This document shows positions 1 through 64,000 of a stretch of 64,000 bases of DNA, piece after piece. Position numbers and translations under genes: made by a program. The stretch's first letter is position 1; the number at the start of each line of letters is the position of its first letter. Source of the DNA: Mobula hypostoma (lineage: Eukaryota); the NCBI RefSeq assembly GCF_963921235.1, contig NC_086108.1, positions 46,626,001-46,690,000 of the forward strand, written 5' to 3'. The notes beneath the pieces are model-generated. The model was given only the letters and a program-made list of their open reading frames with translations, made no database searches and was not told the DNA's origin.

Positions 1-352
1 CCCAAGTCCTGCTCCCAAAGAGAGGTCCCAGCTCTGCGTTCCATGTTCCTATTCTCCCTCAACCAAGTCAAGGCTTCGTGTTCTTGTCCTGTCCATGTGC
101 CTCGCCCAGCCCAGGAGTACATCACCCAGCACAGTGCTGGGGTTCCCTCATCCTGTCCCAGAGTCTCACATCCAGTCCTGTTGCCACTCCTCATCCTGTA
201 GCCACGTCTTGTCCTCGCCAGGTTCCAGAGTTCTGTGTCACTAGCCCAGGCTCCTAGTTCCTAGATCCTTGTCCTGGTTCTGTTTTCCTAGTCAAGTCCT
301 AGCCCAGGCCCTGTATCCTAGTCTTGTCCAGGCCCTGTATCCCAGTCTCGTC
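1..352 (-). mobile_element. Partial LTR-like repeat; inverted copy of the element at 9966-11310, cut by the window start
   Basis: Its reverse complement aligns to ~10085-10410 and ~10718-10770 (e.g. gtcctgttgccactcctcatcctgtagccacgtcttgtcctcgcc vs ggcgaggacaagacgtagctgcaggacgaggagtggcaacaggac). Strand is relative to the 9966 copy. Confidence 0.75.
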
Positions 353-1986
353 TTTCATAAATTACCATCATTCCATGCAATCCTATTCACCTTTAAAAAG
401 AGAAACTTGCAGAATGGCATTTAACTACCAGGCACATTGAAATGAGTTGGGAGTCAGTTTTGGGCCAGACCATGAAATAACTCACATTATTGCAATCTAG
501 TAGGTTCCTAAGGTCTAGAAATTGTACTATGCCTAAAAAAACAGAATCTAAAATTGCCCTGCATGGGCAAAGTTTTTGTACAAGGTCCCTAAGCTATGAT
601 ATTCCACTGAACTGAGGGCACGCTGAATGACCTATGCAGTTGTATAGATCTCACACAAGCTAATGTGCACAAAGGCACTTCCTTCATAAACTCCTGTTGC
701 TGCTGCTCAGGAGGGAGATGATCAGGAGTGGTCAGGGCGAAGACTGGTTGGAGGGTTGGGGAGATGATCAATGATAGGGAGGCTATCGGGAGAAGACTGA
801 GGCTATCGGGGACATCACCGGGAACAGAAACATAGGCAATCAGTCTAATGTAAAGATAAAGAAGTTACTGATTCAGAAGAAGATGCTACCTCTAATCTCC
901 AGTGACCTTGACGGTATTCCAGCATTTGCACCAGTGTTGGGTTAGAATTTCACTAAACTTGCTGTTTCTGCCATTTGATGGCACTGCATATACCCAACAG
1001 TCACTTGCATATTCACACCTAGACAGTAATTCAAATTCCTGCAGTCCTTGTTGAGGTGGTTAACAATTTCACGAGTTAAATTCCTTCAGATCACTTGAAT
1101 AAGGAGATTCTGAAGTCTTCCTCAAACCTGAACAATTTTGAATGCACACTCATTGATGCTAAAATCGGGGTATTTCACATAGGTCACTTGTGAATCAATC
1201 CTGTTGCAAAGTCATAGTTTAGTAAATAGAAAATTTTCTTCTCAACTTCTGACAGCTATAGTTCCATGAATCTAATCAATTAAGAAGACAAATTACTAAT
1301 CTATGGGCAACCCTCCAAAGACTGGGTTTAGTTGCAGAATGTGACAATTCCCTTGGGAGTAGTGTGTATTGTATCACTCACTTTCACAGTATTTGCATAA
1401 CTAACAGCACCCTTGCTATTTAACTGCAAGTGCCAAACTTTCTGGCATCCTGAAACAAGCAAATGAAATCACAACTGAAATTCACAGGGCTGGAAGATAT
1501 GGCAAAAAGCACATGGCTGTTTTCTTGCCTGCCTTTGCAGAAGGTGTTCAAGCAGGAGATGGTTGTTTTGACAATTCTGTAGCTTATTTTGATGACTTTA
1601 GTGGTTTGCATATCTGATCTGCACTCTGGATTAATCTAGCAAATCAGCATGGGCGGCACCTCAAGATGTGTTGTTTTCCTCTTCTGTTTGTTAAATTTAA
1701 CTGCAGATTCTGTCCAACAGTTGTTTACCCTACTTTGAACTGACAAATAGTGGCAGTCACCAACACTGCGATTCCTCCTTCAAGTCAAGCCAAATTTATT
1801 TATATAGCACATTTAAAAACAACCCACGTTGACCAAAGTACTGTACAGGCCAGAGCAAATAGCCAAAATCACAAATACAAGAAACACAGACATAACCAAC
1901 AAGGCAAACAGCTTATAGGTACAAAAAAAATGACACAAGGGCCTGGCACAAGCCAAAAATCAGCCACATTAGAAGGATTCAAACAC

Positions 1987-4900
1987 TTAGATTAGATTAT
2001 GAGAAAACACAGTCCTCTTTTATTGTCATTTAGAAATGCATAAGTGCATATATCCCAACATAGGCAGGAAGAGGGATGAGGTCCTGAAGTGTGAGTTTCA
2101 GGAATTAGGCAGAAGGCTGAAGAACATGACCTCAAGGGTGGCGTTCTCAGGATTGCTGCCAGTGCTACGTGACAGTGATGGTAAGAATTGGAGGAGATGG
2201 CAGTTGAATGCATGGCTGAGGAGTTGGTGCAGGGAGCAGGGTTTTAGGTTTTTAGATCATTGGGATCTCTTCTGGGAAAGGTGGGACCTGTACAGATTGG
2301 ATAGGTTGCACCTGAACTCGAGGGGGAGCAATATCCTTGCAGGTAGGTTTGCTAGCATGGTTCGGGAGGGTTTAAACTAATTTGCAAGGGGGATGGGACC
2401 CAGAGCGATAGAGCAGTGAAAGAAGTGCATGAAGTAAAGCCAGATCTAACATACAGAGAGGCTTTGAGGAAAGAGAAGCAGAATAAAGGGTGTAAAGACA
2501 GTAAGGAAGAAGGGCTGAAATGTGTGTACCTCAATGCAAGAAGCATCAGGAACAAAGGTGATGAACTGAGAGCTTGGATACATACATGGAATTATGATGT
2601 AGTGGCCATTACAGAGACTTGGCTGGCACCAGGGCAGGAATGGATTCTCAATATTCCTGGATTTCAGTGCTTTATAAAGGATAAAGAGGGTGGAAGAAGG
2701 GGAGGAGGGGTGGCATTACTGGTCAGGGATACTATTACAGCTACAGAAAGGGTGGGTAATGTAGCAGGATCCTCTTTTGAGTCAGTATGGGTGGAAGTCA
2801 GGAACAGGAAGGGAGCAGTTACTCTACTGGGGGTATTCTATAGACCCCCTGGTAGCAGCAGAGATACAGAGGAGCAGATTAGGAGGCAGATTTTGGAAAG
2901 GTGCAAAAATAACAGAGTTGTTATCATGGGTGACTTTAACTTCCCTAATATTGATTGGCACCTGATTAGTTCCAAGGGTTTAGATGGGGCAGCGTTTGTT
3001 AAGTGTGTCCAGGACGGATTCCTGTCACAGTATGTGGACAGGCCGACCAGGGAGAATGCCATACTAGATCTAGTACTAGGTAATGAACCGGGTCAGGTCG
3101 CAGATCTCTCAGTGGGTGAGCATCTGGGGGACAGGGACCACCGCTCCCTGGCCTTTAACATTATCATGGAAAAGGATAGAATCAGAGAGGACAGGAAAAT
3201 TTTTAACTGGAGAAGGGCAAATTATGAGGCTATAAGGCTAGAACTTGTGGGTGTGAATTGGGATGATGTTTTTGCAGGGAAATGTACTATGGACATGTGG
3301 TCGATGTTTAGAGATCTCTTGCAGGATGTTAGGGATAAATTTGTCCTGGTGAGGAAGATAAAGAATGGTAGGATGAAGGAACCATGGGTGACAAGTGAGA
3401 TGGAAAATCTAGTCAGGAGGAAGAAGGCAGCATACATGAGGTTTAGGAAGCAAGGATCAGCTGGGTCTATTGAGGAATATAGGGAAGCGAGAAAGGAGCT
3501 TAAGAAGGGGCTGAGAAGAGCAAGAAGGGGGCATGAGAAGGCCTTGGCGAGTAGGGTAAAGGAAAACCCCAAGGCATTCTTCAATTATGTGAAGAAAAAA
3601 AGGATGACAGGAGTGAAGTAGGACCAATTAGAGATAAAGGTGGGAAGATGTGTCTGGAGGCTGTGGAAGTGAGCGAGGTCCTCAATGAATACTTCTCTTC
3701 GGTATTCACGAATGAGAGGGAACTTGATGACAGTGGGGACAATTTAAGTGAGGTTGATGTTCTGGAGCATGCTGATATTAAGGGAGAGGAGGTGTTGGAG
3801 TTGTTAAAATACATTAGGACGGATAAGTCCCCGGGGCGTGAAGGAATATTCCCCAGGCTGCTCCATGAGGCGAGGGAAGAGATTGCTGAGCCTCTGGCTA
3901 GGATATTTATGTCCTTGTTGTCCACGGGAATGGTACCGGAGGATTGGAGGGAGGCAAATGTTGTCCCCTTGTTCAAAAAAGGTAGTAGGGATAATCCAGG
4001 TAATTATAGACCAGTGAGCCTACGTCTGTGGTGGGAAAGCTGTTGGAAAAGATTCTTAGAGATAGGATCTCTGGGCATTTAGAGAATCATGGTCTGATCA
4101 GGGAGAGTCAGCATGGCTTTGTGAAGGGCAGATCGTGTCTAACAAGCCTGATAGAGTTCTTTGAGGAGGAAGCCAGGCATGTAGATGAGGGTAGTGCAGT
4201 GGATGTGATCTATATGGATTTTAGTAAGGCATTTGACAAGGTTCCACATGGTAGGCTTACTCAGAAAGTCAGAAGGCATGGGATCCAGGGAAGTTTGGCC
4301 AGGTGGATTCAGAATTGGCTTGCCTGCAGAAAGTAGAGGGTCATGGTGGAGGGAGTACATTCAGATTGGAGTATTGTGACTAGTGGTTTCCCACAAGGAT
4401 CTGTTCTGGGACCTCTACTTTTCGTGATTTTTATTAACGACCTGGATGTGGGGGTAGAAGGGTGGGTTGGCAAGTTTGCAGACGACACAAAGGTTGGTAG
4501 TGTTGTAGACAGTGTAGGGGATTGTGAAAGATTGCAGAGAGACATTGATAGGATGCAGAAGTGGGCTGAGAAGTGGCAGATGGAGTTCAACCCGGAGAAG
4601 TGTGAGGTGGTACACTTTGGAAGGACAAACTCCAAGGCAGAGTACAAAGTAAATGGCAGGATACTTGGTAGTGTGGAGGAGCAGAGGGATCTCGGGGTAC
4701 ATGTCCACAGATCCTTGAAAGTTGCCTCACAGGTGGATAGGGTAGTTAAGAAAGCTTATGGGGTGTTAGCTTTCATAAGTCGAGGGATAGAGTTTAAGAG
4801 TTGCGATGTAATGATGCAGCTCCACAAAACTCTGGTTAGGCCACAACTGGAGTATCGTGTCCAGTTCTGGTCGCCTCACTATAGGAAGGATGTGGAAGCA

Positions 4901-5680
4901 TTGGAAAGGGTACAGAGGAGATTTACCAGGATGCTGCCTGGTTTAGGCAGTATGTATTATGATCAGAAATTAAGGCAGCTAGGGCTTTACCCTTTGGAGA
5001 GAAGGAGGATGAGAGGAGACATGATAGAGGTGTACAAGATAATAAGAGGAATAGATAGAGTGGATAGCCAGCGCCCCTTCCCCAGGGCACCACTGATCAA
5101 TACAAGAGGATATGGCTTTAAGATAAGGGGTGGGAAGTTCAAGGGGGATATTAGAGGAAGGTTTTTAACTCAGAGAGTGGTTGGTGTGTGGAATGCACTG
5201 TCTGAGTCAGTGGTGGAGGCAGATTCACTAGTGAAGTTTCAGGGACTACTAGACAGGTATATGGAGGAATTTAAGGTGGGGGCTTATATGGGAGGCAGGG
5301 TTTGAGGGTTGGCAGAACATTGTGGGCCGAAGGGCCTGTACTGTGCTGTACTATTCTATGTTCTATGTTCTATGTTCTATGTTCTAAAACTTCGAGCTCC
5401 CGACCAGCCTCTCCGATACAGCCTCCCGAGCGCCATCCTCTGCCGAGCGCCTTCGTTTCGACCTCTCCCCGGCCACTGAAACACGCAAAGCTGAGATTTT
5501 GGGGCCTTCAGCTCCGGAGATTCCGGTTACCACACAGTAGCAGTGGCAGCGTATCGGGCATTTCAGAAGTTTTCCAGATGTTCCTCCGTACTCTCATGTC
5601 TGTCTCCATCAAATCAGAATTGTACACGGTCCCCTGACAGATAACAGATATTCATCACCACGCCGCCACCTTCACCCCCT
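1987..5680 (-). mobile_element. Non-autonomous non-LTR element with (TCTAA)n tail, interrupted by CR1 (pieces ~1987-2046 and ~5387-5680)
   Basis: Both pieces align to the uninterrupted sibling at 11956-12583 (ttagattagattatgag...tttattgtcatttag; aaaacttcgagc; tgtctccatcaaatcagaattgt). Confidence 0.65.
2047..5386 (+). mobile_element. CR1 LINE, 5'-truncated but near full-length: ORF1 C-terminal esterase plus ORF2 (APE-RT) with ~3 lesions
   Basis: ORF1 remnant to 2380 has an SGNH-like DRLHLN motif. ORF2 has APE motifs YLNARSI, ITETWL, GDFN, LDLV and RT motifs [13 protein letters not shown]. It is broken at ~3619, ~4025 and 4334. The 3' tail is (TTCTATG)n at 5354-5386. Confidence 0.95.
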
Positions 5681-6300
5681 CCCCCCGGGAGGAACAAAAG
5701 CTTGTGAATAAAAGTAAGTTTTGAGCCTGCACTTAAAAGAGTTGATGGAGGGGGCAGACCTGATAGGGAGGGGAGTGCTGTTCCACAGTCTAGGGGCTGC
5801 AATAGCAAAGCGTGGTCACCCCGAGCTTAAGTTTAGATCGCGGGACAGCCAGGAGCCCCAAGTCAGCCAACCTGAGGGACCTGGAAGTAGAATAAGGGGT
5901 TAGAAGGTGTACAATATAGGAGGGGCCAGCCCATTTGGGGCTTTATAAACAAACAGGAGAATCTTAAAATTAATTCCGAACCATACTGGCAGCCAGTGGA
6001 GGGAGGCCAGGATAGGAGTGATATGGTCCCTCTTCCGGGCACCTGTCAGGAGCCTGGCTGTGGCATTCTGGACCAGTTGCAGACGGGACAAGCATATCCT
6101 TGCCCCATATATTTCTTCAAACTTTTATGATGTTGAGTTGCCCTCTTCTCACTGCAGCCATCAGGAAGAAGGTACAGGAGCCTCAGAACTCTCACCACCA
6201 GGCTCAGGAATAGTTACTACCCCTCAACCATCAGACTCTTGAACCAAAGGGGATAACTTCACTCAACTTCACTTGCCACAATCATTGACATGTTCCCACA

Positions 6301-6500
6301 CACAAAATACTCTGCAGATGCTGGGGTCAAAGCTACACTCACAACACGCTGGAGGAACTCAGCAGGTCGGGCAGCATCCGTAGAAAAGATCGGTCGACGT
6401 TTCGGGCTGGAACCTGACGAAGGGTTCCGGCCCGAAACGTCGACCAATCTTTTCCACGGATGCTGCCCGACCTGCTGAATTCCTCCAGCGTGTTGTGAGT
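6301..6500. mobile_element. Penelope-like terminal-repeat (pLTR) insertion in inverted, hairpin arrangement
   Basis: The 78-nt arms at 6337-6414 and 6423-6500 are related to the pLTR at 14400-14538. The insert is flanked by a 17-bp direct repeat attgacatgttcccaca (6284-6300) / attgaaatgttcccaca (6501-6517). Confidence 0.8.
6414..6445 (+). ncRNA. Minimal hammerhead ribozyme core motif (Penelope-type)
   Basis: CTGACGA-A-GGGTTCCGGCCC-GAAA-CGTC: intact CUGANGA and GAAA boxes, stem II GGG/CCC, palindromic ACGT stem III, GUC cleavage triplet. The 5' strand of stem I is replaced by the inversion junction. Confidence 0.6.
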
Positions 6501-7599
6501 ATTGAAATGTTCCCACAACCTATGGACTCACTTTCAAGGATTCTGTGTCTCATGTTCTCGATACTTAGTGCTTATTGTTTATTATTATTTCTTTCTTTTT
6601 GTATTTGCACAGTGTGCTGTCCTCTGCGCACTGGTTGAACCACCACCTGAAGAGGTAGTGCTGAGCAAACTTGTGGGCCTAAAGATAGATAAGTCCCCTG
6701 GTCCTGATGGAATGCAGCCCAAGGTACTGTCTTTCATCGTGCTGTCTTTCATTGATTCTCTGATGGCTATTTTCCGAATACGGATTTATTGAGTATGCCC
6801 ACAAGAAAATGATCTCAGGGTTGTATGCGGTGACGTATATGTACTTTGATAATAAATTTACTTTGAACTTTGAACTATTCTTCTTAGCATCATTAATTCT
6901 GGTACACTATTTTTGAGTTTTAGACAGAACCGACAAAGCAAAGTAGCTTTCATAGTTTCTTGAGATCTCATTGTGCTTTGTAGTCATAAATGTATATTTC
7001 GAATTTACTTTAGCCTCTGTTCTACTTGTACACAGCAAACACCCATAAAAAGCATTGACAAAACAATCAAGTATACTCTGTGTTGGCTGAAGGATGAATA
7101 TAAGCCAAGACGCGAAGTGGAAACTCTCCCGAAGTTGTTCAAATTGGACTGGGGAATTTTTTTTATGTCCATCCAGTTCTCAAATTAACATTGGATCCAA
7201 AGAGCAACAACATTTATCCACTCCCTTGGAGGATGTCAGCCAGAACTTCATGGTCGCCTCTGGGGCTTGAAACTGCTGACTTTTGACTTGAAAGCAAAGC
7301 TGATATATAACTAAATGTTATTCCTGAAATTAAATGCAATTTTCTTAAATCCCCTTCAACAATTAGACTAGTAGAGTAATATGTAATAGAAACAGGGCCT
7401 TTGACCCAACTGTTCTGCTCTGGGACAAAGGTGCTTACCTTAACTAATCTCTTTTGCCTGCATTTGGCCATATCCTTCAAAGGCTTTCCCATCCGTGCAC
7501 TTATCCAAATGTCTTTTAAATGCTATTGTTGTGCTTGCCTCATCAATGTTTTCTACTCCTAAGGAGTTAAAGAGAAGAGAGAGTAGAAGCACAGCTGAA

Positions 7600-8960
7600 G
7601 CATTGTGCTGAGTAAACTTGTGGGCCCGAAGATAGACAAGTCCCCGGGTCCTGATGGAATGCAGCCCAGGGTACTGAAAGAAATGGCAGATGTTATAGTA
7701 GAGGTTCTGGAGATAATTTACCAAAATTCTCTGGACTCTGGGCAGGTCCCGGTGGATTGGAAGATGGTGAATGTAGCGCCACTGTTCAAAAAAAGGGTGT
7801 GGGCAAAAGGTAGGTAACTATAGGCCAGTTAGTTTTACAACTGTAGTTGGAAAAATGCTTGAAGCTATCATTAAAGAAAAAATAGTGAGGCATCTGGAAA
7901 GAAATGGATCCATCAGGCAGACACAGCTTGGATTCAGCAAAGGCAGGTCCTGTTTGACAAATTTTCTGGAGTTCTTTGAGGATATAACAAGCGCAGCAAA
8001 GAGAGGGTAACAGATGGACATTATTTACTTGGATTTCCAGAAGGCATTCAAGAAGGTGCTGCATAAAAGACTTATCCATAGGATAAGGATGCATAGAGTT
8101 GGAGGTGATGTATTAGCATGGATAGAGGATTGGTTAACTAATAGAAAGCAGAGAGTTGGGATACATGGGTGTTACTGCTGCACCTGCAAACCAACTTTTT
8201 GTGATTCATGTACAAGCACTCCCAAGCCCCTCTACACAGCAGCATGTTGCAATTTTATTATCATTTATATAATAATCTGCTCTTTCATTTTTCCTTCCAA
8301 AGTGGATGATTTAGGACAGAGATAAGGAGGAACTGCCTTTCCCAGAGAGTGAAGAATCTGTGGAATTCTCTGCCCAATGAAGCAGTGGAGGCCTCCTCAG
8401 TAAATATACTTACAATAAGGTTGGATAGATTTTTGCACAGCAGGGGAATTAAAGGTTATGGGGAAAAGGCAGGAAGGTGGAGATGAGTCCATGGCCAGAT
8501 CAGCCACGGTCATATTCAATGGCGGGGTAGACTTGACGGGCCAGATAGTCTACTCTTGCTTCTTCTTATTTTCTTATGACTGCTGGAAAATGAGACTGGA
8601 GAGGATGTAATGGGGGACAAAGATATGGCAGACGAACTCATTAAGTATTTTCCATCAGTTCTCATTGTGAAAGACAACAGCAGTATGCCAGAAATTTGAC
8701 AGCGTCAGGGGGCAGGAGCATGTGCAGTTGCTATTACTAAGCTGAAACGATTGAAGGCAGATCAGTCATCAGGACTACAACGCAAGGTTCAGAAAGCATA
8801 GCTGAAGAGGAAGCTGTTGAGCTATTGGTAGTCATCTTTAAAGAAACACTAGATTCTGGAATGGTCTGGAGGACTGGAAAAATGCAAATGTCACTCCTCA
8901 CATTAAGAAAGGAGGGAGGCAAAAGACAGGAAATAAAAGGCCAATTAGCCTGACTTAACC
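7600..8960 (+). mobile_element. Rearranged, decayed CR1 ORF2 fragments
   Basis: Motifs KSPGPDGMQPRVLKE, DWKMVNVAPLFKK and IYLDFQKAF are present. An internal minus-oriented CR1 piece sits at ~8175-8310 and the 3' end is at ~8578. Confidence 0.75.
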
Positions 8961-10410
8961 TTCCAGATTAGCCGACCATGAGGAGCCTTATCAAATTTAT
9001 GTTTATCAAAGTTATGTTACCTCATTTCATTTAACCAGGGGGTTACACTACATTCATCCTGCGGGCCTCCTACATAATACTGTTTTATGATTTTTTTTAC
9101 CCTACCGTGTTCAATGAAATTATTAGATGCAAAAGCAATTTTGGATTGCAAAAAGACCAATTCATCATAACAAGGATCTCTGTCCCCGGAAATAGTGCCA
9201 AAATGATGGTAATGAAACTCTCCTATGTAATATGTTCGAATTGAACTACGTATCTGTACTTTCTCTCTAACTGGTTTAGGATTGAAAATGATCTTTTTTA
9301 TCTTGATTAGTGATGCAACTCCTCCTCCAGTTTTCCCTGCTATGTATCCGTACTAAAACACTAAAAGCCTGGAACATTAAGCAGTCAGTCCTGCCCCTCT
9401 CTCAATCAATTACCTACAGTGGCCACAACATCATAGCTCTGTGTATTTATCCATGGAATTTACGCTTAATACCCCTTGTATTAAAATAAACACACTTCAG
9501 CCCTTCTGTCCTTTGACCTTGTGCCTGTCCCTTATTGGTCATTACATTTACCTTCCTCTCTCCACTTCCTGATCTGGTGCTCTGATTTCCATCCCCCGAC
9601 CAGACCTGGTGAACGGGAGCCAAAGGATGAAATGTGGGACAATAGGTGGGTGGACCCAGCAAGGGAAGGGGAATGAAAATGAGTGATTGGGGGGGGGGTT
9701 GGAAGTTTGGGGAAAGGGGCATGGAAACTAGGAACAAAAACATTCTCCTCGAAGGGGGGACAGTTAGGGAGTGAGAGCAGAAGTCCGGGAAATGGAGGAG
9801 ATACAAGAGGGGGGCTCCATCAACCATGTAGAAGAGAAGTCATGTTTCCAGGAAGATCTGATGTAGTGAAGATAGAGAAACTGGGAGGAAGGGATGGTGT
9901 CCTTACAAGAGACAGGGTAGGAAAGGATGTCGTCTAGATTGCAGAGGGAGTCAGGTGGGTGTATATGTCATAATAATGGGGCATTGGGAGGTGGATCCAA
10001 ATGCAAGACACAGACGCTGAAGTACTAGGAAGAGGACTAGGTGTGTCAAGCAAGCAAGGGAAGTGAGGAAGAAATGACGCTGGACAAGACACAGGTCCTG
10101 GACAAGGCTAGGATACAGGGCCTGGGCTAGGACTAGACTAGGAAAGCGGGACCTGGAAGAGGAACTAGGAACCTGGACAAGGACTCTGAGCCAGAGACCA
10201 GACAAGGACCCAGAACCTGGGTCTTGACTCAAGCTTGGACCCCAGATCTAGGCGAGGACAAGACGTAGCTGCAGGACGAGGAGTGGCAACAGGACTGGAC
10301 ATGAGACTCCTGGACAGGATGAGGGAACCTCAGCACTGGGCTGGGTGAGGTACTCCTGGGCAGGATGAAGCACATGGACAGGACGAGAACACGAAGTCTT
10401 GACTTGTTGA

Positions 10411-10742
10411 GGGAGACAGGAATGCAGAGCCTTGGTTGAGGGAGAACAGGAACACACAGCCTTGGCCGTAGGAGGACAGGAATGCAGAGCATTAGTCAAG
10501 GGAGAACAGGAACGCAGAACCTTGGTTGAGGGGGACAGGAACGCACAGCCTTGGCCGTGGGAGGACAGGAACGCAGAGCATTGGTCAAGAGAGAACAGGA
10601 ACGCAGAGCCTTGGTCAAGGGAGGATGAGAATGCAGAGCCTTGGCCGTGAGAGGACAGGAACGCAGAGCCTTGGTCGTGAGAGAACAGGAACATGGAATA
10701 CAGAGCCTTAGTTGTGAGAGAACAGGAACATGGAACATAGAG
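10411..10742. repeat. ~30-bp minisatellite, ~11 units (GAGRACAGGAAYGCAGAGCCTTGG...)
   Basis: Directly visible tandem units; the last two carry an extra catggaa. Confidence 0.9.
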
Positions 10743-10862
10743 GCGGGACCCCTCCTTGGGAACAGGACTTGAGGCCGGGCCTCTACACAGAGTTAGGACC
10801 CCTCCTATGGAGCAGGACGTAGGGCCGGGACTCATACACAGAACACTGAGAGACAGATCTTC

Positions 10863-11040
10863 ACTCAAGGTAGCGGCAAACAGCCAGACCTACCTAGTGA
10901 AGGCGTGGACATAGAGAGGTTCCCAACTCAAGGTAGTGGCAAATAGCCGGACCTCCCTAGCGAAGGCGTGGACACAGAGACAGTTCCCAACTCAAGGTAG
11001 CAGCAAGCAGCCAAACCTACCTAGCAGAGGTGTGAACACA
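10863..11040. repeat. ~63-bp tandem repeat, ~3 units (actcaaggtagcggcaaacagccagacctacctag...)
   Basis: Units start at ~10863, ~10926 and ~10990. Confidence 0.8.
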
Positions 11041-11955
11041 AGAAAGGCTTCAGGCAATGCTTCAGGCGAAGGTTGCAGGCGAGGCTTCAGGCAAAGGTAG
11101 CAGATGAGGGCTATAGAAGGAAGGGAAACAGTCCAGCAACTGAAACTGAACCAAGGAGCTGATAATGTAGCCATCCCAAAATGTGAATCATGTGCCTCAA
11201 TTAAGGCACACAACAGGACAAGGGAAAACTGGAAAACCTGGAATAAGGAGCGATGGACCGGACCGTGAACAGGAATGCTTACTTCACAGACAGTATGGAC
11301 TTTCATGACAGTATAATAAATACAGTGGACAGTTTGTCTGCAGAGGTGGAATTAGAGAGAATCTGAAAGGGGAGAGAAGTGTCAGAAATGGTGTAAATGT
11401 TTTTAGCAATGGGATGGAATTTGTAGTGAAGGTGATAAAATTGATAACCTGTGCATTGTGCAGGAAACAGTGCCAATGTGGTTGTCAAAGTTGGGGACTA
11501 TATCAGAGAAAGATTGAAGCAAGCCTTTTCCATATTGTCAAAGAAAAGGCAGGCATAACTAGTCCCTTAAGAGTAACCATGGCTATGCCACTAAATAGTA
11601 GTGAGTGAGAAGAGTCAAACAAGAAGATGCTCAGGGTAACATCAAGTCCTGCCACATGGATGAGAGCATCAGTGGAAGGAACTGGTTGGATCTCTGTTGC
11701 AGGAAGAGGCGGGGGTGGGGGGTGGTGTTGGAAGTGTACAAAGACTGGACATCCACAGTGACAGTGAAGCAAAGGGTGTTGAGGAGTCTGGAAGTTGTCA
11801 GGATGGTGGAGGGCATGTGAGGTGTCCCGAATGTCAGAAGGGAAGGAAGTGCACAACAGGAGCTGGAATGGAGTCAAGTTATGAGGAGGTAATTTCAGTG
11901 GACTCTTTAATTCCAATGACCTGTTGGCAAATAGAAAGTTCTTCTGATCACCAAA

Positions 11956-12583
11956 TTAGATTAGATTAGATTATGAGGACACGCTGTCCTCCTTTATTGT
12001 CATTTAGTAATGCATGCATTAAGAAATGATACAATATTCCTCCGGTGTGATATCACAGAAACACAGGACAGACCAAGACTGAAAAACTAACAAAAACCAC
12101 ATAATTATAACATATAGTTACAACAGTGCAACAATACCATAACATGATGAAGAACAGGCCATGGCACAGTAAAAAAGTTCAAAGTCTCTCAAATGTCCCA
12201 CATCTCACGCAGACAGGAGAAGGAAGAAAACTCTCCCTGCCAAGCCTGACCACAGTCCGACTCTGAGTCGTCCGAAAACTTCGAGCCTCTGATCAGCCCT
12301 CCGACACTGAGTACCATCTCTATCTGAACGATTCGACCTCAGCCTCGGCGCCAGCAGCAGGCAAAGCCGGGGATTTTGGGGCCTTCCCTCCGGAAGATTC
12401 TCGATCGCACAGTAACAGTGGCAGCGAACCGACATTTCAGAAATTTCTCCAGATGCTCCTCTGTGCTTTCACATCTGTCTCCATCAAATCAGAATTGTCC
12501 ACGGCCCCTATTTAACAGATACAATATCATTTCACCGGAGAGCTGCACGCGCTGCGTCGTGCTGCCATCTTCTCCTCCCGCCT
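11956..12583 (-). mobile_element. Non-autonomous non-LTR element with (TCTAA)n tail
   Basis: On minus it starts ggcgggaggagaagatggcagc and ends aataaagg...ataatctaatctaatctaa. It has no recognisable ORF and a sibling at 1987-5680. Confidence 0.65.
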
Positions 12584-12704
12584 GAGGAACATTTACTGCT
12601 CTTTTGAGTTCTTCCACAACTGAATTTTAAGAGAACCCTGACCAATAACTCTCCTGTTCAGTTCTTCATTCCCTACCAAAATCTCATGGGTGCTCTTACA
12701 GCCA

Positions 12705-12940
12705 GTGGCACAGCTACTAGAGCAGCTTCTGCACAAATCCAGTGACTTGGGTTCACTCCTGACTTCTGGTGCGATATTTCCCTGCGACATGTGGGTTGTG
12801 AGACTATCTGGGTTTGGTAGAATGTAAATGATAACAGAACCTGCAGGGAGATGATGAGAACGTGGGGAGAATATGAACAAGGAATGGGATTGGGGGAATG
12901 AGATTCCTCTGTGAGTTGTCTCAATGGACTGAAACGGTAA
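12705..12940 (+). mobile_element. Degenerate tRNA-derived SINE
   Basis: A-box-like gtggcacagctactag and B-box-like gggttcactcc; similar to 19077-19275. Confidence 0.5.
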
Positions 12941-13917
12941 CCAGTGTCATCAGGAAATTTGGTAAAATATGGCTCGTGGAGATATGGCAAGGACATTTTA
13001 GGTTCTGCATTGTTCAGTTCAGGAAAGGGTATAGTTCAGATTACTTTCTCCTTAACAATTCAATATGATGGAAATAGGTAGCAAGATAAGAACCTGCCGA
13101 CCTACAGTGGACCTGGGGAAAGTAGCAGCCTGACCATAGTCACGTGTGACTTCCGTCATTCCACCAGTGCTTTAGGTTAGGAGGCTCATCTGGAAAACTC
13201 CGTGAATAATGGATGGGGAAATTTAAAAACTATCAACAGACAAACATATTGTGAAATAAATCTTTAAATAATTGAATGTTACACACAAAACTCCTGCAGT
13301 CACACACTTGTTTTTCTATGTGCCGAAAAGAAAGTAGAACAGATATCACCACTTCCAGTACATTAACTGTGAAAAAGAAGTCATGATATCCAAACAAAAC
13401 CTTTTCAAAACATTACAGTGACTAAGCTCAGCAGGTTCTTGACTTATTTAAATATCATTTTATATTATTTAAATATTAAGGCACATTTAACTATTAAGAT
13501 GAAGTAAATTCGAACTACATCCTTTCTCGAACTGTAAAATGCAGAAACTAAAATGCCTTTGTCAGATCATTGAGACAGCTCACAGAGAAATCTTAGTTTC
13601 AAAAGGAAACACAAACAACCATTATTGTGTCCAGTAATAAAATAACTGGAACAGAAAACCTTGCTGAGTACCAATAAATTCTTCCACTTGATTACTGTGT
13701 TCCCAGGATTGTATGTGAGTAACATACTTAGAGCTTTATATGTGATTTGATTACAGTTGCCAAAAATGAGATGATGTTCACTGGAGGTTAATGATTAAAT
13801 TATAAGAAAACTATGTGCAACATTACAACACAATGAAAGCATTCATGGTGAGGTTTAAGTTTATTGTCATTTAACTATTTACATGCATACCGTCAAACGA
13901 GACAACGTTTCTCTGAG

Positions 13918-14538
13918 AGAAAGCAGGATCTCCCAGTGGCCACACATTTTAATTCCACATCCCATTCCCATTCTGACATGTCTATCCACGGCCTCCTCTA
14001 CTGTAAAGATGAAGCCACACTCAGGTTGGAGGAACAACACCTTATATTCCGTCTGGGTAGCCTCCAACCTGATGGCATGAACATCGACTTCTCTAACTTC
14101 CGCTAATGTCCCACCTCCCCCTCATACCCCATCTGTTATTTATTTTTATACACACATTCTTTCTCTCACTCTCCTTTTTCTCCTTCTGTCCCTCTGACTA
14201 TACCCCTTGCCCATCCTCTGGTTCCCCCCCCCCCCGCCTTGTCTTTCTCCCTGGGCCTCCTGTCCCATGATCCTCTCGTATCCCTTTGGCCAATCACCTG
14301 TCCAGCTCTTGGCTCCATCCCTCCCCCTCCTGTCTTCTCCTATCATTTTGCATCTCCCTCTCCCCCTCCCACCTTCAAATCTCTTACTCACTCTTCCTTC
14401 AGTTAGTCTTGATGAAGGGTCTTGGCCTGAAACGTCGACTGTACCTCTTCCTAGAGATGCTGCCTGGCCTGCTGTGTTCACCAGCAACTTTGATGTGTGT
14501 TGCTTGAATTTCCAGCATCTGCAGAATTCCTGTTGTAG
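13918..14538 (+). mobile_element. Penelope-like element 3' part: GIY-YIG C-terminus plus terminal repeat
   Basis: Translation DLPVATHFNSTSHSHSDM...RLEEQHLIFRLGSLQPDGMN. 12-bp TSD CGTTTCTCTGAG at 13906-13917 and 14539-14550. Confidence 0.88.
14405..14440 (+). ncRNA. Minimal hammerhead motif, probably inactivated (core C3->U)
   Basis: agtc-TTGATGA-agggtcttggcct-GAAA-cgtc-gact. Stem I (agtc/gact) is intact; the core reads UUGAUGA. Confidence 0.55.
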
Positions 14539-15594
14539 CGTTTCTCTGAGCCAGGATGTAAAGCACTGTGGTACACATAACACACAATAACTTATGAAAG
14601 TAAGGATAAAATCTACAGTTGGATTATACATAAAGAAACTAAACTGCATAAATAAAATATTGTAAGATACAGAACAGATTAACCGGTGACACTTGGAATG
14701 CGATGTAGCAGGGAGTTTAGAAGCCTCGTGGCCTGAGGAAAGAAATTGTTTCCCTTCCTGACCATTCTTGTTTTTATCCATCGGAGTCTCCTGCCTGATG
14801 GTAGAAAGCCAAAGAGTGTGCTGGAAGGATGGGTGGGATCCTTAATAACTCTAAGGATCCTACACACATAGTGTTCCTGATAAATGTCCCTGATGGATGG
14901 TAGGGTGACACCTATGACCTTCACAACCATTCTCACAGTCCTTCGTAGGAACTTCCAGTCTGAGGCTTTGCTGCTCCCATATCAGATGGAGATGCAACTA
15001 GTCAGGATGCTCTCAATGGTGGTCCTGTAAAACTCAGTTAAGATGGGGGGGGGGCCTCACATGCCTCAACCTTCCTTGGAAGTGGAGACGCTGCTGCGAA
15101 TTCTTGTTCAGGGAGGTGATATTAAGGGACCAGGTGAGGTCATCTGTGAGGTGAACTCCCGGGAACTTGCTCCACTTAACTCTCTATGGAGGAGCCATGT
15201 ATTCACTGAGGGGGATAGTTCGTGAGCAGTTACAGTCCCCCAACAACCCTGAATCCCTCCAACTCTAAATTCTTGTGCATCACTATTCCTGTTGTGATTT
15301 CATTGGTAACTCTATCCTGAGCTTTCTCAGTTTCAACCTCTGCCTGAAGGGATTTGTCTCCATACCTTCCTTCTTCTAATGCAGTTACTCGTGATTGAGG
15401 ACAACTATCTTCATGTCATCGGTTTTCTGCTTTGATATGAGTGTTTTAACTGATTACGTTCCTGTGTTATGATTTGGTATCTTTTCCTACATTATAAATA
15501 TGTCGTTGGTGATATTATGGAAGGATAGTCTTTTTATTCAATCTCATGATTAAGTTTAGCTTTTGAAAGTTTGCAATTGTATAAACAGTTAATG

Positions 15595-18043
15595 TAGAAC
15601 ATAGAACATAGAATAGTACAGCACAGTACAGGCCCTTTGGCCCACAATGTTGTGCCGACCCTCAAACCCTGCCTCAGATATAACCTCCCACCTTAAATTC
15701 CTCCATATACCTGTCTAGTAGTCCCTTAAATTTCACTAGTGTATCTGCCTCCATCAGTGACTCAGGCAGTGCATTCCATGCACCAACCACTCTCTCAGTA
15801 AATAACCTTTCTCTAATATCCCCCTTGAACTTCCCACCCCTTACCTTAAAGCCATGTCCTCTTGTATTGAGCAATGGTGCCCTGGGGAAGAGGTGCTGGC
15901 TGTCCACTCTATCTATTCCTCTTAATATCTTGTATAGCTCTATCATGTCTCCTCTCATCCTCCTCTCCAAAGAGTAAAGCCCTAGCTTCCTTAATCTCTG
16001 ATCATAATGCATGCTCTCTAAACCAGGCAGCATCCTGGTAAATCTCTGTACCCTTTCCAATGCTTCCACATCCTTCCTATAGTGAGGTGACCAGAACTGG
16101 ACACAGTACTCCAAGTGTGACCTAACCAGAGCCTTATAGAGCTGCATCATTACCTCGCGACTCTTAAACTCTATCCCTCGACTTATGAAAGCTAACACCC
16201 CATAAGCTTTCTTAACTACCCTATCTACCTGTGAGGCAACTTTCAGGGATCTGTGGACATGTACCCCCAGATCCCTCTGCTCCTCCACACTACCAAGTAT
16301 CCTGCCATTTACTTTGTACTCTGTCTTGGAGTTTGTCCTTCCAAGGTGTACCACCTCACACTTCTCCGGGGTGAACTCCATCTGCCACTTCTCAGCCCAC
16401 TTCTGCATCCTATCAATGTCTCTCTGCAATCTTCGACAATCCTCCACACTATCCACAACACCACCAACCTTTGTTTCGTCTGCAAACTTGCCAACCCACC
16501 CTTCTACCCCCACATCCAGGTCATTAATAAAAATCATGAAAAGTAGAGGTCCCAGAACAGATCCTTGTGGGACACCACTAGTCACAACCCTCCAATCCGA
16601 ATGTACTCCCTCCACTACGACCCTCTGCTTTCTGCAGGCAAGCCAATTCTGAATCCACTTGGCCAAACTTCCCTGGATCCCATGCCTTCTAACTTTCTGA
16701 ATAAGCCTACTGTGTGGAACCTTGTCAAGTGCCTTACTAAAATCCATGTAGATCACATCCACTACACTACCCTCATCTATATGCCTGGTCACCCCCTCAA
16801 AGAACTCTATCAGGCTTGTTAGACACAATCTGCCCTTCACAAAGCCACGCTGACTGTCCCTGATCAGACCATGATTCTCTAAATGCCCAGAGATCCTACT
16901 TCTAAGAATCTTTTCCAACAGCTTTCCCAGACGTAAGGCTTACTGGTCTATAATTACCCGGGCTATCCCTATTACCTTTTTTGAACAAGGGGACAACATT
17001 CGCCTCCCTCCAATCCTCCAGTACCATTCCCGTGGACAACGAGAAGATAAAGATCCTAGCCAAAGGCTCAGCAATCTCTTCCCTCGCCTCGTGGTGCAGC
17101 CTGCGGAGTATTCCATCAAGCCCGGGGACTTATCCATCCTAATGTATTTTAACAACTCCAACACCTCCTCTCCCTTAATATCAACATGCTCCATAACATC
17201 AACCTCACTCATATTGTCCTCACTGTCATCAAGTTCCCTCTCATTGGTGAATACCGAAGAGAAGTATTCATTGAGGACCTTGCTCACTTCCACAGCCTCC
17301 AGGCACATCTTCCCAGCTTTATCTCTAATCAGTCCTACCTTCACTCCTGTCATCCTTTTGTTCTTCACATAATTGAAGAATGCCTTGGGATTCTCCTTTA
17401 TCCCTTACCCTTCTCATGCCCCCTCTTACTCTCCTCAGCCCCTTCTTAAGTTCCTTTCTTGCTACCCTATATTCCTCAATAGACCCATCTGATCCTTGCT
17501 TCCTAAACCTCATGTATGCTGCCTTCTTCCGCCTAACTAGATATTCCACCTCACTTGTCACCTGTGGTTCCTTCACCCTACCATTCTTTATCTTCCTCAT
17601 CGGAACAAATTTATCCCTAACATCCCGCAAGAGATCCCTAAACATCAACCACACTTCCATAGTACATTTCCCAGCAAAGACATCATCCCAATTTACACCC
17701 ACAAGTTCTAGCCTTATAGCCTCATAATTTGCCCTTACCCAACTAAAAATTTTCCTGTCCTCTCTGAATCTATCCTTTTCCATGATAATGCTAAAGGCCA
17801 GGGAGCGGTGGTAACTGTCCCCCAGATGCTCACCCACTGAGAGGTCTGTGACCTGACCCGGTTCATTACCTAATACTAGATCTAGTATGGCATTCCCCCT
17901 TGTCAGCCCGTCAACATACTGTGACAGGAATCCATCCTGGACACACTTAACAAACTCTGCTCCGTCTAAACCATTGGAACTAATTAGGTGCCAATCAATA
18001 TTAGGGAAGTTAAAGTCACCCATGATAACAACCCTGTTATTTT
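15595..18043 (-). mobile_element. CR1 LINE, 5'-truncated, same subfamily as 2047-5386
   Basis: Minus ORFs 17325-18023, 16940-17368 and 15674-16918 are nearly identical to the + copy. The RT motif reads FADE here. Tail (TTCTATG)n at 15595-15613. Confidence 0.95.
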
Positions 18044-19076
18044 GTGTGTGCTGTATTTATCATTGCAAGATAGCTGCTCCCAGTTTATTACAGATCAGCT
18101 GAATATTTGTATATTTCGTCAAAACAAACAGAGGCCACTGGTATCCAGCAAAGTCTTCCAGGTTGGACAGGGAGTTTTAAAAAGCCATTGAAATGCATGG
18201 CAAGGTTAGGAAAAGGACATTTCAGAACAGAATCACGGTGTATCAAGAAAGCAGGACAAATAAGTTAGGTGTAGTAAAGGCTCAAATACAAACATGGGAA
18301 AAAACTTTGGAGAGAAGTTATAGATGTGAACTGCTAAAGGTAAGCATTCACTCCTGTTCTTCTCTGTGCATGAACTGTGCCTCAACCCATTGATTCATTC
18401 CTTTATAACTTTCTCCACTGATCGTATACCTTCCAAGTGTTAAAATTTCAATTAACATAGTATCCATTTTTTCGTAAAAAAGATTGCACATTCCTATTGT
18501 TCATATTCCAAAAAAGAAGGCCTTATAATTTGACTTCTAAATGGCCGAGTTGTAAATTTAGGATAGTGCATGCTTGCTCTGGATTCACCCTCCATAGGAA
18601 ATATTTTCCCTGCATATTACAGTGCTACATCACATAATCACTTTCAGCACCTCAGTTTTATCACACTTCTTCTTCTGAACTTCACCTCTAGATGCCTGTA
18701 TCAATACAGTCTCTGCCTTTCCAATAATAATATCTCCTTCTTTGAGGTAAAATGCTGAGAAACCCTTCAACATGCGCATAGTGCATAGCACAGGGACGTG
18801 AAACTTCTCTTTAACTCAGTTGTCGCAGCAAAGAACCACAATAAATTACATGTACTTCTGTATGAAAAATTCAAAGTATGACAGCCACTAATCTTGATTT
18901 AAAAGTCAATGCCATTTTTGGCTAGAAACTCATCATTTAGAAGTATAGTGACAAAGTGACATCCAAAATCATAAAATGTTCAATAGCTGTAGAAGGGGGC
19001 GCGAGGGTGGGGGTTGTGAGTTCAGCGTGCCTCCCACTTCCACCTTCAAAGGCTGTGTTCACTAGAAGCTTACACA

Positions 19077-19275
19077 GGGGCCAGTGTGGTAGCGTAGCGG
19101 TTAGAGCAATGCTATTGCAGTGCCAGTGACCTGGGTTCAATTCCCGCTGTCATCTGTAAGGAGTTTGTATGTGCTCCCCATGACCATGTGGGTTTCCTCC
19201 GGGTGCTCCATTTCTCTCCCACATTCCAAAAAAGTACAGGTTGGAAGGTTAATTAGTCACATGGGTGTGACTGTG
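19077..19275 (+). mobile_element. tRNA-derived SINE (V-SINE/HE1-like)
   Basis: A box tagcgtagcgg, B box gggttcaattcc, then the core ggagtttgtatgtgctccccatgaccatgtgggtttcctccgggtgctcc. Confidence 0.75.
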
Positions 19276-19689
19276 CACCTTTTCCCCCCTATTAACCGTA
19301 ACTGTGATGACAGTGGTGAATTTCACCATTGATTTAACGTTTTGACATGAGGCAGATGTCCTGATAGGGGAAGTGGATATTTGTATTTCTTGTTGAAACA
19401 AACACAGGTCAATGTTTTTTTTCTGGGATTTCCATGAAATGTTTTTGGAGAGCAGTGGGGACAGATTGGCAGAGGTCCTTCATGCTGCAAGTGTTTATTA
19501 TAAGGCCATTGTCTTAGATGCCTCAGGGAACAAGGTGGCGATGGCTTGCAGCTCTACCTCTGAGTGTGTGCACTACAGCCAGACTCCCTGTGGTTAATGG
19601 GACTGGAATGCAGTCACAGCTTTAACAGTTTCCCATTAGCTCTGAACACGCACCAGTCCTCATTGAGAGGAGAGGGCTCTAGCAAATTA

Positions 19690-20252
19690 CCACACATGGT
19701 GGAGAGCTTCTGATTGGCTGCATCACCGACTGGTAGGATTCCATCTTTTTGAGGCACTGCCTTTTGAAGATGTCCTCGATGGTGGGGGGGGGGGGGTAAT
19801 GTACAGGATTTAAAGAGACTGCAGAGAGTTGTAGACTTAGCCGGATCCATTGCAAGCACAAGCCTGACCCATCCAACCACCACCCCCCACTACCATCGAA
19901 GGCATCTTCAAAAGACAGTGCCTCAAAAAGGTGGAATCCAACACTAAAGACCCTGACTATCTGGGACCTGCCCTCTTCTTGTTATTACCATCAGCGAGAG
20001 AAACATGAGCCTGAAGACCTACACTTAATAATTTAGGAACAGCTTCTTCCCCTCTGCTACCAGATTTCTGACTGCTCCGTGAACCCATGGACACTACCTC
20101 GTTCTCAATCTTCTGTGCTATTTATTCATTTGTTTGTTTTTATTTATTAATTATTATAACTTACAGCAGTTTGTGATTGTACTGCACTGCTACTACATAA
20201 TGACAAACTTCACAACTGATGTCAGTGATGATAAGCCTGACTTTGATTCTGA
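19690..20252 (+). mobile_element. Rex1/Babar-like 3' fragment
   Basis: gtggagagc..tgattggctgcatcacc and tttaggaacagcttcttcccctctgc, with a tail ...gattctga. Confidence 0.7.
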
Positions 20253-20339
20253 TTAACTCCAGTCCTACTACAGTCTTGTTGGAGTTGAGGTTCAACATTG
20301 CATCAAGAAAGGCCAGTGGCTCTGCTCATCGCACATTAG

Positions 20340-20678
20340 TCCAAACCTCCCCCCTCTCATGCTCACATTCAATCTAGTAACACAGTACAAGTGTCTATGA
20401 TTGCATTTGTTATTCATTACAGCTTCAATGCAACAGTGCGGGGGACACAGTCTCAGAAAATAACTAATTAAATCTGAAGAAGCAGTTACTCCCTTCATAT
20501 CAATAAAATGCTTAGAAAAACACCTGACTGAATATTTAATTATTCAAGTATGACTCTTGACATCATCAGGAAGGAGAGTCTGGGATGGGATGCCTATGAA
20601 AATTGCAGAGACCCTGAGTATAAATCAGAAGGACACTTTTTCAAGAGTGAGGTTTCTGCCAGCAGCTCTTCAAACAAG
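20340..20678 (+). promoter_or_regulatory. nphs2: Putative nphs2 proximal promoter with TATA box (20619-20625)
   Basis: TATAAAT lies 60 nt upstream of a good-Kozak ATG (aagATGG, 20679). TAATTA motifs at ~20465 and ~20537; G/C-rich tracts at ~20346 and ~20438. The region is repeat-free. Confidence 0.5.
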
Positions 20679-21009
20679 ATGGAGAAAATCTCCAAAGCTA
20701 TCTCCCATTCTTCAAAGAATTCGGGAAAAAGACAAGTCGGATCTTCCACTGGGGAGAAAGACGTTCACATCAAGGGCATTCGAAGCAGCAGGAGCAGAAA
20801 TAAGTCCAAGTCCACCCTTGTGAGAACCAGTGCAAGGAAAGACTCAAGGAACAAGACAGCGAGAAATGGGACAACACAGTCAGATTGCTGCCGCGGTGCT
20901 GACGACAAGGTAACAGGCTGCACCATCGTGGACGTGGACAATGTGCTGAGCTCTGAAGAGAGTGAAGAGGGGCCCGTTGCCCTGATAGAAATGGAAGCAC
21001 CAGACGAAG
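20679..21009 (+). CDS. nphs2: Podocin coding exon 1 (331 nt, phase 1)
   Basis: MEKISK...TIVDVDNVLSSEESEEGPVALIEMEAPDEG parallels human [30 protein letters not shown]. Donor G|gtgaga. The start codon choice is inferred. Confidence 0.85.
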
Positions 21010-21347
21010 GTGAGAAAGGAGGGAAGTGTGGGGAAAACAGTAATCACAAGTTAAAAATAACTAAGACGTTATTAAGTTAGATTTTGTTTTTGCCCCTTTC
21101 TTTATTAAAATGTGTTAGTTCTTTCCCTTCTAGTCCATTTCATGAAGAGAACTTAAGGTAAATATTCAATTCAAATTTGAATTAATTTGTCCAATACAAA
21201 ATGTTTTTTCTTAAATGCTGCAACTCCCCAGCCTTGGATGATCTACATCTTTCTTCATTCAACAGCTAAAAAGACTGCTTTTGGTAAAAGATGATTTTTT
21301 ATAAAACTAACAAATCATTGACTTGACTACTCTTCATAATACTGAAT

Positions 21348-23272
21348 AAACATAGAAACATAGAAACATAGAAAATAGGTGCGGGAGTAGGCCATTCGGC
21401 CCTTCGAGCCTGCACCGCCATTTATTATGATCATGGCTGATCATCCAACTCAGAACCCTGCACCAGCCTTCCCTCCATACCCCCTGATCCCCGTAGCCAC
21501 AAGGGCCATATCTAACTCCCTCTTAAATATAGCCAATGAACTGGCCTCAACTGTTTCCTGTGGCAGAGAATTCCACAGATTCACCACTCTCTGTGTGAAG
21601 AAGTTTTTCCTAATCTCGGTCCTAAAAGGCTTCCGCTTTATCCTCAGACTGTGACCCCTCGTTCTGGATTTCCCCAACATCGGGAACAATCTTCCTGCAT
21701 CTAGCCTGTCCAATCCCTTTCGGATTTTATACTTTTCAATCAGATCCCCCCTCAATCTTCTAAATTCCAACGAGTACAAGCCCAGTTCATCCAGTCTTTC
21801 TTCATATGAAAGTCCTGCCATCCCAGGAATCAATCTGGTGAACCTTCTTTGTACTCCCTCTATGGCAAGGATGTCCTTCCTCAGATTAGGGGACCAAAAC
21901 TGCACACAATACTCTAGGTGTGGTCTCACCAAGGCCTTGTACAACTGCAGTAGTACCTCCCTGCTCCTGTACTCGAATCCTCTCGCTATAAATGCCAACA
22001 TACCATTCGCCTTTTTCACCGCCTGCTGTACCTGCATGCCCACTTTCAATGACTGGTGTATAATGACACCCAGGTCTCGTTGCACCTCCCCTTTTCCTAA
22101 TCGGCCACCATTCACATAATAATCTGTTTTCCTATTTTTGCCACCAAAGTGGATAACTTCACATTTATCCACATTAAATTGCATCTGCCATGAATTTGCC
22201 CACTAACCCAACCTATCCAAGTCACCCTGCATCCTCTTAGCATCCTCCTCACAGCTAACACTGCCGCCCAGCTTCATGTCATCCGCAAACTTGGAGATGC
22301 TGCATTTAATTCCCTCATCCAAGTCATTAATATATATTGTAAACAACTGGGGTCCCAGCACTGAGCCTTGCGGTACCCCACTAGTCACTGCCTGCCATTC
22401 TGAAAAGGTCCCGTTTATTCCCACTCTTTGCTTCCTGTCTGCTAACCAATTCTCTATCCGCATCAATACTTTACCCCCAATACTGTGTGCTTTAAGTTTG
22501 CACACTAATCTCCTGTGTGGGATCTTGTCAAAAGCCTTTTGAAAATCCAAATATACCACATCCACTGGTTCTCCCCTATCCACTCTACTAGTTACATCCT
22601 CAAAAAATTCTATGAGTTTCGTCAGACATGATTTTCCTTTCACAAATCCATGCTGATTTTGTCCAATGATTTCACCACTTTCCAAATGTGCTGTTATCAC
22701 ATCTTTGATAACTGACTCCAGCAGTTTCCCCACCACTGACGTTAGGCTAACCGGTCTATAATTCCCCGGTTTCTCTCTCCCTCCTTTTTTAAAAAGTGGA
22801 GTTACATTAGCCACCCTCCAATCCTCAGGAACTAGTCCAGAATCTAACGAGTTTTGAAAAATTATCACTAATGCATCCACTATTTCTTGGGCTACTTCCT
22901 TAAGCACTCTGGGATGCAGACCATCTGGCCCTGGGGATTTATCTGCCTTTAATCCCTTCAATTTACCCAACACCACTTCCCTACTAACATGTATTTCGCT
23001 CAGTTCCTCCATCTCACTGGACCCTCTGTCCCCTACTATTTCTGGAAGATTATTTATATCCTCCTTAGTGAAGACAGAACCAAAGTAATTATTCAATTGG
23101 TCTGCCATGTCCTTGCTCCCCATAATCAATTCACCTGTTTCTGTCTGTAGGGGACCTACATTTGTCTTTACCAGTCTTTTCCTTTTTACATATCTATAAA
23201 AGCTTTTACAGTCAGTTTTTATGTTCCCTGCCAGTTTTCTCTCATAATCTTTTTTCCCCTTCCTAATTAAGA
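21348..23272 (-). mobile_element. CR1 LINE (second subfamily), 5'-truncated, antisense in intron 1
   Basis: ORFs 22203-23282 ([13 protein letters not shown]) and 21450-22184 are in frame and separated by one stop. Tail (TTTCTATG)n at 21348-21375. Confidence 0.93.
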
Positions 23273-23751
23273 TCTGGTTCACACAGAATGCTTATTTAAA
23301 TTTAATTTCCTTATCTCTCATTGTCTGCCCTCTAAAATAACCATAGAAACACTTTCTGTCAACAGCCCTTTCCTCCGGTACTCCTGATCTTTGCCTTCTT
23401 TTTGTCACGCCTTCCACTCATCCTGCATTTTTCCCTTTTGCCGGGGAGTATCCACACCAGGTTTAAGCTATAATCTTCTATTCAGCATTTAGCAAAGATG
23501 TACATAATCAGCTTTGAGTCTATTAGCTGCTGACTTAGAATCCTGTACCCTTGTCTTTACTCAGAGAAGTTGTTTGATGGTGCCAAGAATGAGACCACAA
23601 GTCCTTGCCATCCATGTCTAGCTACTTTCAGGAAGTAATGAACACATTTTGGCCACTTGAATAAATGCCTTAATGGAAAGAACAAAGAATAATCAAAACA
23701 GTGGGCTTGAAATAGAAACTAAATGTGAAGTCTAAAATAGAATTCGATATA

Positions 23752-24282
23752 CACTCAGTGGCCACTTTTTTGGGTACCTCCCATTCCTAGTAAAGGGGTC
23801 ACTGAGTTTACGTTCATGGTCTTCTGCTGCCGCAGCCCATCCACTTCAAAGTTCAATGTGCTATGCAATCAGAGACGCTTTTCTCCACGCCACAGTTGTA
23901 ACATGTGTGATTATTTGAGCTACTGTCAGTTTGAACCTGCCTGGCCATTGTCCTCTGATCTCTCTCGTTAACAAGACACAGAACTGCTGCTTACTGGATG
24001 TTTTTTGGTTTTTGCACCATTCTCTGTAAGCTCCAGAGACTGTTGTGCATGAAGACCCCAGGAGATCACGAGATACTCAACCTCTCCTTCTGGCATCAAC
24101 AATCATTCCACTGTCAAGGTCATTTACAGCATATTTCTTCCCAATTCTAACGTTTGGCCTGAACAACAACTGAACCTCTTGCATGCTTTGCTACATTGAG
24201 TTGCTGCCACATGATTGACTGATTAGATATTTTCACTAACAAGCAGGTGTACAGGTGCACCAAATAAAGTGCAAATAAAGTG
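23752..24282 (-). mobile_element. Non-autonomous Tc1-like element
   Basis: TA|cactcagtggccacttt terminus with a doubled TIR. Internal sequence is shared with 33037-34597 and, inverted, with 56205-59994. Confidence 0.75.
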
Positions 24283-24539
24283 AAATATAATCATCCAATG
24301 ATAAACTACCTAAAACTGAGTTTTGGCCAGTGTTTGCAGACTTCTGGCCCCAATATGACCACACTTGTGAGCATGGAATGGGCTCATAATTCACTACGTT
24401 CAGTAGAGTATTGATACATTAGTGCATGTTTGTCAGCAAAACTATGGCGGAAAATATGGCTACAATGGCTATGGTGGAAATAATGGAAATTACGTTTGTA
24501 GAAGCACAGCTCCAATATTATAGTTGGAGGATCAAAGTG

Positions 24540-25325
24540 AAGAGGGTCACCTTTGGTGTTATCATTTCAAAGGACGTTTCCTGGGTTCATCACATAAGTG
24601 CAATTACAAAGAAAGCACGGCAGCACCTCTACTTCCTTAAAAGTTTGTGTAGATTTGCATGACATCGAAAACTCTGACAGACTTCTATAAATGTGTGCTG
24701 GAGAGTATATTGACTGGTTGCATCACAGTGTGGTATGGAAACACCAATGCCCTTGAATGGAAAATCCCACAAAAAGTAGTAGATATAGCCTGGTTCATCA
24801 CGGGTAAAGCCCTCCCCATCATTGAGCATGTCTACATGGTGCACTGTTGCAGGAAAGCAGCGTTCATCATCAGGAACCCCCACACCCAGGACATGCTCTC
24901 TTTACACTGCTGCTATCAGGAAGAAGGTACATGAGCCTCAGGACTCACACCACCTGGTTTAGGAACAGTTATTACCCCTCAACCACCAGCCTTGAACCAA
25001 AGGGCATAACTTCACTGAACTTCAGTGCCCCATCTTTGAACTGTTTCCACAACATGACAGACTCACTGTCATGGATTCTTCATTTCATATTCTCAATAAT
25101 TATTGCTTATTTATTATTATTATTATTATTTCTTTTTTATTTTGTATTTGCAGTTTGTTGCTTTTTGCACATTGTTTGTTTTTCCACCCTGTTGGGTGTG
25201 GTCTTTCATTAATTCTATTATGGTTCTTGGATTTACTGAGTATGTCCAGCAGAAAATGAATCTCAGGATTGTATATGGTGACACATATGTATGTACTTTG
25301 ATAACAAACTTACTTTGAACTTTGA
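24540..25325 (+). mobile_element. Rex1/Babar-like LINE 3' part
   Basis: Translations ITKKARQHLYFL, ESILTGCITVWYG and PHPGHALFTLLLSGRRY; tail actttgaactttga. Confidence 0.8.
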
Positions 25326-27099
25326 GCTCTTTGAAGTCCATGAAGCTTGCTGCTCAGGCTGTTTCCAATACAGTGACCAATGAGGAATCATAGAATGACT
25401 GTACGATAAAGGCCATTCAGTTCTTCATGTCCTCGATGGCTCTTGACAGAGAATTCTCTGATCCACTGGCCTTTTCTCTGTCATTTTGAAACTTTTTATT
25501 TACCATGTATTTTACCAGTTCCATTTTGAGTGGACCCTCTCTTTACTACAGCTCCACACACGTCAAAAATGGTTCCTCCTTCACATATTCTTAATTCTCT
25601 TCCCATCTACTTTATTCTTGCATTGTCAAGTCCTCACCTCCTCCACCTCGGGAACATCTACTGCAGTGGCAGCAGCAGAATCACGAAGGAGAGCATAGAC
25701 GCATGATTTACTGCTGCTCCCTAAGATAGCGCTAATGGCTGGAGCACAGATTGCTGAGGCGTCCTTTTGATTGCTGGCAAGAGAATTAGCAGAGTTTGTT
25801 TGGCGGAAGGCTGAGCTTCCAGCAAAAAACTCAGAGTCTGGGGACTTACACTTGAGCTGCATTCAGGCATTCCATTCCAGGATCAGCCATGATGGAATGG
25901 TAGAACAGACTCAACGTGCTGAATGGCCTCATTTTGTTTCGATGTCTCACTGTCTTATGGTCCTCCTTTGATCAAGAGACTCTGTGATGTCATTGCTAAT
26001 GGGATTGCTCACCTCTACCTTGCTGAAAAGGATTTTCTCTCTGCCCTACATGAAGACCTGTGCAAGAATGGAGCCAGGGGTTTGCAATAATAACCTTGAT
26101 ATTTTTCACTGATCTTGCCAGCGCACCTACCGGTACTAACGTTGGTTTATTCTTCTCACATGTATCAAGCTACAGTGAAAATCTCGTATTGCATACCATT
26201 CATACAGATCAAACCATTACACAGTGCAATGAGCTAGAATAAGGTAAAATAATAACAATACAGAATACTACTGAGAAAGTGAAGTGTAAGTAACCAAAAA
26301 GTGCAAGATCATAATGAGGTAGATTGTGAGGCTAAGAGACCATTTTATTGTTCAAAAGGTCCATTCAAGAGTCTGATACCAGTGAGATAGAAGCTGTCCC
26401 TGGGCCTTGTGGTGCATGCTTTCAGGCTGTTGTATCTTCTGCCTGATGGGAGGGGAGAACAGAGAATGCTCGAATGTCCTTGATTATGCTGGCTACTCTA
26501 CTGAGGCAGCAAGAAGTGTAGGCAGAGTCCATAGAGGGGAGGTTGGTTCCTGTGACCACAATTTTCTGCAGTTTCTCGTGGTCATGTGCAGAGCAGTTGC
26601 CATACCAAGCTGCAAAGCATTCACACAGAAGGCTTCCTAGAGCACATCAATAAAAATTGGCAAGAACGAGCACAGACATGCCGAATTTCTTTGGCCTCCT
26701 GAGGAAGTCGAGGTGTTAGTGAGCTTTCTTGGCTGTAACATCAATGTGGTTGGACCAGGAGTTTATAAATTCCTATACAGTCATACAGTCTATACACAGA
26801 AACAGGCCCTTCAGCCCATCTATTCCATGCTGAACCATTTAAATAGCCTACTCACATTGACCTGCACCAGGATGATAGCCCTACCAACCATGTACCTATC
26901 CAAACTTCTCTTAAACATTATAGAAACATAGAAAATAGGTGCAGGAGTAGGCCATTCAGTCCTTCGAGCCTGCACTGCCATTCAGTATGATCATGGCTGA
27001 TCATCCAACTCAAAACCCTGTACCAGCCTTCCCTGGTAATCAAACTCACATACACAACTTGCACAGGCAGCTCATACCATGCCCTCGCAACACTCTGAG

Positions 27100-27331
27100 T
27101 GAAGCACCTTCAATAACTCCAAAAGACTGAGGTTTGGTAAAATACTGAAAGGCTTTTATTTGCCGTACAATACGACCTCCACGGTGAGTGTCTGCCCCCG
27201 GACTGAGGGGAAGGGGCAAGGTGAAACACCTTTATTCAGGGATCTGTGGGAGGAGCCACAGGGGCAGTCAGCAGAGAGGCGTGTCCAGACAGTTAACCCA
27301 GTTACAACATATATACATATGGTTTACCACC
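27100..27331 (-). repeat. Gypsy 3' LTR
   Basis: Direct repeat of 31294-31526 with ~14 substitutions and 2 small indels by manual count. Confidence 0.95.
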
Positions 27332-27402
27332 TTCATCCCTCCTTTTTTTAAAAAAAGAGTCCCACGGGGTGAAGTGACTGACAATATTTACAACAAGTGT
27401 AT

Positions 27403-30400
27403 TTACAGGTTAAGTCTATCAGGCGGTCGAGTCCATCGCTGTGATCTACGTAGCACCAGTGGTGATTGCGTCGGCAATGGTGTTTGTGCTGGCTCCGGCC
27501 TGACTTGAGGTGCCAGCACGTTAGGCGTTAATCTCTCGTGCATGTGCATCGCGCCCGGTATGGGAGAGTCGTGTGGTGTCTGTGTAGGGCTTGGAGTGTG
27601 CGGTGTCTCGTGGGTACGTATATCGGTGGGTACGGGGTCAATAGTTACCACGGAGTGTTCAGGGTAGGGGGCCAGTGCTAATGGAGACCGCGTCCTCCCG
27701 CCCATCAGGTAAAACCCTGTAGGCATACTGAGGGTTTGCATGAAGCAAGTGAACCCTCTCGACTATCGGGGAGTATTTATTGCTCCTGGCATGTTTCCGG
27801 AGCAGCACTGGCCCCAGGGATGTCAGCCAAGTTGGTAGGGTGGTTCCAGTGGTCGACTTTCTGGGAAAAGAAAAGAGCCACTCATGAGGGGTGGCATTGG
27901 TGACCGTGCATAACAGGGAGCGGATGGGGTGGAGTGCCTCGGGAAGGACCTCCTGCCAGCGGGACACCGGCAGTCCCTTTGACCTGAGGGCTAAGAGTGT
28001 GGCTTTCCACACTGTGGCATTCTCCTTCTCTACCTGTCCATTCCCCCGGGGATTATAGCTCGTGGTCCTACTGGTTGCAATTCCCCTAGTCAGCAGGTAT
28101 TGGCGCAGCTCGTCACTCATAAACGGGGACCCTCTGTCACTGTGGATATAGCATGGGTATCCGAACAGAGTGAAGAGCTTGCGCAGGGCTTTTATAACTG
28201 ACGTGGTAGTGGTATCGGGGCAGGGGATGGCGAAGGGGAACCGTGAATACTCATCAATAATGTTAAGAAAGTACACATTGCAGTCGGTGGAGGGAAGGGG
28301 GCCCTTAAAGTCAACACTCAGTCGCTCAAAGGGGCGGGTGGCCTTGATGAGTGGTGCCTTTTCGGGCCGGTAGAAGTGCGGTTTGCACTCTGCGCAGACT
28401 TGGCAGTCCCTGGTCATTGTCCTCATCTCCTCAAGGGAGTAAGGCAGGTTCCGGGCTTTCACGAAGTGGAAAAGCCAGGTGACTCCCGGGTGGCAAAGGC
28501 CTACATGTAGGGCGTATAGCCGGTCGATCTGCGCGCTGGCGCATGTTCCCCAGGATAGGGCGTCGGAGGGCTCGTTGAGCTTCCCAGGCCTGTACATGTC
28601 ATAGTTGCAGGTGGAGAGTTCGATTCTCCACCTCAGAATTTTATCCTTTTTGATTTTGCTCTGCTGTTGGTTATTAAACATGAATGCGACTGAGCGCTGG
28701 TCAGTTAGCAGGGTGAACCTTTTGCCGGCGAGATAGTGCCTCCAGTGCCTAATTGCTTCCACTATGGCCTGGGCCTCTTTCTCTACCGCAGAGTGCCGAA
28801 TTTCAGGGCCTTGAAGGGTACGGGAGAAGAACGCCACTGGTCTTCCTGCCTGGTTGAGGGTAGCAGCCAGCGCAAAGTCGGAGGCGTCACTCTCTACTTG
28901 GAAGGGAATGGCCTCATCCACCGCATGCATTGCTGCTTTGGCAATGTCTCCTTTAATGCAGCTGAAGGCCGCGCGGGCCTCAGCTGAGAGGGGGAATGTG
29001 GTGGATTTGACCAGGGGGCGGGCCTTGTCTGCGTAGTTAGAGACCCATTGGGTGTAATATGAAAAGAAGCCCAGGCACCTTTTGAGGGCTCTGAGGGTGT
29101 TGGGAAGAGGGAGTTCCAACAGGGGGCGCATACGGTTGGGGTCAGGGCCAATGACTCCATTCTCCACGACACACCCAAGGATAGCAAGTCAGGTGGTCCC
29201 GAATACACACTTGTCCTTGTTATAGGTGAGATTGAAAGCTTTGGCCGCTTGGAGAAATTTTTGGAGGTTGTTGTCGTGATCCTGCCGGTTGTGACCGCAG
29301 ATGGTGATGTTATCCAGATATGGGAACGTGGCCTTCAGTTGGCACTCGTCCACCATCCAGTCCATTGCCCTCTGGAAGACAGATACACCATTCGTGACAC
29401 CGAAGGGGATGCGCAGGAATTGATAAAGCCTGCCGTCTGCCTCGAAGGCAGTGTAAGGGCGGTCCTCCCGGCGGATGGGGAGCTGATGGTAAGCGGATTT
29501 TAGGTCTATGGTCGAGTACACCTTGTACTGTGCTATCTGATTGACCATATCCGCGATGTGGGGTAGAGGGTGCGCGTCGAGCTGCGTGAACCTATTGATG
29601 GTCTGGCTATAGTCCACGACCATCCTATTCTTCTCCCTATTCCAAACAACCACCACCTGCGCCCTTCAAGGACTTGTGCTTGCCTCAATGACCCCCTCCC
29701 TGAGCAGCCGCTGCACCTCCGACTTAATGAAAGGTCTGTCCCCCGCGCTGTACCTCCTGCTTTTAGTTGCCACAGGTTTACAGTCGGGGGTCAGGTTGGC
29801 GAACAGCGGTGGGGGAGGGATCCTGAGGGTGGAGAGGCCGCAAGTGGTGTCGGTAGTGCGGCAGTTGGCATGGTGTTGGGTGGGATGTGTGGGTCGGTGT
29901 GTGTGTGTGGTCAGTAGCGGGGTACGTGACGTATCTCTACAAAACAGGGGATTTACAACAGTGATTGGTGGGAGGGGCCCATCATACTTCATTGTCACAC
30001 TTTTCAGGTGGTTCTGGAAGTCGAGCCCCAATAGCACAGGGGCACACAGTTGAGGCATGGCCAGTAACGTAAAGTCTCGATATTCTGTGCCCTGCACCAC
30101 TAGCGTCGCTACACAACCCCCCCGGATGTCTGTTGTATGCGACCCGGAAGCCGTGGTGACCCTCTGACTTACCGGCCGTATCACGAGTCCGAAATGCTGC
30201 ACCGTGTCCGAGTGGATAAAACTCTCCGTGCTGCCTGTGTCAAACAGGCAGCTTGTCCTGTGCCCCTCCACCAGGATGTCCATCATTGACCTTGCGAGCT
30301 GGTGGGGAGAGCTTTGGTCGAGGGTCACGGAAGCCAGGGTTGGGTTGCTGTCTTGGTCCGGGGCAGTGGGGTGCCCCGTGAGCACTCGTTGGTCGTAGGT

Positions 30401-31267
30401 GGTGGGAGGTGGCGCCGACCAAGATGGCCGCCCCCATGTCTCGCACGTGGTGGCGGCGTGCAGGGAAGATGGCGACAGGCAAGATGGTGACCCCCACGTC
30501 TCGCACGCGGCGCTGCTCGATTCCGCTCGCGGTTTTGACTTACAGACCTTGGCGAAGTGGCCCTTCTTTCTGCAGCTGGAGCACCTAGCTTGTCGGGCCG
30601 GGCAACATTTCCGGGGGTGCTTCTCCAGTCTGCAGAAGTAGCAGTTCGTGGACTCACGACTGGCGGCAGCCGAGGTCGATTCGCCAGCGGGTTGCGGGGT
30701 CTGCGGCGCCCACGAGGCCATCGGGGGATCGCATGCCTGGAGAGCCTCGGAGTTATGCAGAGCAGCCTCCAACGTATCAGCCAGCTCGATCGCCAAACTT
30801 AAGTTAAGATTGGCTTTTTCCAGCAGCCACTGGCGCACATACACTGACCTGGTCCCCGTGACGAAGGCGTCTCTCACTAGGAGTTCTGCATGCTGCGTCG
30901 CCGTCAGCTCCTGGCAATTGCAGGCTCGCACGAGTGTCTGTAGGGCCCGGACAAACTCAGCACTCGATTCCCTGGACCGTTGTTGCCGTGTCGCTAAGCG
31001 ATGCCAAGCATAGACGCTGTTTATTGGCCACAGGTATTGTCTTTTAAGTGCGTTCATCGCGCCGTCGTAGTTCGGCTGGTCTCTGATCAGCGAATAAACC
31101 CGTGGACTGACCCTGGAGAGTAGAACTCTGCGCTTCGCTACGGGGTCGGTCGCTTTAATCTCCTCTAGATACGCTTCGAAGCAGGCCAGCCAGAGTTCGA
31201 AAGCGTTTCCAGCTTCAGGTGTTTGCGGATTGAGGTCTAATTTGTCTGGTCGCAGTGCATGTTCCAT
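27403..31267 (-). pseudogene. Gypsy single-frame gag-pol with two premature TGA stops (29666, 29189) and a frameshift near 27680
   Basis: Two CCHC-type knuckles (CYFC..H..C; CSSCRKKGHFAKVC), protease LFDTGS, RT DLKSAYHQ/PFGVTNG/YLDN, RNase H ESDASD/EKEAQA/LTDQ, integrase H..H..CQVC, VDFKGP, HSDRG, GNGQVE. The three ORFs share one frame. Confidence 0.93.
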
Positions 31268-31293
31268 GTTTTAAAATGTACAGCGAATAAAAT

Positions 31294-31526
31294 TGAAGCA
31301 CCTTCAATAACTCCAAAAGACTGAGGCTTGGTAAAATACCGAAAGGCTTTTATTCGCTGTACAACAATACGACCTCCACGGTGAGTGTCTGCCCCTGGAC
31401 TGAGGGGGAGGGGCAAGGCAAATCACCTTTATACAGGACTCTGTGGGAGGAGCCACAGGGGCAGTCAGCAGAGGGGCGTGTCCAGACAGTTAACCCAGTT
31501 ACAACATATATATATGGTTTACCACA
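31294..31526 (-). repeat. Gypsy 5' LTR
   Basis: On minus: TGTGG...TTCA, TATAAA at 31433-31428 and AATAAA at 31354-31349. Confidence 0.95.
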
Positions 31527-32139
31527 CTGAGTGAAGAAGTTTCCCCTCATGTTCCCCTTAAACTTTTCACCTTTCACCCTTAAGCCATGACCTCTAGTTG
31601 TAGTCCCACCCAACATCAGTGGAAAAAGCCTGCTTGCATTGTGCCTTATCTGTACCCTTTATAATTGTGTATACCTCTATCAAATGTCCCCTCAGTCTTC
31701 TACATTCCAAGGAATAAAGTCCTAATCAATTCAATCTTTCCACATAACTTATAAATTTTCTCTGTAATTTTGTATACCTCTATCAAATCTCTCCTCAGAC
31801 TTCTACATTCCAAGGAATAAAATCCTAACCTATTCAATCTTTCCATATAACTTATAAATTTTCTCTGTAATTCCACATCAATGTGGTTGAACTGGGAATT
31901 TATAATTTCCTATAATATCATTGTTGTGCATACTCCAGAGGCTGCCCTCTGGGAATCTACAGCATAATTAACACACAGCATTAACCTCAAGGAGCTGGCA
32001 TCAGTGCTGCTCTTGTTCCCAGCTTGGCTACAGGCCACTCATACCCAGAGTCACCGTGTGCAGGCACACATCTCTGAGGAAATGTCTGTGCTGCACACTG
32101 TGTCAGTGGATGAGCTGATTCACCCTTTTCCCAAGATTG

Positions 32140-32800
32140 GGGAGAGCGTAGGTTTAAGGTGGGAGGGATGAGATTTAAAGGGAACTGCAGGGTAACGGCT
32201 TTATGGAATGAGCTGCCAGAGGTGGATACAATTACACTTGGTCGGATTCGAGGGTTGAGGGGCCATATGATGACTAATGAGACGAGCCCAGAAAGACAGC
32301 CGGATGGGCATTGAAAAGTTGGGCCAAAGGGCCTGTTTCTGTGCTCTGTAACCCTGTGACTCAAATTGATGGTAAACAATGCAGGCACTGTGCACTGATG
32401 GTTGATGGCTGAGGAGGTTCACGAAAATGATTCCAGGATGGAACGGCTTGTCATATGAAAAGTGTTTGATGGCTCTGGGCTTGTATTCACTAGAATTCAG
32501 AAGAATGAGGGGTGACCTTATTGAAACCTATCGGCTCTTTTAGAATGGAGATGAGAAGAAATTTCTTTAGCTAGAGGATGGTGAATCTGTGGAATTCGTT
32601 GCCACAAGCAGCTGTGGAGGGCAAGAATTTAAGTATATTTAAGGCAGAGGTTGATAGATTCTTGATTGGTCAGGGCATGAAGGGATATGGATAGAAGGCC
32701 GAGATTGGAGCTGAGAGGAAAAACGATCAGCTAGGATGAAGTGATAATGCAGACCCGATGGGCCAAATGGCCTAATTCTTTTCCGATCTCTTGTGGTCTT
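32140..32800 (+). mobile_element. Two decayed CR1 3' fragments
   Basis: gtttaaggtgggagggatgagatttaaaggg...gggccaaagggcctgtttctgtgctc, and ggaggttcacgaaaatgattccagg...tgggccaaatggcctaattct. Confidence 0.65.
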
Positions 32801-33036
32801 ACGGAATAAATTCCTAGGGAATGAATGTTTAAGGTGGTGGATGGGTTCCAGTCATGTGATTTGTGTTGATAGTGTCAACTTTATTAAGTATTATAGGAGC
32901 ATCCAGTCAAGTGGAAAGTATCCTATCATCATTTTGACTTGTGTCTTGTTATGGTGGAAAGGGTTTGGAGCATCAACAGGAAAGTCAATCATCAATGGAC
33001 ACCCAGTTGCTGACTCCCTTGTAGACTCAGTATATA

Positions 33037-34597
33037 CACTCAGTAGCCACTTTATTAGGTAGCACCTTTAACAAAAAGATTGGCCACTGAGTTCATGTTC
33101 ATGGGCTTCTGCTGCTGTAGCCCATCCACTTCAAGGTTTGACCTGTTGTGTACTTGAGATGCATTTCTGCACATCACTGTTGCAATGCTGTAATCACATA
33201 ACAAGATAAAATCCTGTGGCGTTGCAGGAAAGATACTGGCATGGATAGTGGAATGGCTGACAGGCAGGAGGCAGTGAGTGGGAATAAAAGGGGCTTTTTC
33301 TAGTTGGTTGCCGGTGGCTAGTGGTGTTCCTCAGGGGTCAGTATTGGGACAGCTACTTTTTACATTGCTTGCCAGTGATTTAGATAATGGAATTAATGGC
33401 TTTGTGGCAAAGTTTGTGGATGATACAAAGATAGGTGGAGACCAAGGTAGTGCTGAGGAAGCAATGCGATTGCAGCAGGACTTAGACAAATTGGAAGAAA
33501 GGGAAAAGAGTGGCAGATGAAATGCAGTGTTGGGAAATGTGTGATAATGCATTTTGGTAAAAGGAACAATAGTGTACTATCATCTAAACGGGGAGAAGGT
33601 TCAAACATCAGTTGCAGAGGCACCTAGGAGTCCTCGTGCAAGACTCCCAGTAAGTTAGTTTACAGGTTGAGTCTGTGGTAAAGAAGGCAAATGCAATGTT
33701 GGCATTAATTGTCAAGGCGAATATAAAAGCAAGAAGATAATGCTGAGCTTTTATGAGACACTAGTCAGGTTGCACTTGGAGCATTATCAAAAGGTTTGGG
33801 CCCCATATCTCAGAAAGGATGTGTTGTCATTGGAGAGAGTCCAGAGGAGGTTCACAAGGATGATTCTGGAAATGAAGGGGTTAGCGTACAAAGAGTGTTT
33901 GGCAGCTTTGGGCCTGTATTCACTAGAATCTAGAAGAACGTTGGGGGTGGGGATCTCATTGAAACCTACTGAGTGTTGAAAGAACTAGATAGGGTGCATG
34001 TGGAGGGGATATCCAGAACTAGAGGGCACAGCCTGAAAATTGACAGACAACCTTTTGGAACAGAGGTAAGGAGGATTTTTATTTTAGCCAGAGAGTGGTG
34101 AATCTGTAATCTGTGGAATGCTCTGCAGCAGACTGAGGTGGAAGCCAATGTCCGTTGGTATACTTAAGGCAGATGTTGATCGTTTCCCGATCGGTCAGGA
34201 CATCAAAGGATATAGCGAGAAGGGAGTTTTATGGGGTTGAGCAGGATCTGGGTTCAGCCATGATAGAATGCCAGAGCAGACTCGATGGGATGATTGACCT
34301 ATGTCTATGGTCTTAATTGTGGTTATTCGAGTTACTGTCACCTTCCTGTCAGCTTGAAACAGTCTGGCCATTTTCTTCTGACCTGTGTTTTTGCCCCCCC
34401 ACAGAACTGCTGCTGACTGAATGTTTTTTTGCTTATGGCACTATTCTCTGTAAACTCTAGTGTGTGAAAATCTCCGGAGATTAGCAGTTTCTGAGATACA
34501 CAAACCACCCTGTCTGGCACCAACAATCATTCAAAGTCATTTAGATCACTTCTCTTCCCCATTTTGATGCTTGGACTGAACAACAACTGAACCTCTA
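33037..34597 (-). mobile_element. Non-autonomous Tc1-like element interrupted by CR1
   Basis: TA|cactcagtagccactttattagg terminus. It resumes at ~34316, matching 23905-24180. Confidence 0.7.
33195..34315 (+). mobile_element. Decayed CR1 RT/3' fragment
   Basis: [17 protein letters not shown] and LERVQRRFTRMI motifs. Confidence 0.8.
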
Positions 34598-35577
34598 ACA
34601 GAGTGTGGGTTAAACAAAAGGAAACTTTCTTCTCTGTGTTTGACCTGATTCCTTGACACACGGACTACAAAGGCTGTTCCCTCTTCACCCACCTATTGTC
34701 TAGTCAGTAGGTCATGAGTATTACCACCTAAGGACCCCCTTACAAGGACTCCTCATCTCATGTTTTCAATATTTATTGCTCTTTTATTTATTATTATTTA
34801 TTTCTTTTAGTATTTGCAAAGTTTTTGTCTTTGGCACACAAGTTGGTGCAGTCCTTCATTGATTCGACTATGGCTATTATTCTATTATGGTTTATTGAGC
34901 ATATCCGTCTAGGATTATATATGGTGATGTATGTATTTGTACTTTGATGATAAATTTCCTTTGAACTTTGATGTTTGTGAGGCCTGTTTCTTGTCTCAAT
35001 GCTCCTGGATCCTTGGGCCCCAGAGCTATCCCAAGGACTGAGGGAAGGTTTGCTGCACTGCTCCTTGTGGATAACCCTGGCGGACAGAACGTCTTTTCTG
35101 CTCACTGCCTGCTGCATAAGGTGTCCAGTGCTACAGCAGAAAGCTAAACAACCCATTCTTCCTCATCTTCTACCATCCTTGAATGTCTCCTAGGTCAAAA
35201 TATCTTCCAGAGTGCCTTCTCACATCTGATGCAAGATAATACTGTTCCTCTATAAATGTAAAGACTTGCTTTATGTTGTGTAAGCTGTTTTCTTTTGTTC
35301 CAACTACTGAAAGTACATGCATCCAACAGAAGCAATAGACCAATAAACATTACAGTTTATGCTGGTTGCAAGTTTCAATCGCGTGAGTAGCTGATAGCAC
35401 AATAGCACAAAATTAGTGCCCAGTTTCATCACAGCGACAGGGACAAATTAATAACAGAGTTACAGAGCTGTGCTGCATGAAAAACAGGCCCTTCAGCCCA
35501 GCTTGTACACATGGCAGATAGGATTTGACTAATGCTTTATATGGATCTGACATACTGGTGTGTTGGTTTCCAATCAG

Positions 35578-35681
35578 GTATGAAGAATGGAAGTCCAGGG
35601 ATCTGTGAGTGTATTCTCACATTCTTCTGTTTGCTGCTAATTCTTCTCCTCTTCCCAGTCTCTGTCTGGTTCTGTATTAAG
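35578..35681 (+). CDS. nphs2: Podocin exon 2 (104 nt), membrane hairpin
   Basis: cag|GTATG...ATTAAG|gtgagc. Translation (G)MKNGSPGICECILTFFCLLLILLLFPVSVWFCIK keeps the hairpin proline and the WFC cysteine. Confidence 0.95.
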
Positions 35682-35759
35682 GTGAGCATATGGCATTCAC
35701 AAGCTATCAAACAGGATTTTTGGAGAATTGTTTCAATGGGTGTAAAGTTCTTATTTGGA

Positions 35760-37235
35760 ATCATAGAGCACCACAGCACAGAAACAGGCCCTTCAGCCCA
35801 TCTAGTCCATGCCGAACTATTACTCTGCCTAGTGAAATCAACCCACATCTGGACCACTTCTATCCATGCACTAATCCAAACTTCTCTTCAATGTTGCAAT
35901 CAAATCCACATCCACCGCTTCTGCTGACAGATCATTCCAACCTCTGAGTGAAGAAGGTCCCCTTAAATATTGCCCTTTTCATCCTTAACTCATGGCCTCT
36001 AATTCCAGTCTCATTCAACACCAGTGGAAATAGCCTGCTTGCATTTACTCAATCTATATCCCTCATACTTTTGCATACCTCCATCAAATCTCCCCTGATT
36101 CTCCTACACTCTAAAGAATAAAGTCCAAATCCATTCAGTCTTTCATTATCCTTAAGTCCCGAGAAAATCCTTATACATTTTCTCTGTGCTTTTTTATTCT
36201 AATTCCTGTAGGTAGGTGACCAGAAATGCACACAATACTCCAAATTTAGTGACATAACATCCAAGCTTCTGCATTCAGTTCTTTGATTTATGAAGGCCAA
36301 TATGCCAAAACCTTTATCTATGGCCATATCTACCTGTGACACCACTGTCAAGAAATTATGGATCTGTTTTCCCAGATCCCTCTGTTCTACCACACTCCTC
36401 GGTGCCCCACCGTTCACTGGTGTAAGTCTAACTCTGGTTTATCCTCCCAAAGTGCAACACCTCACACTTGTCTGCATTAAATTCCACCTGCCATTTTTCA
36501 GGCTATTTTCCATCTGGTCCAGATCCCACTGCAAGCTTTGCTAGCCTTCCTTGCTGTCCACTAGACCTCCAATCTTGGTGTCATCAACAAATTTGCTGAT
36601 TCAGTTCATCACATTATCATCCGGATTGTTTATACAGATGACAAACAGCAATAGACCAAGCACCAGTCCCTGTAGTATACCGCTCATCTCAGGTCTCCAG
36701 TCAGAGAGGCAACCATCTACTGCCACTCTCCAGCTTCTCTCGTGAAGCCAATTTCAAATCCTATTTACTACCTCGTTCTGAATGCTAATGGACTGAACCT
36801 TCCTGACCATTCTTCCATGCGGAATCGTGCCAAAGGCCTTGCTACAAGCCATGTAGACTACATCCACTGCCTTTCCTGGTAACCTCCTCAAAAATCTATA
36901 AGATTGGTTAAACGTGACCTACCACACGCAATGCCCTGTTGACTATACCTAATCAGGCCCCAGCTATCCAAATATCTTTATATCCGGTTCTTTAGAATAC
37001 CTTCCAATAATTTACCCACTATGGGTGTCAGGTTCACCAGCCTATAATTCCCCAGGTTATTCTTAGAGTCTTTCTTGCACAACAGAACAACATCAGCTAA
37101 GCTCCAATCCCTTGGTACCTCACCCGTAGCTAAGGAAATTTTAACTAGCTCTGCCAGGGCTCCTGCAATTTCTGCACTAGCCTCTCATAAGATTGGAGGG
37201 GACACCTTGTCAGGTCCTGTGGACTTACCCACCAT
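35760..37235 (-). mobile_element. Decayed CR1, antisense in intron 2
   Basis: Minus translation VEQRDLGKQIH...LAFINQ...LEYCVHFWSPTYR; tail-side acagaaacaggcccttcagccc. Confidence 0.8.
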
Positions 37236-37546
37236 AGGTATTAGAAGAAGTTAGATTTTAGACATTGACTCAACTAATAGGTTGCTTGTCTAAATCTAGA
37301 CAATGCTCATCATTTAGGTGCATTGAGTAATTTCTCTGCTCCACGAAATGCAAAACATGAAACAAGTGTTTGTGTTAGGGAAAAAGAAAACTGAGATAAA
37401 AGCAGAAATGGAGCAAAGGAGAATTGGTATCTAAAAGATTGTGAATATTGTGCAAAGATAGCAATTTGTTGAACAGAAAGTGGCTGAATCCTGTGTAAGC
37501 AACTAGTTTTCTTTTTGTAACTGACACGCTGTCCTTCATGGTGCAG

Positions 37547-37619
37547 ATAGTACAGGAGCATGAACGTGCTGTGACATTCAGACTGGGACGACTACTGCCA
37601 GGGAGAGCCAAAGGGCCAG
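37547..37619 (+). CDS. nphs2: Podocin exon 3 (73 nt)
   Basis: cag|ATA...CCAG|gtaggt. Translation [25 protein letters not shown]. Not in the supplied ORF track. Confidence 0.96.
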
Positions 37620-38468
37620 GTAGGTGGTCATACTCGAAAATGAGGAGTTAGGATGGTCGCGCATTAATGTCACTCATACTTGCCAATCATATTAAGCATA
37701 TTAGTTTCTAAATAATATGGAAATGAAGATTTTGCCAATATTACCTGTTTTCAAAACTTCAAATATCACTCTGTGCTAAGGCAATAATTCCCAAAGATGC
37801 TTAACAAAAGCAAATATTTAATCATTTCTGCTGAACATCAATTTCTCACACTGTAATTCAATTGAATTGAACTGAACTGGAACTCGTGAAGTGTGTAAAA
37901 CTTAGAATCATTAGGAAGTGGCAATATCATACAGAGCTTTGCAACTTGCTAAGTTTTAGAGTCTGCCAGTATGTTTTTTGCTGGTAACTTGGGCTATAGG
38001 TTACTGAGGGTTTGAATGGGCAGAGAAGATTGCAAGTGATGTTATTTTAAACAAATGCAATTGTAGTATGGATTTGTTTCAAATAATATGACTCCTAGTT
38101 TAGAAATGGTGTAATGGGACAATTCACAATAGATATGACCATCCCTGAATTCGGGGAAGTGAGCATGAAACTTAAAAGAAAACTATAATGTTCTTTTTAA
38201 GTTTATCAATGACTAATATTCCAGGTTAACTTCCTAAATTGTAGGTGCAGTTTCCAGCTGTGACCTTAACAAAAGCATAGACTGAATACTTACTATAGCC
38301 TTGTTACAGATATGTTTTCAGTATGTGTGTTTTTTAAGATACCACCTTATCAGGAAGTGGATCAGTACATTTATTCTAGGATGTTTTGTAATATTCCTCT
38401 GGGTTTGCACAAAGTGCTGATGCACAAAGTGTGGTTAAAGTTTATTATATTCATTGGTTTAATTATAG

Positions 38469-38551
38469 GTCTCTTCTTTCTTGTGCCTTGTCTGGACACT
38501 TATCACAAAGTGGATATGCGTATTAAAACATTGGGGATTCCATTTCATGAA
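38469..38551 (+). CDS. nphs2: Podocin exon 4 (83 nt)
   Basis: tag|GTCTC...GAA|gtaagt. Translation (G)[27 protein letters not shown]. Confidence 0.96.
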
Positions 38552-38914
38552 GTAAGTGTGCCAAAGTCAACAAGTTGTCAAAGATATGATGAATTGTCAA
38601 AAGCCCAAAGGGTGGCATGAAACCAAGCCACTTACTTCTATTGAAATGTTAGCAATATCCGGAACAATGTGTCAGTGCAGCTGGTGAAAGAAGGAACATT
38701 AAATGAAAGGAAATGTGTAAGTTGCTGATTTCCAAAGGCTATTACATTTTCTAAATGTAAAAATTCTTCAAAGGGTCAAAGAGTATAGTAGAGTGGACAT
38801 TTGATCCTTAACCCTGCCAAGCTTGGGAGGAATACCAAAAGAAGAACATACACAATGAATGGTAGGTGGTAGGCGCTGTAGGGAGTACTGAGGAACAGTG
38901 GGACTCCTTTGAAC

Positions 38915-39040
38915 TCTCATGAAGGTCTCAGTCTGAAATATCAACATATTCCACTCCATAGATGCTGCCTGACTTGTTGAGTTCTTCCAGCATTATGTGT
39001 ATGTTTCTCAAGATTTCTAGCATCTGCAGAATCTTTTGTG
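38915..39040 (+). mobile_element. Decayed Penelope terminal-repeat fragment
   Basis: ctcatgaaggtctcagtctgaaatatcaac...atagatgctgcctgac...agcatctgcagaatc, homologous to 14409-14530. Confidence 0.65.
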
Positions 39041-39049
39041 TTAAAGAGA

Positions 39050-40912
39050 TCATAAGACCATAAGATACAGAAGCATAATTAAGCTATTCAGCCCATTGAG
39101 TCTGCTCTGGCCATCTATCATGCTGATTTATTGTCCTGCTCAACCCCGTTCTCCTGCCTTCTCCCCATAACCTTTAAAAACCCTGACTCACCAACAACCT
39201 ATCAACCTCCACTTTAAATATACCCAATGACTTGTCCTCCACAGCTGTCTGTGACAATGACTTCCACAGATTCACCACCTAAGAAATTCCTTCTCATCTC
39301 TGTTCTAAAGGGATGTCCCCCTATTCTGAGGCTGTGCCCTTTGGTCCTAGACTCCCCCACTATAGGAAAGATCCTCACCACATCCACTCTGTCTCAGCCT
39401 TTCAATATTCAATAGGTTTCACTTAGATCCACCTCGCCCCCATTCTTCTAAACTCCAGTGAGTACAGGTCCAGAGCCATGAAACACTCCTCATATGTTAA
39501 CATTTTCATTCCTAGGAACATTCTTATGAACTTCATCTGGACTCTCTCCAATGCCAGCATATTCTTTCTCAGACAAGGAGCTAAAACTGTTCACAATACT
39601 CCAAGTGTGAACTGACCAATGCCTTATACAAGCATTACATCCTTGCTTTTATATTCTAGTCCTCTCAAAATTAATACTAACATTACATTTGCCTTCCTTA
39701 ACACCAACTCAATATGCAAGTTAACTTTTAGAATCCTGCACGAGGACTCCAAGTGCCTTTGTACCTCTGATTTCTGAATTTTCTCCCTGTTTAGAAATTA
39801 GTCTACACCTTCATTCCTTCTACCAAAGTGCATGACCATACACTTCCCTACACTATATTCAATTTGCCACTTATTTGCCCATTCTGCTAAACTGTCTGTC
39901 TTTCTGTACACTTGCTGCTTCCTCAACATCAACTGCCTCTCTATCTATCTTCATATCAGGCTCAAACTTGGCTACAAAGCCATCAATTCCATCATCCAAA
40001 TCATTAACCTATAACATGAAAAGAAGTGGCCCCAACACTGACCCCTGAGGAACACCACTAGTCACCAGCAGCCAACCAGAAAGAACCCTGTTTTTTCCCC
40101 ACTCTTTACCTCCTGCCAGTCAGTCAATCCTCTCCCTATCCATGCTAGTATCTTCCCTATTATACCATGGGATTTTACCTTGTTTAGCAACCTCATGTGT
40201 GGCACCTTGCCAAATGCCTTTTGAAAATCCAAATACACAATATCCACTGAGTCTCTTTTGCCTTTCCTCCTTGTTATTTCCTCAAAGAATTTCAACAGAT
40301 ATGTCAAGCAAGATTTTTCCTTGAGGAAACCATGCTGACTTTGGCTTATTTTAGTATGTGCCTCCAGGAAGCTCAAAACCTCATCCTTAATAGTGGATTC
40401 CAACATCTTGCCAACCACTGAAGTCAGGCTAACTGACCTATAGTTTCCTTGCTTTTGCCTCCCTCCATTCTTAAAGAGTGGAGTGAATTTACAATTTTCC
40501 ATTCCTCTGTAACCGTTCCAGAATCTTGAAAGATCACTATTAATATCTCCACAATCTCTTCAGCTACCTCTTTCAAAACCCTGTGGTATGGTCCATCTGC
40601 TCCAGGTTACCTTCAGGCTTTTTCCTTAGTAATAGCGACTATGTACACTTACTTTGACCCCTAATGAATTTCTGGCACACTGCTAATGTCTTTCACAGCG
40701 AAGAATGATGCAAAATACTTGTTAAGTTAATCCTCTGTTTCTTTGTCCCCCATCACCATCCTTGAGCATCATTTCCCAGTGGCCCAATATCCAGTTTTGC
40801 CTCTCTTTTACTCTTTATTTACCAGAAAAACTTTTGGCATCTTCATTTATATTATTTTATATTAGGTTATCTTCATATTTCATCTTTTCTTTCCTATTGT
40901 TGTTGGTTTTTA
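39050..40912 (-). mobile_element. Decayed CR1, antisense in intron 4
   Basis: Minus ORF 40062-40502 ([26 protein letters not shown]); tail cataagaccataaga. Confidence 0.85.
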
Positions 40913-41547
40913 AATGGTACAACTTTATAAAATATTCATCACCACAGAGGGAGAATACTTCTGGTATCCAAACAATAGAGAAAAAAAACGTGATTTAACT
41001 AGAGAGGTTGCAGAGATGTTACCTGAGCTTGAGTATTTGAGTTTTGAGAAACTGGAGAGGCTGGGGTTGTTTTCTTGGAATGCAGGAGGCTGACTGGGCA
41101 CCAGAATGAGGGATATCAGACTATAAGAGACATGGAGTAGAGAAAAGTAAAATATTCCCTATCACAGAACTAAAACTAGAGGATACAGGGGTGGAGTAAG
41201 GGTTTAGGGGAGATCTGAGGAAGAAGGTACTCACCCAGAGAGTGGCTGGAAACTAGGAGGCACTGCCCAAGTCAGTGGTGCAGACAGCACACTTGAGAAT
41301 TATCAGGATGAGTACTTGAATTTCCAGCACGTAGAAGGCTGTAGACCAAGTGCTCATAGATGAGATAACTTTGATTGGCACCTGAGGATCAACATGAACA
41401 TGATGAGTGTTGTGACTAAATGAGCCCCACAGAGATTGCAGCCATGGGCGTAACAGGCTTTAATTCAGAACAAGTAGACATACAAGAAAGATCGGGTGTG
41501 AGAACCTCTCAGTAGAATCTCTCCAAACTCAAAGTACATCAAGTTTT

Positions 41548-43085
41548 AGACCATAAGACAATAAGGTATAGGAGCAGAATTAGGCCATTCAGCCCATCGA
41601 GTCTGCTCCGCCATTTGATCATGGCTAATTTATTTTTTCCCTCAACTCCATTCTCCTGCCTTCTTCCCGTAATCTTTGACACCTTTGTTAATCAAGAATC
41701 TTTCATTCTCTGCTTTAGATATATGCAATGTCTTGGCTTCCACAGCCATCTATGACAGTGATTTCCACAGATTCACCACCTTCTGGCTAAAGAAATTTTT
41801 CCTCATCTCTGTTCTAAAGAGACATCCCTCTGTTTTGTTCTAGACTCTTCCACTACTGGAATCATCCTCTCCATGTTCATTCTGTCTAGGTCTTTCAAAA
41901 TTTGGTTGGTTTTAAAATAAATCCTTGCCCTCATTCTTCTAAACACCAGTGAGTACAGGCCCAGAGCCATCAAATGTTCCTCATATGTAATGCCTTATAA
42001 GACCATAGCATTACGTCCTTATGTTTATATCCTAGTCTTCTCAAATTAATACTAACTGACATCGCATTTCAAATGTTTCAAAGCACATTTATTATCAAAG
42101 ACAATAAATCTTTTATCAAAGAAATTTGTCTGCTTATAGGCAGCCACAAAGCAAGAAACTCGAATAACCCAATTTTTAAAAAAGACCAAAACCCACTGTG
42201 CAGAGAAAGAGGGAGAAAAACACATTGTGCAAACAATAGAAGCAAGCCAGCAGGATCCCAGACCAGACTGATTTCCGGATCCACTCCCAGAGCAGCTGGA
42301 GTAGGCCCAAACCAAGCCTCGGTCCCATTTCTTCACACCAGCGGGTCAAAAACACACAGCAGCCGGCTCAGTTCACAGCCTCTGCACCACAGAGACAGGA
42401 ATGAAAGGGGGAGTGAGCAGAATCAGCCCGACCCTCGCTTCTGTACCCGACACTTAGACTTCCAGTCTATCGTTGCCAGCGTTTAAATTGTCCAAGCACT
42501 GAGCAGTGCCACACTCTGGGACTGTGATCCCGGTACCCCTATATGCCTGGGCCACCCCACCCAAAGTCATTCTTGATCTCACCAAATCAGGCCGGCACTT
42601 GGAGTGATCCAGCCTCGCACCCGGGTTAGGTGGACGGGTATCAAAACTTCTCCACATCGACTCCTCTCCAAATCACTCACTGCATCTCCAGCAGCGATAA
42701 AATTCCGTCTGCTACCCTGGCTCGAACACATTCCACCTCGCAATGCCCCAGCCTCATGAAAGATGTTATAAGCAATGTTTACAATCGGTTCTCTTGCTTT
42801 ATGATTTACCAGTAAGCGTCGCACACCTTCGGTAGCACCACCTTATACCGGAACATCTGCCCTTCTTACAACTGACTCAGCCTGAAAACTAACCTTTAGG
42901 GAATCATCCACTAGAACTTCCAAGTCCTTTGCACCTCAGGATTTCTGAATTCCTTCCCCGTTTAGAAAATGATCTACAGCTTTATTCCTTTTACCAAAGT
43001 GCATTGCTGTACACCTCACTATGTTGTATTCCATCTGCCACATGCTTGTCCATTCTCTTACTCTGTCCAAGTCCTTTGCAGACTC
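41548..43085 (-). mobile_element. Decayed CR1, interrupted at ~42067-42855
   Basis: Tail agaccataagac. The sequence ctaactgacatcgcattt resumes as tgcccttcttacaactgactc after the insert. Confidence 0.7.
42067..42855 (-). mobile_element. Non-autonomous non-LTR element
   Basis: On minus it begins ttccggtataaggtggtgct and ends tttgataataaatgtgctttgaaacatttgaa, a Rex1-like tail. No recognisable ORF. Confidence 0.55.
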
Positions 43086-44150
43086 CTTTATTACAAATAA
43101 AGATAACAGCAGGTAATTCAATACTATTTCAATAGTTACAACTGCATAAATAACTTCAATATTTTATCTGTGGACAGATGGCTCCATAAAATTATAAATG
43201 GAAGAATAGATACATCTTAGCTGCCAAGACTATCTTAGAATATTTAAATATCTTTGTTGAGACAAGGTAATCCACATGAATGGTCTAAAATTTGTTGGAA
43301 AAAATGAGCTATCCATAAATAATTATCAATTGACAAGTATGACCGTGACAATGTTAAATGACCACGTTAAATAGACAGTCTTTTGTGATCTGAGTCACAA
43401 CCATGTAAAATATCTTGGCTCAAGGCATCTGATGCCTCGTTTGAGACAGTTCAATTAACATGACTCTTTTGTCTGTATGAGAGTGTCTTATAGTTAAGTC
43501 AGTTTTCAAAACATACCCCTGAATCACCTTCACACTGTGAACAATTAGATAATCTACTCTCTTTGCTGTTGTTTTTTGTAGCTGTCTTTATAATCTGAAG
43601 ATTGATCTGAATTTACAGGTTACATTTTGATACATTTTGGTCTTCATTTTTATTAAATGGTTCCTACACAATAATCCTTGAATATACTAGCTGCTTCTTC
43701 CCATAAGTGGACTCTAGGGCCTATTTCGGTGCTGTATAATTTTGAGACTCCATGACACTAGAAATGCTTCTGTTATCAAGTAAATTACATTCGAACAATT
43801 GTCATAAGCTGCAGTGCTATCATTGGAACAGGAGTGCAATTCAACAAATTCTGTCTTATTTGTTTTTATAGGGCATTAGCAGGAGCACAAATGATATTTC
43901 ACTTACATTGAAAGAATAACTACGAATAAAACTGGAATCTCCTGGAATCAAAGTAGGATCAAACTTGCAAGATTCCCAATATTTTATATTGATTATATGA
44001 ATGAATTTCATGATAATTAAGAGCAGTCTCTAAATATAGTACTATTGCACTGATCAAGATTTAACTGGTTCTCATTAGGGTTCAGCTGATGTTCAGTGGA
44101 TTGCCCTGTAAAACACCAATCACAGAAAGATGCTGGCATTTATTTTACAG

Positions 44151-44354
44151 GTGATATCCAAGGACATGGTGGCTGCTGAAGTGAATGCGTTCTGCTATTA
44201 TCGGGTGGAAAATGCCTCCCTCTCGTTAACAAGTGTCGCCAATTCCCCTGACTCATTATCATTGCTAGTTCAGACTTTTATTAAACGAAGCTTAGCACAT
44301 CGGAAATTCAATGAAATTCTTCAGGAAAGAAAGAGCATTGGTGATGAAATCAAG
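44151..44354 (+). CDS. nphs2: Podocin exon 5 (204 nt, phase 0-0), SPFH/PHB domain
   Basis: tttacag|GTG...AAG|gtaaat. Translation VISKDMVAAEVNAFCYYRVENASL...LLVQTFIKRSLAHRKFNEILQERKSIGDEIK. Confidence 0.96.
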
Positions 44355-45679
44355 GTAAATAAAATTGAAAGTGCTGCATGTCCGGTTTGGGAATTAACCC
44401 AATTTTTCTTCTGCTATATTGGAAGACTTCCTTCCTCTGTCTTTTTCAGATATTGCACCATCTTTCTTTTCAAATGTTTTTATCTTTATCCACATCAAAA
44501 TGCAAATTTTTAAAGATTGCTTGAACTGCTTACAGTACTGTTTTAAACTGTTGCATATCCTCCATGTTTTCCTGACAGAAACTCTCTCCTGTGTTTAATA
44601 CAGTCAAACACTTCAACCAAAACCATTGCAATTTTTGTGTTCCACCTTAAGGAAATACTCTTGCTTGCTTCTCATCCTGTCCCATTGTAATCCAAGGAGT
44701 GACCCAAGATCAATGGATCAAGCTTCACATATACATATTCTAACAGCAATATTTCCACTTCTCATCAGTTATGATGTTGCCTTACGATTATCATCAAGTT
44801 ATGAACTGTACTTCAAATTGCATGGTCCAGATTTGGTAGGGTAATTTTGACATTTATCTGCCGTTGTGTCCCCGAACAATTATGAACAACCTCTGGCTAT
44901 CAACACAAATTCCCGAGTCTTGCAGGGGTGATCGGCAGTCAGCATTGGAGTAAAGTGTGAACCGAGTTATGGAACAATTTCTGTGGGCAATCCACATAAT
45001 TCAGCAGCAGCTGAACTTGGCTCAGGGAATGTTTCCCTATTCACTTCAGTGCAAGGAAGGAGCTGTGAATTTTTATATTTGATTTTGTTTTTTAATTGTT
45101 TTGAGTGTCTTTAAGAGATGTGTATGTGCTTTTATTTTTTTTTAACATTCAATAGTTTCAATGCTTTCTTATTATTTATAAATGTGTGAAGCATTTTGAC
45201 GTCATGAGGTGAGTCAGCTTTGGCAGTTACTGTTATGTGAAAGTAGATTTGTTTGGGGTGGGTTTGTCCTGCCCTCCTCTTCCCTCAAGCTCTCACCTTC
45301 ACATGATACCCATACAACAGCAAGTCATATCAATGCCAGGATCTTACTCGTATGAACATCCCGGTGTCCTCCCACACAGGCTTCTGCTGGGCCATTGCAC
45401 AAGGTAGTATGAACATTGTCAGCAGTCAGCAGTGAGCACAGGCAGCTCACCATCACCCATGGACTGTATGACATGTGAATCCTATGTCATATTACACTTA
45501 TTTCCTCCTCATCTCTGCTGAAAATCTCCAAACAAGTTTATTGATGCTCCTCCCCAACCACCAGATTTGGCTTCTGTAAAGATTTTCTCACTAGCTTCTT
45601 AATCTCCCTCGAATGAAGATTGCCCAATTCTGCATTAAGTATCTAACTACATTTATTATAAATGCTAATTAAACGGCCA

Positions 45680-47560
45680 GATGTAGGAGCAGAATTAGGC
45701 ATTTGGCCCATTGAGTATGCTCCGCCATTCAATCATGGCTGAATCCTTTTGTCTCCTCCTCAGCCTCACTCCACATCCTTCTCCCTGTAACTTTGATGCC
45801 GTGTCCAGTCAAGAACCTATCAATCTCTGCCTTATATACACCCAGTGACCTGGTCTCCACAGCTGCCTGTGGTAACAAATTGCACAAATTCACCACCTTC
45901 TGGCTAAAGAAATGTCTCCATATCTGTTTTAAATGGACACCCCTCTATCCATAGGCTATGCCCTCTTGTCCTAGACTCCCCCACTGCAGGAAACATCCTT
46001 TCAACATCTACTCTGTCTAGGTCTTTCAACATTCGAAAGGTTTCAATGAGATTCCCCCTCATCCTTCTAAATTCCAGTGAGCGTAGACCCAGAGCCATCA
46101 AACTTTCCTCATATGATAACCCTTGTATTTCCAGAATCAACTTTGTGAACCTCCTCTGATCCCCCTCCAACGACAGCACATCTTTTCTTAGATGACGAGC
46201 CCAAAACTGTTCACAATACTCAAGGTGAGGCCTCACCAGTTTCTTTGGCAGTGTTCTGCACAGGGACTCCAAAGTCCCTTTGCAGCTTAGATTTTTGGAT
46301 TTTCTCCCTGTTTAGAAAATAATCTGCACATTTACTTCCACTAGCAAAATGCATGACAATGCATTTTCCAGCACTGTATTTTATTTGCCACTTTCTTGCC
46401 CATTCTCCAAATCTATCTAAGTCCTTCTGCCACCTACCTGTTTCCTCAACACTACCTGCCCCTCCACTAATCATCATATGATCTGCAAAACTTGGCAACA
46501 AAGCCATCTATTTCATCATCTAAATCATTGATATACAGCATAAAAAGAAGGGGTCCCAACACTGACCCCTATGGAACACCACAAGTCACTGGCAGCCAAC
46601 CAGAAAAGGATCCTTTCATTCCCATACACTGCCTCTTACCATAGCCAATGCTCTAACCATGCCAGTAACTTGTCTGCAATACCCTGGGCTCTTAACTTGG
46701 TAAGCAGCCTTATGTGTGGCTTCTTGTCAAAGGCCTTCTAGAAGTCCAAATATACAACATCCCTTTATCTATCCTACTTGTAATCACCTCAAAGAATTCG
46801 AACAGGTTCATCAGACAAAATTTTCCCTTAAAGAAACCATGCTGACTTTGTCCTATTTTGTCCTGTGTCACCAAGTACTCCATAACCTCACCCTTAACAA
46901 TTGACTCCAACATCTTTCCAACCACTAAGGTCAGGCTAACTAGTCTATAATTTCCTTTCTGCTGCCTTCCTCCTTTCTTGGAGAGTGAAGTAACAGTTAC
47001 AGTAATGCCAGAGTCCAATGATTATTGAAAGATCATTACTAATGCTGTCACAATCTCTACTACTACCTCTTCAGAGCCCTAGGGTGCAGTTCATCTGGCC
47101 TAGGTCTTTATTTCAGCTTTTTGAGCACCTTGTCCCTTTTAATAGTAACTGCACTCACTTTTCTTCTCTCACACCCTTCAACATCTGCCACACTACCAAT
47201 GTCTTCCACAGTGAAGAATGATGCAAAGTATTCATTTAGTTCATCTGCCATCTCCTTGTCCCCGCTATGATTTCTCCAGCCTCATTTTCTAACAGTCCTA
47301 TACCCACTCTCATCTCTCTTTTATTTTTTACATACTTGAAGAAGCTTTTACTATCTACTTTGATATTATTTGCTAGCTTGCTTTCATATTTCATCTTTTT
47401 CCTCCTAATGATTGTTTTAGTTGCTCTCTAGGTTTTTAAAAGCTTCCAATCCTCTATCTTCCTACTAATTTTTGCTTTGTAGTATTGCCTCTCTTTTCCT
47501 TAACAATAGCTTTGACTTCCCTTGTCAGCCACGATTGTACCATTTTGTCATTTGAGTATT
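45680..47560 (-). mobile_element. Decayed CR1, antisense in intron 5
   Basis: Minus ORFs 45904-46272, 46220-46507 and 46710-47018 carry CR1 RT and C-terminal motifs. Confidence 0.85.
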
Positions 47561-48246
47561 TGAGTATCACCTAATGAATATGCTGTCAGACAAGTCAGGT
47601 GCTTTCCTTTCCTTGACCTTCTGTTTTTGCCACTCTTATGAAAGTATTATGAAAATATTTTATTTAGTTAATTCATGCTGAAGTGATGTCATTAGATCTC
47701 TGAGCAGGCCAACTCCTGTATTAACACACTGTTAAAGGTGTGTCCCTTCCACTTGATGCTCAGTTCAATTCATGTCGGGTTTGTCACTTAACATTCTGTC
47801 CAATATTCTCCACCATCATCATGATAGCAGTGTACATTCCACATTCCACCCCTGGCAAACATCAAGCTGGCACTGCAAGAGCTGAGCACAGTGATCAACA
47901 GCCACAAGACAGCACAACCTGATGGCTTCTTAGTTATTGTTGGGGGCTTCAACCAAATTAGCTTGAACAAGTTTCGGATCATCTATCACCGACATGTCAC
48001 CTTTGGAACCAGAGGAGCCAACACACTTGACCACTGCTACACCACTATCAAGAATGCTTACCATGCCATCCCATACCTGCACTTTGGCAAGTCTGATCAG
48101 CTCTCTGTACTTCTGCTCCTAGCATATTGGCAGAGACTGAGGACCACTGCCCCCCTAGTGTGAATCGCGAAGGTATGGTCAAGGGAGGCAGAAGATCACT
48201 TACAGAAATGCTTTGAATCTGTGCACTGGACTATGTTTAGGGATTC

Positions 48247-51200
48247 TGTTATGTTTTGTAACTCTGAGAAATAGATGGGAGTCCAAGAGATGTGTGACTT
48301 AGCTTGTTCTTTTACTTTAAATTATTTTACTACACATGGTAGCATTATGACATATGTAATTCATTTAATTTTACATATCACCTGTAACAAGTTGCTTAAA
48401 CGAAGAAGAATGCTTTCTGCAAGAATGCAGGTGCAGATGCTACTCCAAAAATATACCTATTATAGTGATAAAGCCCTTTGTGAGAACCACTTTGGAGTCT
48501 TCTTCCATCTCCATCTGGAAGTAGGCCTCAGTTAAGTCCACTTTGCTAAAGTGTTTTCCTTCAGAAAGGTTTGTAAAGATATCATCTGTTCTGAACAGAG
48601 GGTATTGATTTACTTTCAGTACTGGGCTGATAGTGACTTTAAAATCACCACACATCCTGACTGACCCACTCTTCTTAGCTAGTGGGACTAGTGGCCTTGC
48701 CCATGGGATCCATTCAACCTTGGAAAGAATTCCCTCAGCCTCAGGGCGATCTAGTTCACTAGTTACTTTATCATGGATGGTATAAGGATCTGGACAGGCT
48801 TTGTAAAACTTGGGTGTGGCATTTTCATTTAACACAATTTTACCCTTGATGTGTTTCAGTTTTCCCAATGCCATCCTTTTATACTGCTGTGGCATCATCC
48901 AGTACCTTTTTTAATTCACTCTCAGTTGGCTTTATTGTAGGGGATGTGGCAAGCAAGTGGTGACTAGATTTACAAACCAGTAGTAGTTGTCTCAGCCAAT
49001 CAGATCTCCACAATGCTGGTTCTCCTGTTTGTACCACATACAAGCCCAAAGTGGCTTCTTGCTTGTTGTATTCCACAGTTACAAATGTCATTTCCACAGG
49101 AGTTATCTTTCCTTCAGTATAAGTTCTTAGCTGGATATCTGCAGACTTCAGTTCAGTATCTTTAAAATGTTGTTCAACCTCATTTTGTGGAATGACTGAA
49201 ACAGCCAAGCCAGCATCCAAGTCCATTTAAATTAATTTGCCGTTCATTTCTGGCATAGGCCATATTGCTTGTCTATTGTTAGTTTTCTTATTGTAAATCT
49301 TAAAGCAAATGTGTCCTGTACACTGTTACCATCAGATAGAATTTTCATCAACAGCATGCAGATTAGTGCTCTTTTTGAAACTGAAACTTGACTTTTTAGC
49401 TTTTTCTCTCCCTGTGCAGTCCATTTATTTTTGTCTGCCCAACATGCTCTTTGTTTGTGTCCTACTTTGTTGCATTTTCTGCTTTAAATCTGCATTGGTC
49501 TGGTGTGTGTGCGGCCCTGCCACAATAGTCACAATGTATTCAGCCACGCCAGTTTCTGTTTAGATGTTACAATTTTATTCTTGCTCACGTTCGTTTCCTG
49601 ACTACAACACAATTGTGTCTCTGCCTGCGGTTTCCATTGACACATCGGTTTCAACTTCTCTTTTAAATGTAAGTTGCACTTCAGTTAGGAGCTATTGAGT
49701 GTGTTCTTGTAAAATTCCACAAACTAAACAATCTCTCAGTGCATCATTAAGCCCACTACCGAATTGACAATGCTCAGATAACATCTTTATTTCAGCCACA
49801 TATGCTGAAATGAATTCTCAGTCCTTTAGATTCCACATGTGAAACCTAAAGCATTTCAGTTGTAAGTGTTCCTGCATTACGTTCACAATATCAGCAAAAC
49901 TCATTTCAGCTAGTTTGGTTAGAGTAGTCAAACTGCTAAACAAACTGTATACCTTTAAATCCAATGCACTCAGCAAAACTGGCATCTGCAGATTTCCTCG
50001 TGTTTGCATTTTTAAAACTGGTACAGGTGTCCCCCACTTTTCGAACGTTTGCTTTTACGAAACCTCACTGTTACGAAAGACCTACATTAGTACCCTGTTT
50101 TCACTAACAGAAGGTGTTTTCACTGTTACGAAAAAAATTAGCAGGCGATAAAAAATCAGCGCGCGAAAAAATCAGTGCGCAATAAAAGGCAGCGCGTGCC
50201 CGGAGCAGCCGCTCTCCCCCGGATTTGGAACGGCATTGCTTTAACACGTGCCTATGAGCAGCCGTTTGCAAGATAAGTTCTGAGGTATTGGAAAAGCCTA
50301 AAAGAGCTCATAAGGGTGTTACACTTAGCGTAAAACTAGACATAATTAAGCATTTTGATTGTGGTGAACAAAGGACAATGTGAGTTTGGCTTGTGGAAGC
50401 TGACGAAGATGATGTTGAAGAGGTTTTGGCATCCCATGACCAAGAACTGATAGATGAAGAGCTGATGCAATTGGAAGAGGAAAGGATAACAATCAAAACC
50501 AAATGCAGTAGCGAAATGAATGTGAAGCAACTGCGTGCGATTTCCACTGCAATGATAAAGTACGACTTTAATTTTGAAAGGGTACTTAGGTTTAGGGATA
50601 TTTGCAGGATGGTTTGAGTGCTTACAAAGAACTGTATGATAGAAAAATGCGCGAGGCTCAGCAGTCAAGCAAGCCTTCCACATCAGCCACAGCAGACAAT
50701 GAAACTCAACCTTCGACATCGAGGCAGGCAGTCATAGGAGAAGATGAATGCCTGCTGTAATGGAAACAGAGGACAACGAGATGACACCCCAGTGTCCCAC
50801 CACCTCAACACCCAGGCCACGGACAGATACTGATTCGCAGAGAATGCAGCGGTAGCTGGGAGGCACACAGCACATCTTTAGGAAAAAAGCCGAAATAAAC
50901 ATGCTAATTAATTAGGTGCCGCCCGACACGTAAATGTCGGCCCAGATCAGAGGCGATGCAATCGGCAATTGGCACTGATCTGGGCCGACAATTACGTGTC
51001 GGGTGGCTCGTAAGTAATTAGCATGTTTATTTCGGCTTTTTTCTTAAACATGTGCAGTGTGCCTTCCGGCTACCGCTAGACTCCTGCACTCTTCGCGGCA
51101 ATGTATCGGTCGGCGGCCTGAAGGGTGGGGGCCACTGCACCACCCCAGCCTGCGATGACTCAGTCTAACACACCATCATCAGTGTGCTCTGCGCTGTCGT

Positions 51201-52199
51201 CCCAATTCCAGTAAGTGATACTACACTGTACATAATTATTTCTACTTTATATAGGCTGTGTATTTTTACGTGTTATTTGGTATGATTTGGCAGCTTCATA
51301 GCTTAAAGGTTACTGGAGAGAGTGTTTTTGCCAACAGCGCTTGCGTGAGATTTTCTGCTGAGAGCGCTTGCGTGAGATTTTCGCTTCGGCAAACAGTGCC
51401 GGCAATGATTGTGGAAAAGTGTTTCTACTTTATATAGGCTGTGTATTTATCATATTATTCCTGCTTTTACTATACATTACTGTTATTTTAGGTTTTATGT
51501 GTTATTTGGCATGATTTGGTAGGTTATTTTTGGGTCTGCGAACGCTCACAAAATTTTCCCATATAAATAAATGGTAATTGCTTCTTCGCTTTACGACATT
51601 TCGGCTTACGAACCGTTTCATAGGAACGCTCTACCTTCGGATGGCGGGAGAAATCTGTACTTGTTTCTTATCGGCTATTCCATGTGCTTTAAAATACTGC
51701 TCAATCTGTTCCATGTAAAATATCCAGTTATCGTTTGTGTTATCGAACATGTCAACCTTCCCGATGTAGCCAGCCATTTCTGCTCTCTTTTTTGTGATTA
51801 TTATCTCTGCTTATAAACCCATGAACTCTTCTGTTTTCTGCCTTATATTTTAAACTCGACTGTTTCTGTCCCTTTTTTTTTAAACTCAAACATCACACTG
51901 AACTTCAAAAGGTAGGTAGTTGTCTTGGGTTCATTTTTCTAAAATACCTCATGGCCACTTTTATGTTTTGTAACTCCAAAGCAGGAAAAACTAATTGCAA
52001 GAAAAATATGGGAGCCCAAGAGATGCAAGCCTTAGTTTGTTCTTTAACTTTAAGCAGGTTGTACATGCATCATGATGTAAGCGATTCATTTATTTCTAAA
52101 TATAACCTGTAATGAATTATTTAAACAAACAAGAATGCTTAATCAAACAATATATTTACAATATTACTCAAATACTACTGAAATATTAAATACACAACA
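48247..52199 (-). mobile_element. Internally deleted Ty3/Gypsy element (Mag-like), interrupted by a Tigger-like element
   Basis: LTR copies at 48247-~48415 (truncated) and 51959-52199. TGG-type PBS (tggccatgagg) at 51957-51947. Gag remnant 49818-50009, protease MDLDAGLAVSVI, RT N-terminus VRMCGDFK..QYPL..FSKVDL. RNase H and integrase are absent. Confidence 0.82.
50024..51657 (+). mobile_element. Tigger/pogo-like DNA transposon, internally deleted
   Basis: TA TSDs at 50022-50023 and 51658-51659, imperfect CAG.. TIRs. A CENP-B-type HTH start KPKRAHKGVTLSVKLDIIKHFDCGE (~50293-50368) is joined directly to the acidic C-terminus DEDDVEEVLASHDQELIDEELMQLE. No DDE domain. Confidence 0.85.
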
Positions 52200-52964
52200 C
52201 CTTCGGATGAGAATGAATATACCACAGTACTCAGCAAATTCATCATGACCTGTGTGGATGAGTGTGTGCCTTCAAGAACATACCAAACATACCCAAACCA
52301 GAAGCCATGAATAAACCAGGAGGTTCATAGTCTGCTGAAGGCTAGATCTGTGGAGTTCAAGAAAGATGATCCAGAACACTACAAGAAGTCCAGGGATTAC
52401 TTACAGAAGGCCATCATGAGAGTGAAAACACAATTCCATGTGAAATTAGAGACACAATCAGATCCATGACAGGTGTAGCAGGATTTGCATGTCATCACTT
52501 CCTAGAAGATGAAACCTAACATCATGAATGGCTGTGATGCTTCACTCCAAGATGAGTTCAATGCCTCTTATGTATGCTTTGAAAAGGGAGAATAAAACCA
52601 CACCGGTGTGAATCCACACAGTATCTGGCAAATCTGTGATCTTTGTCTTGAAGGCTGACACCACAGCACCCTTTAAGAGGTGAAGCCTCACGAAGTGCCA
52701 GGCCCCACCGTGTTCCTATCAGGGTACTGAAAAGCTGTGCTGAAAAACTAGCTGGAGTGCTCGAGGGCATCTGCAGTCAGAGGTTCCTGCTGCTTTAAAA
52801 GGGCATCAATCACCCATAAAGATCAGGGTGAGCTGCCTCAAAGACTTACATCTCCTGTGATGAAGAGCTTTGAGAGGTTGGTCATGGCTAGAATTAACTC
52901 CTGCCTGAGCAAGGACCTGGACCCATTGCAATATCCCTATGGCCACAACAGATCTACTGCAGAC

Positions 52965-53805
52965 TGTTTCAGGGATTAACCCTCAACAATAATGATCAGT
53001 TAGGCATAGAGAGAATCCATATTTACTTACATAACAAATACCTTTATTGGTTCCGTTAACAAAATGAACATGAAATATACAAAACAAAATAGCATACCTG
53101 TGTGCACATGCAATACATTTCTCTGACCCTCCCTGAATAGCCAAAGAATAGAAAACGTTAACACTTGAGTAAAGGAGTCTACACTAGCCAAGAATTCTTC
53201 ATGATCCTGACATAATCCCCACATTTCCAACATGGGATCATCGACTTCTGTGATGGTTGGTCCCCAGACTTGTCACCAATTGTACTCCCAAAATTCTATA
53301 TTCTCATCCTTTTCCTTATCAGATCAATCCATCATGTTTGTATTTTGTTGGCTTGGGCTCCCCTGGCTGACCTTTCTCATTGGATCAGGTCCATAGCAGT
53401 GTATTTGTGCTTCAGGTAAGTTCCTCTGTTCTTTCTAAATCAGACCATTTCAAACTATTTTATCCAGGCCAGCCAAACATTAGGCTCACGCAACTTCAGA
53501 TCACAAGTTGTTCTTTCTACAAGCCTGCCATTTTTACTTAACTGAACAGCTTCTTATTTGGAAATGGTCTCAGGTTTAGCATTTCAAAAGCAGAACTCTC
53601 ATTGTGTCCACTTTCATTCAGTGATTTAGTCATTCTTGAGCAAGAATCTGTTCACAAAATGGTGGCTTCAAGAAGCCTCACAAATTGACAGTCTCCACTC
53701 CTTCAACCACGTGGCAGGAACAAAGCTATTTGCTTTGTCTGCTTCCAATGTCCTTGATTCATTCCTGTTTGCTAATTCACAAATTTTAATTCCTTTCGGT
53801 CAACA
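52965..53805 (-). mobile_element. Probable solo LTR (841 bp)
   Basis: TGTT...AACA termini interrupt the Rex1 sequence ctactgcag/atgcaatctcactggc. Flanks AGAC/GGAT are consistent with a decayed 4-bp TSD AGAT. AATAAA on minus at ~53043-53048. Confidence 0.65.
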
Positions 53806-54436
53806 GGATACAATCTCACTGGCTCTCCACTTGGCCCTGGACCACCTGGACAACAGCAATACCTATGTCAGGCTGCTGTTATTAATTATATTTTGGTATT
53901 CAATACTATCATTCTATCAGTACAAATCAACAAGTTTCAAAACCTCTGTACCTTCCTCTGCAATAGGATTCTTAACGCCCTTATCAGGATAACAAGTCAG
54001 TGCAGATCGGTAATATCATCTCCTCCTCTTTAACATTCAACATAGGCTCAGCTCAAGGATGCAGGCTTAGCCTGCTGCTCTACTCTCTCTGCGTCATGAC
54101 CATGGGGCTAGGCACAAACAGCATTTATTAATTTGCCAAATGGACCCGCTGTCACTGGGCCCAACACATTGACAGAAGCACAAAGAAGGTATGACAATGG
54201 CTAAAGTTAATTGGAAGCTTGAGGAGATTTGGTACATCATCAAAGACTTTAGCAAATTTCTACAGATGTACCACAGAGAGCATTCTTACTGGGTGCATCA
54301 CTGCCTGGTACAGAGGCTCCAGTGCAGAGGATCAAAAGAAGGAGAATAGGGATGTGGACTCAGTTAGTTCCATCACAGGTGCAAGATTCCCATCAATGAG
54401 AACATCTTTAAAAGGTGGTGGCTCAAGAAGACAACA

Positions 54437-55253
54437 GAAGTACAGGGCTACGGTAGGAAACTTTGTCACATGGTGTGAGCAGAATTATCTGCAGCTTAAT
54501 GTGAAAAAGACTAAGGAGCTGGTGGTAGACCTGAGGAGAGCTAAGGTACCGGTGACCCCTGTTTCCATCCAGGGGGTCAGTGTGGACATGGTGGAGGATT
54601 ACAAATACCTGGGGATACGAATTGACAATAAACTGGACTGGTCAAAGAACACTGAAGCTGTCTACAAGAAGGGTCAGAGCCGTCTCTATTTCCTGAGGAG
54701 ACTGAGGTCCTTTAACATCTGCCAGACGACGCTGAGGATGTTCTACGAGTCTGTGGTGGCCAGTGCTATCATGTTTGCTGTTGTGTGCTGGGGCAGCAGG
54801 CTGAGGGTAGCAGACACCAACAGAATCAACAAACTCATTCGTAAGGCCAGTGATGTTGTGGGGATGGAACTGGACTCTCTCACGGTGGTGTCTGAAAAGA
54901 GGATGCTGTCTAAGTTGCATGCCATCTTGGTCAATGTTTCCCATCCACTACATAATGTACTGGGTGGGCACAGGAGTACATTCAGCCAGAGACTCATTCC
55001 ACCGAGATGCAGCACAGAGCGTCATAGGAAGTCACTCCTGCCTGTGGCCATCAAACTTCACAACTCCTCCCTTGGAGGGTCAGACACCCTGAGCCGATAG
55101 GCTGGTCCTGGACTTATTTCATAATTTACTGGCATAATTTACATATTACTATTTAACTATTTATGGTTCTATTACTATTTATTATTTATGGTGCAACTGT
55201 AATGAAGACCAATTTCCCCCGGGATCAATAAAGTATGACTATGACTATGACTA
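54437..55253 (+). mobile_element. Young 5'-truncated Rex1/Babar LINE
   Basis: Open frame to 55100 (LQLNVKKTKELVVD, YKYLGI, RLYFLRRLRSF, FYESVVAS, SHPLH); tail aataaagt(ATGACT)3. Confidence 0.9.
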
Positions 55254-55410
55254 TCCATCATTAAAGATCCTCACCATCTGGGACATATCCGCTTATCATT
55301 ACTACGACCAGGCAGGCTGTGCAGGAGTCTGAAGTCCCACTATCAACATTTAGGAATAGTTTCTTTTCCGCTTCCAATATACTTCTGAACAGTCAATGAC
55401 TACCTAGCTA

Positions 55411-55535
55411 ACACGAGGAATTCTGCAGATGCTGGAAATTCAAGCAACACACATCAAAGTTGCTGGTGAATGCAGCAGGCCAGGCAGCATCTCTAGGAAG
55501 AGGTACAGTCGACGTTTCGGGCCGAGACCCTTCGT
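55411..55535 (-). mobile_element. Penelope terminal-repeat insertion truncated inside the hammerhead core
   Basis: Reverse complement of 14411-14535. 11-bp TSD CTACCTAGCTA at 55400-55410 and 55536-55546. Confidence 0.85.
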
Positions 55536-55768
55536 CTACCTAGCTATTTGTTTTTTGTATTATTTATTTAATTATTTTAATGTAACTTATATTGATCATC
55601 TACAACAGATCAAGTTAAAAAATATCTGAGTCATTTCAATAGATCCACCCTCCATAAGTATTGAAGACCTATAGTAATATAGCAAATTAAACAATGTTTT
55701 TACCATTCATCTATCCCAGTTTACTAGCCCTATATTCTTACCGATCATCTCCCCATTTTGGTTTGCAG

Positions 55769-55824
55769 GTTGCCCTTGATGCGATAACATGGAAATGGGG
55801 AATCAAGGTGGAACATGCTGAAAT
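55769..55824 (+). CDS. nphs2: Podocin exon 6 (56 nt)
   Basis: ttgcag|GTT...AAAT|gtaagt. Translation VALDAITWKWGIKVEHAE(I). Confidence 0.96.
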
Positions 55825-56698
55825 GTAAGTTTAAAGCAAGAAATTCTCCATGTTTCAAAACCTATCATAAAGCTGTACTAGCAATCATAAGTTAACCCCT
55901 TCATTCATTAGGAACGATCTTGGAAGGTCCAAGTTTATTCCCAGGTTTTGAACATGTTATAAAAATGGAGTCAGAGACACTGCTCTTCAAGGTGTTGTTG
56001 AAGCATCATCTGATTGACAATAATGTTCTGCTGCACTTCCCCACAGAGAAATTTGAAACTTTCCCAGCCAATATTTAACATCAGGGCTTCAGTTGTGTCT
56101 GCACACCTGTTTTCCTGCAGATTAATGAGTGAATTTGATTTATGACAACTGCAGGTGGCTGTTCCTATTTCATAAAAGCAAAGACTGGACATGAAATGGA
56201 ATTACACTCAGTGGCTACTTTATTAGGTCCACCTGCATGCCTGCTTGTTTATGCAAATACCTAATCAGCCAATCATTAGCAGCAACACGATATGCATAAA
56301 AGCATGCAGATATTGTCAAGAGGTTCAGCAACATAAGATGCTGGAAATCCAGAGCAAAACACCCAAAATGCTGGTGGAACTCAGCAGGTCATGCAGCATC
56401 TATGGAAATGAATAATCAGTCATCATTATTCAGGGGGAAGGAGCCAGAATAAGAAGGTAAACAGTACAAGCTGGAAGGTGATAAGTTAAACCAGGAGGGT
56501 GGAGAGGGCCCGACATTAGTGAGAAGGGAGAACTGCTTTGTTGAGCACCTTTGCTCCATTGGCAAAAGTGTCCAACCATTTTAATTCCAAATCCCATCCC
56601 CATTCTGACATGACAGTCCCTGGCCTCCTCTACTGTCATGATGAAGCCACTCTCAGGTTGGAAGAGCAACACCTCATATACCATCTGGGTAGACTCCA

Positions 56699-59278
56699 GA
56701 CTTACAAGTTCCTGGGTGTCAACATATTTGAGGATGTGTCCTGGGCAAAAATTTACAATTGAAGTAAGGAATAGATTTCAAAGTCTAGAAATAGAATCTG
56801 TTGAAGATGATAGCAATCATGTAGAAATGAACTTTAACTCTCTAAAGGATGCTTTGGTAGAATCAGCAAAGTCAGTGATTCCTAAAAAAGAAAAAAGCAC
56901 AAAGAATAAATGGATGACAGATGAAATCAAAAATCTAATGGAAGAAAGGAGATGGAAGAAAAGCAAATCCAATAGAATATAAATCCTTAGATTAAAAAGT
57001 TAAAAGCTTATGTCAAAAAGCCAAAGAAGAATGACTAAACCAAGAATGTGAGCAATTAGAAAGAATCCCTATTACTGATCCAAAAAGGTTACACCAACAA
57101 ATCAAGAATATCACTCGGAAAAAGCTCCGCTGTTCTTCAGGTGGATGTTTGAATGCAAAGGGCGGTACCATTACCAAGGAAAAAGATGAGATTATGAACA
57201 GTTGGACTGAGTATATTCAGGAATTGTTTGAAGACGATCGAGGTGAAAAACCAGAAATTAAGAAGAACATTGAAGGTCCAAGTATTTTAAAATCTGAAGT
57301 TCATAATGCAATAAATAAGATGAAGAAAGGAAAGGCAGCAGGTCCTGATGAATTAGTAATAGAACAGATTATCGCCCTTGAAGAATTGAAAAACTTACTG
57401 ATTTAATCAATGACATTTATGAGACTGGAATAATACCAGAAGAGATGAAAAAAATCAGTAATTACCACTCTTCCTAAGAAACCTGGAGCAATAGAATGTG
57501 AATTACATAGGGTCATATGTTTAATGAGTCATATCACTAAGATACTTCTAAGAATTTTGATGACAAGAGCTGAAAGTAAGATACAGGCTGAAATAGGTAA
57601 AGAACAATGTAGTTTTGTGAAAGACAAAGGTACAAGAAACATGATATTGATGTTAAGGATACTATCAGAACGAGCTATTCAAGTGCAAAAAGATTTGTTT
57701 GTTTGTTTGTTTTATTAACTACACAAAAGCATTTGATAAAGTGAAACACAATAAGTTATTCAAAATATTAATGGAACTCTAGATTTAGATTCAAAATCAG
57801 AAATCTGTACTGGGAACAAACTGCCACTGTAAGAATAGATGGAGAAGTGAGTCAGTTCATGAGAATCAAGAGAGGCATCAGACAAGGGTACGTTTCCTCG
57901 CCTGATTTGTTTAATGTGTACAGTGAAACAATACTACAAAAAATAAGAGACATCTTGAGTATCAATGTTTGCGGTGAAAGCATCAATAATTTTAGATATG
58001 CTGATGACACTGTGTCAACTGCAAGTATGGAGGAAGAACTACAAAACTTAATTGATATAGTTGTTGAAGAAAGTGCAAAAATGAGTCGGTCTATCTATCA
58101 ATTGCAAAAAGACAGAATGTATGGTGATATCCAGAAAGAAGGAAAATCCTATATGCAGGCTGAGAATAAACGGGGAAGACATAAAACAAGTACAGAACTT
58201 TTGCTACTTAGGAAGCTGGGTGACATCAGATGGCAGGTGCGACATGGACATGAAAAGAAGAATAGGGATGGCAAAAGACACCTTTATGAGAATGAAGAGT
58301 ATACTGACCAACACTAAACTAGGCATGACAACTCGCCTCAGAGTATTGAAATGTTACATTTATCCAGTATGTTACATGGATCAGAATGTTGGACAATATC
58401 TAGTAACATGAGGAAACGAATTGAAACAGCAGAGATGTGGTTTTTGAGGAGGATGCAAAGAATATCATGGATGAAACAAATATCTAATGAGGATGTCATA
58501 ACAGAGCAAGCACAAAATGAGAAATAATGTATGAGATCATGAAAAGGCAATGTAAATTCACTGGACATGTGATTAGGAAAGAGGAGTTAGAATGCACGGT
58601 AATTATGGGAAAGACTGAAGGGAAGAAAGTAAGAGGAAGACAGACAAATGGTGATGGAGACAGCAGCCAGAGACTGGAAATAAATACCAATGAATTGATC
58701 CACTTGACCCAAAACAGGAGTGTGTGGGCCATGGCAGTCAAAGCTCAAACTGGGCATGGCACCTGATGATCCTGGGCCTAACGTACTAATGCAGTGATAA
58801 AGAAGGCACATCGATGTCTATGTTTCATTAGAAGTTTGAGGGAACTAGTATGTCAACAAGAACACTTGCAAATTTTTTCAGATATACTGTGGAGAGCATT
58901 CTAACTGATTGCATCACCATCTGGTATGGAGGGGCCACTGCACAGGATCAGAAGAAACTGCAGAGAGTTGTAAACTCAGCCAGATCTGTCTTGGGTAAAA
59001 GCCTTTCCAACACCCTGGACTGGAGCCTGAAGATACACACTCAATGTTTCAGGAACAGCTTCTTCCCCTCCGCCATCAGGTTTCAAATGGACAATGAACC
59101 CATGAACACCACCGCACTATTTTCCCTCTCTTTTTGCACTGCTTAATTTAACTTTCTTTTTTTGTATAAACTTATTGTAATTTATAGGTTTTGTTATTAT
59201 GTATTGTAATGTACTGCTGTTGCAAAACAACAATTTTCACAACATACGCCAGCGATTTTAAACCCGATTCTGACTCTG
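56699..59278 (+). mobile_element. Rex1/Babar-like 3' fragment interrupted by RTE
   Basis: YKFLGVNI..DVSW before the RTE and LANFFRYTVESILTDCITIWYG after it; tail gattctgactctga. Confidence 0.75.
56747..58769 (+). mobile_element. RTE-clade LINE, 5'-truncated and frameshifted
   Basis: Motifs GKAAGPD, SHITKILLRIL, GIRQGYVSSPDLFN, NNFRYADD and FCYLGS; (TGA)n tail. 8-bp TSD TCCTGGGC at 56739-56746 and 58770-58777. Confidence 0.88.
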
Positions 59279-60639
59279 AACCTGATGGCATGATCATCAA
59301 TTTCTCCAACTTCCAATAATTCTTCCCCCTCCCCCTTCCCTCCTCTTCAATTTCCTATTCTGCCCCTCCTTTACATCTGCCCTTCTCCTCACATACCTAT
59401 CACCCTTCTTTGGTGCTCCTCCTCCTTCCCTTTCTCCCATGGTCCATTCTCCTCTCCTATCAGATTCCTTCTTCTGCAGCCCTTTACCTTCTCCACCTAT
59501 CACCTCCAGGCTTCTTACTTCATCCCCCTTCCCCCTCCCACCTGGCTTCCCACCATTTGTATGTGTTGTGCAAGAGGTTTAGTTGTTGTTCAGACTGAAC
59601 ATCAGAATGGAGATGAAATATAATCCAAGTGACTTTGACCGTGTTGGTTGCAGACAGAGTGGTTTCATTATCTCAGAAACGGTTGATGTCCTGGGGTTTT
59701 CAGACACAATACTTCCTTGAGTTTACACAGATGGTGTAAAAAGCATGCAGTGAATGTCAATTCTGTGGTGAAAAACACTTTGTTAATGAGTGAGGTCAGA
59801 GAAGAATGGTCAAACTGATTCAAGCTGACACAAATAACCGTGTGTTATAACAGTGGTGTGCAGAAAAGTATCTCTGAATGCACAACACATCGAACCTTGA
59901 AGTGAATGAACTACAGCAATAGAAGACTACGAGCATGCACATAGTGGCCACTTTATTAGGTACAGGAGGAACCTCATAAAGTGGCCATTGAGAGTATGCC
60001 ATCCATCGTGAAAAACTCACTAGTAGTTAAAACTGGATGCTGGTTTTGTGTTTTGGAAAGATGGGTGACTGATCGGAGAGAACCATGTCTTCATTGTGCC
60101 GCAACTGCTGCAGCCCAATTGTTTTGAAGATTACTCTGCAATGTGGAGTCTGGCTGGCACCTTAGCGTCTGCCACAATTTGACAGTGTGACTTTGAGACT
60201 GTTGACTGCTTTTTCATCCTGCCTACTTTTACTTCAGTCATTCATTGGGTGAGATTAACTAAGTTGGTGGTGAGTGAGAACTGTGAGCTTCCACGGGCAC
60301 TGGTACAGCTACCCATTTGCCAAGATATTCAAAGACAGTGTCACCACAAACCTTCTACCTCAGGGTCACTTCAGGCAGTGTTGTCCAATTAGGCCACATT
60401 ACATAGAGTATGTTGCATACTGTACTGTTGCTCTCTTTTCGGGGCAAGGGATTGTGGAAAGGGGAGCAGGGTTACCTGGGGCCAATTAATTGAATGTGGA
60501 GCGACATTTTGTGTGTAGCTCCTGAAGGAATCATCAAGTATTCCCATTTGGAAATATTACAGCTGAAATCTACAGGAACAGAGACTGCAGTAAGGAGAAT
60601 TGTTTCAACCTGTTTAAAAGCACTAGCAATCTTCCGACC

Positions 60640-63335
60640 TGTCAGGCTGTGGCCTCCAGACATCACAGGGAGAAAATGCAGTAGCTGGAAGCTCAGGAGA
60701 GGCATTTATTGTCTCAGTGTGACTGTCCAGAAGGACTCTAGGTAAAATTGAAGTGCAGGGCCCTAAGGCCCTCCCTACCATTCTACTGGTTAATATATAG
60801 TCTCTGGAAAATAAAGCTGAAGACCTCAGAGCAAGACTGCAGTACCAGAGGGACATCAGAGATTGTTGTATACTCTGCTTCACAGAAACATGCCTCACCC
60901 GAGCGCTCCAGACACATCACTTCAGTCTGACGGCTTCACCAACTACCACATGGAATGATGGTGACATCAGAAAAAGGTAAAGGTGGTGGCACTTGCTTCA
61001 GGATTATCACTTTGTGTTGCACAGATATAGCAGCTCTGTCTCAATCCAGCTCCCTGTCCTAGAACATTTGGCAAACAAGTGTTGTCCATTCTATCTGCTG
61101 AGGGAGTTCTCCACCATCAGCAAGGTAGCAGTGTACGTTCCACATTCGACCCCTGGCAAATGTCAAGTTGACACTGCAGGAGCTGAGCACAGTGATCAAC
61201 AGTCATGCGACAACGGACCCTGATGCATTTCTGATCTTCATGGGGATCTTCAACCAGGCCAGCATGAAGAAACCTTTAATCAACTACCAGCAGCAGGTCA
61301 CCTGCGAAATCAGAGGGGCCAACACACTGCCTCACAAGAATACTTTATGTGTCATCCACACCCACACTTTGAAAAAGCCGATCACCTGGCTATACTTCAA
61401 TTGCCAGCTACAAGCAGCTCCAGTGGTGTGGACCAGGAGGGTATATCAAGGGAGGCAGATAAGCACTTAGAAGACTGATTTTAATCAGTGGACTGGACCG
61501 TATTCAGGATTTATCTTCAGATCTGAATGAATATGCCACAACTTCGTTAAGACCCAAGTGGACAACTGTGTGCCTTCAAGAACATACTGAGTCTTCCCAA
61601 AGCAGAAACTTTGAGGACTAAATCTGTAGCAGTCAAGACCAGCGATCCTGAGCCCTTCAAGTAGACCAAGTACAACCTGTGGAAGGCTACTGTGAGTGAA
61701 AAACTAACTCCAAGTGCAGTTGGAGACAGAAATTAATACACAAAAGCTGTAGCAGGGTTTGGATGCCATTACTTCATATGAGGTAGAATCTAACAGCAAA
61801 AATGACAATGTTACTTCATTCTTCAATGACTTTTATGCACACTTTGAAAGGGGAATAACACTAAATCTGTGTGAATCCCTATAGCATCAGGCTATCCAGC
61901 CATCTCTGTCCCGGAGGCCAACATCAGAACATCCTTCCAGGGGATAAACCTTCGTAAAGCACTAGGCCCTAAAAGTGTACGTGGCAAGTATTGAAAATCT
62001 GTGCCAACCAATGGATGGAGTGCTCAAGACATCTTCAGCCTGTGGTCCATGGTTCCCCCTGATCTACTTCAAAAGGGCTTCATACCAGTTCCCAAGAAGA
62101 ACAGGATGAGTTGCCTCAAAGACTATTACCCAGTAGGACTCACATCTGCCTTAATGGAGTGTTTCAAGAAGTCAGTTATGGCTAGAATTAACTCCCGCCT
62201 AAGCAAGGACCTGGACCCGCTGCAATTCATCTTCTGCTGAGTCACAGTTTTTAATTCTTTTTGGTCAACAAGATGCAATCTCATCTGGCCTTAGACCACC
62301 TGAACAACTGCAATACCTATGCCAGGCTGCTGTTTATCATTTATATCTTGGTGTACAATACCATCATTCCCTCAGTATTAGTAACCAAGCTTCAGAACCT
62401 GGGCCTCTGTACCTCTTTCTAAAACTCCCTTATTGAAAGGTTGATAAGTAACATCTCCACCTCTCTGCTTGGTCCACTGCTGTCTCCTCTCTACTCACAT
62501 GACTGTGTGGTAAGCACAGATCAGACACCACCTATAAATTATTTGATGACACCCACTGTTATTGGTAGAATCTCAGATGGTGATGAGGAGGCTTACAGGA
62601 ATGAGATAAACCACTGGTTGAGTTGTGTCACAACAAGAAGCTCACATTCAACATCAGCAAGACCAAGGAACTTACTGTGGACTTCAGGAAGGGGAAGGCA
62701 GGAGAACACACATCAGTACTCACTGAGTGGTCAGTAGTGGAAAGGGTGAGCAGCTTGAAGTTCCTGGGCATCAAACATCTCAGAGGAACTATCCTGAGTA
62801 CAACGCATCAATGCAATCAAGAAGATGGCACACCAGCAGTACTACTTCATTAGGAGTTTGGGAAGATTTAATATGTCACAGTTTTCTATAGATAGATGGC
62901 AGAAATCATTCTGATTGGTTACATCACCACCCGGTATTGAGGCTCCAATGTACAGGGTTGCAAGAGGCTGAGAGCCTTTCAGACTCAGCCAGCCCTGTCA
63001 CAGGTATAACCCTACCCACCAATAAGGACATCTTCAAGGGACAATGCCTCAAGAAGGTGGCATCCATCATTAAGAACCCTCACCATCCAGGACATGCCCT
63101 CTTCTCATTACCACCACTGAACAGACTCACACTCAATGTTTTAGAAACAGCTTCTTCCCCTTCACTGTCAGATTTCTGAACAGTCCATGAACCGATGATC
63201 ACTACCTCATTATTCCCTTTTTTCCCCATTATTTATTTATTTTTGTAATTTACAGATTTTTATGCCTTTGCACTGCACAGCTGCCAGTAAAAATATTTAC
63301 CTTGTAAGTCTGTGATAATAAAACTGATTCTGAAA
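60640..63335 (+). mobile_element. Old near-full-length Rex1/Babar-like LINE, heavily decayed
   Basis: APE remnants at ~60780-61400 and RT remnants PVPKK..CLKDY.PVGLTS..MECF, DPLQF, LLSPLYSHDC and FNISKTKELTVDFRK; tail ataataaaactgattctga. Confidence 0.78.
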
Positions 63336-63475
63336 TTAATAGTTGATAGCCAAGCATTGAATGGTACCATGTGAAGGACATCATTGAGATAACAGGAGTC
63401 TGTATTGAAATGAAACTGCAGACTTGCATACAGTAAAGATAAAATTCTTGCTTTGCTTGTTTACCTCTATTACAG

Positions 63476-63554
63476 TAAAGATGTCCATCTTCCTGCAGAA
63501 CTTCAGCACTCGATAGCAGTGGAAGCAGAGGCACACAGAAAAGCAAAGGCCAAG
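63476..63554 (+). CDS. nphs2: Podocin exon 7 (79 nt); exon 8 lies beyond the window
   Basis: ttacag|TAAAG...CAAG|gtaggg. Translation (I)KDVHLPAELQHSIAVEAEAHRKAKAK. Confidence 0.95.
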
Positions 63555-63837
63555 GTAGGGTAGGCCAAATTATCTTCAGGAGATTGTGAACAATTAATGC
63601 TGATTCATCTATTCTTTCTAATTTATGAACAAAATATACTTTAAACCAGAGGTTACTGCTTGTAGAGGTAGGGAGAGAGAGGATTAGAGAGATAATGCAG
63701 AACTAAGTACAAATGAGGACTAACTGAGATTACTCATTCTTGTTATCATTTCCGACACGTAGGGTATTCAAAGATATGTCCTATTTTATCCAATTCTGAA
63801 GACAATGCTAAGATTACACTGAGGGATTTCTGCTAGT

Positions 63838-63935
63838 CAGTTGAATACAAGCTCAATTGAAACCCGGTATTTGAAACATAATACTAGCTTGTTACATTTC
63901 AAATACCGGGTTTCAAATGAGCTTGTATCCAACTG
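63838..63935. repeat. Inverted repeat: 39-bp arms (37/39 match), 20-nt spacer
   Basis: cagttgaatacaagctcaattgaaacccggtatttgaaa (63838-63876) and tttcaaataccgggtttcaaatgagcttgtatccaactg (63897-63935). Confidence 0.9.
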
Positions 63936-64000
63936 TAAGTATATGTAAGTATGTTGGATATGCATTCACAGAATTATAAAATGATATGACAGAAATAGCT

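Follow-up and report, generated by a model that had tools for sequence, protein, structure and literature searches.

To our knowledge, self-priming of reverse transcription has been shown experimentally only for the yeast Tf elements. The initial 11 bases of Tf1 RNA pair and RNase H cuts between bases 11 and 12 (PMC7175516), and about half of the Tf1 cDNA retains a single-stranded primer binding site (PBS) (PMC11042837). For Tf2 the choice of start site decides competence (PMC5341516), and self-priming has been proposed for Tj1 of Schizosaccharomyces japonicus (PMC4600332). Self-priming has also been predicted for plant Tcn1 chromoviruses and for the TAR (Houba, Osr-1) copia elements, from a complement of at least 10 nt located 0-5 nt past the LTR (PMC6317226); since the plant TAR copia elements stand outside the chromoviruses, the principle is not new. 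The accessible text of PMC6238403 lists Gypsy clades without PBS data.

Here we analyse a stretch of 64,000 nucleotides (the window) from Mobula hypostoma, in which the initial annotation had described a Gypsy element whose PBS is a perfect complement of its own LTR. Our results show that this feature is real and conserved across an animal Gypsy lineage, and that self-priming is its most likely explanation.

Organization of the element

The element is a dead Gypsy copy of 4.4 kb on the minus strand of the DNA of its host, a ray. It has the Ty3/Gypsy domain order protease-RT-RNase H-integrase (Pfam) and the ends of such elements, with two LTRs, TG...CA termini, a polypurine tract (PPT) and a short target duplication, and the solved structures nearest to its proteins are those of Ty3. 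The 3' LTR of this copy begins with GG. Two in-frame stops, at about 29667 and about 29190, interrupt the coding frame, which is lost close to the integrase end. The features are, in window positions and all on the minus strand:

31527..31531, target-site duplication CTCAG, upstream copy
31294..31526, 5' LTR, TG...CA, 233 nt, matching the 3' LTR at 216 of 230 aligned bases
31428..31433, TATA box TATAAA, also present in 57 of 59 subfamily-A 5' LTRs
31397..31403, initiator-like TCAGTCC, predicted +1 at the A at 31401; three fossil copies (see below) end at +1/+2
31348..31401, predicted primer RNA, 54 nt in this copy, as suggested by the TATA-initiator pair and the fossils
31348..31363, LTR arm pairing with the PBS (inverted repeat, fold, covariation), with the predicted cut at its 3' end
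31349..31354, AATAAA poly(A) signal within the arm
31294..31347, remaining R and U5; an inner stem begins directly after the arm (fold, family comparison)
31293, spacer of one base (A) between the LTR end and the PBS
31277..31292, PBS, complement of the arm, without TGG
27659..31267, gag-protease-RT-RNase H-integrase in a single frame, no chromodomain
27332..27349, PPT
27100..27331, 3' LTR, 232 nt; its arm copy (27169-27154) has two substitutions
27095..27099, target-site duplication CTCAG, downstream copy

We take TCAGTCC to be initiator-like from general knowledge of the motif. In typical copies, which do not have the 3-nt duplication of the window copy, the predicted primer RNA measures 51 nt. 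Long open frames and many dispersed repeats also occur at 2356-5305, 15674-18056, 22203-23291 and 54195-55100 of the window; from their resemblance we presume these regions to be LINE fragments, and the Gypsy element is itself inserted within one such dispersed repeat.

The 5' LTR is followed by a single base (31293) and then by the 16-mer TTTTATTCGCTGTACA (31292-31277, minus strand), which forms a perfect inverted repeat with 31363-31348, the two being 55 nt apart; the gag ATG is at 31267, only 26 nt past the LTR. The 16-nt complementarity reported initially was thereby reproduced with every coordinate unchanged. The RNA fold of 31410-31255 has a z of -3.9, none of 200 shuffles being equally stable, and in 20 dinucleotide shuffles of the 200 nt upstream of gag the longest complementary run was 8. 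No TGG follows the LTR in this copy, no tRNA genes were found in the 64-kb window, and an Rfam search across the element gave no match at E<=1.

Compensatory changes within the ray genome

Compensatory changes between PBS and LTR, which the initial annotation had suggested seeking among genomic copies, were not seen among the 30 closest copies, where there is decay only and no covariation, and were found between two subfamilies, A and B. Subfamily B, the gag tree of which is poorly resolved, was recovered by a search with diverged gag. In total, 114 distinct copies were compared, with the arm readable in 110, and two B copies are counted as A in the tally. Pairs 8, 11 and 15 differ between the subfamilies by compensated changes on both sides, and pair 9 varies within B (n=49), as C:G in 19 copies, T:A in 20, T:G in 6, C:A in 3 and G:A in 1. 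For the subfamily copies the Fisher P is 1.3e-5, a value overstated owing to kinship; because the copies are related, the covariation in the ray genome amounts to about four events and not a hundred. Pair 16 is T:G in 14 of 60 subfamily-A copies and T:T in 44 of 49 subfamily-B copies; with this pair unconstrained, the helix conserved in the ray genome is one of 15 bp.

The pairing across families and hosts

The named proteins closest to the element come from rays (Mobula, 89-90%; Hypanus, about 67%), and its gag relatives form 1350 clusters. Of ten clusters looked up, six gave named hosts: two catsharks, two nematodes, a sea cucumber and a moth. Relatives were also sought in viral contigs, where none was found. 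From metagenome assemblies we obtained 80 loci via RT alignment; in 45 of them the gag start could be placed and the upstream DNA was long enough, while 35 with no gag start or with less than 120 nt upstream were excluded. A perfect run of at least 11 pairs is present in 35 of the 45 loci and a clean helix is missing in 10, and in 960 shuffles (48 loci, 20 each) the run was never longer than 10.

The loci and the ray copies were grouped at 70% identity into 29 families, and the PBS was anchored one base past a CA; wherever both LTRs could be located, this CA mostly coincides with the LTR end. With the register set at LTR end plus one, 25 families form 10 or more of the 11 pairs, and four fail. 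The 25 pairing families have 24 distinct 11-mers, and the letters of the PBS track those of its own LTR, the PBS-arm match averaging 12.6 of 13 within a family and 8.2 across families. In a column-wise permutation, covariation extends up to pair 16; pairs 14-16, which had not been used in the selection, covary (P of 0.04, <0.001 and <0.001, respectively), and no covariation was found at pairs 17-20. The absence of a tRNA-type TGG, claimed initially for the window copy, extends to all 25 pairing families, no TGG being found up to 5 bases from the LTR end in any of them. The spacer base is A in 21 families, G in 3 and T in 1, in a register that the anchoring rule itself fixes. A stem of at least 4 bp starts at the base past the arm in 21 of the 25 (shuffles: mean 7.8, maximum 13). 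G-U pairs account for 3 of 328 pairs in the helix and for 15 of 109 in the adjacent stem, the latter count being inflated by the choice of the longest stem with G-U allowed. The helix value is low for an RNA helix and fits a copying of the arm into the PBS.

As judged from these alignments, the pairing is kept while the letters change, both between subfamilies and across families. That the inverted repeat arose by chance, or by a DNA rearrangement of the window copy, would gain something from the A/T-rich make-up of the hexamer and from nothing else; the same junction is present in 749 copies, and the compensated changes, together with shuffles that stay at or below 10, refute this explanation, to which we give practically no credence.

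The arm ends in the hexamer AATAAA in 8 of the 25 families, in ATTAAA in 6 and in another in 11. Counted from the arm end, A occupies position -11 in 21 families and G position -10 in 24, preceded by pyrimidines, and no purine preference is seen at arm base 16. We also observed (G/A)CCT at +1 to +4 past the arm, alongside the near-fixed G of pair 10 and A of pair 11; the near-fixed G/A and the (G/A)CCT may be recognition bases for the predicted cut. A splice acceptor at the AG of -11/-10 was considered and dropped: in four of the 25 families, and likewise in subfamily B, the site reads TG, and PBS pairing extends over it.

Promoter and predicted start of the RNA

In subfamily A, TATAAA and TCAGT(C/T) are spaced by 31-32 nt in 54 of 59 copies, and in 51 of those 54 the initiator A lies 51 nt upstream of the arm end; in the window copy it is the A at 31401. 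In subfamily B (e.g., L064-L068) and in the 3' LTR of the window copy (27331-27100), the TATAAA is replaced by AATAAA, with the spacing to the initiator unchanged. Across families, no TATA at a fixed distance to the arm was found. The sole other family with a TATA-initiator pair near the arm, L150, has a start that implies an 11-nt primer, and it has exactly 11 pairs. Given this start and the lack of a common promoter distance, the internal position of the arm may be special to some branches. The earlier proposal that the primer segment begins about 40 nt inside the transcript is upheld for the ray family by the TATA-initiator pair and by three fossil ends, and may not hold for all relatives.

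These observations bear on a Tf1-like primer of 11-16 nt, for which transcription would start at or just before the arm and the upstream TATA-initiator pair would serve another transcript. The A and G at -11 and -10, after pyrimidines, are initiator-like, L150 has its TATA-initiator at the arm, and the pairing stops sharply past base 16, as such a primer would have it. However, the ray TATA-initiator spacing places +1 at 51, base 16 shows no purine preference, and three fossils end at the predicted +1, in a search that by its design excluded stops at 11-16. Two insertions, L300 and L301, do end at the PBS, but with internal microhomologies. For the ray family we regard so short a primer as highly improbable; for the invertebrate relatives, a start of this kind may apply. 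We also noted an 11-nt look-alike of the PBS inside gag (window 31098-31088), to which L300 jumps directly from the PBS; for L301 the target of the jump is a 6-nt match within RNase H/integrase.

The poly(A) signal and the helix

The initial annotation makes no mention of the AATAAA in the arm. In the fold prediction, made for the window copy, AAUAAA is mostly unpaired without the PBS and fully paired with it. The 3' copy of AAUAAA is predicted to stay open, because no PBS comes after it. A canonical hexamer ends the arm in 14 of the 25 families and hence not throughout the lineage, and the helix of L123 and that of L180 do not include the canonical hexamer.

It could be asked whether hiding the 5' poly(A) signal, as proposed for the HIV-1 poly(A) hairpin, is the sole role of the helix, with a host RNA or tRNA fragment acting as the primer. 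The predicted closing of AAUAAA by the PBS and the 14 families with AATAAA or ATTAAA at the arm end speak for it, and retroviruses with a poly(A) signal in R must silence the 5' copy (PMC12789967). Masking, however, does not need a partner that starts one base past the LTR end, the hexamer is a different one in 11 of the 25 families and is outside the helix in L123 and L180, and one host RNA cannot fit 24 different 11-mers. Moreover, a search for other continuations, confined to the PBS followed by two non-T bases, gave three matches (two jumps into the element and one fold-back), with foreign RNA after the PBS in none of them. We thus see little prospect for masking as the only role.

Fold-back insertions of the predicted primer copy

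With LTR RNA as the primer, and plus-strand synthesis reading into it, some insertions are predicted in which the LTR end, the spacer and the PBS run on into R in reverse complement. We found 52 such fold-back insertions (fossils) in the genome, together with 749 ordinary junctions, and none with the reversed-pattern control. The pattern required the predicted register, and by design no stop at 11-16 was detectable. Forty of the 52 extend as far as the LTR start, which gives units of about 405 bp that have a U3 end on either side; L284 is tallied here, but stops at 33 and then jumps. A 5-bp target duplication with at most one mismatch flanks 25 of the 40, and because so many have one, fold-backs were inserted in that form. 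Seven of the 52 continue through the PPT into pol and five stop early, at 50, 50, 52, 55 and 161, the stop at 55 being at a later insertion. The stops at 50, 50 and 52 compare with a start at 51 that had been predicted earlier from TATA and initiator (chance about 2e-4). Among individual cases, L281 has three extra bases after the stop and then the target duplication, the duplication of L290 (stop at +1/+2) matches at 4 of 5 positions, and L224 (stop at +1/+2) is joined to the element body via a 5-nt microhomology. For subfamily B, 11 of 14 matches are fold-backs and the other three are ordinary copies.

A second product was seen in 7 of 66 loci, where U3-R-arm is followed by T, about 25 bases of reversed U5 and then U5 again, with target duplications in six. 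The succession arm, T and reversed U5 is the junction expected at the boundary between primer and minus-strand DNA.

For 32 fossils the left arm was compared with the right one; the two agree at a subfamily site in 27 of 28 readable cases, and the median divergence is 0.041 between fossil arms versus 0.064 between loci. This agreement fits both a fold-back of the molecule on itself and a like partner RNA, and would not separate the two. A simple DNA inversion between the PBS and the 3' arm was rejected for most fossils, as it is contradicted by LTR-start ends with target duplications, and also by L267, which ends in a near-whole LTR. Larger rearrangements, with the inverted copy reaching far into the element or back to gag, were observed in L267, L268, L272, L273 and L298.

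Read from genomic sequence, these insertions show that, in the germ line, the arm-PBS pairing was a junction at which RT primed or switched; the products became integrated, with target duplications. They also support an RNA start at the initiator. Since a 16-nt PBS copy suffices for fold-back, the fossils leave the length of the primer unfixed. The stops at +1/+2 could also reflect run-off from a second, uncut RNA at its 5' end; such stops would locate the start just as well, and not the primer length. The self-priming put forward initially gains support from the covariation, from the absence of TGG in all 25 pairing families and from the inserted arm-U5 products in the predicted register.

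A proposed priming cycle

Taking these results together, we think it likely that the element primes itself in cis, the primer being a capped RNA, about 51 nt long, that is cut after AAUAAAA, and that the pairing of arm and PBS also masks the 5' poly(A) signal. Transcription would begin, as the fossils support, with the initiator A that precedes the arm end by 51 nt. Arm and PBS would then pair in a helix of 15-16 bp stacked on a short U5 stem, a modelled structure that agrees with the covariation; this helix is predicted to hide the 5' AAUAAA and to leave the 3' copy open. By analogy with Tf1, the RNA would be cut just after AAUAAAA, most likely by the RNase H of the element. RT may next extend the cut end, copying the spacer, U5 and the short R below the cut, which would give the junction found in seven insertions, and the minus-strand product would jump to the 3' end. 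Plus-strand synthesis would read back into the primer, and the PBS would be re-copied from the arm in each cycle, as the depletion of G-U and the fossils suggest; under such re-copying, the pairs would stay Watson-Crick and changes in the arm would be carried into the PBS. A long primer copy left untrimmed may fold back on its own R or jump to genomic RNA, a putative route to the inverted-LTR insertions. From what is known of poly(A) sites, the R left below the cut for the first jump would be only about 10-30 nt, which counts against a cut in cis.

This point is met if the primer is another copy of the arm, namely the 3' end of genomic RNA or a short LTR transcript that ended prematurely, trimmed to AAUAAAA, priming in cis (as a circle) or in trans on an uncut template, which would keep a long R for the first jump. 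Such a primer would suit the fixed register in which the arm ends with the poly(A) hexamer, and fossils that pass through U3 (40 of 52) or through U3 and PPT into pol (7 of 52), often continuous with 3'-end sequence. Run-through is, however, also expected from an ordinary jump, because the R copy pairs with the 3' R; the three initiator stops among the 52 fossils are not predicted by it, and the conserved stem directly past the arm (21 of 25 families) is what would be expected at a local cut site. We judge priming by another arm copy to be unlikely, while giving it more weight than the other alternatives, and retain the cut in cis as the preferred model.

Relation to other elements of the ray genome

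The initial annotation had seen no chromodomain, and the domain search agrees: neither a chromodomain nor a Tf2-type SH3 module was found in the window copy or in six relatives, and both were found in control elements. In an RT-RNase H tree of 19 rows the lineage forms one clade (100/100), separate from the chromodomain clade (100/100); a tree with the lineage as sister to the chromodomain elements is retained at p-AU 0.056, in a set of the same 19 rows that holds no named reference elements. L214 groups with chromodomain elements in a quick tree. RT-RNase H trees, subject to a long-branch warning, also place the lineage apart from control elements of the ray genome that we take to be Gmr1-like and Mag-like, and these have a TGG tRNA-type PBS. 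Other young elements (L203-L208, L215-L217) have integrase before RT, long open frames, near-identical LTRs and a TGG-type PBS.

The lineage is not filed as a member of Tf1/sushi, as it has no chromodomain or SH3 module and a different primer layout. A broader claim is that it evolved, apart from Tf1/sushi, a tRNA-free priming in which a capped leader, about 50 nt long, is cleaved at the poly(A) signal and serves in the manner of a tRNA, a single helix both silences and primes, and the genome records RT intermediates; as a whole we advance this tentatively, as a possibility with somewhat less than even chances.

The full-text literature that we searched contains no report of self-priming in this lineage, and no description of such fold-back insertions; an earlier mention is possible. 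Should the priming be tRNA-free, neither the supply of tRNA nor tRNA fragments would give control over a large animal lineage, and annotation software that insists on a tRNA PBS would miss or misjudge it. The findings also bear on whether hairpin priming in LTR elements is ancestral or arose repeatedly. Fold-back insertions allow primer junctions and start sites to be read from a genome alone, an approach open to any family whose PBS is unexplained.

Comparison with known systems

The nearest parallel for the poly(A) signal is the HIV-1 poly(A) hairpin, in which AAUAAA is likewise held in a 5' stem (PMC12789967). HIV-1 differs in being tRNA-primed; in the ray element the masking strand is the PBS itself, which is missing at the 3' end. 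The plant Tcn1 and TAR elements belong to other lineages and hosts, and the accessible text of PMC6317226 is silent on a poly(A) signal in the helix and on fossil products.

Within the ray genome, the chromodomain-type elements L220-L222, which we take to be sushi-type, are similar in having a one-base spacer and a PBS of 10-13 nt that complements their own LTR. They differ in the position of the arm, 174-238 nt from the LTR end and about 30 nt past a TATA-like stretch, and have no AATAAA or ATTAAA in the LTR stretch examined. A Chromo domain was found in L218 and L221, and not in L222. Two kinds of self-priming thus appear to coexist in this genome.

With Tf1 and Tf2 of S. pombe and with Tj1, the lineage shares the absence of a tRNA site, a PBS that complements its own R and the right polarity for minus-strand priming; as in Tf1, a copy of the PBS is left at the cDNA's 3' end. 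Unlike these three elements, it has neither a chromodomain nor a Tf2-type SH3 module, and its arm lies 21-87 nt from the PBS, forms a helix of up to 16 bp and ends in a poly(A)-like hexamer. Whereas the Tf1 primer is the 11-base 5' terminus of the RNA, the ray arm is located about 36 nt into the predicted transcript, with +1 located 51 nt before the arm end. Finally, the ray genome differs from what is described for Tf1, Tf2 and Tj1 in holding fold-back insertions of the primer copy.
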